A stretch of DNA of 64,000 nucleotides from an uncultured Armatimonadetes bacterium (GTDB lineage: Bacteria; Armatimonadota; UBA5829; DTJY01), in NCBI GenBank assembly GCA_963717145.1, contig OY970325.1, positions 2,624,001 through 2,688,000 on the forward strand, written 5' to 3'. A model generated the notes under the pieces. That model saw only the letters and a program-made list of their open reading frames with translations. It did no database searches and had not been told where the DNA came from. The position numbers and the translations under genes were made by a program. Below, one piece after another: positions 1 through 64,000 of the stretch (positions are counted from its first letter, which is position 1; each line of letters starts with the position of its first letter).

Positions 1-24
1 CACTCTGCGGAAATGCACCCGGGA

Positions 25-2100
25 TCACGAGCGGCTGACGATCACCATCGCGGTATCGTCGCGCAGGTTGCCCTGAGCCCAAGTGCTTACCGCGTCGAGT
101 ATGCTCGTCACGAGGGCGTCGGGGGTCTCGCTTCTGCGCTCGATGAGAACCTTCTCCAGCCTCTCCGATCCGAAGAGTTCCTGCTCGTGACGGGCTTCAC
201 TGATCCCGTCCGTGTAGATCACCAGCTTGTCACCGGCGTTCAGAGACGATGCGGAGTCCTCATACTTGTTGCCGACGATGACGCCGATTGGGACGTTGCT
301 CGAGTGGAGCAGCTCCGTCCCGCCGTCGGGATGGCAGATGATCCCCGGAGGGTGCCCCGCGCTGCAGTAGGTGAGTTCGCCGGTCTTCGGATCCAGAACA
401 GCCAGAAATACCGTCACGAACTGCCTGATGCCGATCTGATTCCCGGCGAGGATGGCGTTGGCGTGGCTCAGTGCCCGGCCGGGCGAGGCCAGATCATAGG
501 CAAACGCGTGGACGGTGCTCCGAGTCGCCGCCGCGAGGGCCGCGGCCTCGATCCCCTTGCCCGAGACATCGCCGATCATCAGGGCAACGGACCCGGATTC
601 CGTCTCGAACACGTCGAAGAAGTCGCCGCCTATCTCCTGTCCGACGTATGCCGGGATGTAGACCGACGCGACCTCGCAACATGGGAGATTCGTGGGCGTC
701 GGAGGAAGCAGCGCCCGTTGGAGGAGCTGTACCTGACCCCGCAGTTCTTCTCTCAGCGATACCTCGTCGGTCACGTCATGCATCACGAACAGGTGGCGAC
801 CGGGAAGCATGTTGGTCGCGCCCCGGCATTCGACCGTCCGCACAGAGCCGTCCGGGAGGACCAGTTTGCGTTCGGCCGAGACTGCGCCGGTTCGCTTGAA
901 CTCCGCCCACATTCCGTCGAAATCGAAGCCGGGCTCCATGAAATCGCTGAACTTTCGACCGATAAGCTCGTGCGCCGGGATGCCCAGCATATCGGATGTC
1001 GCCGCATTCGGGTGCAGATAGACGCCCTTATCGTCCATGACGATGATCGCTTCGGTCGTGGAGTCGAACACCGCGCGGAAATAGCTCTCGCTCTCGCCAA
1101 GAGCGTCCACGGCCCGCTTGCGCTCAGCGGCCTCTGTCGTGAGGCTCTCATTGCTCCGGTTCAATTCATCCGCCGTCGTTTGGAGTTCCTCGGCCTGGAC
1201 TCTCAGCTCCTCGGTCTGCACCTGAAGCTCTTCGGTCTGCACCTGAAGCTCTTCGGTCTGCACCTGAAGCTCTTCGGTCTGCACCTGAAGCTCCTCGTTC
1301 GACTCCTGGAGCGCCCTCTCGGCCTCCACGCGGGCGGTGATGTCCCTGGTTACCTTGGCATACCCACACAGCTCGCCGGCATCATCGTAGATGGGCGTGG
1401 TATTTACCTCCGCCCAGAAGGTGGAGCCGTCCTTGCGCACGCGCAATGCCTGCTCCTCATACCGTCCTTCCGTTCGGGCCGACTCGAGCGCGAGTCCGGG
1501 CTTTGCCGCACGGATATCTTTCTGCGTGTAAAAGATGGAGATCGGCCTGCCGATCGCCTCCTCCGCTGTGTAGCCCTTGATGCGCTCCGCTCCTTCATTC
1601 CACGAGCTGATGCGCCCTTCGAGGTCAACCGAGAAGATGGCGTAGTCCTCCACTCCGGACACGAGCAGCCGGAATCGCTCCTCGCTATCTCGGAGGTCGC
1701 GGGCGATGCTCTCGGCCCGACGCTTGGCCTCGCGAATCATGACCGTGGCGAATCCGACGACGGACGTCCCGATCAGATATGCGGCAATGCCCGCCCAACC
1801 ACTGGGCAGTACGACGAGAAGCGTGTGCAGAGGCGGCACGAAGAAGTAGACGAAGGCGAGCAGCCCGAGGATGAACGCGAGGATCGCGGGCCCTGCGCCG
1901 AAGACGTAGGCAACCAGCATGATGACCACGACGTAGGGTATCGGGAACTGACCGAGCGGGAAGAAGCGGTCGATCAGGAGGAGGAGTGCCGTGACGGCGG
2001 CCACCAGGAGGACGGCGGACGGATACCCGATCCATCCGGGCCACTGCTTGTCCGGTGGTCCGCTCCCCGATCTCTGATCAGGGGATTCGCCCACTGCCAT
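25..2100 (-). CDS. Membrane sensor (DUF4118-like) + 2 PAS + SpoIIE/PP2C phosphatase (RsbU-like)
   Basis: N-terminal TM helices; PAS motifs (SWNEGAERIKGY, RVRKDGSTFW); PP2C motifs GGDFFD, IGDVSGKG, YTDGISE, DDTA. ATG at 2100 follows an AAGGAAAAGG RBS. Confidence 0.9.
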   Translation of the reverse strand: MAVGESPDQRSGSGPPDKQWPGWIGYPSAVLLVAAVTALLLLIDRFFPLGQFPIPYVVVIMLVAYVFGAGPAILAFILGLLAFVYFFVPPLHTLLVVLPSGWAGIAAYLIGTSVVGFATVMIREAKRRAESIARDLRDSEERFRLLVSGVEDYAIFSVDLEGRISSWNEGAERIKGYTAEEAIGRPISIFYTQKDIRAAKPGLALESARTEGRYEEQALRVRKDGSTFWAEVNTTPIYDDAGELCGYAKVTRDITARVEAERALQESNEELQVQTEELQVQTEELQVQTEELQVQTEELRVQAEELQTTADELNRSNESLTTEAAERKRAVDALGESESYFRAVFDSTTEAIIVMDDKGVYLHPNAATSDMLGIPAHELIGRKFSDFMEPGFDFDGMWAEFKRTGAVSAERKLVLPDGSVRTVECRGATNMLPGRHLFVMHDVTDEVSLREELRGQVQLLQRALLPPTPTNLPCCEVASVYIPAYVGQEIGGDFFDVFETESGSVALMIGDVSGKGIEAAALAAATRSTVHAFAYDLASPGRALSHANAILAGNQIGIRQFVTVFLAVLDPKTGELTYCSAGHPPGIICHPDGGTELLHSSNVPIGVIVGNKYEDSASSLNAGDKLVIYTDGISEARHEQELFGSERLEKVLIERRSETPDALVTSILDAVSTWAQGNLRDDTAMVIVSRS
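1205..1297. repeat. 21-bp coding tandem repeat (EELQVQT heptads)
   Basis: About 4.4 copies of agctc(c/t)tcggtctgcacctga. Confidence 0.95.
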
Positions 2101-2343
2101 AAACCTTTTCCTTGCCTGGGATCGCGACGCTGACCGGGCGACATTGACGAGCCAGCCTGGCGATGGTACTTTGCGGTAAACCAGCAACCGCACTGACACA
2201 TACTATACACCCACTTTTCCGCCTGTGTCAACGAATTTCCACAAATCCGCGGATTTCTGCGACAAATCGGAGACAAATGAGAAGGGCGGGAAGCCATCCG
2301 GCCTCCCGCCCTCGCTGTACCCACTATTACCGATGCTCTCCAC

Positions 2344-3003
2344 CTACGCGACCAGGTTGCCCCGCGCCGCGATCGTCATCGACGGGGACGACTCGCCCAC
2401 GTCGCTCGCCTTGTTTCCGCGATACTGCACGACGTACATGTAGTCCGAGCCCGCGCCGTCGACCGTGTCCTTGTACGGCGACGCCGCCTGGTAGGCGACC
2501 AGCGAATACGCGGTCTCGCCGGCCTTCTGCCGCCAGATGTTGCAGCCCTTGACGCCGCCGGGCTTGCCGTTCAGCATCTCATTCTGCGGGTTCGTGCCGA
2601 AGTGCACCCAGACCGTGCCCGGCTCCGCCTCCAGGAAGATGCCCGGCACGTCCGGCGGCATCGCGCCCGCCGTGTGCATAGTCGTCCCGCGGACCGGCAG
2701 CCCGAGTTCGCCGCGAATCGCGTCGGTCATCCCGGGCGCGTGCTGGATGCGCTGGACGAACGGGCGGACGATGTCCACGATCTCGGTCTTCTTCACCTTC
2801 TTGTCGTTCGACCCGGCGGTGAGCAGGATCTTCCGATCGTTGTACGTCGTGAGACTGGTGTTGAAGGCGGTGTAGCCGGTCTGCACGGGCAGGAGGTCCG
2901 CCGCGTCGAGACCGAGGTCCACGAGATGAGTGTTCACACCCGTGACCAGGTTGTAAAGCCACGATGCGAGTGCCGCATCGTTTACCGGTAAGTAGTTCGA
3001 CAT
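2344..3003 (-). CDS. Hypothetical protein, helical N-terminus + FN3-like C-terminal beta domain
   Basis: ORF from MSNYLPVNDAAL; C-terminal pattern GCNIWRQ...SPYKD...YMYVVQY...VGESS resembles FN3; hairpin terminator at ~2283-2313. Confidence 0.7.
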   Translation of the reverse strand: MSNYLPVNDAALASWLYNLVTGVNTHLVDLGLDAADLLPVQTGYTAFNTSLTTYNDRKILLTAGSNDKKVKKTEIVDIVRPFVQRIQHAPGMTDAIRGELGLPVRGTTMHTAGAMPPDVPGIFLEAEPGTVWVHFGTNPQNEMLNGKPGGVKGCNIWRQKAGETAYSLVAYQAASPYKDTVDGAGSDYMYVVQYRGNKASDVGESSPSMTIAARGNLVA

Positions 3004-3067
3004 GAGAGATAACCCTTCTGCAACATAGTTTTCGTTCCCTGGGAGCAACATCGATAACGGGCGGGCC

Positions 3068-3214
3068 AACTTTGATTAGGCGGGACCTAACTTTGATTAG
3101 GCGGCGCCTAACTTTGATTAGCCGGCGACTAACTCTAGTTAGCCGGCGCCTAATCAACCTTAGGCCGGACCTAATCGCGATTGGGTGAGGCCTAAGCCCG
3201 CTTGGGCTCAAGCC
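3068..3214. repeat. Seven degenerate 21-bp tandem repeats, intergenic
   Basis: aactttgattaggcgggacct / aactttgattaggcggcgcct / aactttgattagccggcgact / aactctagttagccggcgcct / aatcaaccttaggccggacct / aatcgcgattgggtgaggcct / aagcccgcttgggctcaagcc. Confidence 0.85.
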
Positions 3215-3347
3215 AACTCCGCCCGGTTCGATTGCTCAAGGACCGAGTTGCAATACAAATTGTCGGCAATTGCGGCCGTTTCTGCAGGGGTATGTTTTGA
3301 TAGGACCGATAGCGGGATAGAGATCGGGGATGGGGAGCACAGGGGAT

Positions 3348-3719
3348 TCAGGACAGGTCTTCGATCATGCGGCGGACGGTGTCGATCAACTGAGGAATGT
3401 CGTCACGACAGATGCCGTAGACCTCCCCGGCATCGATATCGAAGTACCCATGGGCCATCGCATCGCGCACTCCTCTGACGCCGGACCAATCGATCTCCGG
3501 GTAACGAGACAGCAAGGCGCCGTCGGTCTTGCGATCGATCTTTCGGAAAGCCTCGCCCACGGCGATCAAGATCATGCAGATCGAATCCAGGCGATCCATT
3601 CCGGCCTCGGAGTGCGAGAAATCCTCTGGGCGTTCGATACCCGCGAACCGACGTGGTATCCTTTCCAAGGCTTCCAGGATGCTCTCCAGTTGCTCGCCGA
3701 GGGGATCTCGATCAGACAT
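3348..3719 (-). CDS. HEPN (DUF86/HepT-like) ribonuclease toxin
   Basis: IAVGEA...YPEIDW...RDAMAHGYFDID contains the HEPN Rx4H motif; overlaps the upstream MNT gene. Confidence 0.9.
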   Translation of the reverse strand: MSDRDPLGEQLESILEALERIPRRFAGIERPEDFSHSEAGMDRLDSICMILIAVGEAFRKIDRKTDGALLSRYPEIDWSGVRGVRDAMAHGYFDIDAGEVYGICRDDIPQLIDTVRRMIEDLS

Positions 3720-4014
3720 AGCGCGCCTCTCGGATGATCCGGGCTCTTAGGCGAGGGTTCATGTCCTCCCGAAGCCGCACGACGTCAACAGGACGTGCGA
3801 GCAAGTCCTCCAGGTCCTGCCTCATCCGCGATACGCGAAAGAGGTTGGGAATGCTCGTGTCGAACACGATGTCCACGTCGCTGTCTTCCCTGGCCTCGCC
3901 GCGCGCGAATGAGCCGAAGATGCCGATGGATCGAAGCCCGTATTCTTCGCCGTGACGTTCCTTGAAGGCCTTCAGCTCGGCCAGCAGGGACTCGCATGTT
4001 GTCGCTTTCTTCAC
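3712..4014 (-). CDS. Minimal nucleotidyltransferase (MntA-like antitoxin)
   Basis: IGIFGSFARGEAREDSDVDI motif; GTG start after GGAGG. Confidence 0.9.
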   Translation of the reverse strand: MKKATTCESLLAELKAFKERHGEEYGLRSIGIFGSFARGEAREDSDVDIVFDTSIPNLFRVSRMRQDLEDLLARPVDVVRLREDMNPRLRARIIREARYV

Positions 4015-4108
4015 GTCGCCGCCTCCGCAATCGCAATGCACCATTATACCACACACTTGCCTGAGTGTTGCAGGCATCCCCTCCCCTATGCTACAGTACC
4101 CCAACGCT

Positions 4109-4231
4109 GTAGGGGCGTGCCTTGTGCCGCCCGTGACCGCATGCCGACGGCGCAACGGCGGTGACGGGCGGCACAAGGCACGCCCCTACGGATTGAACGG
4201 CGGTGACGGGCGGCACAAGGCACGCCCCTAC
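4109..4231. repeat. GTAG-type REP cluster (three arms)
   Basis: GTAGGGGCGTGCCTTGTGCCGCCCGT plus two inverted copies ending CCCCTAC. Confidence 0.85.
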
Positions 4232-4252
4232 GGGTAGGAGAGGTGATTGTTG

Positions 4253-5591
4253 ATGGAGAAACTGGCGATCGATGGGGGACCGAAGGCGAAGACTACGCCG
4301 AATATCCACATGTTTCCCGGCGGGATGGAGATCGGGGACGAGGAGCGCGCGGAGATCATGGAGGTGCTCGACCATAAGTACCTCTTCCGCTACTACGGCC
4401 CGGAGGATTTCCCCTCGAAGGTCCGGCAGTTGGAGGTCGATTTCGCCTCGCTCATCGGCACGAAGTACGCCCTCGCGGTCAACTCGTGCACGTCCGCGCT
4501 GATCTCATCGCTGGTCGCGTGCGGCGTCGGTCCGGGCGACGAGGTCATCGTCCCGGGCTACACGTTCTTCGCGTCGGCGGCGTCGATTCTGGCGGCGAAG
4601 GCGATCCCGATCATCGCGGAGGTGGACGACTCGCTGACCCTCGACCCGGCGGACTTCGAGGCGAAGATCACTCCACAGACGAAAGCGGTCATTCCTGTGC
4701 ACATGCGGGGGGCTCCGTGCGACATGGACTCCGTCATGGCGATCGCGCGGAGGCATGGGATCAAGGTGATCGAGGATGTCGCCCAGGCCTGTGGAGGGTC
4801 ATACCGCTCGGGGATGCGAACATCGAACATCGAACGTCCAACATCCAACTCCGAAATCCCCAATCCGAAATCCCCAATGAGATCTGGGGAGCATCGGGGA
4901 CTGCAATGCGTTCAGCCTCCAGTACCACAAGATCATCACCTCGGGCGAGGGCGGAGTCATCACGACCGACGACGAGCGCCTCTACGACCGCGCTCAGGCC
5001 TATCACGACACGGCGGCGTGCTGGCGGCCCGACCGCTTCGGCCTGCCGAGGTATGAGGGGGAGGTATTCCCCGGGGTCAACTTCCGAATGAGCGAACTTG
5101 CGGGCGCGGTCGCATTGGTCCAGCTCAGGAAGCTCGACGGCCTGCTCGAGGGGATGCGGCGGAACAAGAAGCGGATCAAGGAGCAGATCCTCGACCTCCC
5201 GCTCACGTTCCGGCGGCTGAATGACGCGGAGGGGGACACCGCGATCGCGCTCATCTTCTTCCTGCCGGACAGCACCTTGACCGCGCGCTTCGCTCAGGCG
5301 CTCCAGGCGGAGGGCGTCGCGGCCGCGTGCATCTTCGACAAGGGCATACCCGACTGGCACGTCTACGCGCACTGGAAGCACATCATGGACAAGGTGACCG
5401 CGACCGCCGAGGGGTGTCCGTACACCTGCGCGTACTATGGGAAGAAGGTCGAGTATTCGCCGGACATGTGTCCGAACACGCTCGAACTGCTCTCTCGCTC
5501 GATCCAGATCGACATCCCCCCGCAGATGTCGCCCGAGGACTGCGACATGATCGCGGAGGGGATCCGGAAGGTCGCGGAGGCCATGATCTAG
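4253..5591 (+). CDS. DegT/DnrJ/EryC1/StrS PLP aminotransferase (frameshift ~4882, heptamer insertion)
   Basis: VNSCTSAL, GPGDEVIVP, IEDVAQA, then in another frame GSIGDCNAFSLQYHKIITSGEGG. Confidence 0.85.
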
Positions 5592-8529
5592 AGCCCCAAG
5601 TCTATCGGCGTTATCCACGCGAGGTCGGAGTTGAGCGTGTGCGGGCTTGCGCTCAGCGACCAGATGCCCCGCGCGATGGCGAAATCATTGGTCTGTAGTC
5701 CGTGCCCCGACGCGGTGACACGGACGGGCGACGCCGAGCCGTCGTCAAGCTCGAACTGATCCAAACTAAGCCAGGTGACTCGCCCGGAGGTTGCAAACAG
5801 GTATCTATCCGCCGCCTGGGACCAGACTCCCCCGACCAGGTCCCGGTTGACGATGAGAATCACCTGCGCCGTCTTGTACGACTGGGTGTCGTCCGTCGCG
5901 GAGTTGTTCGCCGCATCGCGAGCCACAACCGTCACCGTGTTCAGGCCCAGCGTCGAGTCCGCGACAATGTCTCCGCTCCAACTGGGGCCGCTTATATGTG
6001 TCAGCTCCGTCTCGTTCGCCGTAACGCTCGTAACGCTCGTCTCGTCGGTAACATCAACCGCCACGTGAACCGCGTCTCCAGCGGCGACCATCGTCGTCGG
6101 GCTGACGGCGACCGAGTTGATGACCGGGGCAAGGCCGTCCGTGATGGTGAATCCGTTCGCCAGCGTTGCAGACTGTGCATCCGGGTTGGTCACGACCACG
6201 TTCCACTGCCCCGCTGCCTTTCCTGTCAGGTTGAAGGTGCAGGTGATCTTGGTCGCGCTGACCACTGTCACGCCAGTCGCCACGATATCGGCCTCCGGCA
6301 ACTTGGTGAGCTTTACGGCAGCACCGGTCTGGAAACGGCTTCCAGCAAGGTTGGTTATGCCAACGCTGCCGGTATTCGCACCTGAGTTCGGCGTTATGCT
6401 CATAACCGTCGGGGGGGCAGTTATGGTGAATCCGTTAGTGAGCGTGCCGGATTGAGCATCGGGGTTCGTAACAACTACATTCCATAGACCCGTGGCTTTC
6501 CCTGTCAAGTTAAACGAGCAGGTGATCTTGGTCGGGGATTCAACCACTACGTTGGTAGCCGTGATGCTGGTCTGGCCGGTCTTCGAGAGCCTGACGTTGG
6601 CTCCGGTCTGGAACCCGTGCCTGCCAGGTTCGCAATATCCACTGAGCCGGTATTGGAGCCGGAGTTTGGGGTGACAGTCGTCACCGTTACCCCGACCGCA
6701 AACACGGCCAAGCCGCCGTTATAGTCGGCGACGTAGGCATATTTGCCAGACACCGCGATACCTTGCGCGTCGCCTTCAGTATCGCATCCTCCCAGAAGCG
6801 TCGGGGATGAAGGGGTTGAGATACTTATGACCTTCAGGCCGGCAGAGCCATCGGCCACATAGGCGTTGCTCCCGGAAAGCACGACACCATAGGCCGTTCC
6901 GTCAGTATCATATTGACCAACCCACGTAGGAGAGATGGGGCTCGAAACGCCTATCACCTGAAGACCGGATGAGCCATCTGCCACATAGGCGTAGTTGCCG
7001 GAAACTGCGACCCCGTATGCCGTGCCGCTGGTATTGTACGTGCCCATGACGGTATAGTTGGGACTAGTGATTATCGCTATCTGCAGTCCGGCTGCAGTAT
7101 CCGCCAGATAAGCATAGCTGTCTGGATAGCCGTTTACAACTGCGACAGCTACAACATGAGTACCCGCTCCCATTACAGAGCTGACTAGAACAGGTGAGGC
7201 AGGATTTGAGACGTTTATTATCCTGAGTCCCCCGTTGTAATCAGCCACATAAGCGTAACTTCCCGAAATGGCGACAGCTCGGGATGAGCCCGGGGTATTG
7301 TACCCGCCGACTCGCGTTGGTGAGGCAGGATTCGAAATGTTGATGATCTGCAGCCCGGAAGATCCGTCGGCAACATAGGCGTAGCTGCCGGAAACAGTGA
7401 CCCCGTAAGCCGTACCGGTGGTATCGTATCCTCCAACAACGGTTGGAGAAGAGGGATTCGTGGTATTGAGGACTCGCAACCCGGCCGTGCCATCAGCGAT
7501 ATATGCGTAGTTCCCCGAGACTGCCACCCCGTACGCCATCGCGCTCGTATCATATCCGCCTGTCGGGACTGGGGCAGAAGGAGTTGAGACATCTATCACC
7601 AGTAGACCAGGCTCCCTATCGGCCACAAAGGCATAGCTTCCCGCGACCGCTACTTCGCATGCCGTGCCGCTGGTATCGTATGCCCCAACCTGGCTGGGAG
7701 CCGCTGGGTTGGAGACGTCAATCACTTGGAGGCCGGCGCTGCCACCTGCAACATAGGCATAGCTTCCCGACACTGCTACATTATATGCCGTGCCGGTGGT
7801 GTCATATCCGCCAGCAAGAGTCGGCAACACCGGGTTGGAGACGTCCACTATCTGCAAACCGCCGCTGTCATCGGCGACATAGGCGTAGTTCCCGGAAACG
7901 ACGGCGTCCTGGGCAAATGTGCTTGTGTCGTATTGCCCCGCAAAGGCCGGAGCAGCGGGGTTCGAGATGTCAATGATCTTCAAACCTCCAAAAAAACCAG
8001 CCGCCACATAAGCATAGTTGCCGGAAACCTCCACGCTGTAGGCTGGATCGCTGTCATCATATGTGCCGACGAGTGTCGGGGAGGCGGGGTTAGAGATATT
8101 CAGCACTCGAAGGCCACCGAAGCCGTCGGCAACATAGGCATATTCTCCTGAGATAGCCACATCACCGGTGCCGTCCTCAGAGCCGAACTGCCCAACTATG
8201 GCTGGCGAGGCCGGATTCGAAATGTCTATGATTCGGAGACCGGCCGTGCTATTCGCAACATAAGCATAGCTCCCCGACACGGCAACGCCTGACACGGTTT
8301 GGGGCAAGACTGCGCTCATACCTAGAAGCAGAGGGTTAGATGGAGTAGATACATCGAGCACGGCCAGGCGATACCCGATTCCCATGTAAGCTCGATTCCC
8401 TGAGATGGCGACAGCAGTGCAGTTTCCACCCCAACCCCACTGCCCTACAGGCGTGACAGCTATGTCCGCCCAAGCCATACCGCCCAGGCACATCACGGCG
8501 AGCGCTGTTACTGCAAGTACCTTCTTCAT
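5588..8529 (-). CDS. Secreted LVIVD-repeat beta-propeller protein with IPT/TIG-like domains (frameshift ~6620)
   Basis: Signal peptide MKKVLAVTALAV; many VAVSGNYAYVADG..GLQIIDVSNP repeats; ITPNSG...WNVVVTNPD repeats in the downstream ORF. Confidence 0.85.
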
Positions 8530-8768
8530 CTTTTCCCCTCCCAACGCATTCAGGTCCGATGAAACGGGACACAAGTAACGATTCCTGTCCATTCTACACG
8601 ATTTGACAGACTTGTCAATGACTTCATGGGGCAAGCGTTTCGATCCGTGCCTGCACTGAGTCAAGAACAGGTATTATTACTGGGGCGAAGATCATCACTT
8701 GATCCGCCTGGCCGTCGGCGCTATACTCTTAGGTGAAGCATCACAGGGGAAGGTGTAGGAGAAATGGA

Positions 8769-9551
8769 ATGAGAGTTGATGTGTGCATCGAGGCGGTATA
8801 TACCGATCTGCCGTTGGTGGAGCGGGCGAAACGGGTACGGGACGCGGGATTCGACGCGATCGAGATCTGGTTCTACGACATGGGCGGCGACAGGAAGATC
8901 GGCGAGCTTGCCGAATACTGCCGCTCGACGGGGATGCTGATCAACAACATCGTCGCCAATTCGCCCGACGGCGGCGTCGGCGGCTCATTGACCGACCCCG
9001 CGGACAGGGGGAAGTACGTCGAACGGGTGAAGGAGACCATCCGCGTGGCGAAGGACATCGGCTGCGAGAAGATGATCACCTGCACTGGCAACCTCCGCGC
9101 GGGCGTCTCGCGGGAGGATCAGCGGCGGAGCGTCGTGGATGGGCTCAAGGCGGCGTGCGAAGTCTGCGAGCCTGAGGGGATCACGCTCCTGCTCGAGGCG
9201 CTCAACACCCTGGTGAACCATCCCGGCTACTTCCTCGATTCGTCCGACGAGGGCGCGGCGATCTGTCGGGAGGTCGGCAGCCCGAACATGAAGCTGCTCT
9301 ACGATGTCTACCACATGCAGATCATGGAGGGGAACGTCATCGCCCGGATCGAGAAGCACCTCGACGTGATCGGCCACTTCCACTCCGCGGGCGTCCCCGG
9401 GCGGCACGAACTCGACGACGGGGAGCTGAACTACCCCGCCATCCTCCGCCGGATCGACGCGCTCGGATACAAGGGCCTCTTCGGCCTCGAGTACTGGCCG
9501 GCACTCCCGGAGGATGAGAGCCTGCGGAGAATGCGGGCACTGACTTCATAG
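8769..9551 (+). CDS. Hydroxypyruvate isomerase family TIM barrel
   Basis: LLEALNTLVNHPGY, LLYDVYHMQIMEGN, PGRHE...GELNY motifs. Confidence 0.88.
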   Translation: MRVDVCIEAVYTDLPLVERAKRVRDAGFDAIEIWFYDMGGDRKIGELAEYCRSTGMLINNIVANSPDGGVGGSLTDPADRGKYVERVKETIRVAKDIGCEKMITCTGNLRAGVSREDQRRSVVDGLKAACEVCEPEGITLLLEALNTLVNHPGYFLDSSDEGAAICREVGSPNMKLLYDVYHMQIMEGNVIARIEKHLDVIGHFHSAGVPGRHELDDGELNYPAILRRIDALGYKGLFGLEYWPALPEDESLRRMRALTS

Positions 9552-9560
9552 AAAGACAAG

Positions 9561-11477
9561 ATGATATACAAGATGCTGACCGCTCTTTTGATCACGACAT
9601 TCATGGTTCAAGCTACGACAGTCCCTGCCGCCGAGCCGACGGCCGATCCCAAGCGGGTCGAGGAGATCCGAGGGATGCTGCGAAAGGATGTCCGCGCCCC
9701 GGGATGGAACATCTCGGACCGGGACGCCTGGGAACGGCTGGGACGTGATCCGCTTTTCGCCGTGATGGTTCCCGCCGCGGAGAAGCTCCTCGACACTCCC
9801 CTGCCCGATCAGCCCGACGATCTCTACCTCGAATACTCTCGCACAGGCAATCGCACGAACTGGCAGAGAGTCGCGGATGCACGACGTAGCCGCCTCACGA
9901 CGCTGGTCCTCGCCGAGTGCATCGAGAACAAGGGGCGCTTCCTCCCGGCGCTCGAGGATCTGATCACGGCGTTGTGCGCCGAACGTACTTGGGTGTTTCC
10001 TGCGCACGATGGGTCGCTGGTCAATTTCCAAGGCAAGACCATCACTATTGATCTGGCTTCCTCGGCGATGGCGTGGAATCTCGCCATGACGGACTTCCTG
10101 CTCGGCTCGAAACTGCGGCCTGATGTGGTGGTGGAACTACGCCGGAAGGTCAGGAGCAGGGTAGTTAAGCCATACCTGGACATAATTCGGGGAAAGCGCG
10201 AACCCCTCTTCTGGGTAAGAGCGACTCACAACTGGAACCCGGTGTGCGTGGCAGGCGTCACGGGAGCGGGATTGATCGAACTGGACTCGCTCGACGAGCG
10301 CGCCGAACTGATTGCCGCGGCGGAGACGAGTTCGAAGTACTTCCTTTCCGGGTTCACTCCCGATGGGTACTGCAGCGAGGGGCTGGGTTACTGGGGGTAC
10401 GGCTTCGGGCACTTCGCCGTGCTGTCCGAAATGGTGCGTCTTGTCACCGGCGGCGGGATCGACCTTCTCTCAGAGCCCGAGGCGCGCATGCCTGCCCTAT
10501 TCAGCGCTCGCATAGAAATGGCAAACGGGATTTCACCCGCATTCGCGGATTGTGGCGTCTATCAGAAGCCGTCGGGGTCATTGATGTGGCTTCTCAATAG
10601 ACGTTTCGACCTGGGTCTGGACCGATACAGCGAGCTTAGTGACATGGCGAACCTGGGGAGATCGGGCTGCGGGGGCGGATATCTCGCGGGGGCGATGGTG
10701 TGCGCGCTTGCCCAGCAAGAGAAGCCGCCGGCCGGCAAGGGCAGTTACGTTCCCGACACGATTCGCTCATGGTTCGACAACGCCGGGGTGCTGATATGCC
10801 GTCCGCTCCCGGGCTCGAAGTCCAATATGGCCGTAGCGCTCAAAGGCGGCCATAACAACGAGCATCACAATCACAACGACCTGGGCTCGTTCGTCGTTCT
10901 GTGCGGCAAGCAACTCATGCTACTCGATCCCGGCGCGGAGGTGTACACCGCGCGGACGTTCAGCAAGCAGAGGTACGAGAGCAAGCTGCTCAACTCCTGG
11001 GGCCATTCCGTGCCGGTGGTCGCCGGCAAGCTTCAACGCCCCGGCACCGATGCTCGCGCCCAGGTGACGGACACGGCGTTCACCGAGGAGTCAGACACGC
11101 TGCAAATGGACATCACATCGGCGTATGACTGCCCCGAGCTGAAGAGGCTGGAGCGCACATTCGTCTACAGTCGCACCGGAACCGGCATGCTCACTGTCAC
11201 CGACAGGGTGGAGTTCGAGACGCCGCAGTCGTTCAGCACGGCATTGATCACGACGGGCGAGGTGATACAGGTTGGCGAGCGCACGCTTCTCATCACGAAC
11301 GCCGAGGAGACTGTGTCGGTCGAGATAGACTGCGGGGGCCTCGCATTCTCGGTCAAGACGGAGCAAATCCGCGAGGACTCCTCGATCAAGCCGACTCGGA
11401 TCGGAATCGAATTGGATAGTCCCGTCACATCCGCGTCAATCGTCACAAAGATCGTGAAGAAGGAAGCTACGCCATGA
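9561..11477 (+). CDS. Secreted heparinase II/III-like polysaccharide lyase
   Basis: Signal peptide; NWNPVC, DGYCSEGLGYW, KGGHNNEHHNHNDLGSF, SWGHSVP motifs. Confidence 0.8.
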   Translation: MIYKMLTALLITTFMVQATTVPAAEPTADPKRVEEIRGMLRKDVRAPGWNISDRDAWERLGRDPLFAVMVPAAEKLLDTPLPDQPDDLYLEYSRTGNRTNWQRVADARRSRLTTLVLAECIENKGRFLPALEDLITALCAERTWVFPAHDGSLVNFQGKTITIDLASSAMAWNLAMTDFLLGSKLRPDVVVELRRKVRSRVVKPYLDIIRGKREPLFWVRATHNWNPVCVAGVTGAGLIELDSLDERAELIAAAETSSKYFLSGFTPDGYCSEGLGYWGYGFGHFAVLSEMVRLVTGGGIDLLSEPEARMPALFSARIEMANGISPAFADCGVYQKPSGSLMWLLNRRFDLGLDRYSELSDMANLGRSGCGGGYLAGAMVCALAQQEKPPAGKGSYVPDTIRSWFDNAGVLICRPLPGSKSNMAVALKGGHNNEHHNHNDLGSFVVLCGKQLMLLDPGAEVYTARTFSKQRYESKLLNSWGHSVPVVAGKLQRPGTDARAQVTDTAFTEESDTLQMDITSAYDCPELKRLERTFVYSRTGTGMLTVTDRVEFETPQSFSTALITTGEVIQVGERTLLITNAEETVSVEIDCGGLAFSVKTEQIREDSSIKPTRIGIELDSPVTSASIVTKIVKKEATP

Positions 11478-11542
11478 GCCCATGGAACGAATACAGCGAG
11501 GGCGGATATCTCGAAACCGTGCGGGATGCAAGATAGCGGATT

Positions 11543-11758
11543 CTAGGCCGCGATGGAGATTCGCCCTGCCTCGGAGGTGGGTTCGGGGATTGGCAGGCCC
11601 TCTTCCTTGAGCCCTTCGATGTGGAAGGTCAGGGCATCCCGGAAGTTGCGCTCCGCTTCTTCCCTTGTCTTGCCCGTCGCCATGCACCCTGGAACGTCGG
11701 GCGAGTATGCCGCCCAGTTATTCTCCGTATGTTCGTATATGACCGTGTATTCTTTCAT
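11543..11758 (-). CDS. hicB: HicB-like antitoxin (orphan)
   Basis: YTVIYE...WAAYSPDVPGCMATGKTREEA...IPEP; upstream TTGACC-17-TAGACT promoter. Confidence 0.85.
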   Translation of the reverse strand: MKEYTVIYEHTENNWAAYSPDVPGCMATGKTREEAERNFRDALTFHIEGLKEEGLPIPEPTSEAGRISIAA

Positions 11759-11912
11759 GGACTATCTCCACTGCGCCTGCTTGTCGGCAGGTTCAGCTTC
11801 AGTCTACCCGCAATCTGCAATCCGGTCAAGCGTTACCACGCCGGAGGCCAATCCACGATGCTTGATAGCGTCTGCGTATCCATGTTACCATCTGACCATC
11901 AGGAGGTTTTCC

Positions 11913-13391
11913 ATGCCAATCAGACGACTTAAGGGCGGGCAGTTGAAGGTGCTCGCGGATGACGATATAGGGATGATACACGAGGCCGTGCTGGAGGTGA
12001 TGAGCACGGTCGGAGTGAAGGTCGAGCATGCCGAGGCGCTCGGCATCTATCGGGACAACGGGTGTGACGTCGACTTCGAGAAGCAGGTCGTCCGGATGCC
12101 CGAGGATGTGCTAAAGAAGGCGCTGAGCACCGCGCCGAGCGAGTTCACCCTCTACGGCAAGACGCCCGAGTACGATGTCAACGTCAACCTCGACGACGTC
12201 TACACCATCGGCGGGTCGTCGGCGCTGACGGTCCTCGACCTGGAGGGAGTCCGCCGGCCCGCGACCCTGCAGGACCTCTCGGACCTCACGCGGCTCCTCG
12301 ACGGCTTGGAAAACCTCCACATCATGCACGCGCTCGTCGTCCCGCAGGACATCCCCCAGCCGGGGTTCGACCGAATCCTCTGGGCGACCGTCATGAAGAA
12401 CACGAACCGCAACTACTACTCCCAGGGCCAGTGGGCGGTCAGTATCCGCGACCAGATCGAGATGGCGAAGGTCATCCAGGGCAGCGAGGACGAGATTCGG
12501 CGGCATCCACTCTTCACGATCGTCATCTGCATGATGAGCCCGCTGATCCACAGCACCGAGCGCGTCGATGAGCTGATCGAGTCCGCGAGACACGGGATTC
12601 CGCTCTACATCGAGGTCGACGCGATGCTCGGCGGGACGACGCCGATGACCATCGCCGGCACGCTCGTCGAGGAGTGCGCGAACGTCCTGACCGGCATCGC
12701 GCTCGCCCAGTTCGTGAACCCCGGGAACCCGTGCACCTTCGCGATCGCATCGGGGCTGATGAGCATGTCGAACGGCGAGTATTCGGGCGGCGCGCCGGAG
12801 ACCGGGCTGCTCCATGCGGCGACCGCGCAGATGGCTCACTTCTACAAGCTGCCGTTCCAGGGTGGGACGGGCATAGACTCGACGCTCCCGGACGCCCAAG
12901 CGGGTTACGAGCGGGCGCTCCAGGTGCTCACCAACTCGCTCGCGGGCACGAACTTCGTGCACCTCTCGATCGGCATGATGGAGCAGATGCTGCTGGCGAG
13001 TTACGAGCAGGCGGTGATCGACAACGAGATCCTCGGCGCGGCGTTCCGGATCGTGCAGGGCGTGGAGGTCACACGTGACGCGATCGGCCTCGATGCGATC
13101 AGGGAGGTCGGCATCGGCGGGAACTACCTGGCGCACGATCACACGGTGAAGTACATGCGGCCGCACACCTGGTTCCCGAAGATCACGAACCGCGAGCAGT
13201 GGACTCCCTGGATGGCGGGTGGCGGCAAGGACATGCGTCAGAGGGCGAACGAGCGCGCGCGTCAGATCCTCGCCGAGCACCATCCGAAGCCGCTCACCGA
13301 CGACCAAGAGCGCGAGATCGACCGGATTGCCCTCGAAGCGCAGAAGGAAGCAGTCGCCAAGGGGCCGTATTCTATGTCTGGGTCAGAGTGA
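11913..13391 (+). CDS. Trimethylamine methyltransferase (MttB) family, no in-frame amber codon
   Basis: IHEAVLEVM..VGVKV, GGTTPMTIAG, PDAQAGYE, YEQAVIDNEI, GGNYL motifs; AGGAGG RBS. Confidence 0.88.
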   Translation: MPIRRLKGGQLKVLADDDIGMIHEAVLEVMSTVGVKVEHAEALGIYRDNGCDVDFEKQVVRMPEDVLKKALSTAPSEFTLYGKTPEYDVNVNLDDVYTIGGSSALTVLDLEGVRRPATLQDLSDLTRLLDGLENLHIMHALVVPQDIPQPGFDRILWATVMKNTNRNYYSQGQWAVSIRDQIEMAKVIQGSEDEIRRHPLFTIVICMMSPLIHSTERVDELIESARHGIPLYIEVDAMLGGTTPMTIAGTLVEECANVLTGIALAQFVNPGNPCTFAIASGLMSMSNGEYSGGAPETGLLHAATAQMAHFYKLPFQGGTGIDSTLPDAQAGYERALQVLTNSLAGTNFVHLSIGMMEQMLLASYEQAVIDNEILGAAFRIVQGVEVTRDAIGLDAIREVGIGGNYLAHDHTVKYMRPHTWFPKITNREQWTPWMAGGGKDMRQRANERARQILAEHHPKPLTDDQEREIDRIALEAQKEAVAKGPYSMSGSE

Positions 13392-13466
13392 AGGCCCAAC
13401 CGCCAGGGCGCCAAGAACGCCAAGTTGATGGCTGCTACGTCAATACTTGTGAGACTGGAGATCATC

Positions 13467-15466
13467 ATGGATCGAATTGTATGTGCATTCATGCTCGGCT
13501 TGATTCTTGCTTCGGGAGTTGCCTATTCGGCTGTTCGCGATCTCTACTCGGATACCTGGGTGGCGACCGATGCCCTCGGGCGGACGATGCCGGGGTTCGC
13601 TGATGTGGGACCGGTCAAGAAGGACCAGCGCCGCGTGGTGGGCATCTTCTACATCACGTGGCACAGCGACTCGCTGAGCACGGCATGAAGAGCCCGTATA
13701 CCGCGGATGTGTCCAAGGTGCTCGCCGCCGATCCGAGCGCGCGCCTCGATGCCAAGCATCCGCTGTGGACGGAAGGCTCGTATCACTGGGGCGAGCCGGA
13801 GGTGGGCTACTTCCTGAGCAAGGACGAGTACGTCATCCGCAAGGACATGTCGATGCTCGCCGACGCGGGCGTGGATGTGCTCGTGATGGACGTCACCAAC
13901 GCGGTCCGCTACTGGGACGAGTGGGACGTGGTCTTCCCGGTGATGCAGAAGATGAAGGCCGAGGGCAACAAGGTGCCGCAGTTCTGCTTCTGGGCGTTCA
14001 ACGGCCCGGTGATCACGGTGGTGCAGGACCTGTACGACAAGATCTACAAGGCCGGAGAAGTACAAAGACCTCTGGTTCATGTGGGACGGCAAGCCGCTGC
14101 TGCTCTACAACGGCACGCCGAGCGTCGACGCCAACGGCCAGGGCGCGCAGAATCCGAATCCGCACTACGATGCCGCCGCCAAGACCGACCCGAACAACCC
14201 GCATTACGGCGACCCGGATTACACCGAGGAGTTCTACAAGGATTACACCAAGGAGGTGAAGAGCTTCTTCACGCTGCGCACCATGTGGTGGGGATACTAC
14301 GAGTGGGCCGGGAAGCGCTTCGTCGGCACGGAAGACAACTGGAGCTTCGGCCTCGACCTGGGCGACAAGCGGGTCAGCGACGATGAACCCGGACGAGCTG
14401 GTCTCGACGCACAACGGCAAGAAGGAAGAAGCCGCCGTCACGCCCGGCGCAGCATCCCTCGAGCCTGGTCGGCAAGTCCTGGACCCGGGACAAGGGCGAG
14501 CCGGAACTGAACGATCAGGATCTGCCGGTGCCGACCTACGTGCCGTGGCTGGGCAAGACGGTCGAGCACCCCGAGGGCTACGGCATCTACTTCCAGCAGC
14601 GATGGGACGAGGCGCTCAAGGCCAACCCGCAGTTCCTCTACATCAACGACTGGAACGAGTGGACGGCCGGCAAGTATCAGCCCGCGGCAGGGCAGACCAC
14701 GCCGTTCATGCGCCGCGACAGCCCTTACTTCTTCGTCGACCAGTACAACGCCGAGTTCAACCGCTGCCATCCAGCCGATGAAGGGCGGATACACCGACAA
14801 CTACTACATGCAGATGGCCCAGAACATCCGGCGCTACAAGGGCGTCCGCCCGATCCCCGAACTGCACGGACATGCACCGCGATCAAGATCGACGGCGATT
14901 TCGCGGACTGGAAGCAGGTCGAAGGTCGAGTACCGCGACACCGTCGGCGATACGTTCCATCGCGACTACAACGGCTACGGCGGGCTGCACTACACGAACG
15001 ACTCGGGCCGCAACGACATCGTCACCAGCAAGGTCGCCGTGGACCGCGAAGATGGTCTACTTCTACGCGCGAGACGAACGACGCCGCTCACCCCGCACAC
15101 CGGCACGAACTGGATGCTGCTGCTGATCGACGCCGACCAGAACCCCAAGACCGGCTGGTACGGCTATGACTACCTCATCAACCAGAGGGTCGTCGACGCC
15201 AAGACCACCACGATCATGCGGTACGACTCCGACGCCCCGGACGATCCGTGGGTCGAGGCGGCGCAGGCTGAACTACCGCTACTCGGGCAAGGCGCTGGAG
15301 CTGGCCGTGCCGCGCAAGCTCCTCGGGCTTGCAGGGCGACGCATTCACCTTCGATTTCCACTGGTGCGACAATCCGGCCGATCTGAACGACCCGATCTCT
15401 CTCTGCACCAGCGGCGACAGCGCCCCGAACCGACGGTTCAACTACCGCTGCATCTGGCGGAAGTAG
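13467..15466 (+). CDS. Secreted glycoside-hydrolase-like protein, broken by many frameshifts
   Basis: SDTWVATDALGR, VGIFYITWH, HWGEP..GYF, LADAGVDV, INDWNEW, GGYTDNYY, GDSAPNRRFNY segments continue across frames. Confidence 0.65.
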
Positions 15467-15497
15467 GGTGCTCGCTATTCCGCTGTGCTCGCGAGGA

Positions 15498-16062
15498 TAT
15501 GCAAGGCATGGACTCTCCGGGAAACCGAAATGGGACGGAACGTTGGAGCAACGCGCGCAATATCCTGATTGGTTGCGCTGTGGTGCTGCTGGTGGGAGCA
15601 TTGCTCCTGACTGCTGCTTGCTATGTGCTCTTCGGCAGAGGCGATACCACCATCTATGCGAAGGGCTACACAGAAGTGAAGTTCAACTCGATCAAGATAG
15701 GCATGACTGATAAGCAGGTCAAGCGCATCCTGGGCGAACCTCTCGGCATGAGTCAGGATATTGTTTTCACGAAATAACTACCACAGAATAGCTACAGTAC
15801 CTCCTACTGCTCGTTCATCAACGGCAGACAGGTCTCCGGGAGTGTGTTGCTCGACTCACGCGCGGGCACTAGAGGCGTGGCATCAGCCCAGGAAGCGATG
15901 AGCCTCCTAACATTGCAGGAACGCAAACTCGCCAGGGTTCAGTATGAGTGGGACTACGCAGAACCGGGACGGCTTCTCAGCCAGCATCACCAATTCCGCA
16001 GCATCACGTTCAACACCTCCGGGATCGTAATTGACAAGTTCAGCTGGGAATGGGTGGATTAG
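15498..16062 (+). pseudogene. Membrane-anchored SmpA/BamE-like domain protein with internal TAA at 15775
   Basis: TM helix, then FNSIKIGMTDKQVKRILGEP; the same frame continues past the stop to WDY...ITFN..GIVIDK. Confidence 0.5.
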
Positions 16063-16319
16063 CCTCTGCTCATGCGAGCTATTCCGCCTCTATCGTTGTC
16101 TGCTGACGAAGTCGTAAGGGGAAAAGGGGACAGACACATGTTCAGGCCGCGCTGACGGAAAATGTGTCTGTCCCCTTCTTGCACCTCTTGCCTCTCTATG
16201 CGTCGACGGCGACACCGCCCCGAACAGAAGGTTCAACTACCGCTGCATCTGGCGGAAGTAGACGCTTCGACTTACGCGTTGGTCATCCGGCCTGGCTCAA
16301 CGTGGTATAATGGCGCGTC

Positions 16320-18080
16320 ATGACCTACGACAGCGTTATTCTGGCCGCGGTGGCCTCGGAACTGAGCAAGCGACTCGTGAGCGGGCGGATCGACGGGATC
16401 CATCAGCCCGTACCGCTCGATCTCGTCCTCACCATCAGGGCGGGCGGCGCGAACCACAGCCTGCTGCTCTCCGCCGATGCGCAATTCCCGCGCGTTCACC
16501 TCACATCGACCAAGCGTGAGAACCCGAAAGTCCCGCCGAACTTCGTGATGCTCCTCCGAAAGCACTTGGAGGGCGCCCGCATCGCCGGCATCGAGCAGGT
16601 CGGCTTCGATCGGATCCTCCACATCAAGATCAGCGCGTTCGACGGCGAGGTCATGACGCTGATCGTCGAGATCATGGGCAAGCACAGCAACGTCATCCTT
16701 GTGAATGGCGTCGGGCGCATCCTCGGGGCGATCAAGCCAGTCGGCCGCTCAAAGAACCGCTACCGGGAGGTCCTGCCGGGCCGAGAATACGTCGCTCCTC
16801 CGCCGCAGAACAAGCTCGATCCGCTGACGACGACGCGCGATGATCTCGTCCGACTGCTCGCGGAGGCCCCTGACGAGGATCGGGCAAAGTGGCTTACGAA
16901 GACGTTCGCGGGGATCGGGCCGTTCCTTGCGAAGGAGATCGTCGCTCGACAGCTATGGAGTGCGGAAGCGGAGTCTGCGGAGCTTCCGCTTTGCATCGAA
17001 AGCGGAAGCTCCGCAGACTCCGCTTCCGCACTCCATAGCTTGGCAGACGCGTTCATCGAGTTCTCCGGGGCGGTGCGGACTCGGAGCTGGAATCCTGTGC
17101 TCATCTCGGACGACGAGGGACACACGGTGGCCTTCTATCCGTTCCCGAGCGCGCAGTATCCGGCGGAGAACCAGCACGAGCGCCAATCGATGAATGCAGT
17201 GGCCGATGTCTTCTACAGCACCGCCGTGCCCAGGGATGAGTTTGCGCACACGAAGGAATCGGTGGTCGCGGGCCTGAGGCATCAGATCGAGTCGAAGGAA
17301 CACACGCTTCAAACGATTCAGGCGAACATCGCCGAGACGGTCAACGCCGAGCGGTTCAAGCAGGTGGGGGAACTGATCCTCTCGCAGCCGGACGCGGTCG
17401 AGGAAGCCGCATCCGAGGCGACGCTCGTGGACTACTATGACCCCACAGGCGCGTCGATCACCGTGCCGCTCGATCCGACGCTCAACCGCGCGGAGAACGC
17501 GGAGGCGTACTTCCGCAAGTACCACAAGGCGGTCTCCGGCATGGTCGCGCTCAAGGATCGTCTATCCGAGATGCAGTCCGAGATCAAGAGGCTCGAGGCA
17601 TTCGTCGAGAGAGCGGAGAAGGCGGAATCGGGCGAGCAGATCAAGGCGCTCACGAAAGAGCTGGAGGCGCTCGGCGTCTACGTCAGCCCGCAGCAGGTTC
17701 AGCAGGCCGTCAAGCAGAAGCCGGCGTTCGACGGGCATCGGATCGCGGTGGTGGAATCGAATGGGTGGGAGATACTCGTCGGGGGGAATAGCGAGTCGAA
17801 CGACTATCTGCTCACACGAGTCGCGCGGCCGAACGATATATGGGTACACGCGAAGGCAATAACGAGCGCCCACGTGGTCATCCGCACGAACAACAAGCCG
17901 GAATCCGTGCCCCAATCGGTGCTCTACGCGGCAGCGGAACAGGCGGCCCGGCACAGTGCGGCCAAGCACTCATCCCTCGTGCCGGTCGATTACACCCTCC
18001 GCAAGTACGTGAGAAAGCCGAAAGGCGCTGCGGCGGGCAGGGCGATCTATCAGAACGAGAAGACTATCTACGTCACCTGA
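16320..18080 (+). CDS. rqcH: Ribosome quality control protein RqcH (NFACT/FbpA family)
   Basis: F.MLLRKHLEG, EQ..FDRI, EIMGKHSN, NAEAYFRKYHK, WVHAK..SAHV, VDYT...VRKPKG motifs. Confidence 0.9.
   Translation: MTYDSVILAAVASELSKRLVSGRIDGIHQPVPLDLVLTIRAGGANHSLLLSADAQFPRVHLTSTKRENPKVPPNFVMLLRKHLEGARIAGIEQVGFDRILHIKISAFDGEVMTLIVEIMGKHSNVILVNGVGRILGAIKPVGRSKNRYREVLPGREYVAPPPQNKLDPLTTTRDDLVRLLAEAPDEDRAKWLTKTFAGIGPFLAKEIVARQLWSAEAESAELPLCIESGSSADSASALHSLADAFIEFSGAVRTRSWNPVLISDDEGHTVAFYPFPSAQYPAENQHERQSMNAVADVFYSTAVPRDEFAHTKESVVAGLRHQIESKEHTLQTIQANIAETVNAERFKQVGELILSQPDAVEEAASEATLVDYYDPTGASITVPLDPTLNRAENAEAYFRKYHKAVSGMVALKDRLSEMQSEIKRLEAFVERAEKAESGEQIKALTKELEALGVYVSPQQVQQAVKQKPAFDGHRIAVVESNGWEILVGGNSESNDYLLTRVARPNDIWVHAKAITSAHVVIRTNNKPESVPQSVLYAAAEQAARHSAAKHSSLVPVDYTLRKYVRKPKGAAAGRAIYQNEKTIYVT
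16951..17040. repeat. 90-bp perfect palindrome in frame inside rqcH
   Basis: 42-bp arms (agctatggagtgcggaagcgg...) around a 6-nt loop. Confidence 0.95.
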
Positions 18081-18309
18081 CATCGACGTCGATGATTACC
18101 TCGCGGATACCGGGCTTCGTGCGGAGGATGCGGTGTATCACCTCCAACTCGTGCTTGAGGTCGATATCGTGGCCGCGAAGCGCCTGGATGTATCCCCGCA
18201 GATAGACGACTCCGTGCGTCGACTTCACATCCAGTCCGGCGGCGTTGATGAACCGCCGGGTGATCTCCCTGTGTACCATCCTGGTGGTCTCACTATCTGA
18301 AGTTGGCAT
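18073..18309 (-). CDS. Small BON-like domain protein
   Basis: LDVKSTHGVVYLRGYI...PGIREV pattern; AAGGGAGGGG RBS. Confidence 0.6.
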   Translation of the reverse strand: MPTSDSETTRMVHREITRRFINAAGLDVKSTHGVVYLRGYIQALRGHDIDLKHELEVIHRILRTKPGIREVIIDVDVR

Positions 18310-18415
18310 CGCGCACCCCTCCCTTGCTTGAACCGATCGGCGTCACACTAGTATTCCCACGTCTTGAGGGAAACTCCTTCCACATTGACTTGCCGACAAT
18401 GCGGGAGATATACTT

Positions 18416-18484
18416 GTAGGGGCGAAGCATTGGCTGCCGGTTCCGCACCAGAGTTCCGCAAGTGAGCCAATGCTTCGCCCCTAC
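18416..18484. repeat. GTAG REP pair (family GGGGCGAAGCATTGG; second copy 63512-63578)
   Basis: GTAGGGGCGAAGCATTGGC...GCCAATGCTTCGCCCCTAC. Confidence 0.85.
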
Positions 18485-18500
18485 GCAATCCTTTTGCAGA

Positions 18501-19322
18501 TTGGAACCTTTCTTGGAAGACAAACTCGGACAGTTGAGAGCGATTCTGCGCGAAATGGGAACCGTGCTCGTCGCGTATTCCGGCGGAGTCGACAGCACAT
18601 TCCTGATGAACGTGGCTCATGATACCCTGGGCGACAAGGCTCTCGCCGTGATCGCATCCTCGGAGACCTATCCGTCGTCGGAGGTCGAGGAGGCGAAGTG
18701 CCTCGCGCGGGAGTTCGGTTTCCCGCTCGTCAACGTACATACGGAGGAACTGCATAATGAGGCATTTGCCCGAAACGCCCCGGACCGCTGCTACCACTGC
18801 AAGTCGGAGTTGATCCGCAAGCTGCAGGATGTCGCACGGGAACGAGGCTTCTCAGTGGTCGTTCACGGCGCGAATGCCGACGACGTGCAGGACTATCGGC
18901 CGGGCGCGAAGGCCGCAGCCGAACTCGGTGCGCGAGCGCCGCTTCAGGAGGTCGGTCTGACCAAAGATGAGATCCGCACGTTGTCGAAGCGCTTCGGACT
19001 CCCGACGTGGGACAAGCCGTCGTATGCGTGCCTCGCATCGAGGTTTCCGTATGGCACGAGTATCACCAAGGACGCACTCGTCAGGATCGATGAGGCCGAG
19101 GAGTTCCTTCGCGGGCTCGGGTTCCGGCAGCTTAGAGTCAGACATTACGGTGACACCGCGCGCATCGAGGTCGAGCCGGCGGACCTTCAGCGGATCACAT
19201 CGGACGAGATTCGGGGGCAGATCGTGCGCCGCCTGAGCGAACTCGGCTACTTGTACATCACCGTCGATCTCGAAGGCTACCGCATGGGGAGCATGAATGC
19301 GGTATTGGGAGATAAGGGGTAA
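18501..19322 (+). CDS. larE: ATP-dependent sulfur transferase LarE (start approximate)
   Basis: VAYSGGVDS, RCYHCK, DYRPG, WDKPSYACLASRFPYG, RVRH motifs. Confidence 0.92.
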   Translation: MEPFLEDKLGQLRAILREMGTVLVAYSGGVDSTFLMNVAHDTLGDKALAVIASSETYPSSEVEEAKCLAREFGFPLVNVHTEELHNEAFARNAPDRCYHCKSELIRKLQDVARERGFSVVVHGANADDVQDYRPGAKAAAELGARAPLQEVGLTKDEIRTLSKRFGLPTWDKPSYACLASRFPYGTSITKDALVRIDEAEEFLRGLGFRQLRVRHYGDTARIEVEPADLQRITSDEIRGQIVRRLSELGYLYITVDLEGYRMGSMNAVLGDKG

Positions 19323-19327
19323 CGCGG

Positions 19328-19392
19328 GTAGTGGCCGTGCCTCTGTGCCGGCCATCCTACGTTGCAGGCCGGCACAGAGGCACGGCCACTAC
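19328..19392. repeat. GTAG REP pair (family GTAGTGGCCGTGCCTC; also 48301-48366, 52489-52554, 60780-60890, half copies ~26816-26841 and ~57379-57402)
   Basis: GTAGTGGCCGTGCCTC.GTGCCGGCC...GGCCGGCAC.GAGGCACGGCCACTAC recurs across the window. Confidence 0.9.
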
Positions 19393-19403
19393 AAGATCAG
19401 CCA

Positions 19404-20159
19404 ATGAATCACAACAACCAGCTTGAACAGATTCTATCCGACGTCCGAGCGGGGAAGCTCACGGTGCAGGAAGCGATGAAGAGCCTCAGGGGGCTTCCAT
19501 ATGAGGACCTCGAATTCGCCAAGATAGACCACCATCGCACGCTTCGGACCGGATTCCCCGAGGTCGTGTTCTGCCAGGGCAAGACGATCCCGCAGGTGGT
19601 CGAGATCATCAGGCGACTCTCCGAGCGTCACCCATCGGTCCTCGCAACACGCGCGACTCAGGAGATGGCCGATGCCGTCGCGCGCGAGATCACGAATGCG
19701 CGGTACCACGAAGCGGCGAGGTGCATCACCGTCTGCCGACCGGAATCGAAGGCCGAGACGGAGAGCGATAAGTTCATCCTGGTGGTCTCAGCCGGAACCG
19801 CCGACATCCCGGTCGCCGAGGAAGCGGCGGTCACCGCCCAAGTGATGGGCAGCCGCGTCGAGCGCGTCTACGATGTCGGCGTCGCAGGGCTGCATCGCCT
19901 GCTGGACCAGAAGAAGAAGCTCGAGGACGCAAACGTGATCATCGTGTGCGCCGGCATGGAGGGCGCGCTCCCGAGCGTGATCGGGGGACTGGTCGACTGC
20001 CCGGTGATCGCCGTGCCGACGAGCATCGGATACGGCGCGAGCTTCCAGGGATTGGCGGCGCTCCTCTCGATGCTGAACACCTGCGCGGAAGGGGTCGCAG
20101 TCGTGAACATCGACAACGGCTTCGGCGCGGGCTATTTCGCGCACATGATCAACAGATAG
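19404..20159 (+). CDS. larB: Nickel-pincer cofactor biosynthesis protein LarB
   Basis: DHHR..RTGFPEVVFC.GK, AGTADIPVAEEA, DVGVAGLHRL, AGMEGAL, PTSIGYG, VVNIDNGFGA. Confidence 0.95.
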   Translation: MNHNNQLEQILSDVRAGKLTVQEAMKSLRGLPYEDLEFAKIDHHRTLRTGFPEVVFCQGKTIPQVVEIIRRLSERHPSVLATRATQEMADAVAREITNARYHEAARCITVCRPESKAETESDKFILVVSAGTADIPVAEEAAVTAQVMGSRVERVYDVGVAGLHRLLDQKKKLEDANVIIVCAGMEGALPSVIGGLVDCPVIAVPTSIGYGASFQGLAALLSMLNTCAEGVAVVNIDNGFGAGYFAHMINR

Positions 20160-20244
20160 AGTATGGGAGTGTGGGAGTATGTGAGTGGGGGAGTTTGAGA
20201 GTCCGATTGCTCCCACACTCCCATACTCCCACACTCCCACACTC
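20159..20244. repeat. Inverted octamer arrays (gagtgtgg / ccacactc)
   Basis: gagtatgggagtgtgggagtatgtgagt...actcccatactcccacactcccacactc; similar array at 26289-26366. Confidence 0.75.
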
Positions 20245-20256
20245 AGCGGAGATATC

Positions 20257-21422
20257 ATGCGAATCGCTTACTTCGACTGCTTTGCCGGAATCAGCGGGGA
20301 CATGACCCTCGCGGCACTCCTCGACGCGGGCGTGGATGAGAAGGCTTTCCGCCATGAGATCGCCAAGCTCGGTGACCTCGGCTTCGAGTTGCAGGTGACC
20401 AAGGTCCTGAAGCGTGGCATCGAGGCGACCGACGTCAGCGTTGTGATCGAGGAGAGCCACCATCACCGCAAGCTGAACGATGTGCGGCGGATCATCGACG
20501 AGAGCGCGCTCTCGGACGCCGTCAAGTCGCGCGCGGTCGAAGTCTTCGTCCGGCTGGCTGAAGCCGAGGGGAGATCCACGGCCATTCGCCCGAGGAGGTC
20601 CACTTCCACGAGGTCGGCGCGGTGGATGCGATCGTGGACATCGTCGGCGCGTGCATCGGGATCGAGCTGCTCGGCGTCGAGAAGGTCTACGCCTCGCCGA
20701 TGCCGATGGGTCACGGATTCGTCGAGGCGGCACACGGTCGCATTCCCCTGCCCGCCCCGGCGACCATAGAGATACTCAGGGGCATCCCGGTGTATGACGC
20801 CGGCATCGAGGGCGAGACCATCACTCCAACAGGAGCGGCGATCATCCGCACGCTGACAGACCAGTTCGGCGATATGCCCCCGATGCGCATCCAGTCGATC
20901 GGTTACGGCGCGGGCAAGCGTGACTCTGAGATGCCGAACGTCCTGCGGGTCTTCGTCGGCGACGCTGAGGAGGCCGACCTCCCCGCGCACCAGGTTTCCA
21001 TCGTCGAGACGAATATCGACGACATGAACCCCGAGTTCTACGAGCCGGCGATGGAGCGGCTCTTCGAAGCAGGCGCGCTCGATGTGTACCTGACCCCGAT
21101 CGTCATGAAGAAGGGTCGGCCCGCGACTCTCTTGACCGCCATCTGTCCGATTCAGAGGACCGACGAGGTCGCGCGAGTCATCCTGAGGGAGACCTCGTCG
21201 TTTGGCGTTCGAATCTCCCGGGCGACGCGTAGATGCCTCGACAGGCGCTGGGAGACGGTCACCACGCGATACGGCGACATCCGCGTCAAGATCGGAACGG
21301 CGGACGGAATCGAGACCACCTCCCCCGAGTATGAGGACTGCAGGAAGGCCGCGGATCAGCATGGCGTTCCCGTGCGCGAGGTCTACAGCGAGGCGCTGAG
21401 TCTGTACCGTACTGAGCGATGA
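20257..21422 (+). CDS. larC: Nickel insertase LarC (frameshift ~20570)
   Basis: YFDCFAGISGDM, HFHEVGA, AHG..P.PAPAT, TPTGAA, ETNIDD, MKKGRP, PEYEDC. Confidence 0.92.
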
Positions 21423-22393
21423 ACTCCCCCACCCCGACGACTCTTTCACTCCATGCCATGGCCACCCGGTTCGAGGTGATGCTCCACGGCGATGAGCCCG
21501 CGAGGCTTCGCGCCGCCGGTGAGGAGGCGCTCGCGGAGATCGAACGACTCGACCGCCAACTCAGCTTCTACGACCCCGCGAGCGAGATCAGCCGCATCAA
21601 CACCCGCGCCGCGTTCGAGTCGGTCAGGATCGATCCGCGACTCTTGCGGCTGCTCGAACGATGTGCCGACCTCAGCCGCCTCACCGATGAGGCATTCGAC
21701 ATCACGATCGCGCCACTCATGCAGGTCTGGGGATTCACGGGGGCATCCGGGGCAGTCCCCGATCAGGAGAGCATCAGGAGAGCGCTCGATGTCGTCGGGA
21801 TGGCACACATCCTCCTCGATCCAGGGGACCACACCGTGCGTTTCGACGGGCCCGGCGTGATGGTCGATCTCGGAGCGGTCGGCAAGGGGTATGCCATCGA
21901 GCGCGCGGTGGAGGTGTTGAGGGAATGCGGCGTCACGAGCGCATTGATTCACGGCGGCACGAGCACGGTCTACGCGATCGGATCGCCGCCCGATCAGGAC
22001 GCCTGGCGCGTCGGGATTGCGGATCCGGATGCCCCCTCCCCAACCCTCCCCGCAACGGAGAGGGGGTCAACTCGCAGGCCGCCGGGGGTACTCCCTCTCC
22101 GTTGCGGGGAGGGTTGGGGAGGGGGCATCCGCGAGACGGTTCACCTGCGCGACAGTGCCCTCTCCGTGTCGGCGGTTCATGGCAAGTCGTTCGTCGAAGG
22201 CGGCACGGAATACGGCCACGTGATCGACCCACGGTCCGGGCAAGCGGCGACCGGGACGCTCCTGGCGTCGGTGACCGGTCCATCGCCGACGGACTCCGAC
22301 GCGCTCTCGACCGCCCTCCTGATTCTCGGCAAGCCGGGTCTCGATATACTGCGGGAGAGATTTCCTGACTGCCAGGGGATTGTAGCGTCGTAG
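21419..22393 (+). CDS. apbE: FAD:protein FMN transferase ApbE with in-frame palindrome
   Basis: SEISRIN, FDITIAPL..WGF, DLGAVGKGYA, HVIDPRSG, SDALSTA. Confidence 0.9.
   Translation: MNSPTPTTLSLHAMATRFEVMLHGDEPARLRAAGEEALAEIERLDRQLSFYDPASEISRINTRAAFESVRIDPRLLRLLERCADLSRLTDEAFDITIAPLMQVWGFTGASGAVPDQESIRRALDVVGMAHILLDPGDHTVRFDGPGVMVDLGAVGKGYAIERAVEVLRECGVTSALIHGGTSTVYAIGSPPDQDAWRVGIADPDAPSPTLPATERGSTRRPPGVLPLRCGEGWGGGIRETVHLRDSALSVSAVHGKSFVEGGTEYGHVIDPRSGQAATGTLLASVTGPSPTDSDALSTALLILGKPGLDILRERFPDCQGIVAS
22026..22131. repeat. Palindrome in frame inside apbE
   Basis: cggatgccccctccccaaccctccccgcaacggagaggg and its exact reverse complement. Confidence 0.92.
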
Positions 22394-22495
22394 CGGAGAT
22401 GAAGGTTTGCTCATGTTTCAGGGTCTGATCTGATGTGAACATGCACCCAAAGGTGTATAATGCAGCCACAAGGATATAGCCAAGCGAGGAGTGCC

Positions 22496-23314
22496 ATGAA
22501 AATCCATCCGGTCAAACGCTATTCTGAACCCAGGTATCCGACCAATCGTGTTCTCGATCAGCATCCGGAGTTGCTCAGGCTCATCCCGAAGCGGTGGCAG
22601 GGCAATCCGGTTCTTATTGCAGCCCTCACAGGGCTCTGCGTGCTCACGGCAAGTTGCCGGGCGTTGTCCTCGTCCAAGCCGCCCACGCCGACATCACGCG
22701 TTGCCCCGATATTCCGGCATGGCTACGGCGTCGGCGGCTATGGCTGCGTCGCGACCGCAGCCCCCGTGTTCCTCTCCGAAGAGGAGGCTCGCAAGATCAT
22801 CGTGGACGAGGGCAAGCGGGGCGGATTGACCTTCGAGCCGGGGACTGCGCCGCTCAAAGGCATCAGCGTCCCAGTCATCGAGAAAATGGGCGACCAGGTG
22901 CCCCGCAAGCGAGACGGGAAGCTCGAGAAGGTTCCGGCCAGGTTCAAGACGAAGAAGGCTGACGTCAAACCTGACGGAGTGGACAAGAAGCGCAAGGTGT
23001 CGTTTGAGTTCGTCTCGACGGACGATTTTGAGGCGTGGTCCGTCAAGGACCCCCGCATCACTTCCACTTGGATCTCGACCGACCTCCTTGGCACTGCCGC
23101 GCTGTTCAGGGAATCGCTGGCCAAGTCGAAGCCGCTGGGCGACTACGGCGTATTCTACGATCCGGTTTCCTACGAGGTGTACCAGTTCAACGAAGAGAAA
23201 CCCTCCGCGGATGTGTCGGCTCGGAACGAGGCCGTGAGGAAACAAGCTGAGACGGACCTTCGCGGGCAGGTCAAGGACTTCATCAAGTGGCTCAAGTCCC
23301 AGGGAGTGATCTAG
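22496..23314 (+). CDS. Hypothetical exported/lipoprotein-like protein, paralog A (putative radical SAM substrate)
   Basis: GAGGAG RBS; strong N-terminal, central and C-terminal similarity to the next gene. Confidence 0.8.
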   Translation: MKIHPVKRYSEPRYPTNRVLDQHPELLRLIPKRWQGNPVLIAALTGLCVLTASCRALSSSKPPTPTSRVAPIFRHGYGVGGYGCVATAAPVFLSEEEARKIIVDEGKRGGLTFEPGTAPLKGISVPVIEKMGDQVPRKRDGKLEKVPARFKTKKADVKPDGVDKKRKVSFEFVSTDDFEAWSVKDPRITSTWISTDLLGTAALFRESLAKSKPLGDYGVFYDPVSYEVYQFNEEKPSADVSARNEAVRKQAETDLRGQVKDFIKWLKSQGVI

Positions 23315-23328
23315 AGGCAAGGTGTATC

Positions 23329-24057
23329 ATGGAAGTCCGTCCGGTGAAGCACTACAGGCAGCCGAGGTATCCCACAAATCGAATTCTTGAGCAGCATCCC
23401 GAACTGCTCAGGCTCGTGCCGAAGCGCTGGCAGGGCAATCCGCTCGTCATCACCGCCCTGACCGGCCTGTGCATCCTGATGGCGGGGTGCCGAGCAGGGG
23501 GACAAGCAGCGTCTCACGTTGCCCCTATCTTCGTGCACGGCGCAGGTCGCGGCGGTTTCGGCTGTGTAGCGGTCAATCCGCCAGTGGTCCTCTCAGAAGC
23601 TGAAGCGCACCAGGTAATAGTCGAGGAGGCGAAAAAGTCGGGGATCGATCTGAAGCCCGGCGTCCAGACTGCGCTGAATACTGATCTGGATGGGCCCGAC
23701 CCAAGGCGCTTGATCTCTTACGAGTTTACATCCTCTAAGGACACAGCGGCGCGGCAGCGCAGGAGTTTCTGGAATCGTTCCTCGGCATATACGCTTGATT
23801 GCCAAGCTGAGGCAAACCGGTTTCGCGACCGACTTGCGAAGGCCAGGCCTGCCGGGAGTTATGGTGTGTTCTATGACCCTTTCGTCAAGCCCAGACGGTT
23901 GGTATATACCAGAGGCAGTTCAGGAAGCACAGACTCGAAGGCCTGGGTTGCGGAACGCAAGAGCGCAAGGGACGCCGCTAAGATCGCCGCCAAAGAGGAG
24001 GTCCGGGAGCAGGTCAAGGACTTCATCAAGTGGCTGAAGGCCGAGGGAGTGATCTGA
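23329..24057 (+). CDS. Hypothetical exported/lipoprotein-like protein, paralog B (putative radical SAM substrate)
   Basis: MEVRPVKHYRQPRYPT...; shares QVKDFIKWLK..GVI C-terminus with paralog A. Confidence 0.8.
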   Translation: MEVRPVKHYRQPRYPTNRILEQHPELLRLVPKRWQGNPLVITALTGLCILMAGCRAGGQAASHVAPIFVHGAGRGGFGCVAVNPPVVLSEAEAHQVIVEEAKKSGIDLKPGVQTALNTDLDGPDPRRLISYEFTSSKDTAARQRRSFWNRSSAYTLDCQAEANRFRDRLAKARPAGSYGVFYDPFVKPRRLVYTRGSSGSTDSKAWVAERKSARDAAKIAAKEEVREQVKDFIKWLKAEGVI

Positions 24058-24058
24058 T

Positions 24059-25204
24059 ATGCATCTGACTCTCCACCTTACCGCGCGGTGCAACATGCGA
24101 TGCCGGTACTGCTATGCCGCGCCACATCAGGGCGGAGACATGACGCTCGAGACCACTAAGTCCGCAATCGGGATGGCAGTCGAACACCTCAACCGCGACT
24201 CACCAGGCGGGAGTCTGGGGGTGATCTTCTTCGGCGGGGAACCGCTCCTGATGCGCGACCTGATCGTCGACACAATCCTCCACTGCCGGCAGGTCGAGGC
24301 GGAGACCGGTCAGCTCTTCCACTACAAGGTCACCACGAACGGCCTGCTGCTCGATGAGGAATTCCTCACTCATCCGGACACGTCGGAGGTCTTCGTCGCC
24401 CTCAGCCACGACGGCACAAGGGCGGCGCACGATGCCAACCGCATGGATGCATCAGGTCGAGGCACGTTCGATCCGCTGGAAGAGAAGATAGACCTGCTCC
24501 TTCGACACAAGCCGTATGCGCCGGTGATGAAGGTCGTCACGCCGGATACCGTCGGCCACTATGCTGAGTCGATCGAGTACCTGTTCGACAAGGGTTTCCG
24601 CTACCTGATCTGCTCACTCGACTACGGCGCGCAGTGGGAGGAGGGCCACCTGGCCGAACTGCAGCGCCAGTACGAACTCATCGCCGACTGGTACTACGAG
24701 AAGACGCTTGGGGAGGAGAAGTTCTACTTCAGTCCGTTCGAGGTCAAGATCTCATCGCACGTCCACCCGGGAAGCTGCCTGGCGGAGAGATGCGAGCTTG
24801 GCCGGACGCAGATATCCGTCGCGCCGAACGGGAGACTCTATCCCTGCGTGCAGTTCGTCGGCGACGGAACGGATGACACCTGGTCGATCGGCGACGTAAC
24901 GACCGGCATCGACGAGGAGGCGCGCTGGCGGCTGTACGACATGAACCGCGAGGAGAAGGAGAGCTGCCGGACTTGCGCGATCCGGAGCCGGTGCAATCAC
25001 TACTGCGGATGCCTGAACAAGCAGGCAACGGGGCGCATCGACCTGGTGTCGCCGATGCTCTGCGCTCATGAGCGGACGGTCCTGCCGATCGCCGATCGTC
25101 TGGCGGCGCGGCTCTACAAGCGCAAAGACCCGATGTTCATCCAGAAGCACTACAACGAGATGTTCCCGCTGGTATCGCTGGTTGAGGATTCCACGAAAGC
25201 CTGA
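24059..25204 (+). CDS. Radical SAM/SPASM maturase (anSME/peptide-maturase-like)
   Basis: CNMRCRYC, FFGGEPLL, TTNG; SPASM Cys pattern CELG...GRLYPC...CRTCAIRSRCNHYCGC...LC. Confidence 0.92.
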   Translation: MHLTLHLTARCNMRCRYCYAAPHQGGDMTLETTKSAIGMAVEHLNRDSPGGSLGVIFFGGEPLLMRDLIVDTILHCRQVEAETGQLFHYKVTTNGLLLDEEFLTHPDTSEVFVALSHDGTRAAHDANRMDASGRGTFDPLEEKIDLLLRHKPYAPVMKVVTPDTVGHYAESIEYLFDKGFRYLICSLDYGAQWEEGHLAELQRQYELIADWYYEKTLGEEKFYFSPFEVKISSHVHPGSCLAERCELGRTQISVAPNGRLYPCVQFVGDGTDDTWSIGDVTTGIDEEARWRLYDMNREEKESCRTCAIRSRCNHYCGCLNKQATGRIDLVSPMLCAHERTVLPIADRLAARLYKRKDPMFIQKHYNEMFPLVSLVEDSTKA

Positions 25205-25213
25205 CTGGTCCTA

Positions 25214-25876
25214 CTACTCGCTGCTTACTCGCTCTTGCTTCTTCAGCTCGCCGACCTCCTGCTCGAGGTGGCGCACCCGGTCGAGTATGCACTCCACCGC
25301 CCTCTGCACCGGGTCCGGGAGTTCGTGCTGCTCGAGGTCGATCTCGCCTGCGACCCTCTGGCCGTCGCGATGAGTCACGCGGCCAGGCACTCCGACGACC
25401 ACCGAATTGGGCGGCACCTCGTGGACGACCACCGATCCCGCGCCAATCCTGCTGTTCTCGCCGACCTTGAACGGGCCGAGGACCTTCGCGCCGGCGCCGA
25501 TGACGACGTTGTCGCCGATCGTCGGATGGCGCTTCTCTTTCCGCCAACTCGTTCCGCCGAGGGTGACGCCGTGGTAGAGGGTGACATTCTCGCCGATCTC
25601 AGCGGTCTCACCGATGACAACGCCCATACCGTGGTCGATGAAGAACCCGCGGCCGATAGTCGCGCCGGGATGGATCTCGATGCCGGTGAAGAAGCGTCCG
25701 GTCTGCGACACCATTCGTGCGAGCAGCCGCGCGTTGCACCTCCACAGCCAGTGTGCCATGCGGTGGTAGAAGAGGACGTGGAAACCGGGGTAGCAGATGA
25801 TGACCTCGAGCGTCCCCCGGCATGCCGGGTCCCGCTCCTTGACTGCCTGGATATCGCTTTTCAGTCTGCCAAACAC
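25214..25876 (-). CDS. cysE: Serine O-acetyltransferase
   Basis: [37 protein letters not shown]. Confidence 0.95.
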
Positions 25877-26006
25877 CTCTCTCCCCCTCTCCGGTCCTAC
25901 TCCTACTCATACTCATACTCAAACGGGGCCCACCGTCAGTCCTGAGTGCACCGTCATTCACCGGCGCACTCAGGACTGACGGTGGGCTTTCTCCTGGAAT
26001 CGCAGA

Positions 26007-26261
26007 CTACTCGACTGCCGCGCGGGCACTCGGCATGCCGACGTTCTCGACCTTCGTGACTCCCGGCACATTCTGCTTGAGCAGCCGCTCCACGCCCATC
26101 TGCAGCGTCATCTGCGACATCGGGCATCCGGCGCAGGCGCCGACGAGCTTCACCTGCACGACGCCGGTCTCCTCGTCAACACCGATCAGCTCTATGTCTC
26201 CGCCATCAGCCTGCAGTGCGGGACGAACATCCTTCAGTGCTTCTTCGACTTTCTCTTTCAT
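26007..26261 (-). CDS. NifU C-terminal/NfuA-type Fe-S carrier
   Basis: VRPALQADGGDIEL...GACAGCPMSQMTL. Confidence 0.92.
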   Translation of the reverse strand: MKEKVEEALKDVRPALQADGGDIELIGVDEETGVVQVKLVGACAGCPMSQMTLQMGVERLLKQNVPGVTKVENVGMPSARAAVE

Positions 26262-26359
26262 GATTATCCTCCTCGGAATTGCGAGATTGGAGTAATGGAC
26301 TGCTGGAGTACTGGAGTGGTGGGTTCCGGAACCCAATACTCCAACACTCCAATACTCCA

Positions 26360-26776
26360 TTACTCCATGTACTTACCCTTCTCCATCTCGAGACCCTTGC
26401 CGGTGGTCTTCTTCAGGTAATCGTCTATCGCCGACTGGATTGCTTCCTCGGCGAGAACCGAACAGTGCATCTTGACAGGCGGGAGTCCGCCGAGCGCCTC
26501 CGCCACGGCCTTATTGCTGAGCGTCAGCGCCTCCTCGATGGTCTTACCCTTGATCAACTCGGTTGCCATGCTGCTTGTGGCGATCGCCGCTCCGCAGCCG
26601 AAGGTCTTGAACTTGACGTCGGTGATGACGTTATCCTCGACCTTGATGTACATCTTCATGATATCGCCACAGACGGGATTACCGACGCTTCCGATGCCAT
26701 CGGCATCAGGAATCTCGCCAACGTTGCGCGGATTCATGAAGTGCTCCATCACCTTGTCACTGTACTGAGTGTTCAT
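26360..26776 (-). CDS. iscU: Fe-S scaffold IscU/NifU-N
   Basis: YSDKVMEHF.NPRNVG, GNPVCGD, KTFGCG.AIA, LPPVKMHCS. Confidence 0.95.
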   Translation of the reverse strand: MNTQYSDKVMEHFMNPRNVGEIPDADGIGSVGNPVCGDIMKMYIKVEDNVITDVKFKTFGCGAAIATSSMATELIKGKTIEEALTLSNKAVAEALGGLPPVKMHCSVLAEEAIQSAIDDYLKKTTGKGLEMEKGKYME

Positions 26777-26841
26777 TCTTCTCCTCCGGTTCAGACTGCT
26801 GACTGCCGCAGCAAAGGCCGGCACAGAGGCGCGGCCACTAC

Positions 26842-26917
26842 CCATCGTTCGGGCAGGAGTTGTACTCCTGCCCGTCTCACCTGGCGGGCAGGAGTACAAC
26901 TCCTGCCCGAACGATGG
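26842..26917. repeat. REP-like palindrome
   Basis: ccatcgttcgggcaggagttgtactcctgcccg...cgggcaggagtacaactcctgcccgaacgatgg. Confidence 0.85.
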
Positions 26918-26920
26918 CGA

Positions 26921-27499
26921 CTAGATCTCGTTTATCGGCTTGCCGGTCGCAGCCGTGTATACCTCGTTGATCACACACTCCGAGAGATGATCGCTGCCAC
27001 AATGCGAGCAGGATTCCAGCGCGCCGTGCGCATCCTCGACCGCCGCCGCGATGAAGCTCTCGAGATAGCCTATGAATGCCTCCCGATCACCCGGATTCAT
27101 GCGCCGCAAGATCCGGGTGAGGCCCGCGATCCGCTCGAGGCGGATGTTCTCGACCAGTTCCTGGCCCGACTCAGTCAGCCTGATCTCCGACAATCGGCGG
27201 TCTCTCTGGTTCTCGGCGCGCGATACCAGTCCACGTCGCACAAGCCGCTCCGTGATCTGGCTGGCGGCCGAGTACGTCATGCAGAGACCACGGGCGATCT
27301 CGCTCACGGAACAGACTCCGTGCTGGTACAGATACTGCAGGCCCTGCGCCAACCCGGGAGTCGTATCACCGCCGGCTTCCTTGAGCGGACGAACCGTGAT
27401 CGTCCGGTGGAGTGTCTCCGCGAACAGGTCGAGCACGTGCTCGGCATATGCGGCGGATGCCTTTCCATGCGATCTGAGTGTACCCGTCTTTGCTTCCAT
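26921..27499 (-). CDS. MarR-family regulator with C-terminal Cys/His motif
   Basis: SVSEIARGL, LVRRGLVSR..NQRDRR....LT.SG wHTH; CSHCGSDHLSEC tail. Confidence 0.88.
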   Translation of the reverse strand: MEAKTGTLRSHGKASAAYAEHVLDLFAETLHRTITVRPLKEAGGDTTPGLAQGLQYLYQHGVCSVSEIARGLCMTYSAASQITERLVRRGLVSRAENQRDRRLSEIRLTESGQELVENIRLERIAGLTRILRRMNPGDREAFIGYLESFIAAAVEDAHGALESCSHCGSDHLSECVINEVYTAATGKPINEI

Positions 27500-27541
27500 G
27501 TTGTTCTCGGCGGGCCGAAAAACGCTAAACGTTCTTATTGA

Positions 27542-27583
27542 TTAAGCAGCTTAACTTATACCCGGATTCGTCGGATTTGTCAA
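27542..27583 (-). promoter_or_regulatory. Sigma70 promoter (TTGACA-17-TATAAG) with adjacent palindromic operator TTAAGCTGCTTAA
   Basis: -35 at 27578-27583, -10 at 27555-27560, palindrome at 27542-27554 over the predicted start site. Confidence 0.75.
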
Positions 27584-27649
27584 CATTTCTTGCCCACAGA
27601 GTAGTCCGTTGATCCGAAATACCGGGTATCGTTCCACGCTCTGCTCCTG

Positions 27650-27754
27650 AGAAAGAGACTCCCAACTAGGTGGGCGGGCGGGTACAAACTCCGGATGCGG
27701 TGGCCGTTCCCGGAGTTTGTACCCGCCCGCCCACCCAGTTGGGAGTCTCTTTCT
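27650..27754. repeat. Long intergenic palindrome
   Basis: agaaagagactcccaact.ggtgggcgggcgggtacaaactccgg and its reverse complement. Confidence 0.9.
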
Positions 27755-27826
27755 GGCCGAAACAACTGCGAGACCGACACAGTGACTTGCTCAGAATGAC
27801 AGCCGTCCTGCCACCCCAAGATGTGC

Positions 27827-27863
27827 GAAGACCCCGCTGAACAACGTTCGGCGGGGTCTTTTC
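27827..27863. terminator. Intrinsic terminator-like hairpin
   Basis: gaagaccccgctgaac-aac-gttcggcggggtcttttc. Confidence 0.6.
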
Positions 27864-27910
27864 GGAATCCACATATCATCAGGCGAGTCGAGTCACCGCC
27901 CGACTGGTCG

Positions 27911-28513
27911 TCACTGAGGCGGTGGCGGCGGCTGGCCGGGTCCCGGAGGTCCAGGCATCCCGCGTCCACCTGGAGGACCGCCCTGTCCGTACCGCATCGG
28001 GTACAGCGTCCAGAACTTCGCCCTCTGCTCCGCGGTCAGCATCTGCTCGAACCTTAGCCACATCTGAAGCTCGGCCTGCAGGATATCACCTTCCTGCTTG
28101 CTGAGCTTGGCCGCGAGTTCATTAACCTTCGTCGGATTCGTGGGTTCGGCCTTCAACTCAGCAATCAGGTCCGGCATCAGCTTGGCATCGCCGACGATCT
28201 GCTTGATCTTGGCATCCAGTGCGCCGATCATCTCGGTCGCCTGCTTCTGCTGCTGATCGTTGAGCTGCAAGTCCTGCGCCCATCTCTGCACCATCTGAGC
28301 GGGCGGCGGCGCGAATGCCCTCACTGGGCACTGCGGCCCACCCATGCCGAGCCTCTGACCTTGCTGATCCGGTCCACCCGGCATTCCCGGCGGGCCCGGC
28401 TGCTGTCCGCGCTGGCCACGCTGGCCGTTCTGCGCCTGCGCGATCACGGCGGCGGTCAGTGCAATGACGCATACCAGCGCCAATGCAATCAGGATCACTC
28501 TCTTGTTGAACAT
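27911..28513 (-). CDS. Spy/CpxP-like periplasmic helical protein
   Basis: Signal peptide; LQLNDQQ and LTAEQR (LTxxQ) motifs. Confidence 0.7.
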   Translation of the reverse strand: MFNKRVILIALALVCVIALTAAVIAQAQNGQRGQRGQQPGPPGMPGGPDQQGQRLGMGGPQCPVRAFAPPPAQMVQRWAQDLQLNDQQQKQATEMIGALDAKIKQIVGDAKLMPDLIAELKAEPTNPTKVNELAAKLSKQEGDILQAELQMWLRFEQMLTAEQRAKFWTLYPMRYGQGGPPGGRGMPGPPGPGQPPPPPQ

Positions 28514-28606
28514 GCGTATCCCTCCTAGATTCGGTCTCCCGGCACGAAGCCGGAGAGTAAGTGGAGTCGGATGCGATGTGCGTCCGACTCCCGAGCACGT
28601 TGGATT

Positions 28607-29239
28607 CTACTTGGCAGGCTTCATCGGCATCTGACCCTTGGTGCGAGGAGCACGCTCTCCGCCCTGTCGAGGCTCCAGACCCTTGTTGGCCAACCCCATC
28701 ATGAAGGACTGGAGCTGGGCCTGCTGCTGCGGGTTCAGTATGCCACGCAGGCCGAGCCAGAAGCCAAATTCGGCGTCCAGAATGGCCTTGTCCGCGTGAA
28801 GGATCGGCTCCGACAGCCTCTGGAGATCAGCCTCCGTGACTTTCGGATCCTTGAAGGCCGTCATGAAGGCCTTCAAGTCGGCCATTCGCTGCTCTCGAAT
28901 CGGCTTGGTGACGCCGACAAACTGGACGTAGAGCTGCTTGATCTGCGCCTTCTGATCCTCGCTGAGGCCGAGGCGGGCAGCCAGCTTCTGCAGGGCCTCG
29001 GGAGGTGGCGGTGAGAGCAATGCCTGGAGGCTGCCGAATCTGGCTCTCACCTGCTTCTGCAATCTTCCCTCAGGTGCGGCCACTGCGTCCTGGCGCTGCT
29101 TCATCTTCTGCTGGGTCGCCTGCTGCCTGGCCGGATCCTGGTTCTTCGTCCGCTGCGTAGTCTGCGCGTAGGCGGCAATCCCTGTGATGAAAACGCACGC
29201 CACGGCTACTGCGACTACCTTTCTGCACTTCCTGAACAT
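28607..29239 (-). CDS. Spy/CpxP-like periplasmic helical protein
   Basis: Signal peptide; LGLSEDQKAQI and ILNPQQ motifs. Confidence 0.7.
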   Translation of the reverse strand: MFRKCRKVVAVAVACVFITGIAAYAQTTQRTKNQDPARQQATQQKMKQRQDAVAAPEGRLQKQVRARFGSLQALLSPPPPEALQKLAARLGLSEDQKAQIKQLYVQFVGVTKPIREQRMADLKAFMTAFKDPKVTEADLQRLSEPILHADKAILDAEFGFWLGLRGILNPQQQAQLQSFMMGLANKGLEPRQGGERAPRTKGQMPMKPAK

Positions 29240-29368
29240 TCCGGTCACTCTCCTCAAACGTTTTATCGCATCGGTTCGCCCGATGCCGGGGAAGCTGTTT
29301 TCTGACCGTGTAGACGCGCGCTGTCGGGATTTGTTCAGTCAGTTTCGACGTTGGAGATGACCGTTGAC

Positions 29369-29437
29369 GTTGGGGATGGAGTTGGACTCCATCCCCCGCC
29401 TCAGTTACCGGGGATGGAGTCCAACTCCATCCCCAAC
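29369..29437. repeat. REP-like palindrome (family GTTGGGGATGGAGTTGGACTCCATCCC; coding copy at 62642-62737)
   Basis: Arms identical to the copy in the ABC ATPase gene. Confidence 0.9.
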
Positions 29438-29451
29438 ATCGCCACTGATAT

Positions 29452-29546
29452 GTAGGAGGGATTTGCCGGGATGACTGTGCCCGGTAATCCCGAACCGCGT
29501 GCCATCGGGATTACCGGGCACAATCATCCCGGCAAATCCCTCCTAC
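29452..29546. repeat. Long GTAG palindrome (second copy 30622-30716)
   Basis: GTAGGAGG.ATTT.CCGGGATGA.TGTGCCCGGTAATCCCGA...CCTCCTAC on both sides of the UroD-like gene. Confidence 0.9.
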
Positions 29547-29602
29547 ATCGACATAGGCCGATTGCGCGTGGTACAATCGGCCAAGATTCCCCGGAGGATA
29601 GC

Positions 29603-30625
29603 ATGAAGAAGCGTGAACCCGATTTCGAGCAATTCCTGAAGGTCCTGACGAGAAGCGGCAGACCCGATCACCTGCCCTTCTATGAGCACGTCGCCAGCTC
29701 GGGGTTCATCGCGAGACGCACCGGTGTTCCGTTCGACAGGATCGGCCCGGATGACGAGCGATTCTGGCCGACCTACGTCGACTTCTGGCTCGGGATGGGC
29801 TACGACTGCATCCCCATGGAGATCGGCCCGAACCTTCCACTTCCCGCGGGGCATCACCAGCTCTCCGAGGGGAGCGAGGCATTCGCCGTCATCCGCTCGA
29901 TGGAGGATTTCGAGAAGTACCCCTGGCCGGACGTGTCGAATCCGATCGACTTCAGCCATTTCGAGACGGTCGCGAAGTTGCTCCCCGATGGCGCAAAGAT
30001 CGTCGGCGGAGTATGCGCCGGGCCTTACGAGTGGGTGTCGCGGATGATGGGCACAATCGGGCTCTCATATGCAATCGCCGATGACATGGAACTCGTGGGC
30101 CTGATGTTCGAGAAGATCGGCAGCCTCCACCACAGCGCCGACCGTCAGCTTGCGACCATGGACTGCATCGGCGCGCTCAGGCAGGGCGACGATCTCGGGT
30201 TCAAGACATCGACGTTCCTCAGTCCGGAGTACCTCCGCCGCTGGGTATTCCCGATCTACCGGAAGATGGCCGCCGAGGCGCACAATGCCGGGAAGCCGTT
30301 CATCCTCCACTCCTGCGGCAACCTCGCGGAGGTCTACGACGACATCATCGGCTGCGGTGTGGACGCCAAGCACTCGTTCGAGGACGCGATCATGCCGGTC
30401 GCGGAGTTCAAGCGCGAATACGGCGACCGGGTGACGGCGCTCGGCGGGCTCGATGTGGACGTGATCTGCCGGAGTTCGGAGTCCGATCTGCGGGCATACG
30501 CACGGAAGGCGATCGAGGAGTGCTTCGCGGACGGATTCTGGGCGCTCGGCACGGGGAATTCGCTCACGGACTACATGCCGGTGGAGAACTACCTGGCGCT
30601 CTTGGATGAGGGAATGAACGTGTAG
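29603..30625 (+). CDS. Uroporphyrinogen decarboxylase / MtaA-like family protein
   Basis: GDDLGFKTST..SP, LHSCGN, DAKHSFED, LGGLDVD, LGTGNS. Confidence 0.85.
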   Translation: MKKREPDFEQFLKVLTRSGRPDHLPFYEHVASSGFIARRTGVPFDRIGPDDERFWPTYVDFWLGMGYDCIPMEIGPNLPLPAGHHQLSEGSEAFAVIRSMEDFEKYPWPDVSNPIDFSHFETVAKLLPDGAKIVGGVCAGPYEWVSRMMGTIGLSYAIADDMELVGLMFEKIGSLHHSADRQLATMDCIGALRQGDDLGFKTSTFLSPEYLRRWVFPIYRKMAAEAHNAGKPFILHSCGNLAEVYDDIIGCGVDAKHSFEDAIMPVAEFKREYGDRVTALGGLDVDVICRSSESDLRAYARKAIEECFADGFWALGTGNSLTDYMPVENYLALLDEGMNV

Positions 30626-30716
30626 GAGGTATTTTCCGGGATGATTGTGCCCGGTAATCCCGACCGCATGTCATTCGGGATTACCGGGCACAATCATCCC
30701 GGAAAATCCCTCCTAC
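30622..30716. repeat. Long GTAG palindrome between convergent genes
   Basis: Near-identical to 29452-29546; contains both flanking stop codons. Confidence 0.9.
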
Positions 30717-31762
30717 CGCCAACTGGGCGTGCAGGCGTTGTCGGCGATCTTGTACTTCCCCGAGCCGTCGGCGTTCATGATCCAGAGCGAGCAGTGGTCG
30801 GACATCTCGGCGAACGAACCGGGACTCCAGTCCAGGTACTTCTCATCGGTCAGGCTGTAGATGATCTGCTTGCCGTCCGGGGACCAGTCGACCATGTTGT
30901 GGCCCGCCTTGCCGACATCCGCCAGTTTCTTCAGCGCGTTGCCCTGACTATCGCGCAGCCAGATGCCGCGCTCGTTTGGCTCGCAGGTCCAGCACTCCTC
31001 GACGGAGAGCAGCCGGTTCGCCTGGTCGTTCCATCGCAGGCAGTAGACGACTGAGTCAGGCATCGACTGAAGACGCTTCAGGCCCGATCCATCCGCGTTC
31101 ATCCGGTAAATGTCGAGTTGGGGCGCGTCCACGAGCCACTTGGTCGCGGCCGTGAATATCATCTGCTTACCGTCGGAGGAGAAGTCGGCTGCCTGGCCGG
31201 AGGTGAACTCGACGGGACCCTCGACGAACTGCTGGACGAACTTTGCCTTCCTGCTCACTTCCATCCACGTCTTCATGGGAGGATACGGCTCTGCGTCCCG
31301 CATCACCACTTCCAGAGTAGGAGAGACATCCGACTCGAGGTAGTGCTTCATCACCAGTAGCCCTGTGTTATCAGGCAGCCAGGCGACAGACAAGAGCGGG
31401 GACAGGTTCTCCGCCTTGGTAATCGGATGTGAGTACTTGCCGTCAGGAGTGGCGATCCAGATATCGGCGCTCGCCCAATAGTAATCGGGTTTGGATGCGT
31501 TCGTGAACGCGACGCGGGCACCGTCATGCGACCAGAGTGGGAAGGCGTTTCGGCCGTCGTTCGTCAGTCGGCGGAAATGCTTGCCATCGAGCGTGACGGT
31601 GTAGATGTCACCCTTGTGGGCGAAGGCGATGTCGCCGACAGGGCCTCCCGGTTTCGAGAGAACCATCACGGAGAGCGGACCCGTACTGAAGGGCTTCGGC
31701 TGGGCGGCTGAACCGACAGCCGAGGTACAAAGCAGCAGGAGAACGAGAACGTGACGCAACAT
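30713..31762 (-). CDS. Secreted TolB/PD40-repeat beta-propeller protein
   Basis: Signal peptide; WSHDGARVAF, FSSDGKQMIF, WSPDGKQIIY, MNADGSG repeats. Confidence 0.85.
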   Translation of the reverse strand: MLRHVLVLLLLCTSAVGSAAQPKPFSTGPLSVMVLSKPGGPVGDIAFAHKGDIYTVTLDGKHFRRLTNDGRNAFPLWSHDGARVAFTNASKPDYYWASADIWIATPDGKYSHPITKAENLSPLLSVAWLPDNTGLLVMKHYLESDVSPTLEVVMRDAEPYPPMKTWMEVSRKAKFVQQFVEGPVEFTSGQAADFSSDGKQMIFTAATKWLVDAPQLDIYRMNADGSGLKRLQSMPDSVVYCLRWNDQANRLLSVEECWTCEPNERGIWLRDSQGNALKKLADVGKAGHNMVDWSPDGKQIIYSLTDEKYLDWSPGSFAEMSDHCSLWIMNADGSGKYKIADNACTPSWR

Positions 31763-31806
31763 GACAATCACCCCTGCATGGTGATACGCACCGAAGAGCC
31801 GCCTTG

Positions 31807-32430
31807 TTACATCCCCTTCTTCGGCCCGGGACGACGTATCTCGGGCATGACACCACACGCGTGACATCTGGGGATCCGCATGGCCGACCCACCGCCGCAC
31901 TGTGGGCACGCGATGAAATCAGGGACGCCGAGCGCATTGTAGAAGAAGCTGACCCAGATGTCCGCGACGACCCACTCGGGGACATCGAGCCGCCCCTGCT
32001 GGTCGAATTGCAGCAGGTCGACCGCGGTCCGACATGTGGCGTCGAGGAAACACCAGAGCGAGTCGAAAGAAGACACGTGCCCGAGCGACGGCGCGCTGCC
32101 GAAGACTTCTTCGTCGCTTTCGACCCTAGGCTCCCAGACCTTCTCCACATGTGGCTCCGACTCGAGGCCTCTGAGGAACTCCGACAGGTCGTCTCGTAGC
32201 CCGTCGAGCGACTCGGGGGCTACTTTGAATCGCAGCCACAGGGAATCGCCGTACTCATCGCCCTCGACCCAGTGGCGCACGAAGTAGAAGAACTTGGATC
32301 GCCCGGCGAATCGCTCTCTGATTGCAGAGATGTGACGGACGATGAAGACGTTCTCCAGATCCGTGCGTTTCTGATGCTCATGAACCGTGACGATGAACAG
32401 CAGGATGTCCCTCGCGGACGAGTCTGCCAT
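31807..32430 (-). CDS. Hypothetical protein, possible lantibiotic-dehydratase C-terminal-like domain + Zn ribbon
   Basis: FYFVRHW...LWLRF motif; CPQC...CHAC; GGAGG RBS. Confidence 0.55.
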   Translation of the reverse strand: MADSSARDILLFIVTVHEHQKRTDLENVFIVRHISAIRERFAGRSKFFYFVRHWVEGDEYGDSLWLRFKVAPESLDGLRDDLSEFLRGLESEPHVEKVWEPRVESDEEVFGSAPSLGHVSSFDSLWCFLDATCRTAVDLLQFDQQGRLDVPEWVVADIWVSFFYNALGVPDFIACPQCGGGSAMRIPRCHACGVMPEIRRPGPKKGM

Positions 32431-32694
32431 GAAGAATCCTCCAATCGTGGCAGGGTACTACATATCAGTTCGCCGCAGACAAGCTATCTCCTTCGGACCG
32501 TGTGCCCGGCTCGCCAAAAGTTCCGTGGCATCGAGGCAGGAAACCGATGGCTCAACGTCGTAACTCCCAGTGTTAGCACAGCAGCCCGATCATCGGCTGA
32601 CAACAAGGCCACCACTTCCGGTTTCCGCCTGCACCTGTCGCAGACGGCTATTGACACACGCGGCCCAGCGCCGCGCAAAGGAGGATGGTGGTTC

Positions 32695-34328
32695 ATGAAG
32701 ACAGCCGCCCGCATCGCTCTCTGTGTCCTGGTGGCAATGATCGCCGCCGGACCCGCATTCGCAATCCGCATCTACCTCAACCCCAGCGATCAGGTAAACA
32801 ATGTAAGTCCCGATGGCACTTACAACGAGTCGTACTCGTGCCGAGACGTCGCATGGAGGCTCACGTACAAGCTCCAGGACAGGGGATTCGAAGTCTGGAA
32901 CTCCGACGGAGCGTCCATGTCCGCCTCGTGCAACCAGGCGAACTCCTGGCCCGCCGACCGGTTCGTCTCGATCCATACGAACGCCGGAGCCGGTGGTTGG
33001 GATCCGGGCACGGTTCGATGTCGCTGTACTATCAGTCGTCAGGCGGCTGGGTCGACGTCGACGGCCGTGACCTTGCCTACAAGTGCACCGCCAAGTGCGT
33101 CGAGAAGTTTGGCGCATACGGCCGGGGGTACAACCGCGGCACGTTCGCCGACTATCCGTTCTACGGTTACAACCTCTATGTGCTCAACAACACGACGATG
33201 TCCGGATGCCTCGTCGAGGGCCTCTTCCACGACAACTGGGACGACGTGCAACTCCTGAAGACCGACGCGGGCAAGGAGGCATACGCCTCGGCGCTCTACG
33301 AGGCCATCTGCGATCACTATGGCTGGAGCTATTCGAACCCGCAGCCACCCACCTTTGCATCAGCGTGTACCGCCGGCCACAATCAGGATGGCAGGCAGGA
33401 GATCTTCGCCCGTGGCTGGGACAACCAGATATACCACAACTTCCAGAACGGCGATGGCTCGTGGGCCGGCTGGTACTCCCTTGGCGGCGATGTCCGCGAC
33501 ACACCCGTGGTCGCGATGAACAGCGACGGACGCATGGAAGTCTTTGCCCGCAACTGGGATGACACCGTCGCTCATTGCTGGCAAAACTCCCCCAACGGCG
33601 GCTGGTCTCAGGTCTATAGCATGGGCGGCGCGATTACCGGCAAACCGGTCATCGGCACTCTACCCGATGGACGACTCGAGGTGTTCGCGCGCGGGACGGA
33701 CGGCGCTGTGTGGCACAAGTGGCAGACCGGCGGCGGCAACTGGTCCGGCTGGTCGTCCCTCGGCGGCTGGGTCACAGACATCCCCGCGGTCGGGCGCAAT
33801 GGTGACGGCCGAATGGAGGTCTTCGCCCGCGGTTCTGACGGAGCGATCTACCAGAACTACCAACTCTGGCCCTACGGCGATTGGTCGGGCTGGTATAGCA
33901 TGGGCGGAGGAGTCGATTGGGAGCCGGCCGTCGGCAATAACGCCGATGGTCGACTGCAGATGTACGCCGTCGGCACTGACGGAGCGATCTGGAGCAGATG
34001 GCAGACCCTCCCGAATCTGGACTGGTCCGGTTGGAGCAGCATGGCAGGATGGGCCGCGCGGCCGCCGGTGATCGGCATCAATTCCGATGGACGGCAGGAG
34101 CTTTTCATACTCGTCCCCAACGGCGAGATCTGGCAGTGCTGGCAGACCACACCGAACGGAGGATGGTCCGGCTGGGCAAACATGGGCGGCGCCCTTACCG
34201 ACCCGCCGGCTGTCGGCACGATACCTGGCGGGCGCATCCAGTTGTATGCCCGCGGGACCGATGGCGCTATCTACAGCAAGTGGCAGCAAGCGGACTATAG
34301 CTGGTCTGACTGGTCAGTCATGTGGTAA
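32695..34328 (+). CDS. Secreted Amidase_3-type amidase + Trp-rich lectin-like propeller repeats (frameshift ~33000)
   Basis: IYLNPSDQ..N, FVSIHTNA, LYVL...CLVEGLFHDN; repeats W.GW.SLGG....PAV..N.DGR.EVFARG.DG. Confidence 0.8.
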
Positions 34329-34364
34329 TCGCAGTTCAATACGCTCCGAAAGGAAGAAGCAACG

Positions 34365-36524
34365 ATGACTAAGAACAACAAGAAGCTGCTGATGGGCCTG
34401 CTGGTCATCTCAGTACTCCTTGCATCAATGACCGCGGTGTTCGGCTTCGAAGGGCGCACACTCGCCAAGTACAACAGCGACCTCGATGCCAAGCTGGCAT
34501 CCGACGCAAAGCCTTGGGACAAGCCCTTGATGCCGGCATTCATGGCCGCATCGAAGGAATATCGCGTTCCCCTGCCCCTGCTTCTCACGCTCGCATACTT
34601 CGGCAGCGCGTTCGAGAACCGAGGTGGAGCGCCCACAATCGAGGGGGGATATGGCGTCATGGCACTCCGGGACAACGTCCTCGGCGGGGAGTCACTCGCG
34701 CTCGGATCGTCTCTCACGGCAGCAGGCACGGAAACGCTAAGGTGCGATCCTGAGGCCAATATCCGGGCGGCCGCTGCCGTCATCGCAGACTATGGCGGAA
34801 CCCTCAGGCAGCGACGCTCGCAGGGACTCGACGGATGGCTGAGTGCGGTCGTCAAGTACGCCGCTCTCGACCCAGAGTGCAGCAGGTTCTTCGCCATGGA
34901 GGTCTATCAGAAGCTCCAGGCGGGACTCGATTGCACGAACAGTGCCGGCGAGCGGTTCTGCTTCGGTCCGCAGAGCATCGGCAAGGTCGATCTCGATTCG
35001 CTGAAGCCGAAGGGCACGAAGGAGATCACCATCCAATCGACCGACTACGGCCCCGCGATCTGGGATCCGGCTGCGAGTTGCAACTACACCGCGACGGTGA
35101 CATCGAAGGACACGATCGCGATCCATACCATCGAGGGATCCGCGGCCGGAGCGGTGTCCTGGTTCAAGAACTGCGCCGCACAGGTGTCATCCCATTACGT
35201 CATCGGCGAAAATGGGACGGTCTGGCAGTGTGTCCGGGAGCAGTACAGAGCATGGCATGTCGGATGCTACAACAGCCGATCGATCGGCTTCGAGCACGAG
35301 GGATATGCCGGCTCTCCGTCACACCCGACGACCTTGTACAACGCATCGGCCGGAATCGCCAGGGAGATATGCAACGAGCGAGGCATTCCGAAGGCGCACA
35401 CGGGCGCGGGGCCCGGGATCATGGGCCACAATGACATCAACGTGATCTGCGGTGGCGATCACTGGGATCCGGGCGGCGGCTGGGACTGGAACTACTACAT
35501 CTCCCAGGTCAACGGCGGGCAGTTCGCCGCTCTCTCAGTCGGTCGGAATGCCGATGGACGGCTCGAGGTCTTCGCACGGGGGACCAACAGCACGATCTAC
35601 CATAACTACCAGGACTCCGGCTCTCCCGGAGGATGGTCCGGCTGGTGGAGCATGGGCGGCAGTGGAACCGATGCTCCGCAGGTCGGCACGAATACCGACG
35701 GCCGCATGGAAGTGTTCGTCAAAGGCACCGACAACCAGGTATGGCGCAACTGGCAGTTGACCCCGAGTGGCGGCTGGTCCGGATGGTATGCCATGGGCGG
35801 CTTGAACGGCTGGATCGCTGAATCGCCGGTCGTGGGTCGGAACGCCGACGGACGCCTGGAGCTATTCGGACGCGGCGGATACGGAATGATGTGCCATAAC
35901 TGGCGGAATGCGAACGGCACCTGGTCGGGATGGTACGACATGGGCTACTACGCTGCGTTTCGTCCTGCGGTCATCATGAACACCACCAACTGCCAGGAGC
36001 TGTTCGTCCGCACGACCGAGGCCTCGAACTCGATCTACCATGCCTGGCAACTCGCGCCCAACGCCGGTTGGTCTGGATGGTACAGTCTTGGCGGCGGGTT
36101 GCTCGAGGGTGTCGCCGTCATCCGAAACGTCACCGGCATCGTCGAGATATTCGCTCGAGGCGGCGGCGGAACGATCTACCACAACTGGCAGTACGCCGGC
36201 GGCCCGGGCGGATGGGCCGGCTGGTACAGCATGGGCGGGGTCGGGGCATCGATGCCGAGCGTGGGCATGAATGCCGACGGACGCGCGGAGGCCTTTGTTC
36301 GTGGCACGAACAACCAGGTCTACCATGCATGGCAGAACAATCCGGGCGGATCGGCCGGTTGGTCGGGCTGGTACAGTCTCGGTGGATCAGGAGCGGAGTC
36401 GCCGATTGTCGGCACGAACACCGACGGTCGCATGGAGCTGTTCCTTCGCGGCACGGACGGGCTGATCTACCACTCCTGGCAGTCGGCCCCGAACGGCGGC
36501 TGGTCGGCCTGGTTCCCGCTGTAG
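34365..36524 (+). CDS. Secreted Amidase_2-type amidase + Trp-rich lectin-like propeller repeats
   Basis: IAIHTIEG, SSHYVI, AWHVG..NSRSIGFEHEG, GH...HWDPG..WDW; seven W.GW..MGG repeats. Confidence 0.88.
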   Translation: MTKNNKKLLMGLLVISVLLASMTAVFGFEGRTLAKYNSDLDAKLASDAKPWDKPLMPAFMAASKEYRVPLPLLLTLAYFGSAFENRGGAPTIEGGYGVMALRDNVLGGESLALGSSLTAAGTETLRCDPEANIRAAAAVIADYGGTLRQRRSQGLDGWLSAVVKYAALDPECSRFFAMEVYQKLQAGLDCTNSAGERFCFGPQSIGKVDLDSLKPKGTKEITIQSTDYGPAIWDPAASCNYTATVTSKDTIAIHTIEGSAAGAVSWFKNCAAQVSSHYVIGENGTVWQCVREQYRAWHVGCYNSRSIGFEHEGYAGSPSHPTTLYNASAGIAREICNERGIPKAHTGAGPGIMGHNDINVICGGDHWDPGGGWDWNYYISQVNGGQFAALSVGRNADGRLEVFARGTNSTIYHNYQDSGSPGGWSGWWSMGGSGTDAPQVGTNTDGRMEVFVKGTDNQVWRNWQLTPSGGWSGWYAMGGLNGWIAESPVVGRNADGRLELFGRGGYGMMCHNWRNANGTWSGWYDMGYYAAFRPAVIMNTTNCQELFVRTTEASNSIYHAWQLAPNAGWSGWYSLGGGLLEGVAVIRNVTGIVEIFARGGGGTIYHNWQYAGGPGGWAGWYSMGGVGASMPSVGMNADGRAEAFVRGTNNQVYHAWQNNPGGSAGWSGWYSLGGSGAESPIVGTNTDGRMELFLRGTDGLIYHSWQSAPNGGWSAWFPL

Positions 36525-36605
36525 TCTGCATTGAATCGATAAGGCCCATACCACAGAATGTGGCACAGTCACCCCTCGGACTGTGCCACATTCGTTGGTC
36601 TGATC

Positions 36606-37466
36606 CTATTCCAACGCCCGTTTTCCGAGCTTGAGGATGTCGTCGACCTGCGCCTTCGATTCGAAGCCGATCACGATCGCATCGACGCAGTCGAGGCCGA
36701 GGACGAAGCGGAGTGACTCCTCGCGCTGGTCGGCGATCCTCCCCTCACCAAGGATTTTCATCCCGGTGACCGCCTTCCCCGCCGCGTGGAGCTTCTTCAG
36801 GACTGGGAGGACCTCCTCCGGCCTGGCATCCATCGCCGTCCCAATGGGGTTGATTCGGCAAAGCGTCGTGTCTACCCACGGGTCCTCGGCCGCCTGCTTC
36901 ATGGTGTCGAGGTCGTGGATCGAGATGCCATGCGCCCGGATCAGCTTCTTTTGCTTGGCTTCCTCCAGAAAGTCCATCACCCCGCGGAGGTCGCTCTGCC
37001 AGGTCTTGCCCGTGACGCAGTGGATCAGGAGGATGTCGATGTAATCGGTGTTCAACTCGCGGCGGAAGCGGTCGAGGCACTCACTGATATCCTGGCCATC
37101 GCGATACCAGAACTTCGACTCGAGGACATACTGATCGCGGGGAATGCCCTTGAGCGATGAGCGCAGATAGGGATGAGTGCCGTAGATGTCGGCGCAGTCG
37201 AAGTAGTTGATGCCGTGATCGAATGCATGGCGGATCATCCGGGCAAACTCGACGGTGCCGAGCTTCGTCTGATTCGACTGCTTCTTCCAGCCCTTGGTGC
37301 CGGTCCCGAACCCGAGGTACGACACCTTGATGCCGGTCTTCCCAAGCTCGACCCGATCCGCGAGCGACTTGATTCGTGGTCCGGCGAGCAGATCGCCTGC
37401 TGACAGGGCTGCGCCTGCTGCGATCGATCCTGCGATGAACTGCCTTCTTGTGAGTTTAGGGGACAT
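36606..37466 (-). CDS. Aldo/keto reductase with Tat signal
   Basis: TRRQFI; LGKTGIKVS.LGFGT, GINYFDCADIYG, TDYIDILLIH. Confidence 0.9.
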   Translation of the reverse strand: MSPKLTRRQFIAGSIAAGAALSAGDLLAGPRIKSLADRVELGKTGIKVSYLGFGTGTKGWKKQSNQTKLGTVEFARMIRHAFDHGINYFDCADIYGTHPYLRSSLKGIPRDQYVLESKFWYRDGQDISECLDRFRRELNTDYIDILLIHCVTGKTWQSDLRGVMDFLEEAKQKKLIRAHGISIHDLDTMKQAAEDPWVDTTLCRINPIGTAMDARPEEVLPVLKKLHAAGKAVTGMKILGEGRIADQREESLRFVLGLDCVDAIVIGFESKAQVDDILKLGKRALE

Positions 37467-37512
37467 TGTTGCTCCCGCGTCCGTCCCATGGGACTCATGG
37501 GACACATTGGAC

Positions 37513-39009
37513 CTATGGACTCTTGAACCTGATTATACTGACGACGGCGTTCGAGCCGGGTTTCAGGTTCTTCATCACGACCGGGATGCGGCCGTCAGCG
37601 GTGTCGGAGGCCGAAACCGGGACCTCGATCCACTTGCCCGCCTGGAAGCTCTCATACTCGCCGATCAGCCGCCCCTCGACCGAGACCGACTGCCGGCGTC
37701 CACCGGTGAAGTTATCGCCGTCGAGGATGAACAGCCTGAGCGTCCCCGATGCCCCCTTGGGACAGGTAATATCGAACTCGAGCGATGTACCGTCAGCCCA
37801 GCAATGCTTGATCTCGGAGGTCCAGGGGCTGCCTTCGAAGCCGTAGCCATTCTTGAAGGCGAAGTCCCAGCCGTCCGCCAGGTACTGGTCCTCGCCACCC
37901 ATCTTACCGCACATCAGGACGAGCGTCTCGCCGGGTTCATGCGCGCCCTCGACAGGCGTGAGCTTCGAGGGCCGACGTGATTTCGGCATCGGCGCGAATG
38001 CCTCATGCGGCTCTTTCTGATACCAGTAGGCCACGCTCGAGAACTCGAGCGGGTTCTCCGGCTTGGAGAAGGTCTCCAGGAAGAATGTCTCGGCGGCCCC
38101 GAAAGCAACGCTCACCCGAAGCGACTTCTTGAACGCGATCCGATCGTTCAGGGTGAACCGGTATGCCGCTATACCGTTGTAGTAGGGCTGGAATCCCGTG
38201 TACATGAAGCTGTTCGGCTGCTCCGGGAACCCCCAACTGAAGCCGAACGAGTCCTCGATGCCCTGCCACGAGATCGAGGGATCCTTCTCGCCGTCAATGC
38301 GGAAATCGACGTTCTGGTCGACGGGCAGCCAGGTCGAAGCATTGAGAGTCCGAAACGTGCAGTTCCAGCCGATGAACTGCCCCCTGCCCTCCATCTCGGC
38401 GACCTTGTAGGGCTCGCTGGCGAGCAGGACCGACTTCTGACGCCACTGCGCGTGGAAGTAGCCCGCGTCGTCCGGGAGCGCCTTCACGGTGCGGTAAATG
38501 ACGTAACTGTAGCATGGATTCGCGCTCCACGACCCGTTCGGATACCGCTGATTGTCCATCTCCAATTCGACCTTGGCCGACTTGGCGAACGGCATCGGGA
38601 AGTAGCAGTTCCATCCGCGCTTCTTGTTCGTGAGGGCGGTCTCCACTCGCTCCAGAGTGCCGTTCGGGTCGCAGAAGAAGTCGACCAGCGGCGACTCGAC
38701 GCTCGCGGACTTCTCGCCGTCCCAGTAGATGCGCAGGATGGTATCGCGGTTCAGGCGCATGGCCTGTGGGAGGGCGAAATGGATCATGGTGATGATCCCC
38801 GGGCCCTTGAGATCGGCGATCGTGACCTTCGTCTTGCCCTCTCCGAACTGCATCTCCGGGGGATTCTCACCCCAGAGCGCGTTGACCTGCTTCGTCTCGC
38901 CGTCCTGGATGCGATAGAGGGAGTCAAGCTGCGGCACGAGGTCGGGAGCCTGCCCGCAGACGGGGATCATTGACAACACGAGCAGAGTGATACACAGTAC
39001 GGTTCTCAT
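37513..39009 (-). CDS. DUF2961 (GH172-like) secreted glycoside hydrolase
   Basis: GPGII, LRIYWDGE..SVESPL.DFF, NCYFPMPFAKSA, YFHAQW, SSVAYWYQ. Confidence 0.8.
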   Translation of the reverse strand: MRTVLCITLLVLSMIPVCGQAPDLVPQLDSLYRIQDGETKQVNALWGENPPEMQFGEGKTKVTIADLKGPGIITMIHFALPQAMRLNRDTILRIYWDGEKSASVESPLVDFFCDPNGTLERVETALTNKKRGWNCYFPMPFAKSAKVELEMDNQRYPNGSWSANPCYSYVIYRTVKALPDDAGYFHAQWRQKSVLLASEPYKVAEMEGRGQFIGWNCTFRTLNASTWLPVDQNVDFRIDGEKDPSISWQGIEDSFGFSWGFPEQPNSFMYTGFQPYYNGIAAYRFTLNDRIAFKKSLRVSVAFGAAETFFLETFSKPENPLEFSSVAYWYQKEPHEAFAPMPKSRRPSKLTPVEGAHEPGETLVLMCGKMGGEDQYLADGWDFAFKNGYGFEGSPWTSEIKHCWADGTSLEFDITCPKGASGTLRLFILDGDNFTGGRRQSVSVEGRLIGEYESFQAGKWIEVPVSASDTADGRIPVVMKNLKPGSNAVVSIIRFKSP

Positions 39010-39049
39010 CCTGAACACCTCACCTCCGGTCATTCTGACTTTCTCTCGT

Positions 39050-39454
39050 TTACGGTCGATTGATGAAGAACGCGGACGCCTGAAGGGCCGTGATCACCAT
39101 AGCCAGGATCACGACTGTCACCGCGTTGCCGGTTTGCATCGTGCGCTTGCCCTCTGCATTCTTCGGCGAGAAGAGGGATACCAACAGGAGCACGAGTTCG
39201 AATCCGGGGAACAACGCGAAGACGACCCATTTGGAAACCAGGTTGTAGGGCTGCACCGATCCGGTCCATCCAGAGGGAATCTGCGCGGGAAGCCTGGGGA
39301 AAACGATGAACGCCATCACGAGTTGTGCGATCAAGCCGAGCACGATCGCCCATATTGCGACCTGGTAGCCCGTGTGAGTGGAGACCGGCTCTTTCGGCGC
39401 GGGCCTTGCGCTCGTCGTCTCTGTTTTCGTCTGAGTTCTCTTCTTCTTTGCCAT
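39050..39454 (-). CDS. Small membrane protein (DUF1648-like)
   Basis: Three TM segments; PRLPAQIP..W motif. Confidence 0.65.
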   Translation of the reverse strand: MAKKKRTQTKTETTSARPAPKEPVSTHTGYQVAIWAIVLGLIAQLVMAFIVFPRLPAQIPSGWTGSVQPYNLVSKWVVFALFPGFELVLLLVSLFSPKNAEGKRTMQTGNAVTVVILAMVITALQASAFFINRP

Positions 39455-39545
39455 GTCACGCTCCATCTAGACCGCGGACGGCGGTCTCCGGTTGACTGCC
39501 TGCCGTGTTTTCCCTTACCATAGGCTTGGCCGTCCGTTCTGGGTG

Positions 39546-39576
39546 ATTATATCACACCCGTCGGTCCGGCGCGCAA
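39546..39576 (-). promoter_or_regulatory. Predicted promoter TTGCGC-19-TATAAT with extended TG
   Basis: Minus strand ttgcgc...tgaTATAAT upstream of the 39454 gene; spacer is long. Confidence 0.5.
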
Positions 39577-39581
39577 CTAAC

Positions 39582-40943
39582 CGAATTGCTTCACGAACGA
39601 TGTTACCGAAACGGAAACGTTGCCTCAGATAAGAATGTTACCGAAACTGAGGCATGGAGAAGATGACAACTGCATCCGTAAGAGAAGTCGTGAGGCGCAA
39701 ACGCAAAGAATATGGCAAAGCCACCAAATCGGAGAAGAAGCTGGTATTGAGTGAAGTCCAGGGATTGACCGGTTACCACAGGAAGTCGCTGGTGAGGCTG
39801 TTCGCGAAAGGAGTTCCACCAGCGAGGAGTCCAGTGAGACGCGCAAGGAAGTCGAAATACGAGCCGATAGCCCACAAGCTGAAGACACTCTGGGCTGCGA
39901 GTTTCTACGCGTGCGGTAAGCGTCTGCAGCCGTTTCTGACTGAGTTTCTACCCATACTGGAGTCATTCGGGGAGATAACGGTTACACCAGAAGAAGAGAG
40001 GCTGCTTAACTCGATCAGCGCGTCGAGCATCGACAGGTTGATGAAGAAGGAGCGGTCTGCCCTATCGCTAACAGGGAGGACCTTAACAAAGCCGGGGACA
40101 CTGCTTCGGTCTCAGATCCCGGTGAGGACGTTTGCCGACTGGGATGAAGCTGAGCCTGGGTTCTTCGAGATGGACTTGGTGGGTCATTGCGGAGGTGACG
40201 GGAGCGGAGAGTTCCTGTATACTTTGACTATGACTGATGTAGCGACCGGATGGGTAGCGCTTGATGGAATGAAAGGCCGAGGGGAGCACGGAACCGTGCT
40301 TGCGGTGCAGTCCGCGTCCAAGAGCGCACCGTTTGCAGTCAGAGGCATAGATACCGACAACGGCGGCGAGTTCATCAACCATCACATGAACAAGTACTGT
40401 CGAGCGCACAGGATCACGTTTACGCGCAGTCGGCCTTACAAGAAGAACGATCAATGTCATGTAGAGCAGAAGAACTGGAGCGTAGTCCGGCAGTTTATAG
40501 GTTACCGGCGATTCGAGACGGACGAGCAGCTTGCGGTACTAAAGGCGATATATCCGCTGATCGTGGCGTATCACAACTTCTGTCAGCCCATGATGCGTCT
40601 TAAAGAAAAGGAGCGGATTGGGAGTAAAGTGATCAAACGCTATGAGCCTGCGATGACGCCGTACCGCAAGCTGATAAGTGTTGAAGGATGGCTTGACGAT
40701 GAAGCAAAGGATCGCCTCGATAAAGAACGTAGAGCGACGAACCCGGTGGAGCTACTAAGACGCATCCACAGGCTATCATCAAAGCTTGACAGGATGCCGA
40801 ATAAAGACAGATCGAAAGCGAGCAAGGCGCGGCCCTGAGCGGCGATCAAGAGCCGATCTGACATACTTGAACACACTACTTGGTAACATTATCAATGACG
40901 CAACGAATGGCGTTTCGGTAACAAAGTTAAATGAGGCAACACG
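39582..40943 (+). mobile_element. 1362-bp IS (rve/DDE, ISNCY/IS481-like), copy 1, TSD CTAAC
   Basis: Boundaries from identity with copy 2; CTAAC at 39577-39581 and 40944-40948; imperfect IRs. Confidence 0.92.
39654..40838 (+). CDS. DDE (rve integrase-like) transposase
   Basis: PGFFEMDLVGHCG, DTDNGGEF, FTRSRPYKKND..HVEQKN. Confidence 0.92.
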   Translation: MEKMTTASVREVVRRKRKEYGKATKSEKKLVLSEVQGLTGYHRKSLVRLFAKGVPPARSPVRRARKSKYEPIAHKLKTLWAASFYACGKRLQPFLTEFLPILESFGEITVTPEEERLLNSISASSIDRLMKKERSALSLTGRTLTKPGTLLRSQIPVRTFADWDEAEPGFFEMDLVGHCGGDGSGEFLYTLTMTDVATGWVALDGMKGRGEHGTVLAVQSASKSAPFAVRGIDTDNGGEFINHHMNKYCRAHRITFTRSRPYKKNDQCHVEQKNWSVVRQFIGYRRFETDEQLAVLKAIYPLIVAYHNFCQPMMRLKEKERIGSKVIKRYEPAMTPYRKLISVEGWLDDEAKDRLDKERRATNPVELLRRIHRLSSKLDRMPNKDRSKASKARP

Positions 40944-40955
40944 CTAACCAGCGGA

Positions 40956-41732
40956 ATGGAAGTGAAAGTGTACCAACTGGCAGCATTTGACCTCGACGGA
41001 ACTCTGTTGAGGAGCGATAGCACAATCTCTGATCGAACTCTGAGCGCCCTGGAGGCCTGTCGTGCCGCCGGGATGAAGCTCATCGTCGCAACCGGGCGCT
41101 CACCAAAGACCGCGTCCATGGTGCTCCCGGAGACCTTCTCCCCGACCGGACTCGTCTGCTACAACGGCGCGCAGATATGGAACGGCGGCGGATGCCTGGC
41201 CCAGAACGCCCTCGAGCCCGACCTCGCGAAGAAGATCATCCGGGCGATACGTCGCGTGTCGCCTCAGGCGAAGCTCTACGCGGGAATAGATGACGTGTTG
41301 TACTGCGAGCATCCGAAGGACCCGGAGATCTTCCGACAGGTCACCGATCTCCCCACGCTGATCGACACGCCGGTCGCGAAGGTGGTGCTGGATGAGATGC
41401 CTACGCTCGATGCCGACCTGATCAGGGGGTGTCTTCCGGCCGGATGCCGGTTCATCATCACCTGCGGCGGGCGGCTCGGCGAGATCATGACTCCAACGGC
41501 GACGAAGGCCTGGGGACTGAGAACGCTCGCCGAGCGCTGGGGCATCGACATGAGCGAGGTGATCGCCTTCGGAGATGAGACGAACGACGCCGAGATGATC
41601 GCCGAGAGCGGGTTCGGGGTCGCGATGGCGAATGCGCATTCCGAGATCCTCGGAATCGCGGATCACGTCACCGCGTCGAACGACGAGGATGGCGTGGCTG
41701 TGATGCTGGAGGGACTACTGGCGGAGGCATGA
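40956..41732 (+). CDS. Cof-type HAD phosphatase
   Basis: DLDGTLL, ATGR, CYNGA, AFGDETND..MI, SNDEDGVA. Confidence 0.92.
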   Translation: MEVKVYQLAAFDLDGTLLRSDSTISDRTLSALEACRAAGMKLIVATGRSPKTASMVLPETFSPTGLVCYNGAQIWNGGGCLAQNALEPDLAKKIIRAIRRVSPQAKLYAGIDDVLYCEHPKDPEIFRQVTDLPTLIDTPVAKVVLDEMPTLDADLIRGCLPAGCRFIITCGGRLGEIMTPTATKAWGLRTLAERWGIDMSEVIAFGDETNDAEMIAESGFGVAMANAHSEILGIADHVTASNDEDGVAVMLEGLLAEA

Positions 41733-41733
41733 C

Positions 41734-42198
41734 TTGAGCATACTCCGATCTGCATCCAAGGTGCTGCTTTGGACTGTGATCGCTATCATGGCGCTCATCG
41801 CCCTTATGATCGGCTCGTACCTGCTCTTTGGCACCGATTGGGATCTCCACATCGGCCATGGTTACTATCTGGACAGGACCTCTTCGGAGAGGGTATGGAT
41901 GGTCGGTCCGCATCACGTGAGCATCTTGCCCAACATCGATGGCTACAAGATCTATGAGCGGATCATCGTCGGGCATGTCTCCGGACACCACAGAATCGGC
42001 AGTGGTCAGGATGCCTTCGAGAATACCCCCGGCTATTTCATCGTCGAGATAAGGACCGGCAAAGTGCATCAGGGACTGAGCGACAAAGCCTGGCTCGGGC
42101 TTCTGCGTGACTACGGAGTTACCAGACGGCCGGCGCTACACCGCCCGTCGAGGTACGACGGCTATATGAACAGGAACGTCCCGGAGAAGGAGCGCTGA
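41734..42198 (+). CDS. Membrane-anchored hypothetical protein (DUF3997-like)
   Basis: N-terminal TM; GYYL.R...I.GY...YFIV pattern; lies within an operon. Confidence 0.55.
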   Translation: MSILRSASKVLLWTVIAIMALIALMIGSYLLFGTDWDLHIGHGYYLDRTSSERVWMVGPHHVSILPNIDGYKIYERIIVGHVSGHHRIGSGQDAFENTPGYFIVEIRTGKVHQGLSDKAWLGLLRDYGVTRRPALHRPSRYDGYMNRNVPEKER

Positions 42199-42230
42199 TG
42201 GCAGACTCCCTGATCCGCCTGAGGTGACAA

Positions 42231-43345
42231 ATGGACACGCATGCACAACAAGTCGATGATCTGTGGGCGGACTTCGCTCGTAAGGAGAACACGCGAGTTC
42301 CGATCACCTTCGCGTGCGATGAGCAGTTGTGGCTCAAGGTAAGCGGTCACAGATTCCGCGAGTTCTACACCGACCCGAAGGTGCATCTGGCCGCCCAGTT
42401 GGATGGTCTGCGCTGGTTCGGCGAGAACGTCATCGGCGACATGCCGCCCGGACCGCCGGACCGATGGGTCGTCGGCGTGAGGCATTGGATGGAGGAGAAC
42501 GAATTCTTCGGCTGCGAGGTCGTCTATCAGGAGGACGATTACGCATGGGCCATGCCGTTCGATATGGAGCGGGACGACCTGCTGCGGCATCTCTCAGCCA
42601 TCGACCCGGACGAGGCCGTGCGCCGGAACAGCGCATTCCACATGTACCAGGCGCTCAAGGAACTCGCAGACGGCATGGAGTTTGCGGGCAGGCCGGTCGT
42701 TGTGGCGCGCCCCGGAGGAGGCACTCACGGCGTTTTCACCAAGGCGGCGGAGATCCGAGGGCTCGAGCAGATGTGCATCGACATGATCGACGCGCCGGAA
42801 TTCGTCGATGAGCTTCTCAGCATCGTGACCGAGAAGACGATCGACCGCATCAGGGCATGGCACAAAGTCATCGAGGGCACTGAGCCCGATCGAGCATCGC
42901 CTGTCGGATTCGGATTCGCGGACGACAGCCTGCAGATGATCTCGGGGGAATCGTACGAGCGCTTTGTCCTGCCGTATCACGAGCGACTTTATTCGGCGAT
43001 GACGACCGGGCCTCGGAGCCTGCACCTTTGCGGGCGATCGAATCAGCACTATGAGGCACTCCGCAGGAAGGCCAACGTCACCCTGATCGATGGGCCGGGA
43101 CCGTTCATCGATCATGGACGCTATCTTCGGGAGTTGGGCCCTGATTTCGCGTTCAATGCACAAACGGACCACTCGGTCCTGCGTATCGGGTCCGAGGTGG
43201 AGATCGACCGGATGATGCGCGAACTGATGACTCCCGAGGCGAAGATCCCGGCCGGTTCCAGGTCCTCGGGTATGTCACTCGCGACACACCGATCGAAAAC
43301 GTGAACGCCTGCTACAAGGCCGCGCGACGATATGGTGTCATATGA
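42231..43345 (+). CDS. Uroporphyrinogen decarboxylase-like protein (frameshift ~43250)
   Basis: IRGLEQ..DM.D.PE, ADDS..MIS..YE.FVLPYH, LHLCG; corrected C-terminus TP.ENV ends in ATGA overlap. Confidence 0.75.
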
Positions 43346-44037
43346 GAAAAGCTGTCCTGTTCGACCTGGGGAATACCCTGGCGCGGTACTACACACGGGC
43401 CCAGTGGCCGGGGGTGCTGGAGCAGTCGATCGCCAACGTGACCGACTTCCTGCGCACGGAGGGCGTTACCATTCCCAGCCATGAGGATATCTGGGCAAGT
43501 GTCGCCGAGGAGAACCACGAGGCCCCGGACTGCCGGGTCCGACCGCTCGATGGGCGTCTCTGCCGGATATTCGGGCTCGACCAGCCCCACGAACTGGCGG
43601 ATGACATGTGCCGGGCGTACCTACGGTCGACTTTCGAGATGGCACATGTTTATGAGGATACCATTCCGGTCCTGACGACGCTCCGGGAGCAAGGGATCAA
43701 GACAGCGATCGTGTCGAACTCCCCCTTTGGGAGTCCCCCCGAGCCCTGGCATCGGGAGATCGAGAGGCTCGGGCTCAGTCAGTTGGTTGGCCTGGCGGTC
43801 TTCTGCGGGGAGGTCGGCTGGCGGAAACCTGCGAGGCCGATCTTTGACCACGTGATGGATCGGCTGGGGGTCACGTCGGAGGAATGCCTCTTCGTCGGCG
43901 ACGACCCCAAGTGGGATATCGCCGGCCCGCGTGCGGTAGGCATCGAGGCGGTCTTGATCGACCGAGACGGGCTTCCGACGGAGGATTCGATCAGGAGTCT
44001 GTGGGAGTTGCTGGATCGGTCCAACTTGTCTGACTAG
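43342..44037 (+). CDS. HAD-superfamily hydrolase
   Basis: FDLGNTL, IVSN, RKP...IF, FVGD...DI.G. Confidence 0.9.
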   Translation: MRKAVLFDLGNTLARYYTRAQWPGVLEQSIANVTDFLRTEGVTIPSHEDIWASVAEENHEAPDCRVRPLDGRLCRIFGLDQPHELADDMCRAYLRSTFEMAHVYEDTIPVLTTLREQGIKTAIVSNSPFGSPPEPWHREIERLGLSQLVGLAVFCGEVGWRKPARPIFDHVMDRLGVTSEECLFVGDDPKWDIAGPRAVGIEAVLIDRDGLPTEDSIRSLWELLDRSNLSD

Positions 44038-44082
44038 TGTGACCGATCCGAGTACGATTACGAGTACGAGAAGGAGAAAAGG

Positions 44083-44715
44083 ATGAAACCGCTTATCGAG
44101 AAAGAAGCCGTGGTGCTTTTTCAGGGCGACAGCATCACGGATGCCGGACGCAATCGGGAGGAGGGCAATGACCTCGGACGGGGATACGCTCTGTTCACCG
44201 CCGGGTTGTTCCGTGCGACGCACCCGGAGCTGGATGTCACCTTCCTCAACCGCGGGATCGGCGGCAACACGATCCGCGACCTCGATGCCCGATGGGACGC
44301 CGACTGCCTCGAACTGAAGCCGAAGTGGCTCTCGGTCCTCGTCGGGATCAACGACGCCGCCGGACGGTATCACCACGACCGGACCATCAGCATCGATGAA
44401 TTCGAGACGACCTACGGGAATATGCTTCGGAAGGCGGTGGACTGCTCCGTCAGCCGGATTGTGCTGATCGAGCCGTTCGTGCTGCCGACCGATCCGACGC
44501 GCGTTCAGTGGCGGGAGGACCTCGACCCGAAGATCGAAGCGGTCCGACGGCTCGCCCGGGAGTTCCAGGCGCTCCTGATCCCGACGGACGGACTGTTCGC
44601 TCAGGCCGCTGCACAAACCGATCTGGAGTACTGGATGCCGGATGGAGTGCATCCGACTCCGGCGGGGCACGCGCTCATGGCACAGGCATGGCTGAGGGCG
44701 GTACGAGCATTGTGA
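44083..44715 (+). CDS. SGNH/GDSL hydrolase
   Basis: FQGDSITDAGR, NRGIGG, GIND, DGVHP. Confidence 0.93.
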   Translation: MKPLIEKEAVVLFQGDSITDAGRNREEGNDLGRGYALFTAGLFRATHPELDVTFLNRGIGGNTIRDLDARWDADCLELKPKWLSVLVGINDAAGRYHHDRTISIDEFETTYGNMLRKAVDCSVSRIVLIEPFVLPTDPTRVQWREDLDPKIEAVRRLAREFQALLIPTDGLFAQAAAQTDLEYWMPDGVHPTPAGHALMAQAWLRAVRAL

Positions 44716-44802
44716 GCGGACTGGGTCATCCCTTGGCGCTCTTGGCGTCTTGGCGGTTCGGTGGTTGTTGAGTATGAGTATGAGTATGAGTAGGAAGCAA
44801 GA

Positions 44803-45465
44803 GTGGTAAGAGGAATCATCTTCGATCTTGATGGCACGCTGGGGGATACGCTGCCGGTCTGTTTCGCAGCATTTCGACGCGTGTTCGAGCGGCGTCTCGG
44901 GCAGACGTTCACCGACGAAGAGATCACCCTCATGTTCGGCCCGAACGAGGAGGGGATCATCCGAGCGCGTCTCCCCAGGGATTACGCCGAAGCCATCGAG
45001 GAGTTCATTGTGGAGTATGAGCGGGCACACGACCTCTGCACCGAGCCGTTCGCCGGCATCGAGGAGGCGCTCGCACTCCTGAGCGATCGAGGGGTGCGGC
45101 TCGGGCTGGTCACCGGCAAGGGCCCGAGGAGCGCGGAGATATCCCTCAAATATCTCCGCATCGCTCACTACTTCGATGCCATCCGCGCGGGCTCCTCCGA
45201 CGGTGACCGCAAACCGGCCGGGATCCGTGAGATGATCGCCAGGTGGGGATTGCCCCCGGAAGAGGTGGCATACGTTGGAGACATGGTATCCGACATGCAG
45301 TCGGCTCGCGAGGCGGGAGTGATGGCGCTCGCGGCGGCATGGGCTGATACTGCGGACACCGAGGCACTCGCCGCCACTCACCCGGATCAGCTCTTCACGA
45401 GCGTCGGCGACTTCGTGGAATGGGTCCTTCGGAGTGGTAAGAGTTCACGATCATTGATAATCTGA
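44803..45465 (+). CDS. HAD-superfamily hydrolase (C-terminus altered by IS66)
   Basis: FDLDGTL, VTGK, KP, YVGD..SDM..A..AG. Confidence 0.9.
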   Translation: MVRGIIFDLDGTLGDTLPVCFAAFRRVFERRLGQTFTDEEITLMFGPNEEGIIRARLPRDYAEAIEEFIVEYERAHDLCTEPFAGIEEALALLSDRGVRLGLVTGKGPRSAEISLKYLRIAHYFDAIRAGSSDGDRKPAGIREMIARWGLPPEEVAYVGDMVSDMQSAREAGVMALAAAWADTADTEALAATHPDQLFTSVGDFVEWVLRSGKSSRSLII

Positions 45466-46936
45466 GGAAGGTACCCCAGGATCGGCTGTCGAATGGTAGG
45501 TTGTGAACGATCTCGGCAACCTATCAAGAGAAGAACTGATCGGCATCGTCTTGGAGCAGCACCAGGCGATCCGAGAGCAGCATCAGGCCGTCCTGGAGTT
45601 GCGTGAAGGTGTAGACACCCTGACCGAACGCGTCCGAGCGCTTGAGAAGGAGAATGAAGAACTCCGGTCCAAGCTCGGTGGCGGCGGCAGGACGATACCT
45701 GCCTTTGTGAAGGCAAACCGGCCCGAGCGCAAGAAGAAGGATCGCAAGAAGCGGCAGAAGTCGTTTGCCCGCTTGAGGGAGACCCCCACGGAGATCGTGG
45801 AGCACGCGCTCGACACCTGTCCCGACTGCGGCAGGAAGCTCTCCGGCGGCACGATGCATCACAGCCGGCAGGTGATCGAGATACCGGTGATGCCGGTCAG
45901 GATCATCGAGCACCTGGTGATCGGACGGTACTGCGGAGTCTGCCACAAGATACACGTGCCGAAGCTCGACCTCTCCGAAGAGGTGGTCGGGACACACCGG
46001 GTGGGCATCCGGCTGATGAGCCTGGTGAGCTATCTCCACACGGTCGGTAGAATGCCGGTCGAGCGTGTGCAGAAGCTTCTGGAATCACTCTACGGTCTGC
46101 ATCTCGGGCGCGGAGAGATCACAAAGATACTACATACGGTAGCATCCATGGGGAAGTCGGAGGTAGAGAAGCTTCTTCATGCGGTGCGGGGAAGCCCTGC
46201 GGTGAACGCGGATGAGACCGGCTGGCGGGAAGACGGGAGGAACGGATACATCTGGAGCTTCTCGACGCCACGCGTGCGCTACTTCATCCGAGACAAGAGT
46301 CGGAGCGGAGAGGTCGCAAAGGATGTGCTGGGAGAGGACTACGGCGGTGTAGTCGTAAGCGACTTCTACTGCGGTTACAACGTGCTCTTGGGGCGGCATC
46401 AGCGGTGCTGGGTGCACTACCTGCGGGACTTGCGAACGCTCGTCGAGGCGAACCCTGACAAGAGAGGGGTAGCAGTCTGGGTCGGCAAGGTCAAGGCCGT
46501 TTACAGACGCGCGAAGAGATATTCGAACGAGGAGTCGAAGGCTCGGCACGAGCAGCGGATCGCATTCGAGGAAGAGTTGTATCGGCTCGCCAGGCCATAC
46601 CTGAAGCGGGATGTTCCCCAGCGGATACTGGCTCAGCGGATCGAGAGGTTCCTGCCGGAGCTGTTTGTCTTCGTAGAATGTCCGGAAGTACCAAGCGAGA
46701 ACAACGCGGCCGAGCGAGCGATCCGGCCTGCGGTAACGGCTCGCAAGATCAGCGGCGGCACACGGTCGGCCAAGGGATCTGAGACCCGCATGGCGCTGAT
46801 GAGTCTATTCGGGACCTGGCACTTGCGTGGTGAAGATGCGATGGAGTCATGCCGGCGGATGCTCATGGGCGTTCCTCAGACACCCGCGACCGATCCAGCC
46901 TGACAAACTTCACTATCAACGATCGTGAACTCTTTC
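45437..46936 (+). mobile_element. 1500-bp single-ORF IS66-family element, TSD TCGGAGTG
   Basis: IRL gtaagagttcacgatcattgata, IRR tatcaacgatcgtgaactctttc; 8-bp duplication at 45429-45436 and 46937-46944. Confidence 0.93.
45503..46903 (+). CDS. IS66 transposase (TnpC-like)
   Basis: Leucine zipper, CPDCG..C..C zinc finger, ADETGW, SDFY..Y, QRCWVHYLRD, NNAAERAIR...RKISGG. Confidence 0.93.
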   Translation: MNDLGNLSREELIGIVLEQHQAIREQHQAVLELREGVDTLTERVRALEKENEELRSKLGGGGRTIPAFVKANRPERKKKDRKKRQKSFARLRETPTEIVEHALDTCPDCGRKLSGGTMHHSRQVIEIPVMPVRIIEHLVIGRYCGVCHKIHVPKLDLSEEVVGTHRVGIRLMSLVSYLHTVGRMPVERVQKLLESLYGLHLGRGEITKILHTVASMGKSEVEKLLHAVRGSPAVNADETGWREDGRNGYIWSFSTPRVRYFIRDKSRSGEVAKDVLGEDYGGVVVSDFYCGYNVLLGRHQRCWVHYLRDLRTLVEANPDKRGVAVWVGKVKAVYRRAKRYSNEESKARHEQRIAFEEELYRLARPYLKRDVPQRILAQRIERFLPELFVFVECPEVPSENNAAERAIRPAVTARKISGGTRSAKGSETRMALMSLFGTWHLRGEDAMESCRRMLMGVPQTPATDPA

Positions 46937-47027
46937 TCGGAGTGCGGTGGCTTGACACCGCCTTTGCATCATGAACGCTCAAACGATCACGCTCCGGAAG
47001 AGCGTGTCAAGCCACCGCACTCCGAAG
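46937..47027. repeat. REP-like palindrome that was the IS66 target
   Basis: tcggagtgcggtggcttgacac...gtgtcaagccaccgcactccga. Confidence 0.85.
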
Positions 47028-48167
47028 TCAGTCCACTCTGAAGAATCGGCAGCAGCGAAGGCAGATCGGGAAGCCTTTCGACTTCAACAGGCGCTTCCGA
47101 TGCCCGCGGAAAGCCTCGTTGTTCCATATTCTCGTCAGCGGCTCCAGAGTCACGTTACCAGTGATCATCCCCGGGCAAGCTTCCACGTCACCGTTAGGGA
47201 GTATGCTGACCCCCATCCACGCGCACGCGGGAGTGCCGCGCTTGATCCAGCGATTCAGGTCGCCATACCATGTGCGAACGTCCGCGGAGTCGAGCAGCGG
47301 ATGCGTCCCGATGTACTGACTCCCGGAAACGCGTCCGAGCCGGCGGATCCGGTCCACCGCCTGACCAAGTTCTTCGGCATCGACTTCGGGCGGCTCCATT
47401 CCGCCCATCTCCTCATAGGACATCGGGTGAACGTCTCGAAATAGCCTATTGTGCGCCTCAACCATCTCTGAGTTGAGCACCCACTGGTACTGGAAGTTCA
47501 TCACGTCCACGCCGAGGTCGCGCGCGATCCCCGGCATCTCCTCTATCGAACTGTGGTTGTACGGAGTCACGGCGCAGTTGATGACCGTCGAAGGCAGGCG
47601 GGTATTCTTCAGCAGCTTGATCGACTGAATCGCCTTCACTCCGACACAAGCCCTGTCGAAGGTACCCTTCGTTCCGCGAATCTCGTCGTGGACCTCCGCC
47701 GGACCGTCGATCGACACCGCAATCATGTTCGGTGGGCATTCCATCAGGTCGGCGGCCTGCTTCGGGAGCATCGCACCGTTGGTCGTGACCGTGCACGTCA
47801 GGCCCTTGTGCCGTATGTACCGGACCAGTTCGCTGAGATGCGGATAGAGGAGCGGCTCGCCGCCGGTCAGGGTAATGTATGGGCGGAAATGGGCCACATC
47901 GTCAACGACGGCCTTCCACTTATCGAGCGATAGACTATCCGATATGTGGTTCATCACCTGTCCGCTCTCATTGAAGGCGCACATCTTGCATCGTAGATTA
48001 CAGGCTAGGGTCAGCTTCAGGGTGACGTGGCGCGGGTATCGGCTGATCCCGTCGGTCCGCCTGTGCTCGAACCACAGCATCGTCTCGCGCCAACGATTGC
48101 GGAAGTACAGGCTGACCAGGTCGGGATGATATCTGAAGACGCCGGCGAAGTATCGCACGGTGGACAT
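47028..48167 (-). CDS. Radical SAM protein with SPASM/twitch domain
   Basis: CNLRCKMC, TGGEPLL, SIDG...HDEIRG, C...GDVEAC...C.RCC. Confidence 0.9.
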   Translation of the reverse strand: MSTVRYFAGVFRYHPDLVSLYFRNRWRETMLWFEHRRTDGISRYPRHVTLKLTLACNLRCKMCAFNESGQVMNHISDSLSLDKWKAVVDDVAHFRPYITLTGGEPLLYPHLSELVRYIRHKGLTCTVTTNGAMLPKQAADLMECPPNMIAVSIDGPAEVHDEIRGTKGTFDRACVGVKAIQSIKLLKNTRLPSTVINCAVTPYNHSSIEEMPGIARDLGVDVMNFQYQWVLNSEMVEAHNRLFRDVHPMSYEEMGGMEPPEVDAEELGQAVDRIRRLGRVSGSQYIGTHPLLDSADVRTWYGDLNRWIKRGTPACAWMGVSILPNGDVEACPGMITGNVTLEPLTRIWNNEAFRGHRKRLLKSKGFPICLRCCRFFRVD

Positions 48168-48420
48168 TATGTTCATCGGTGAGCTACACTCTTTTCAGGC
48201 CGGCGCCGGAACGGGACGGCGGCCGTTCCCTACATGTCAGTATTCGACCCGCACCGGGCTTGCTTCCTGCATCGGAGACCAAGTCGATTGCAGGATTCAT
48301 GTAGTGGCCGTGCCTCCGTGCCGGCCTTGCGATGCCGGATGGCCGGCACGGAGGCACGGCCACTACATGCCGTGTGCGATTACGAGTACGAGTAGGATTC
48401 GCGAGCGGAAGGAGACACAC

Positions 48421-49053
48421 ATGCTTATCCAAGACAACGCGGTCGTCTTGTTCCAGGGCGACAGCATCACCGACGCCGGTCGGGGAAGAGGGGACGACTC
48501 GAACCTCGGTTCGGGATACGCGAACATGGTCGCCGCGTGGTTCTCAGCCATGCACCCCGAGAGGAACGTCCGCTTCATCAACCGCGGGATCAGCGGGAAC
48601 CGGGTGAAAGACCTGGAGGCCCGCTGGAAGGAAGACTGCCTCGACCTGCAGCCGACCTGGCTCTCGATCATGATCGGGATCAACGATGTCTGGCGCAGGT
48701 ACGACAGCGGCGATCCGACTTCCGCCGAGGAGTTCGAGGCGAGCTATCGGCGCATCCTTACGCGGGTGAAGGAAGACACCTGCGACCCACGGCTCATCAT
48801 CCTCGAGCCGTTCGTCCTGCCGACTCCACCTGACCGGATCACCTGGCGCGAGGACCTCGATCCGAAGATCCAGATCGCACGAACGATGGCCCGGGAGTTC
48901 GGGGCGATCTACGTGCCGCTCGACGGCATATTCGCGGCGGCGTCGGTCCATCGTGAACCCGCATTCTGGGCGGGCGACGGCGTCCACCCCACCCCGTCCG
49001 GCCACGCGCTCATCGCGCAGAAGTGGCTGGAAGCGGTCAACAGTGAACGGTAG
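48421..49053 (+). CDS. SGNH/GDSL hydrolase (paralog of 44083)
   Basis: FQGDSITDAGR, NRGISGN, GINDVW, DGVHP. Confidence 0.93.
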   Translation: MLIQDNAVVLFQGDSITDAGRGRGDDSNLGSGYANMVAAWFSAMHPERNVRFINRGISGNRVKDLEARWKEDCLDLQPTWLSIMIGINDVWRRYDSGDPTSAEEFEASYRRILTRVKEDTCDPRLIILEPFVLPTPPDRITWREDLDPKIQIARTMAREFGAIYVPLDGIFAAASVHREPAFWAGDGVHPTPSGHALIAQKWLEAVNSER

Positions 49054-49137
49054 ACGGTGAACAGTGAACGGTCAGAGGGGACGGCGTTTCCGCCGTCCCC
49101 TCTCTTTGTACTTTGTACTCCGGTACTCTGTACTTCC

Positions 49138-50385
49138 CTACACCCAGCCGCGGAGTTTCATCGCCTCGGCGACACGCTGGATCGAGACCATGTAGGCCGC
49201 GACGCGCATGTTCACCTTGTGCTCGATGCTCATCGCCAGCACATCGCTGAACGCCTTCGTCATCTTCTTGTCGAGCTTCACGTGGACCTCATCCTCCTCC
49301 CAGTAGTAGGCGCTGAAGTTCTGCACCCACTCGAAGTAGGAGACGGTCACGCCGCCGGCGTTCGCCAGGAAGTCAGGAACGAAGAACACGCCGTTCTTGT
49401 GGAGGATCTCGTCCGCCTCGGGGGTCTGCGGGCCGTTTGCCAGCTCGATGGAGACCTTCGCCTTGATTTTCGCCGCGTTCTTGTCGGTGATCACGTTCTC
49501 CAGCGCCGACGGGAACAGCACGTCGACCGCCAGTTCCAGGATCTCCGTGTTGGAGATCGGCTTGCTGCCGGGGAATCCGACAACCGAGCCGGTCTTGTTT
49601 TTGTGCTCCAGAACCGCATCGGCATCGAGGCCGGCCTCGTTGATGATGCCACCCTTGGAATCGGTGACCGCGATGACCTTGGTGCCGAACAACTCGGTCA
49701 CGAGCTTGGCCGCGTAGTAGCCGGCGTTGCCGAAGCCCTGCACCGCCGCAGTCGCCTTGCCCAAGTCGATGCCGAGGTGCTTCGCAGCCTCACGCAGGCA
49801 GTACATTCCGCCGCGAGCGGTCGCATCGCCGCGACCCGCCGAGCCGCCGAGCGCAATCGGCTTGCCGGTGATGACGCCCGGGGAGTAGTAGCCCCGCTGC
49901 TTGCTGAACTCGTCCATCATCCAGGCCATCATCTGGGGATTGGTGTAGACGTCCGGCGCGGGGATGTCGGTCTCAGGGCCGATGAGCCGGCCGACCTGGC
50001 CGACGTACGCGCGGCTGAGCCTCTCCAGCTCGTTATCGGACATCTCCTTGGGGTTGCAGATGACACCGCCCTTGCCGCCGCCGAGCGGGATGTCGACCAC
50101 GGCGCACTTCCAGGTCATCCATGCCGCGAGCGCGCGGACGGTGTCGATCGTCTCCTCGGGATGGAATCGGATGCCGCCCTTGTTGGGGCCGCGGGCGTCG
50201 TTGTACTGAACACGGAAGCCCTTGAAGACCTTCACGCTGCCGTTGTCCATCCTGACGGGAAGCGAAACGTGCAGTTCGCGCATCGGTTCGCGCAGGACTG
50301 CGTGAACTCCGGGATCCAACTTAAGCTTCTCGGCCGCAGTATCGAGCTGGGCCTGTGCGATTTCGAACGGATTTGTCGTTGCCAT
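49138..50385 (-). CDS. gdhA: Glutamate dehydrogenase
   Basis: [48 protein letters not shown]. Confidence 0.95.
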
Positions 50386-50719
50386 TAGTTCCTCCAGGAA
50401 ACAGGGAGGCACTTGAGCAAGGTGTGGCCACTCGTGCTCGTATGCCTTCACCTGCCGTTTAGTCTGTGAGATTACCCATCGAGTGCCTTGAGGACTTGGG
50501 TTCCATAGGCGTGATGGGGTGGTGCAAGACACAACCATTGTGCCGCAAGTTCGCAGTCTGAACCAGCGATATGACAGACCGACGAACTGCTCTCTGCCTC
50601 TTCGTCGAATGCAGGTTGAGTCGCTATTGACCGATGGGCGCTCCGTCGCTGCCCAGGTGCTCATGCACCATTCACGCGCGTCTTCGCACAGGGGCTCGCT
50701 GTCATTGCGAGCGGCTGTC

Positions 50720-50749
50720 AGTATAGCAACTTGAACCGACTTCGGTCAA
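50720..50749 (-). promoter_or_regulatory. Predicted gdh promoter TTGACC-18-TATACT with extended TG
   Basis: Minus strand ttgacc...tgcTATACT. Confidence 0.6.
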
Positions 50750-50754
50750 GAGCG

Positions 50755-52116
50755 CGAATTGCTTCACGAACGATGTTACCGAAACGGAAACGTTGCCTCA
50801 GATAAGAATGTTACCGAAACTGAGGCATGGAGAAGATGACAACTGCATCCGTAAGAGAAGTCGTGAGGCGCAAACGCAAAGAATATGGCAAAGCCACCAA
50901 ATCGGAGAAGAAGCTGGTATTGAGTGAAGTCCAGGGATTGACCGGTTACCACAGGAAGTCGCTGGTGAGGCTGTTCGCGAAAGGAGTTCCACCAGCGAGG
51001 AGTCCAGTGAGACGCGCAAGGAAGTCGAAATACGAGCCGATAGCCCACAAGCTGAAGACACTCTGGGCTGCGAGTTTCTACGCGTGCGGTAAGCGTCTGC
51101 AGCCGTTTCTGACTGAGTTTCTACCCATACTGGAGTCATTCGGGGAGATAACGGTTACACCAGAAGAAGAGAGGCTGCTTAACTCGATCAGCGCGTCGAG
51201 CATCGACAGGTTGATGAAGAAGGAGCGGTCTGCCCTATCGCTAACAGGGAGGACCTTAACAAAGCCGGGGACACTGCTTCGGTCTCAGATCCCGGTGAGG
51301 ACGTTTGCCGACTGGGATGAAGCTGAGCCTGGGTTCTTCGAGATGGACTTGGTGGGTCATTGCGGAGGTGACGGGAGCGGAGAGTTCCTGTATACTTTGA
51401 CTATGACTGATGTAGCGACCGGATGGGTAGCGCTTGATGGAATGAAAGGCCGAGGGGAGCACGGAACCGTGCTTGCGGTGCAGTCCGCGTCCAAGAGCGC
51501 ACCGTTTGCAGTCAGAGGCATAGATACCGACAACGGCGGCGAGTTCATCAACCATCACATGAACAAGTACTGTCGAGCGCACAGGATCACGTTTACGCGC
51601 AGTCGGCCTTACAAGAAGAACGATCAATGTCATGTAGAGCAGAAGAACTGGAGCGTAGTCCGGCAGTTTATAGGTTACCGGCGATTCGAGACGGACGAGC
51701 AGCTTGCGGTACTAAAGGCGATATATCCGCTGATCGTGGCGTATCACAACTTCTGTCAGCCCATGATGCGTCTTAAAGAAAAGGAGCGGATTGGGAGTAA
51801 AGTGATCAAACGCTATGAGCCTGCGATGACGCCGTACCGCAAGCTGATAAGTGTTGAAGGATGGCTTGACGATGAAGCAAAGGATCGCCTCGATAAAGAA
51901 CGTAGAGCGACGAACCCGGTGGAGCTACTAAGACGCATCCACAGGCTATCATCAAAGCTTGACAGGATGCCGAATAAAGACAGATCGAAAGCGAGCAAGG
52001 CGCGGCCCTGAGCGGCGATCAAGAGCCGATCTGACATACTTGAACACACTACTTGGTAACATTATCAATGACGCAACGAATGGCGTTTCGGTAACAAAGC
52101 TAAATGAGGCAACACG
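50755..52116 (+). mobile_element. 1362-bp IS, copy 2, TSD GAGCG
   Basis: Near-identical to copy 1 (one visible T/C difference near the right end); GAGCG at 50750-50754 and 52117-52121. Confidence 0.92.
50827..52011 (+). CDS. DDE (rve integrase-like) transposase
   Basis: Protein identical to 39654-40838. Confidence 0.92.
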   Translation: MEKMTTASVREVVRRKRKEYGKATKSEKKLVLSEVQGLTGYHRKSLVRLFAKGVPPARSPVRRARKSKYEPIAHKLKTLWAASFYACGKRLQPFLTEFLPILESFGEITVTPEEERLLNSISASSIDRLMKKERSALSLTGRTLTKPGTLLRSQIPVRTFADWDEAEPGFFEMDLVGHCGGDGSGEFLYTLTMTDVATGWVALDGMKGRGEHGTVLAVQSASKSAPFAVRGIDTDNGGEFINHHMNKYCRAHRITFTRSRPYKKNDQCHVEQKNWSVVRQFIGYRRFETDEQLAVLKAIYPLIVAYHNFCQPMMRLKEKERIGSKVIKRYEPAMTPYRKLISVEGWLDDEAKDRLDKERRATNPVELLRRIHRLSSKLDRMPNKDRSKASKARP

Positions 52117-52131
52117 GAGCGACTCGGCAGC

Positions 52132-52310
52132 GAGGTGCATTACCACAGAGTGGGTCAGCCTCTCGTTATGCCACCAGAGTGGCTACTCGAGGAGAACGGT
52201 TGGGTGGCTTGCCAAGCTTCCCAAGCCCCAAACCCGTCTAGTCTCGAGTAGGTTTCTCTGGAAACCATAACGAGAGACGGTCGCCACCCACTCAACTCGA
52301 ATGCACCCTC
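52132..52310. ncRNA. Candidate rod-like structured RNA
   Basis: Six stacked helices separated by internal loops, paired by eye. Confidence 0.4.
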
Positions 52311-52326
52311 CGCAGCGAGGTAGCTC

Positions 52327-52356
52327 TTGACATCCATCCGCGTCACATGGTATAAG
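52327..52356 (+). promoter_or_regulatory. Predicted glnA promoter TTGACA-18-TATAAG
   Basis: ttgaca...tggTATAAG upstream of 52580. Confidence 0.6.
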
Positions 52357-52579
52357 TTCGGCGAGCCGTAGCCTTCTTCCATCGTGGGGAGAAGCTTCGC
52401 TCCGACGCAGGACACGGACATCACAGTGGATGTAGAATATGCCGCGAATGGCACTTCTACATCCATTTTGTGTTTTGGGTACGAATGAGTAGTGGCCGTG
52501 CCTCTGTGCCGGCCATCCCAATCGCGCAGGCCGGCACAGAGGCACGGCCACTACATGAGACTAAAAGGGAGATACGCAC

Positions 52580-53908
52580 ATGAAGGACAAAGAGTACATT
52601 CTGAAGACCGCAAAGGAGAACAAAGTAAGGTTCATAAGGATGTGGTTTACCGACATCCTGGGGTTCCTGAAGAGCTTCGCGATCACCGCCAGTGAGCTGG
52701 AGAAAGCCCTCGACGAAGGGATGGGCTTCGACGGCTCGTCGATCCAGGGATTCGCGCGAATCGACGAGAGCGACATGATCGCCATGCCCGACGTCTCGAC
52801 GTTCCAGCTTCTTCCATGGCGCTCCAAGGGAGAGACCGCCGTGGCGCGTATCTTCTGCGACGTAGTGCAGCCGAACGGCAAGCCGTATGACGGCGATCCT
52901 CGGTACGTGCTCAAGAGAACGCTCAAGAAGGCTGCGGACATGGGCTATACCTACTACGTAGGCCCTGAGTTGGAGTATTTCTACTTCAGGAGCAGCAAGG
53001 GCGTCCCTGAGCCCCTCGACGAGGGCGGTTACTTCGACCTGACGCCGATGGACCTGGCGAGTGACCTCCGGCGTGACACCGTCATGATGCTCGAGGACAT
53101 GGGCATCGAGGTCGAGTACAGCCACCATGAGGTCGCGCCGAGCCAGCACGAGATCGACCTGCGCTACACTGACGCACTCACGATGGCCGACAATGCGATG
53201 ACCTACCGCCTGGTAGTCAAGGAAGTGGCGCTCAAGTATGACGCCTACGCAACCTTTATGCCCAAGCCGGTGTTCGGGGAGAACGGCAGCGGGATGCATG
53301 TGCATCAGTCGCTCTTCGAGGGTCCGCGCAACGCGTTTTTTGATGCGAAGGACAAGTGGCACCTTTCCAAGGTGGCGAAGCACTACATCGCCGGCCTGCT
53401 GAAGTACGCACCGGAACTGACGCTCGTGACGAACCAGTGGGTCAACAGCTACAAGCGCTTGGTCCCGGGGTACGAAGCGCCGGTCTACGTGTCCTGGGCG
53501 CTGCGGAATCGGTCTGACCTGATCCGCGTCCCGGAATACAAGCCGGGCAAGGAGACCGCGACCCGCATCGAGTATCGGTCGCCCGATCCCGCATGCAATC
53601 CGTACCTGGCGTTCTCAGTCATGCTGGCGGCCGGGCTCGAAGGCATCAAGAACCAATGGGAGGCCCCTGAGCCGGTCGAGCAGAACGTCTACGAGATGGG
53701 CGAAGAGGAGCGCAAGGAACGAGGCATCAACACGCTGCCGGAGAACCTGCACGACGCAATCAAGCTGGCCGAGGAGAGCACGCTCCTGCGGGAGACGCTC
53801 GGCGAGCATGTTTTCACGAAGCTGATCGAGAACAAGAAGCGCGAGTGGGATCGCTTCAAGGCCCAGGTGACCCAGTTCGAGCTGGATGAGTACCTGCCGG
53901 TGCTCTAG
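52580..53908 (+). CDS. glnA: Glutamine synthetase type I, copy 1
   Basis: FTDILG, FDGSSIQGF, GPELE, HHEVAPSQHE, FMPKP..GENGSGMH, YKRLVPGYEAP, RIEYRSPD. Confidence 0.95.
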   Translation: MKDKEYILKTAKENKVRFIRMWFTDILGFLKSFAITASELEKALDEGMGFDGSSIQGFARIDESDMIAMPDVSTFQLLPWRSKGETAVARIFCDVVQPNGKPYDGDPRYVLKRTLKKAADMGYTYYVGPELEYFYFRSSKGVPEPLDEGGYFDLTPMDLASDLRRDTVMMLEDMGIEVEYSHHEVAPSQHEIDLRYTDALTMADNAMTYRLVVKEVALKYDAYATFMPKPVFGENGSGMHVHQSLFEGPRNAFFDAKDKWHLSKVAKHYIAGLLKYAPELTLVTNQWVNSYKRLVPGYEAPVYVSWALRNRSDLIRVPEYKPGKETATRIEYRSPDPACNPYLAFSVMLAAGLEGIKNQWEAPEPVEQNVYEMGEEERKERGINTLPENLHDAIKLAEESTLLRETLGEHVFTKLIENKKREWDRFKAQVTQFELDEYLPVL

Positions 53909-54019
53909 GAGAAGAAGTCAGGAGTCAGAATACAGAAGTCAGAAGAAACCATCTAGTCCTGGGCGCCCGGACCTGTGTCTCCATTCTGACTCCTTACTTC
54001 TGACTCCTGACTCCCTTGT

Positions 54020-54691
54020 ATGAGAGGCGTTCTGATCATAACCGAGGGGCAGCGCGACATGGTTTCGCTGTCGAGTTGTCTGGTCCGCGCGGGGTACAGC
54101 GTCGAGGTCTGCGCCTCATCCGATGACGCGATCCTGGAGGCCCTGAGCAACGTCACGCCCGAGGTAGTGCTCTTCGACGGTGTGAGCACCAGTCGCACGC
54201 CTGCCGAGATCAGGAAGCTTCTCGCCACCGAATGCAGCCTCAAAGAGGTCCTTTTCGTCCTGATCGCCACCGAGGACCAGGCGGGCGAGATCGATCTCAG
54301 CGGCGTCGACGACTTCCTCATCCCACCTTACACCCCGGGCGAATTCCTCGCGCGTCTTCGCCTCATCTTCTGGCGCGTGAAGGGCATCGACGGCGACCAG
54401 GTGGTCAAGGTCGGCGACCTGATGATCGACCTCCAGAACTATGAGGTCACGATCGACGGCATCCCTGTCGAAATGACGTTCAAGGAATACGAGCTGCTGA
54501 AGTTCCTCGCGACTCATCGGGGCCGAGTTTTCACGCGTGAGGCGCTCCTCAACCACGTCTGGGGATACGACTACTACGGCGGCACACGCACGGTGGACGT
54601 GCATATCCGCAGGATCCGCTCGAAACTCGGGACTGAGAGTGAGGACCTGATCGAGACGGTCCGCAATGTGGGCTACCGTTTCGCGGGGTGA
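54020..54691 (+). CDS. OmpR-family response regulator, GlnR-like
   Basis: Atypical receiver; wHTH TFKEYELLKFLA...VFTRE.LL..VWGYDYYGGTRTVDVHIRR.R.KLG; lies between two glnA genes. Confidence 0.8.
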   Translation: MRGVLIITEGQRDMVSLSSCLVRAGYSVEVCASSDDAILEALSNVTPEVVLFDGVSTSRTPAEIRKLLATECSLKEVLFVLIATEDQAGEIDLSGVDDFLIPPYTPGEFLARLRLIFWRVKGIDGDQVVKVGDLMIDLQNYEVTIDGIPVEMTFKEYELLKFLATHRGRVFTREALLNHVWGYDYYGGTRTVDVHIRRIRSKLGTESEDLIETVRNVGYRFAG

Positions 54692-54707
54692 AGTCGAGCG
54701 GAGAGTC

Positions 54708-54829
54708 GGAATCTGAACCGTCTAGTCCTGAGTGCGCCTCTGGGCGTGTAACGAAGGACGGCCTGTGCAGTGCCACCGTCCTTCGTTACACGCCCAGAGG
54801 CGCACTCAGGACTAGACGGTTCAGATTCC
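54708..54829. repeat. Perfect 54-bp-arm palindrome (related shorter copy at ~25927-25988)
   Basis: ggaatctgaaccgtctagtcctgagtgcgcc... with a 14-nt loop. Confidence 0.92.
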
Positions 54830-54856
54830 CCAATGAGTATGAGTAGGATTCGGGGA

Positions 54857-54894
54857 GTAACACACAGTTAATTTCTCCGAAACACGCCTGAAAC
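54857..54894 (+). promoter_or_regulatory. GlnR-box-like operator
   Basis: GTAAC-n6-TTAAT-n6-GAAAC-n6-GAAAC, followed by TATCAT (-10-like) at ~54905. Confidence 0.65.
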
Positions 54895-54956
54895 ATTTCG
54901 CTTCTATCATGTAGCCATCGAACCCAAACGAACCCAAGAAGGGAGATCTGCAAGTC

Positions 54957-56279
54957 ATGACAGCAAAGGAAAAGGTACTAAAGGAAGCAAAAGACAAAGG
55001 CGTCGAATTCATCAGGCTCTGGTTCACCGATGTGCTCGGTCAACTCAAGAGCTTTGCAATAACCTCGGACGAACTCGAAGGCGCGCTCGCGGAGGGCATG
55101 GGCTTCGACGGCTCCTCGATCACGGGCTACCAGGACATCCAGGAGAGCGACATGATCGCCATGCCGGATCCCAGCACGTTCTGCCTGCTGCCCTGGAGAC
55201 CGACGGAAAAGGGTGTCGCCCGTATGTTCTGCGACATCCTGGAGCCGAGCGGTAACCCCTACGAAGGCGACCCGCGATACATCCTGCGCCGTGCAGTGAA
55301 GAATGCCGCGGACAAGGGCTTCACGATGTTCGTCGGTCCCGAGTTGGAGTACTTCTACTTGAAGGACTCGAGTTCGACCCAGATCCTCGATCACGGCGGA
55401 TACTTCGACCTCACTCCGCTCGATGTCGCGACCAGCCTGCGCCGAGAGACCATCCTGACGCTCCAGGAGATGGGCATCACCGTCGAGTACAGCCACCACG
55501 AGGTCGCACCGAGCCAGCACGAGATCGACCTCCGCTACACGGATGCCCTCACGATGGCGGACAACGCCATGACCTATCGCCTGGTAGTGAAGGAGATCGC
55601 GCAGAAGAACGGCGTGTATGCCACATTCATGCCGAAGCCGATCTTCGGACAGAACGGCAGCGGAATGCACACGCACCAGTCGCTCTTCAAGAAAGGCCGC
55701 AACGCGTTCTTCGATGCGAACGATCAGTACAGCCTGTCGACTGACGCAAAGCATTACATCGCCGGTCTGCTCAGGCACTCGAAGGAGATGTCCTCGATCC
55801 TCGCGCAGTGGGTCAACAGCTACAAGCGGCTGGTCCCCGGCTACGAGGCGCCGGTCTACATCGCGTGGTCGCAGAGAAACCGTTCTGCGCTCGTGCGAGT
55901 CCCGCACTACAAGCCCGGCAAGGAGAACGCAACCCGCGCCGAGTTGAGATGCCCCGATCCCGCGTGCAATCCGTACCTGGCGTTTGCCGTGATGCTCAGA
56001 GCCGGACTCAAGGGCATGGAAGAGAAGTACGAGCTGCCCGAGCCGATGGAGAAGAACCTCTATCACCTCAGCGACGCCGAGCGCAAGTCGCTGGGCATCG
56101 AGAGCCTGCCGTCGAGCCTCGGTGAGGCGATCGCGTGCACCGAGAACAGCGAACTGGTCCGAGAGACGCTCGGCGACCACGCGTTCGAGCGGTTCATCGA
56201 GGTCAAGAAATGGGAGTGGGATGACTTCCGGATTCAGGTGACAGGGTACGAGTTGGACAAGTACCTTCCGATACTCTGA
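54957..56279 (+). CDS. glnA: Glutamine synthetase type I, copy 2
   Basis: Same GS motifs; clear paralog of 52580. Confidence 0.95.
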   Translation: MTAKEKVLKEAKDKGVEFIRLWFTDVLGQLKSFAITSDELEGALAEGMGFDGSSITGYQDIQESDMIAMPDPSTFCLLPWRPTEKGVARMFCDILEPSGNPYEGDPRYILRRAVKNAADKGFTMFVGPELEYFYLKDSSSTQILDHGGYFDLTPLDVATSLRRETILTLQEMGITVEYSHHEVAPSQHEIDLRYTDALTMADNAMTYRLVVKEIAQKNGVYATFMPKPIFGQNGSGMHTHQSLFKKGRNAFFDANDQYSLSTDAKHYIAGLLRHSKEMSSILAQWVNSYKRLVPGYEAPVYIAWSQRNRSALVRVPHYKPGKENATRAELRCPDPACNPYLAFAVMLRAGLKGMEEKYELPEPMEKNLYHLSDAERKSLGIESLPSSLGEAIACTENSELVRETLGDHAFERFIEVKKWEWDDFRIQVTGYELDKYLPIL

Positions 56280-56292
56280 CGCCTGACGCACC

Positions 56293-56334
56293 GCAGGCCT
56301 GTCGCCTTCTTGGGTTCGGCGGCAGGCCTGTTTG
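56293..56334. terminator. Terminator-like hairpin after glnA
   Basis: caggcctgtcgcc...ggcggcaggcctg-tttgt. Confidence 0.6.
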
Positions 56335-56423
56335 TCAAAAAGACCTTAGACGTTAGACTCTGGACTTCAGTGCGGACACCGGATATGATGTCTAAGGTCT
56401 AGAGTCTAACGTCTTCCGTTGCT

Positions 56424-56528
56424 CTACTTCTTCTTCGCGGCCGCTGCTGCTTCCTCGCGCATCCGAGCCTTGTAGTTCTCCTGCTTGCGCTTCCATCCCT
56501 TGATCAGATCCCTGTTTCTCAATCGCAT
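56424..56528 (-). CDS. 34-aa basic small protein
   Basis: MRLRNRDLIKGWKRKQENYKARMREEAAAAAKKK with GGGGAGGTG upstream; below the ORF-track cutoff. Confidence 0.55.
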   Translation of the reverse strand: MRLRNRDLIKGWKRKQENYKARMREEAAAAAKKK

Positions 56529-56907
56529 AGCTTCCCACACCTCCCCTTAGCTCACACTTGTATTCGAAAACACCATCGATCAGACAGAGCACCTGCTCAC
56601 GAGTCGGGCACGTGATCTGTCCGATCGCCAGATGTCGCGGCACTATTATACCACATGGGGAACATAAGCATTCAGGCATAGGACGGCTGCTACCCGTGGG
56701 GGACCGAAAAAAGAGAGGTTTGGAATCATTTTTTGTTGCAAATCTGAGGCGGATCGGGTACAATGCAGGGTGGCAACAGGCGACGGCCCATGTGTGATTC
56801 GTGCGGATGCTCTTCTCTGAGGATAAGTTCACTCGTGTTGAATTGGCCCTGCGGCACCGCGCCATGCTAGATTAGATCGGGATTGAAGTCCCGGAGAGGA
56901 GTACAAG

Positions 56908-57279
56908 TTGGCTAACAAGTCATTGTACGTCGGCAACCTGTCTTACAGTACCACGGAAGAGGAGCTGAAGAGCCTGTTCGATCCGTGGGGACCCGTCGCA
57001 GAGGCCCGGATAGTTCAGGGTCGTGGATTCGGATTCGTGGACGTTCCTGAGGAGAAGGCTCAGGAAGCGATCGATTCGACCAATGGTAAGGAGTACCAGG
57101 GTCGCACACTCACCGTTAACGAGGCCAAGCCTCGGACACAGGGTGGCGGCGGCGGCGGTTACGGCGGCGGCGGCGGTCGTGGCGGCGGTGGCGGCGGTTA
57201 CGGCGGCGGCGGCGGTCGTGGCGGCGGTGGCGGCGGTTACGGCGGCGGCGGTGGCGGCGGTCGTAGAGAGCGCTGGTAA
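56908..57279 (+). CDS. RRM RNA-binding protein with Gly-rich tail
   Basis: RNP2 LYVGNL, RNP1 RGFGFV, LTVNEA; 42-nt Gly/Tyr/Arg tandem repeats. Confidence 0.95.
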   Translation: MANKSLYVGNLSYSTTEEELKSLFDPWGPVAEARIVQGRGFGFVDVPEEKAQEAIDSTNGKEYQGRTLTVNEAKPRTQGGGGGGYGGGGGRGGGGGGYGGGGGRGGGGGGYGGGGGGGRRERW

Positions 57280-57302
57280 GCTTCTACCGAAGTAGACACA
57301 TC

Positions 57303-57330
57303 AAGGGAGACCGAAAGGTCTCCCTTTTTT
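57303..57330 (+). terminator. Intrinsic terminator
   Basis: aagggagacc-gaaa-ggtctccc-tttttt. Confidence 0.9.
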
Positions 57331-57431
57331 GTTCGGTGTGCGCCATGCATGGGACCAATGGGACCTCTGGGGCATATGGCCGGCACGGAGGCGCGGCCGC
57401 TACTTGACGGTTTTTGCGCCGATGATGCACA

Positions 57432-58229
57432 ATGGGCGCCATGACGAGTCCTCCATTCAACCTTGACGAGACGCGGGTAACGATGATCGCGGGCGGTATC
57501 GCGCTCGTGCTGTCCGTCGTGCTGCTATGGTACTACAGCCGGTCGAAGAAGCTCCTCGACGAAATGTGGGCCGTCGACACCTACGACGCCAGGGAACTGC
57601 GCCGCATGTGCAGTGGAGGGTTCAGGGCGACTGTCGAGGTTCAGGGCAACGTCACCTGCGACCAGCCGGTCATCGCCCCGGCCTCGAAGTTCCCGTGCTG
57701 CTGGTGCCGCACGATCGTCGAGCGCCAGGAGACTCAGGTCCGGGCCAGCAGGACCGGAATCCGCACCGAGCATGTCTGGATCAAGGAATATGACTTCACG
57801 ATCTTCGCCATCTTCAAGGTCAACGACTCGACCGGCTACACGCTCGTGAACCCGCTCGGCGCGGATATAGAAACCGAGGCGCCGTACAAGCTCGTGACCA
57901 ACGAGCACGAGCCCTGGTTCACGGGAGTCGGCTATTCGGATACCGGCATGTACCGCATCACGGAGACGATCTTTGTGCCGACGGGTTTCGTCTACGTGCT
58001 CGGCCAGGCATCATGCGCCGGCGAAGGAACGGACGCTGATGTGCTGATCCATGAACCGAGCGAGGGCTATATCGATCCGAGGCACAAGGTGTTCCTCATC
58101 AGCCGCAAGACTGAGAAGCAGCTCGCGGAATCCCAGGATCTATCGCTCGCGGTCTCCTACTGGGGAGCGGTGATCGGACTCCTGTTCGCGGCATACTGCA
58201 TCCTCAGCCTGGTTGGAGTCGTGCCTTAG
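57432..58229 (+). CDS. Membrane protein with GIDE-like (E3-ligase-associated) domain
   Basis: TM at both ends; VEVQG...P..AP.S..PC, F.V.D.TG..LV.P.GA, YR..E...VYVLGQ. Confidence 0.65.
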   Translation: MGAMTSPPFNLDETRVTMIAGGIALVLSVVLLWYYSRSKKLLDEMWAVDTYDARELRRMCSGGFRATVEVQGNVTCDQPVIAPASKFPCCWCRTIVERQETQVRASRTGIRTEHVWIKEYDFTIFAIFKVNDSTGYTLVNPLGADIETEAPYKLVTNEHEPWFTGVGYSDTGMYRITETIFVPTGFVYVLGQASCAGEGTDADVLIHEPSEGYIDPRHKVFLISRKTEKQLAESQDLSLAVSYWGAVIGLLFAAYCILSLVGVVP

Positions 58230-58299
58230 GAATGCGGAATGTGGAGATAAGGCGGTCAGCTCCCGGGGACGGGGGCTGACCGCCTTTGCAGCAAGTGGA

Positions 58300-58991
58300 C
58301 TATTCGAACCGGATGAAGCTGATACCGAACGCCAGGTCATTGCCGTCGATCAGAGCAGCATCCACGCGCAACTCATCGGTGATCGCAAGGCGCACGCCGA
58401 TATTGATCAGCGATTCGTCGGAAGCGATCCCTCTCATATTCGCGTCTGCTATGAACTCGGCCATGGCGCTCACCTTGGGAGTCAGCGTCCAGTCGAGGCC
58501 GGCGAATAAGCCGCCGTAGATGCCGCCGCCGAAGCCCAGTGTGCCCCTCAGTGGCGCGGAGGGCTCGCCGGCGATGTCCGTGGCAACCGGGGTGAGATTC
58601 TTGCCAAAGACTATGAAGAATCCCGGATCGCCATCCGGATCCAGTTCCCCGGTGAGGTCGGCAGCGCCGATAACGACGGAAGGTACTCGGGTAGTCTCGA
58701 CAAGAATTTCATACTTGGCGTTGAGGAAGGTCCCTTGTCAACTCCCGGCGCATCCGGATCGAAACTTCCGATTCCCAACTCCAAGCCTTCGGTGACACCC
58801 GCCTCCGCGGCGATGATGAGTGGGTTATTGTCACCCTGGAATGAGTGCAGATTCGCACTGAAGTCACCGGGCGACAACACGATGTCATCCGGAGTCAGGA
58901 TGTTGCCCGTGATCCCCAAAAACGACGGCGCTGCGAGCGCTGTGCCGGAGATCAATGCTGCCATCACTGCGATCACGAAGAATCTTCTCAC
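58300..58991 (-). CDS. YjbH-like outer-membrane beta-barrel protein (frameshift ~58730)
   Basis: Signal peptide, APSFLGITGNILTP; FLNAKY..L..P...IG..D; aromatic C-terminus. Confidence 0.65.
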
Positions 58992-59136
58992 TTGGTCTAC
59001 TCCTTTCCGATCACTGAACTGGGCCATGCCGGTGTGAAGTGATTGCACGCCCGCACGTCTATTAGGCAAGCTGCACGTCAACTCCTTCCTGCTTCGGGAA
59101 AACCGGGAGATGGGAGAGATGGGGAGGGATAGAGAG

Positions 59137-60554
59137 CTAACCCAGCGGGAGGGTGAAGGTGAACGCGCTGCCCTTATCAGGCTCGCTCTCGACCCAGATG
59201 CTGCCCCCGTGAGCCTCGACCGCGAGCTTGCAGAAGGTCAGACCGAGGCCGGTGGAGTAGGCCCTGCGCTGCCTGTGAGATTCCACCTGCGCGAACTTGT
59301 CGAAGATCCGCGCGTGGAATTCGGGTGGAATGCCCTCGCCCGTATCGGTCACGCACACAGCGACGAGACCATCGGAGAGTCTGGCATCGACCGTGATTCG
59401 ACCGCCCGGCGCGGTATGGCGGACTGCGTTGCCGAGCAGGTTGATGAGCACCCGGACGACCCGGTCCCTGTCTACCGAGACCATGGGCAGATCAGGGGGC
59501 ACAGCGATCTTCAGTGTCAGCTTCTTCCGTCTGGCCAGGATCCCCACTTGGGTGTAGACCTGCTCGACGATCTCTGCGATTGACGTCGAACGCCTGTGGA
59601 GGACGGTCCGGTGCTCCTCGAGTTTGCTCACATCGAGGAGGTCACTGATCATCTGCAGAAGGGTCTCGCCGCCCGACAGCGCGAGCCCGAGGATCTCATG
59701 CTCCTTCGGCTTCAGGCGAGGTTCCGCGGTCTCGGCCAGCGACTGAACCGACCCGATGACGGCGGTGAGAGGCACGCGCAGATCGTGTACGATCATGTTA
59801 GTCAGGTCTCGCATCACTCGCTCCGACTCCCGGAGCTGCTTGTACGCCAGTCTGAGCTGCCGATTGGCCTCCCGGATGGCGACCGCGCTGTCGAGGGCGA
59901 GGGCGGCTTTGCCGGCCATCGAGGCGATGAGATCCATCGTGTCCACGCTCTCGGTGACTGGATTGCCATTGGGAACAGTGGCCTCCCACCGGCAGATTCG
60001 ATCTCCCAGACCCCCAGCAGTTCGTCTCGACCACGTTGACGCGCTTGCCGTCGAACGAGTCCCTCAGTCCACCTGCCAGAAGCCCCGCCTCGAAACTGCA
60101 GATCGCCTCGCCGATATTCGGGATACCGGAACACGTGGCGCACTCTGTGGCGGCGAGCACAATGCGCACACCGTTCTCCTCCTCGACCGTCGTCTTTGCA
60201 ATGGACAGATCGCTGAGCGCCTGCATCGAATCTTTGAGGCCGTTGATGCCCAACTTCTCAGCGACGGTCTGGCCCGCGAGATTCAGCATGGCGGCGGAGA
60301 GCTTGGCGCCGAGGAGTTCGCGAAACGATAGGAGGCGAACTGCTCTGTAGAGGGAAACCGGGACTGTGCCGCCGAGGGTGGGCCGATCGTGGTAGAAGAC
60401 GCCGGGCACGTCGAGAGGATGCTGAGTCTTGGCCTCCTCGAGGCTCGAGTTGATGATCCGGAGGGCCTGCTCGCGGAAACTGAGGTCCTCTTTGGAACTC
60501 TGGCTTGTTTGTCCTCTTGCGGCTGGACGAACGTGAAGCTTCCGGGCTTTCCAT
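59137..60554 (-). CDS. V4R-domain sensor histidine kinase (frameshifts ~60495 and ~60010)
   Basis: V4R motif EC.TCSG.P..GE.IC.FEAG..AG...ETNCWG; HisKA HDLRVPL; HATPase NLLGNA, DTGEGI, GLGL. Confidence 0.75.
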
Positions 60555-60886
60555 GGAGATGCTCCTGCGAGAACTGTATGGAATGCGCCGGCAGTCCCTT
60601 GCCGGCGTGGCATCGGTGTTCGCTTGGTTCGGCCTCCGATTACGTTGGAAATGCTGCCCGAGGTCGTGTGAGCAGTCTAGAGTGATTCAAGGATAGCACA
60701 AGCAGCCGGAAAAGGCAAGCCCTTCTCGCGGTGGTTTTTCACAATTTCGGCATGAATAGTTCACAGTTATGCTTTCCCTGTAGTGGCCGTGCCTCAGTGC
60801 CGGCCATGTGACGTTGAAGGCCGGCACTGAGGCACGGCCACTACAGGCCTCTACTCTAGTCGGTGGCCGGCACTGAGGCACGGCCA

Positions 60887-61898
60887 CTACCTCCTCCTGA
60901 GGAGTCTCATCCCGGCGACCACGATAACTATCCCCTGAATGAGGGTCACGATCTCCTTGGGCGTGTCGGTCACGATCTGCATCCCGAGCGCGCCGTTCTT
61001 CAGCGCCCCAAAGAGCAGCGCGGAGAGCATAGTGCCGAGCGCGGTCGAGCCCCCGAGAAACGCCACCGCGATGCTGTCGAATCCGTAGCCCGGCGAGAAC
61101 TGATCGTAGAACTTGTGGTGCACGCCCATGACCTCGACCGCACCGGCGATCCCTGCCAGCGCACCGCTCATCAACATGGCGTTCACGATCATCCCGGGTA
61201 CACCGATGCCGGCGGTCCGGGCGGCATCCGGGTTCAGTCCGACCGCCTTCATCTCGAATCCGAGCACGCTCCTCGACATCAGCACCCGGAAGCCGATCAC
61301 CGCCAGCAGTGCGACCAGGATGCCCCAGTGCAGGCCCGACGACTCGGCCAAGACCCCGAGCCACGCTGTCGACGTGGATCTCCGGCGTCCGAGGCGCCAT
61401 GGAGGCGGGGTCCTTCATGCGGTTGGTCACCAGGAAGTGGATGAGGTAGAAGGCCGTGTAATTCAGCATGATGGTGGTGATGACCTCGTGCACGCCCCGC
61501 CTGGCCTTGAGGATTCCCGGAACGAGCGCCCAGAGCGCCCCACCGGCGGCTCCGGCTGCATGACATAGAGGAATATGGATGGCCGTGGGTAGATCGACCG
61601 CATACCCGATCCACGCGGCCGCCAGTGCTCCGACAAGCAGTTGTCCCTCAGCGCCGATGTTGAACAGCCCCGCGCGGAGTCCGAGCGCGACGGCGAGTCC
61701 GGTGAGCGTCAGAGGAATCGCCTTCACGATCGTTTCCCCGACGGCCGTGCCGCTTCCAAATGCCGATGAAAACATCGCCGAGAACGATTCCGACGGGCTG
61801 CCGTGGGAGAGCACGACCGCAAGCGCGGCGGCTCCGAATCCGACCCCGAGAGCGATCACAGGGACGACCAGGCTCCGTGCAAAGTCGCGCAGTCTCAT
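60887..61898 (-). CDS. ABC transporter permease, nucleoside/sugar type (frameshift ~61370)
   Basis: GLFNIGAEGQ, HEVITTIMLNY, G.E..AVG.N..AA..AGI, GYGFDSIAVA.LG. Confidence 0.88.
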
Positions 61899-63466
61899 CT
61901 CGACGCCCCCAGCATCATCGAGCCGATGGTCTCCCTGTCGGCGTTGGCGCGGTCCACAATGCCGACGATTCGCCCCTGGAACATCACCATTACGCGGTCG
62001 GAGAGCGAGAGGACCTCGTCAAGATCGTACGATATGAGCAGTATGCCCATCCCCTGCGACCGAGCCTCCATCAGCCGGGAGTATACGTCCCCCGTAGCGC
62101 CGACATCGAGGCCACGGGTCGGCTGACAGGCGATCAGCAGTCTCGGATTGCCACTGAGCGCCCGGCCGAGCACCAGTTTCTGTTGGTTACCGCCGGAAAG
62201 GAATTCGGCCGGCATCTCCGGCCCTGAGGACTTAACATCGAAGCGCTCGATCAGATCGATCGAGTTGTCACGAGCGGCCGACAGGTCGAGCATCCCCCAG
62301 TTGGCGAACGGCCTCCGCCTGTGCGCGCCGAGGATCGCGTTCTCCTCGATCGAGTAGCCGTCCACGAGGGCGTCGCGCCTGGGATCCTCGGGGATGTATG
62401 CGATTCCGGCATCGAGCCGCCTGCGAACCGGGAGCCGCGCCAGGTCCTTGCCATCGAGCCGGATACCGCCCGTCGAGCGTCGCAGGCCGATCAGCGCCTC
62501 AGCCAGTTCCCGCTGTCCGTTGCCATCGACTCCGGCGACCCCGAGGATCTCCCCTGCCCTCACGTCGAAACTCACACCATCAATCGCGGGAAGTCCCTTG
62601 TCGCCCAGGACGGTGAGGTTCGACACACTCAGCATCCCGCGACCTCCCCCCCATCGTTGGGGATGGAGTTGGACTCCATCCCGGTCAGCCCGGGAGGGGA
62701 TGGAGTCCAACTCCATCCCCAACGATGGGGGGGAGGTTATCCGCTCTCCGATCATCAGGCGTGCGAGGTCATCGGCGGTCGTGCGGCTGGTCTCCATCGA
62801 GGCGATCTGTCTCCCCTGGCGAAGAACGGTCACGCGGTCGGAGTGCTCGATCACTTCGGCGAGTTTGTGAGTGATGACGATGACGCACATTCCGCTCTCC
62901 GCCATACCACGCAACATGGCGAAAAGGCTGTCGGATTCCTTAGGCGTCAGGACGCTCGTCGGTTCGTCGAGGATCAGGATGCGCACCTCGCGGTAGAGCG
63001 ACTTGAGGATCTCGGTCTTCTGCTGGGCGGAGACGGAGAGATCGGCGACCCTGACGCCGAGGTCGACTCCGAGCCCGAAGCGATCGCGGATGCGGGAGGC
63101 TCTCTCATTCGCCGCGCGGTAGTCGGTCCTGCCGAGCCTGGCCGGTTCCGCGCCGAGGATCATGTTTTCAAGGGCCGTAAATGCGGGCACGAGCATGAAC
63201 TGCTGGTGGACCATGCCGATGCCGTGGTCGATAGCGTCACGAGGCGATCGGATCTCGACCGACTGCCCGGAGAGGCGTATCTCACCCGAATCGGGGTGGT
63301 GCATACCGTAGAGGATGCTCATTAGGGTCGACTTGCCGGCGCCGTTCTCGCCAACGAGCGCGTGGACCTCCCCGAAGTCGATGGCGAAGTCGATGCCGTC
63401 GTTGGCGAGCACTCCGGGGAAGCTCTTCGTGATCCGGCGCATCTCTACGGCAGGCAGGGTTTCCAT
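61895..63466 (-). CDS. ABC transporter ATP-binding protein (CUT2, dual domain) with in-frame palindrome
   Basis: GENGAGKST, LDEPT, GVDGNGQ, LSGGNQQK, QPTRGLDVG. Confidence 0.93.
   Translation of the reverse strand: METLPAVEMRRITKSFPGVLANDGIDFAIDFGEVHALVGENGAGKSTLMSILYGMHHPDSGEIRLSGQSVEIRSPRDAIDHGIGMVHQQFMLVPAFTALENMILGAEPARLGRTDYRAANERASRIRDRFGLGVDLGVRVADLSVSAQQKTEILKSLYREVRILILDEPTSVLTPKESDSLFAMLRGMAESGMCVIVITHKLAEVIEHSDRVTVLRQGRQIASMETSRTTADDLARLMIGERITSPPSLGMELDSIPSRADRDGVQLHPQRWGGGRGMLSVSNLTVLGDKGLPAIDGVSFDVRAGEILGVAGVDGNGQRELAEALIGLRRSTGGIRLDGKDLARLPVRRRLDAGIAYIPEDPRRDALVDGYSIEENAILGAHRRRPFANWGMLDLSAARDNSIDLIERFDVKSSGPEMPAEFLSGGNQQKLVLGRALSGNPRLLIACQPTRGLDVGATGDVYSRLMEARSQGMGILLISYDLDEVLSLSDRVMVMFQGRIVGIVDRANADRETIGSMMLGASR
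62642..62737. repeat. 96-bp palindrome in frame in the ABC ATPase linker
   Basis: Same family as intergenic 29369-29437. Confidence 0.92.
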
Positions 63467-63645
63467 ATCCTACTCATACTCTTACTCATACTCATACTCC
63501 TTCCGCGAGAGGGGGCGAAGCATTGGCAATCCATTCGGATGTGGTTCGGCATACGGTGGGCCAATGCTTCGCCCCTACAGATAGGTTGTTGACTGCCGGC
63601 CATCCGCCGCCTATACTGACAACTGGCATGTCCGCAGGGGGAACC

Positions 63646-63719
63646 TCCTGTGTGGGAGGCGACTCCAGTCGGCGATGGCATCCTCCGCATCGCCGACTGG
63701 AGTCGCCTCCCACACAGGA
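63646..63719. repeat. REP-like palindrome (GTGGGAGGCGACTCCAGTCGGCGA)
   Basis: Perfect inverted arms. Confidence 0.85.
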
Positions 63720-63739
63720 AAGCATGAGCGAATGGTGAG

Positions 63740-64000
63740 ATGAATCCTGCGATCGAGAGAATCAGAGACGTGACGCGCGGCACGGAGTACGAGGGGCGGC
63801 TGCACCTCGTGGGCGGGATCGTGCGCGACAAGGTCATGGGCCGGCCACCGACCGAGGATGTGGACATCGTCCTGGAAGGCGACGCCCTCGAGTTCGCGCG
63901 CTTCCTCCACACCCAGGGCATCACCGAGCATCGCCCGGTCACCTATCCGCGCTTCGGCACGGCTATGGTCACGATCGGCGGCCAGACGATCGAGCTGGTC
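63740..64000 (+). CDS. CCA tRNA nucleotidyltransferase / poly(A) polymerase family, 5' part only
   Basis: LVGGIVRD..MGR...DVDIV.EGDA..FA...YPRFGTA; runs off the window end. Confidence 0.85.
   Translation, partial: MNPAIERIRDVTRGTEYEGRLHLVGGIVRDKVMGRPPTEDVDIVLEGDALEFARFLHTQGITEHRPVTYPRFGTAMVTIGGQTIELV

Follow-up and report, generated by a model that had tools for sequence, protein, structure and literature searches.

Radical SAM/SPASM maturases are known mostly from short peptides, and their substrates are mostly recognised through an N-terminal RRE. The enzyme anSME is an RRE-less radical SAM/SPASM enzyme that targets a Cys or Ser in full-length proteins bound for export, within the sulfatase target motif C/S-x-P/A-x-R, and to our knowledge it requires no N-terminal leader. 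QhpD modifies the protein QhpC while it is still cytoplasmic, ahead of its transfer to the periplasm, and forms Cys-to-Asp/Glu thioether crosslinks; a 28-residue N-terminal leader is needed for binding and is cut by the dedicated protease QhpE, and export is performed by the ABC transporter QhpF (as described in the available text of PMC7876137). In Methanococcus voltae, the SPASM radical SAM enzyme CrpC forms thioethers on CrpA, an adjacently encoded protein of about 29 kDa that is accompanied by a paralogous second protein with a shared N-terminus (available text of PMC13692751). In DAG-RiPPs, a cytoplasmic enzyme modifies a precursor with an SPI or SPII signal, which the general Sec or lipoprotein route then processes and exports, and the MNIO substrates of this type include proteins over 30 kDa (available text of PMC13056109).

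The locus studied here follows the logic of QhpD/QhpC, CrpC/CrpA and the DAG-RiPPs in a new form. It lies in a window of 64,000 nucleotides, the whole stretch of DNA that was analysed, and consists of three genes from the listing of open reading frames, all on the + strand like every feature below. Gene A (P0001, 22496..23314, 272 aa) and gene B (P0002, 23329..24057, 242 aa) encode tagged, putatively exported paralogs, substrate candidates 1 and 2, and gene C (P0003, 24059..25204, 381 aa) encodes an RRE-less radical SAM/SPASM enzyme. The intergenic gaps computed from the coordinates, 14 nt between A and B and 1 nt between B and C, are those given in the original prediction, which described three tightly coupled genes behind a TATAAT at about 22456. 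The hexamer is present (22456..22461, 5' of gene A) and may be a -10 box, but its promoter role did not hold up: a scan of 22200-25500 returned 0 sigma-70-like sites and no -35/-10 pair, so a promoter of gene A is unsupported past the hexamer itself. The same scan of this interval returned 0 terminator-like sites. A Shine-Dalgarno-like GAGGAG is located at 22486..22491, and the ATG of gene A follows 4 nt further on.

Judged against the available text of PMC7876137, the locus shares with QhpD/QhpC a radical SAM/SPASM enzyme, a protein substrate, an N-terminal leader and timing ahead of export, with the role of gene C being predicted. It differs in that no third conserved gene accompanies the pair and the leader would be part of an ordinary signal peptide, its n-region. 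Genes of the qhp type are absent, the A family is the sole conserved neighbour of the enzyme, and the A/B family is unrelated to QhpC. As in CrpC/CrpA, a full-size protein is encoded beside the enzyme together with a paralog sharing its N-terminus. However, an RRE is predicted in CrpC, CrpA contains many motifs and is rich in Cys, and the available text of PMC13692751 describes no signal-peptide-embedded leader for CrpA. Modification of a signal-peptide-bearing precursor ahead of general export, proposed here, is also the principle of the DAG-RiPPs, but their enzyme is an MNIO (DUF692-type) recognising a C-terminal motif of CPACGMG type, and the terms 'radical SAM', 'rSAM' and 'SPASM' have 0 occurrences in the available text of PMC13056109. 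In our neighbourhoods there is no third conserved family such as an MNIO, the C-terminus of A and B reads LRxQVxDFIKWLK and contains no Cys, and the predicted docking element is a conserved extension of the signal-peptide n-region. The anSME system is different again, because A and B have neither a sulfatase domain nor C/S-x-P/A-x-R.

Gene C matched Pfam Radical_SAM (PF04055, E=1.6e-12, 48.3 bits with a cut-off of 29.5), SPASM (PF13186 over residues 245-306, 22.5 bits with a cut-off of 21.5) and Fer4_12. The CX3CX2C cluster motif occupies residues 11-18 (24089..24112), and its C11, C15 and C18 are invariant in an alignment of 36 orthologs (A2). In the same alignment the SPASM region, residues 245-335 (24791..25063), has C245, C263, C303, C306, C312, C316, C318 and C335, all invariant, which fit the seven-Cys pattern for two putative auxiliary clusters with C318 in addition. 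Closest relatives of gene C are thioether formers. The best NCBIfam match was the PapB family (NF047865, 209.1 bits, under the cut-off of 340), besides SCIFF (TIGR03974, 150.6 bits, under 425, with the alignment beginning at model position 99) and QhpD (TIGR03906, 137.4 bits, under 453), and the best PDB match was CteB (5wgg, E=3.7e-34, residues 3-329 to 99-429). Matches to anSME were also found (TIGR03942, 82.2 bits, under 349; structure 4k37, E=1.4e-16), and none of the specific NCBIfam models reached its cut-off. Gene C starts 10 residues ahead of CX3CX2C, where CteB residue 99 aligns, and therefore has no N-terminal RRE part; Pfam, the A2 cysteines and the CteB alignment thus agree with the earlier reading of gene C as a protein with CxxxCxxC, a full SPASM domain and no RRE. 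With no RRE recognisable in the enzyme sequence and no conserved partner gene in the neighbourhoods, the system appears to fall outside the RRE-dependent class.

P0003, the single protein of its kind in its own genome, lacks the ~98 N-terminal residues of CteB and has an extra conserved C-terminal tail, the predicted docking site. This clade-specific extension (residues 338-381, 25070..25201) lies past the regions aligned to the PapB model (3-327) and CteB (3-329), and its E338, D346, L352, F360, K363, Y365, N366, S373 and E376 are invariant in A2. CteB/SCIFF and PapB/PapA, the nearest systems in sequence and likewise with full SPASM domains, perform leader-dependent Cys thioether chemistry. 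They act on short peptides that are rich in Cys and contain repeated motifs, whereas the substrates here would be exported proteins of 240-270 aa with one candidate Cys. At 242-272 aa, A and B do not resemble a PapB-type precursor, that is, a short peptide with repeated Cys-X(0-6)-Asp/Glu.

Genes A and B are paralogs (BLASTP, 42% identity, E=3e-71). At the DNA level they match in a direct repeat, D1 (22484-22662 and 23317-23495, 73%), and again in 23254-23312 and 23997-24055 (86%). These matches are confined to the two ends, hence the N- and C-terminus are conserved and the middle is divergent, as had been noted at first sight; the motifs then listed for A and B, namely the N-terminal block, the LTASC/LMAGC stretch, APIFxHGxGxGG[YF]GC and the C-terminus, were all recovered in the translations and the alignment. 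No Pfam or NCBIfam family matched the A/B proteins. An AlphaFold2 model of gene A (pLDDT 84.7) gave no PDB fold match at E<=0.001. The C-terminal helix motif LRxQVxDFIKWLKxxGVI (gene A residues 254-272, 23255..23311) contains Q258, V259, F262, W265, L266 and K267 as invariant residues of the family alignment A1. It is retained in the radical-SAM-free GH2 fusions described below, suggesting a structural role not specific to the radical SAM enzyme. A profile search of 1.84 billion sequences found 1,955 A-family representatives (50% identity level) at E<=0.001, of which 1,515 have E<=1e-10.

The N-terminal residues 1-37 of A (22496..22606) and B (23329..23439) form the leader tag, PVKxYxxPxYPT ... 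PELLRLxPKRW, which is conserved in A1 and in gene B was detected by the leader HMM (E=3.8e-7) and within repeat D1. Searched against the whole own genome, this HMM picked genes A and B only (E about 4e-7, next best 0.29). Tag and h-region follow each other directly, and the h-regions of A (residues 38-54, 22607..22657) and B (residues 38-54, 23440..23490) show the sequence pattern of a lipobox-like end, LTAS-C54 and LMAG-C54, respectively. The lipobox criterion was the PROSITE PS51257-style core, a Cys ending preceded by an uncharged hydrophobic stretch, to which A and B appear to conform; the PROSITE rule on Cys position was set aside because the n-region is long. Among tagged homologs the N-tail has a median net charge of +5, and 46 of 102 have a lipobox-like end, while the remainder end in AxA-like, SPI-like sites. 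From such patterns we infer that A and B are exported proteins with cleaved signal peptides. In A-type proteins, no part is more conserved or more portable than the start of the leader, PVKxYxxPxYPT of about 20 aa. It also fronts a Cu_amine_oxidN1 mature domain beside more distant enzyme orthologs.

Pairing of protein and enzyme was surveyed by fetching and searching 77 related genome loci, 63 of them outside a group of GH2 fusions. A substantial enzyme ortholog (46-77% identity) was found in 54 of these 63, usually directly behind a run of 1-9 tandem A copies. Two further loci have only an enzyme fragment (L043, and L058 at a contig end), four (L034, L041, L050, L056) stop no more than about 100 nt from the last A copy, and in three no radical SAM gene lies near the A copies (L027, L040, L049). 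In all five genomes concerned (L027, L040, L043, L049, L061) an ortholog is encoded elsewhere with E<=1e-40, and an A-type ORF adjoins the enzyme at 6/6 such rescue loci, although in L081 only its N-terminal part. In 14 Verrucomicrobia loci the same domain forms the C-terminus of a protein of ~1,170 aa with GH2 and F5/8-type-C domains (Pfam); these loci have no N-terminal leader, no loop Cys and no radical SAM gene. As judged by gene content, the GH2 fusions are a natural negative control for the link between domain and enzyme. The original prediction had asked whether leader and radical SAM gene co-occur across genomes, and had named homologs commonly without a neighbouring radical SAM gene as the adverse pattern; the ortholog at 54/63 loci gave the former, and the latter was not seen outside the GH2 fusions.

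Other comparisons point in the same direction. Of 301 genomes of the phylum, 13 encode the enzyme, 12 the A family and 10 both, and in the three genomes with the enzyme alone the tag reappears at the N-terminus of ORFs lying upstream of it, joined to a different mature domain (tagged Cu_amine_oxidN1 ORFs in L097, E=1.4e-13, and L098, E=8.6e-8). In a reverse test in metagenomes, 27 loci have an enzyme with at least 41% identity, and 24 of them contain an A-family ORF. Pairwise identities of A and enzyme co-diverge over 47 loci (Spearman 0.665), a value reached by 0 of 500 Mantel permutations. The neighbourhoods contain two conserved gene families, A and the enzyme, with no third conserved component, and this synteny spans at least 8 phyla. 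At the level of sequence comparison, A and the enzyme are a conserved cassette, and the comparative data establish that the genes are paired, that the tag is portable and that the Cys loop goes with the enzyme. Recurrence of a two-part cassette across phyla suggests that it is probably a protein-modification system acting before export. Chance or merely operonic adjacency of the paralogs and the enzyme can practically be dismissed in view of this synteny, the co-divergence, the phyletic profile, the GH2 control and the complex prediction that follows.

The complex of leader and enzyme scored 0.84 in three runs, and the best control scored 0.01; of 80 solved complexes 58 attain the mark applied to this score, as do 2 of 110 mismatched pairs. 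At least 58% of contacts agree between the runs, with partner pLDDT of at least 54. In the model, leader residues 1-47 contact enzyme residues 234-237, 302-309 and 330-379, and the tag residues of gene A in the predicted interface are 1-9, 12-20, 26-34 and 37. The predicted docking surface for the tag thus consists of the SPASM domain together with the clade-specific tail. Residues 48-100 of gene A have no confident contact, so the complex model gives no ground for putting the Cys loop at the active site. That the pre-signal extension is a docking leader, as first proposed, gains support from a complex prediction that passes its controls and from comparative data in agreement with it. The accompanying argument from a YxxP motif fared less well: the tag is indeed predicted to dock, but the argument presumes RRE-type recognition, and this enzyme has no RRE and would bind through SPASM and tail.

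We consider it probable that the locus is a two-component maturation cassette, in which leader docking is followed by radical SAM modification of a loop, likely as a Cys thioether, and then by export. A and B would carry a cleavable Sec or lipoprotein signal peptide with an unusually long, conserved and net positive n-region of about 37 aa, whose first ~20 residues are predicted to bind SPASM and C-terminal tail while the precursor is cytoplasmic. The enzyme would then alter the mature part, most likely at the flexible HGxGxGxxGC loop (C84 in A, C79 in B) and most likely by a Cys-derived thioether crosslink of CteB/PapB/QhpD type. The general pathway would export the modified precursor, and signal peptidase I or II would cut off leader and signal together, which would make a dedicated protease or transporter unnecessary. 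The core of the original prediction, an undescribed radical SAM cassette acting on full-length exported proteins, is supported by the comparative data and the complex prediction.

The candidate modification site is the HGxGxGxxGC loop, residues 75-93 of gene A (H75, C84; 22718..22774) and 70-88 of gene B (H70, C79; 23536..23592). Alignment columns separating radical-SAM-linked from GH2-fused copies cluster at 80-93, the sole part of the mature domain that distinguishes the two systematically, and in the gene A model block 81-90 has a pLDDT of 68 between flanking blocks of 92 and 96. Of 102 tagged full-length copies 80 have the loop Cys (column 84), as against 0 of 14 GH2-fused copies, and 53 of 55 loci have at least one Cys copy (exceptions L058 and L061). 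Hence GGxGC, the site named initially, is favoured and the loop is the most likely candidate from these alignments, but its Cys is not universal and, as noted, the complex model gives the loop no position in the active site. PapB accepts a Cys-to-acidic spacing of 0-6 (available text of PMC9413430). In P0001 the first acidic residue past C84 is E95, with 10 residues between, which is outside this range.

The same leader-guided cassette may perform another chemistry, such as epimerisation or a C-C/C-O crosslink on a non-Cys residue, with the loop Cys being incidental or, for example, metal-binding beside H75. We regard this as a minority possibility, but one with evidence behind it. Twenty-two of the 102 tagged copies have no loop Cys and mostly no HGxG, and still retain the leader (P15 22/22, P31 22/22, W34 21/22). 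Moreover, enzymes 36-55% identical adjoin tagged substrates without conserved Cys, the Cu_amine_oxidN1 proteins and short lipoproteins, so a Cys thioether cannot be the chemistry of the whole enzyme clade. An unsupervised search found a repeated L.G[DE][VI]A[IV] in the lipoproteins (log-likelihood gain 370 vs 100-143 in 10 shuffles), and some Cys-less A copies match this motif near the loop with 7.6 to 11.4 bits. However, the lipoprotein-trained matrix scores highest at the loop in just 7 of the 111 A-family sequences, its median best score is 0.6 in the A family and 1.0 in background ORFs, and A and B score 0.8 and 3.1 at positions away from the loop. The retention of Cys copies at nearly all enzyme-linked loci and its absence from radical-SAM-free fusions also favour the thioether, as does the fact that the nearest characterised relatives of the enzyme are thioether formers.

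If gene C were an anSME-like oxidase, the loop Cys would become formylglycine, a catalytic aldehyde in an exported enzyme. anSME is detectable as a relative of gene C and acts on full-length, later exported proteins, and the C-x-A of the loop partly resembles C/S-x-P/A-x-R. Nevertheless, the 82 bits to the anSME model are far from its cut-off of 349 and also below the scores of the thioether formers, there is no Arg at +4, and neither a sulfatase domain nor such a fold was found in A/B, which leaves this route improbable. Slightly less probable still is a permanent N-terminal segment, either a type II membrane tail tethering the enzyme for another target, or a tail or signal peptide that is itself the modified product. 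The strong conservation and portability of the tag, the 56 of 102 copies without lipobox-like end, and predicted contacts that go no further than the tag and the first part of the hydrophobic segment are consistent with it. Tag removal is implied, on the other hand, by the lipobox-like ends of the other A copies and by the lipobox-type Cys in all listed short-lipoprotein relatives. The hydrophobic stretch is just about 16 residues, position 14 of the tag varies (Y, F, L or I) and no reactive residue of the tag is invariant, and the neighbourhoods have no further conserved gene that could encode another substrate.

With the leader inside the signal peptide, two genes would suffice, the rest being supplied by signal peptidase and general export. 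A family of full-length exported proteins, sizeable and so far without annotation, is now tied to an RRE-less radical SAM enzyme, and offers a system in which radical SAM chemistry at the protein level can be tested directly in the cell envelope. In addition, the predicted docking makes the C-terminal tail of the enzyme a candidate new leader-binding module for engineering. A broader and rather doubtful extension is that the ~20-aa tag is a general portable 'hold for maturation' address before the export signals of unrelated proteins, which the RRE-less clade would read through its C-terminal tail, the loop of A gaining a crosslink or cofactor. If so, an extracytoplasmic domain without a match among solved structures would contain a protein-derived crosslink or cofactor, and the Cys-free substrates would imply a not-yet-described radical SAM reaction on proteins. 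The unrelated proteins under such an address would be the A domain, Cu_amine_oxidN1 domains and short repeat lipoproteins. Testing is helped by the GH2-fusion control and by cultured members of the A family. Hungatella hathewayi and Pseudobacteroides cellulosolvens are among its carriers.

The cassette formed by genes A, B and C is a real feature. The three genes follow each other on the + strand, at 22496-23314 (gene A, P0001, 272 aa), 23329-24057 (gene B, P0002, 242 aa) and 24059-25204 (gene C, P0003, 381 aa), and the ORF listing and translations reproduced the tight coupling of the original prediction, with 14 nt between A and B and 1 nt between B and C. The ATG of gene A lies 4 nt behind a GAGGAG stretch. 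Downstream, cysE is convergent, and therefore the unit ends with gene C. The TATAAT hexamer proposed upstream is present, but a consensus scan found no promoter-like site in 22200-25500, and no terminator-like site in the same interval. Genes A and B had been described as paralogs with conserved ends, and this description holds: the proteins are 42% identical (E=3e-71, protein comparison), with N- and C-termini alike and a variable middle, and the DNA appears as direct repeats (73% at the 5′ ends, 86% at the 3′ ends). In both proteins a basic conserved segment of ~37 residues, the leader or tag, is followed by ~16 hydrophobic residues ending in LTAS-C or LMAG-C, and then by APIFxHGxGxGGxGC and the variable middle; the helix at the C-terminus is conserved.

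Gene C is a radical SAM/SPASM enzyme without an N-terminal RRE, as was also predicted. The CX3CX2C motif lies at residues 11-18, and Pfam reports Radical_SAM, Fer4_12 and SPASM. The best curated match is the PapB family (209 bits, under the cut-off of 340); SCIFF maturase (151 bits), QhpD (137 bits) and anSME (82 bits) are likewise under their cut-offs. CteB is the closest solved relative (5wgg, E=3.7e-34), and residues 3-329 align with CteB 99-429. Since this alignment begins at CteB residue 99, the N-terminal RRE-containing part is absent. About 50 C-terminal residues fall outside the alignment with CteB; when 36 orthologs are compared, nine positions of this extension are invariant. No paralog of P0003 was found at E<=1e-5 in its own genome of 5.37 Mb.

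Proteins A and B matched no family in Pfam or NCBIfam. The AlphaFold2 model of gene A, built with 40 homologs, has a pLDDT of 84.7 and a pTM of 0.74, with less confidence at the extreme N-terminus and in block 81-90 (pLDDT 68, neighbouring blocks 92 and 96). Foldseek comparison of this fold with the PDB gave 339 matches at E<=10 and none at E<=0.001, the best E of the A profile against PDB sequences was 0.29, and the ESM Atlas held only unnamed 'hypothetical protein' clusters. The family is large: a word-indexed search found 65 homologs, and a full profile search of 1.84 billion entries found 1,955 representatives at E<=0.001, 1,515 at 1e-10 and 893 at 1e-30. In NCBI records, some Hungatella homologs (P0068, P0070, P0071 and P0073, from loci L017 and L020) are named 'metalloprotease', and members of the same identical clusters 'hypothetical protein'. 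NCBIfam models gave no match for the Hungatella and Pseudobacteroides homologs, so that the label is without model support, and P0001 and P0002 show no HExxH motif.

Co-occurrence of the leader proteins with the radical SAM gene, expected from the original prediction, was confirmed across genomes. Scanning species-representative genomes for A homologs gave 77 loci, which were then searched by tblastn and HMM. They come from Armatimonadota, Acidobacteriota, Bacillota (including Hungatella hathewayi and Pseudobacteroides cellulosolvens), Planctomycetota, Hydrogenedentota, Lentisphaerota, Bacteroidota, Hyphomicrobiales and Verrucomicrobiota. Fourteen form a Verrucomicrobia fusion group and were set apart, and pairing was counted over the remaining 63. 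A substantial enzyme ortholog (46-77% identity) is present in 54 of these 63 loci, and usually begins a few bases past a run of 1-9 tandem A copies. The enzyme is only a fragment in two loci (L043, and L058 at a contig end), in four loci the sequence ends no more than ~100 nt past the final A copy, and three have no enzyme in the locus (L027, L040 and L049). In the five genomes of L027, L040, L043, L049 and L061, an ortholog was found elsewhere in every case, and all six loci of these orthologs carry an A-type ORF beside the enzyme, in L081 its N-terminal part only. Clustering of neighbouring ORFs left only two families common to tagged loci, A and the enzyme; other recurrent clusters were mainly confined to the Verrucomicrobia fusion loci or were overlapping spurious ORFs. 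Only A and the enzyme are thus conserved in these neighbourhoods, which argues against a protease or transporter as a further part of the system. Across 47 loci, A and the enzyme co-diverge: their pairwise identities correlate with a Spearman coefficient of 0.665, reached by 0 of 500 Mantel permutations, a kind of test that related sequences inflate.

The same pairing was seen at other scales. In the 5.37-Mb genome of the window, the leader HMM found A and B only (E about 4e-7, next best 0.29). Among 301 genomes of the phylum, the enzyme is in 13, the A family in 12 and both in 10; in the two genomes with A only, just a part of the C-terminal region is matched, within frames that are longer. 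In the reverse test, metagenome contigs scanned with the enzyme alignment gave 80 loci, and an A-family ORF is present in 24 of the 27 loci whose enzyme is at least 41% identical. Two of the three misses have <250 nt upstream, and at L116, the remaining one, a divergent ORF looks, by eye, like an A protein. As a separate observation, a Fimbriimonadaceae locus (L014:2371-7848) has nine tandem tagged copies with the enzyme after the array; seven copies are shortened (120-226 aa) and are without HGxGxGxxGC, and two are canonical.

The fusion group serves as a natural negative control. These 14 loci (L062-L068, L070-L072, L075-L078; for example L066:3001-6534), one of them from a MAG that bears the label Akkermansia muciniphila, encode proteins of ~1,170 aa that have beta-galactosidase-like GH2 and F5/8-type-C domains according to Pfam and end, at the C-terminus, in the A domain (profile positions about 60-261). 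The fused copies keep the APxFxHGxG start, E95, D160, D177, FYDP and the QVxDFxxWLK helix. They are without the N-terminal tag, and no radical SAM gene is in the locus. Columns 80, 83, 84, 89, 92, 93, 97, 174 and the last residues separate the fusion consensus from that of the Cys-type copies (conservation of 75% or more). Because the tag is absent and the loop columns differ in these radical-SAM-free proteins, tag and GxxGC loop travel with the enzyme. The fusion to GH2 and F5/8-type-C domains also hints at a glycan- or surface-related role of the A domain.

Structure prediction supports binding of the leader to the enzyme, as had been proposed. With the enzyme alignment, A residues 1-100, three 4Fe-4S clusters and SAM as input, the complex of leader and enzyme scored 0.84 in three runs, compared with 0.01 for the best of three controls. 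Among solved complexes, 58 of 80 reach this mark, and among mismatched pairs 2 of 110; these fractions apply only roughly here, as the calibration used other alignments and no small molecules. Contact agreement between runs was at least 58%, and partner pLDDT at least 54. Confident contacts involve residues 1-9, 12-20, 26-34, 37 and 39-47 of A and residues 193, 219, 234-237, 302-309 and 330-379 of the enzyme, and the predicted docking surface would thus be the SPASM domain with the C-terminal extension. Residues 48-100 of A make no confident contact, and the model does not address the modification site.

Sequence comparisons show that the tag is portable between mature domains. In the three enzyme-only genomes among the 301, ORFs directly upstream of the enzyme open with M-(K/R)-x-x-P-x-(K/R)-...-P-x-Y-P-(T/A), followed by a hydrophobic signal. 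Tagged exported proteins with another mature part lie directly beside enzyme orthologs 51-65% identical to P0003, at L097:2633-3241 and L097:3281-3952 on the - strand, and at L098:810-1478, L095:809-1396 and L081:1079-1486 on the + strand; in L097 and L098 two of them have Cu_amine_oxidN1 as this part (E=1.4e-13 and 8.6e-8), and in L095 it is an unrelated region. A 20-residue leader HMM searched against window and loci gave 149 matches, 139 on A-domain proteins and the others mostly on alternative substrates or truncated A copies. In Planctomycetaceae (L050, L053 and L057), where the enzyme is also present, the copies are reduced to positions 1-20 ahead of the hydrophobic stretch, and therefore the minimal tag is ~20 residues.

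More distant enzymes are accompanied by other lipoproteins. Those 36-40% identical to P0003 lie behind short lipoproteins of 75-190 aa with a tag-like N-terminus, a lipobox and repeated L.G[DE][VI]A[IV]. These loci come from gut and rumen metagenomes (L132-L148, L152, L154, L160, L161, L166 and L171, for example L145:1494-2536 and L139:3616-3993; 31-40% identity over the full list), and each has 1-3 tandem copies with 2-6 repeats each, directly upstream of an RRE-less SPASM enzyme. The short proteins look like a distinct uncharacterised substrate class. Enzymes 29-32% identical lie behind a third lipoprotein family. Ser-rich lipoproteins at L164, L165, L167, L169 and L172 (for example L165:1841-4001) precede a SPASM enzyme that shares 31-32% identity with P0003. 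These occur two or three in tandem, with an MKIEKKK start, a lipobox followed by acidic residues, an IPLSHE...EALSS block and a conserved MV(T/S)T(F/Y)E... ending. A broad RRE-less SPASM clade thus accompanies proteins that carry a conserved extension ahead of their export signal.

The N-terminal tail has a net positive charge (median +5), the hydrophobic run is short, and its end is lipobox-like in 46 of 102 copies and AxA-like in others. These features fit a cleavable SPI or SPII signal with an extended n-region, whose cleavage would also remove the leader. The K32-R33 pair resembles a twin-arginine variant, but a Tat signal was rejected because the basic pair varies: R occupies column 33 in just 41 of 80 Cys-type copies, and PSAW or PPAW stands there in many.

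Taken together, the enzyme probably modifies A and B in the cytoplasm, guided by the leader, before export. Within this reading, a thioether on the loop Cys (C84 in P0001, C79 in P0002) is a serious but tentative candidate. This Cys is found in 80 of 102 tagged full-length copies and in none of the 14 radical-SAM-free fusions, 53 of 55 loci have one or more copies with it, the residue sits in a locally flexible loop (block 81-90), and the nearest characterised relatives of the enzyme are thioether formers. The main rival, a radical reaction other than Cys thioether formation, is rather unlikely. Against the loop Cys as the only target stand the 22 tagged copies that lack it, mostly together with H75/G78, and still keep the leader, loci L058 and L061 with no Cys copy, and substrates of related enzymes without a conserved Cys. 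PapB tolerated a Cys-acidic spacing of 0-6 (PMC9413430), and in P0001 the first acidic residue past C84 is E95, beyond that spacing. No distal column stands out as a covarying partner of the loop Cys, and the strongest associations are local (columns 75-92). Unsupervised EM recovered an L.G[DE]VAI-type motif in 20 short lipoproteins beside the 36-40%-identical enzymes. A core motif common to FGCVAV of the A family and this lipoprotein motif, suggested by eye, was rejected for canonical Cys copies, including both window proteins: applied to the A family, the matrix has its top match at the loop in 7 of 111 proteins (13 counting the top three), with scores not above background. For some Cys-less A copies, a shared core motif may still be a lead.

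The logic of the cassette is that of three known systems: QhpD/QhpC, with leader-dependent thioethers on a subunit that is later periplasmic (PMC7876137); CrpC/CrpA, where a full-size protein carries thioethers (PMC13692751); and DAG-RiPPs, whose precursors carry SPI or SPII signals and are modified by an MNIO (PMC13056109). The cassette differs in four respects: the substrate family has no Pfam, NCBIfam or solved-structure relative, the enzyme is without RRE and its C-terminal tail is the predicted docking site, the signal peptide itself contains the leader, and there is no dedicated protease or transporter. Searches of the literature on radical SAM/SPASM enzymes with lipoproteins, signal peptides, PapB or QhpD leaders yielded no article on the family; loci of this kind might be listed in Supplemental Data set 1 of PMC13692751, on similar BGCs across life.

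Several features near the cassette were also recorded. A LarC nickel-insertion gene (Pfam; 20257-21419, + strand) is split in two overlapping frames, 20257-20769 covering Ni_insertion positions 1-105 and 20622-21419 positions 122-375, which could be a frameshift, programmed or not. It belongs to a larE-larB-larC-apbE row, in which larE and larB were named by reading translations. Inside the ApbE frame (21419-22393), a 42-nt inverted repeat at 22026-22131 is 98% complementary with a 22-nt spacer, and ApbE residues 14-316 span only 260 profile positions; the repeat is consistent with an in-frame palindromic insertion. Long, near-perfect intergenic hairpins with arms of 26-45 nt follow several genes (19328-19392, 20159-20244, 25928-25987, 26288-26367, 26842-26917 and 27650-27754), and could be REP-like elements, or else terminators of a kind to which the T-run scan gives no score. 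One hairpin arm family recurs, at 19326-19392 and 26815-26843.
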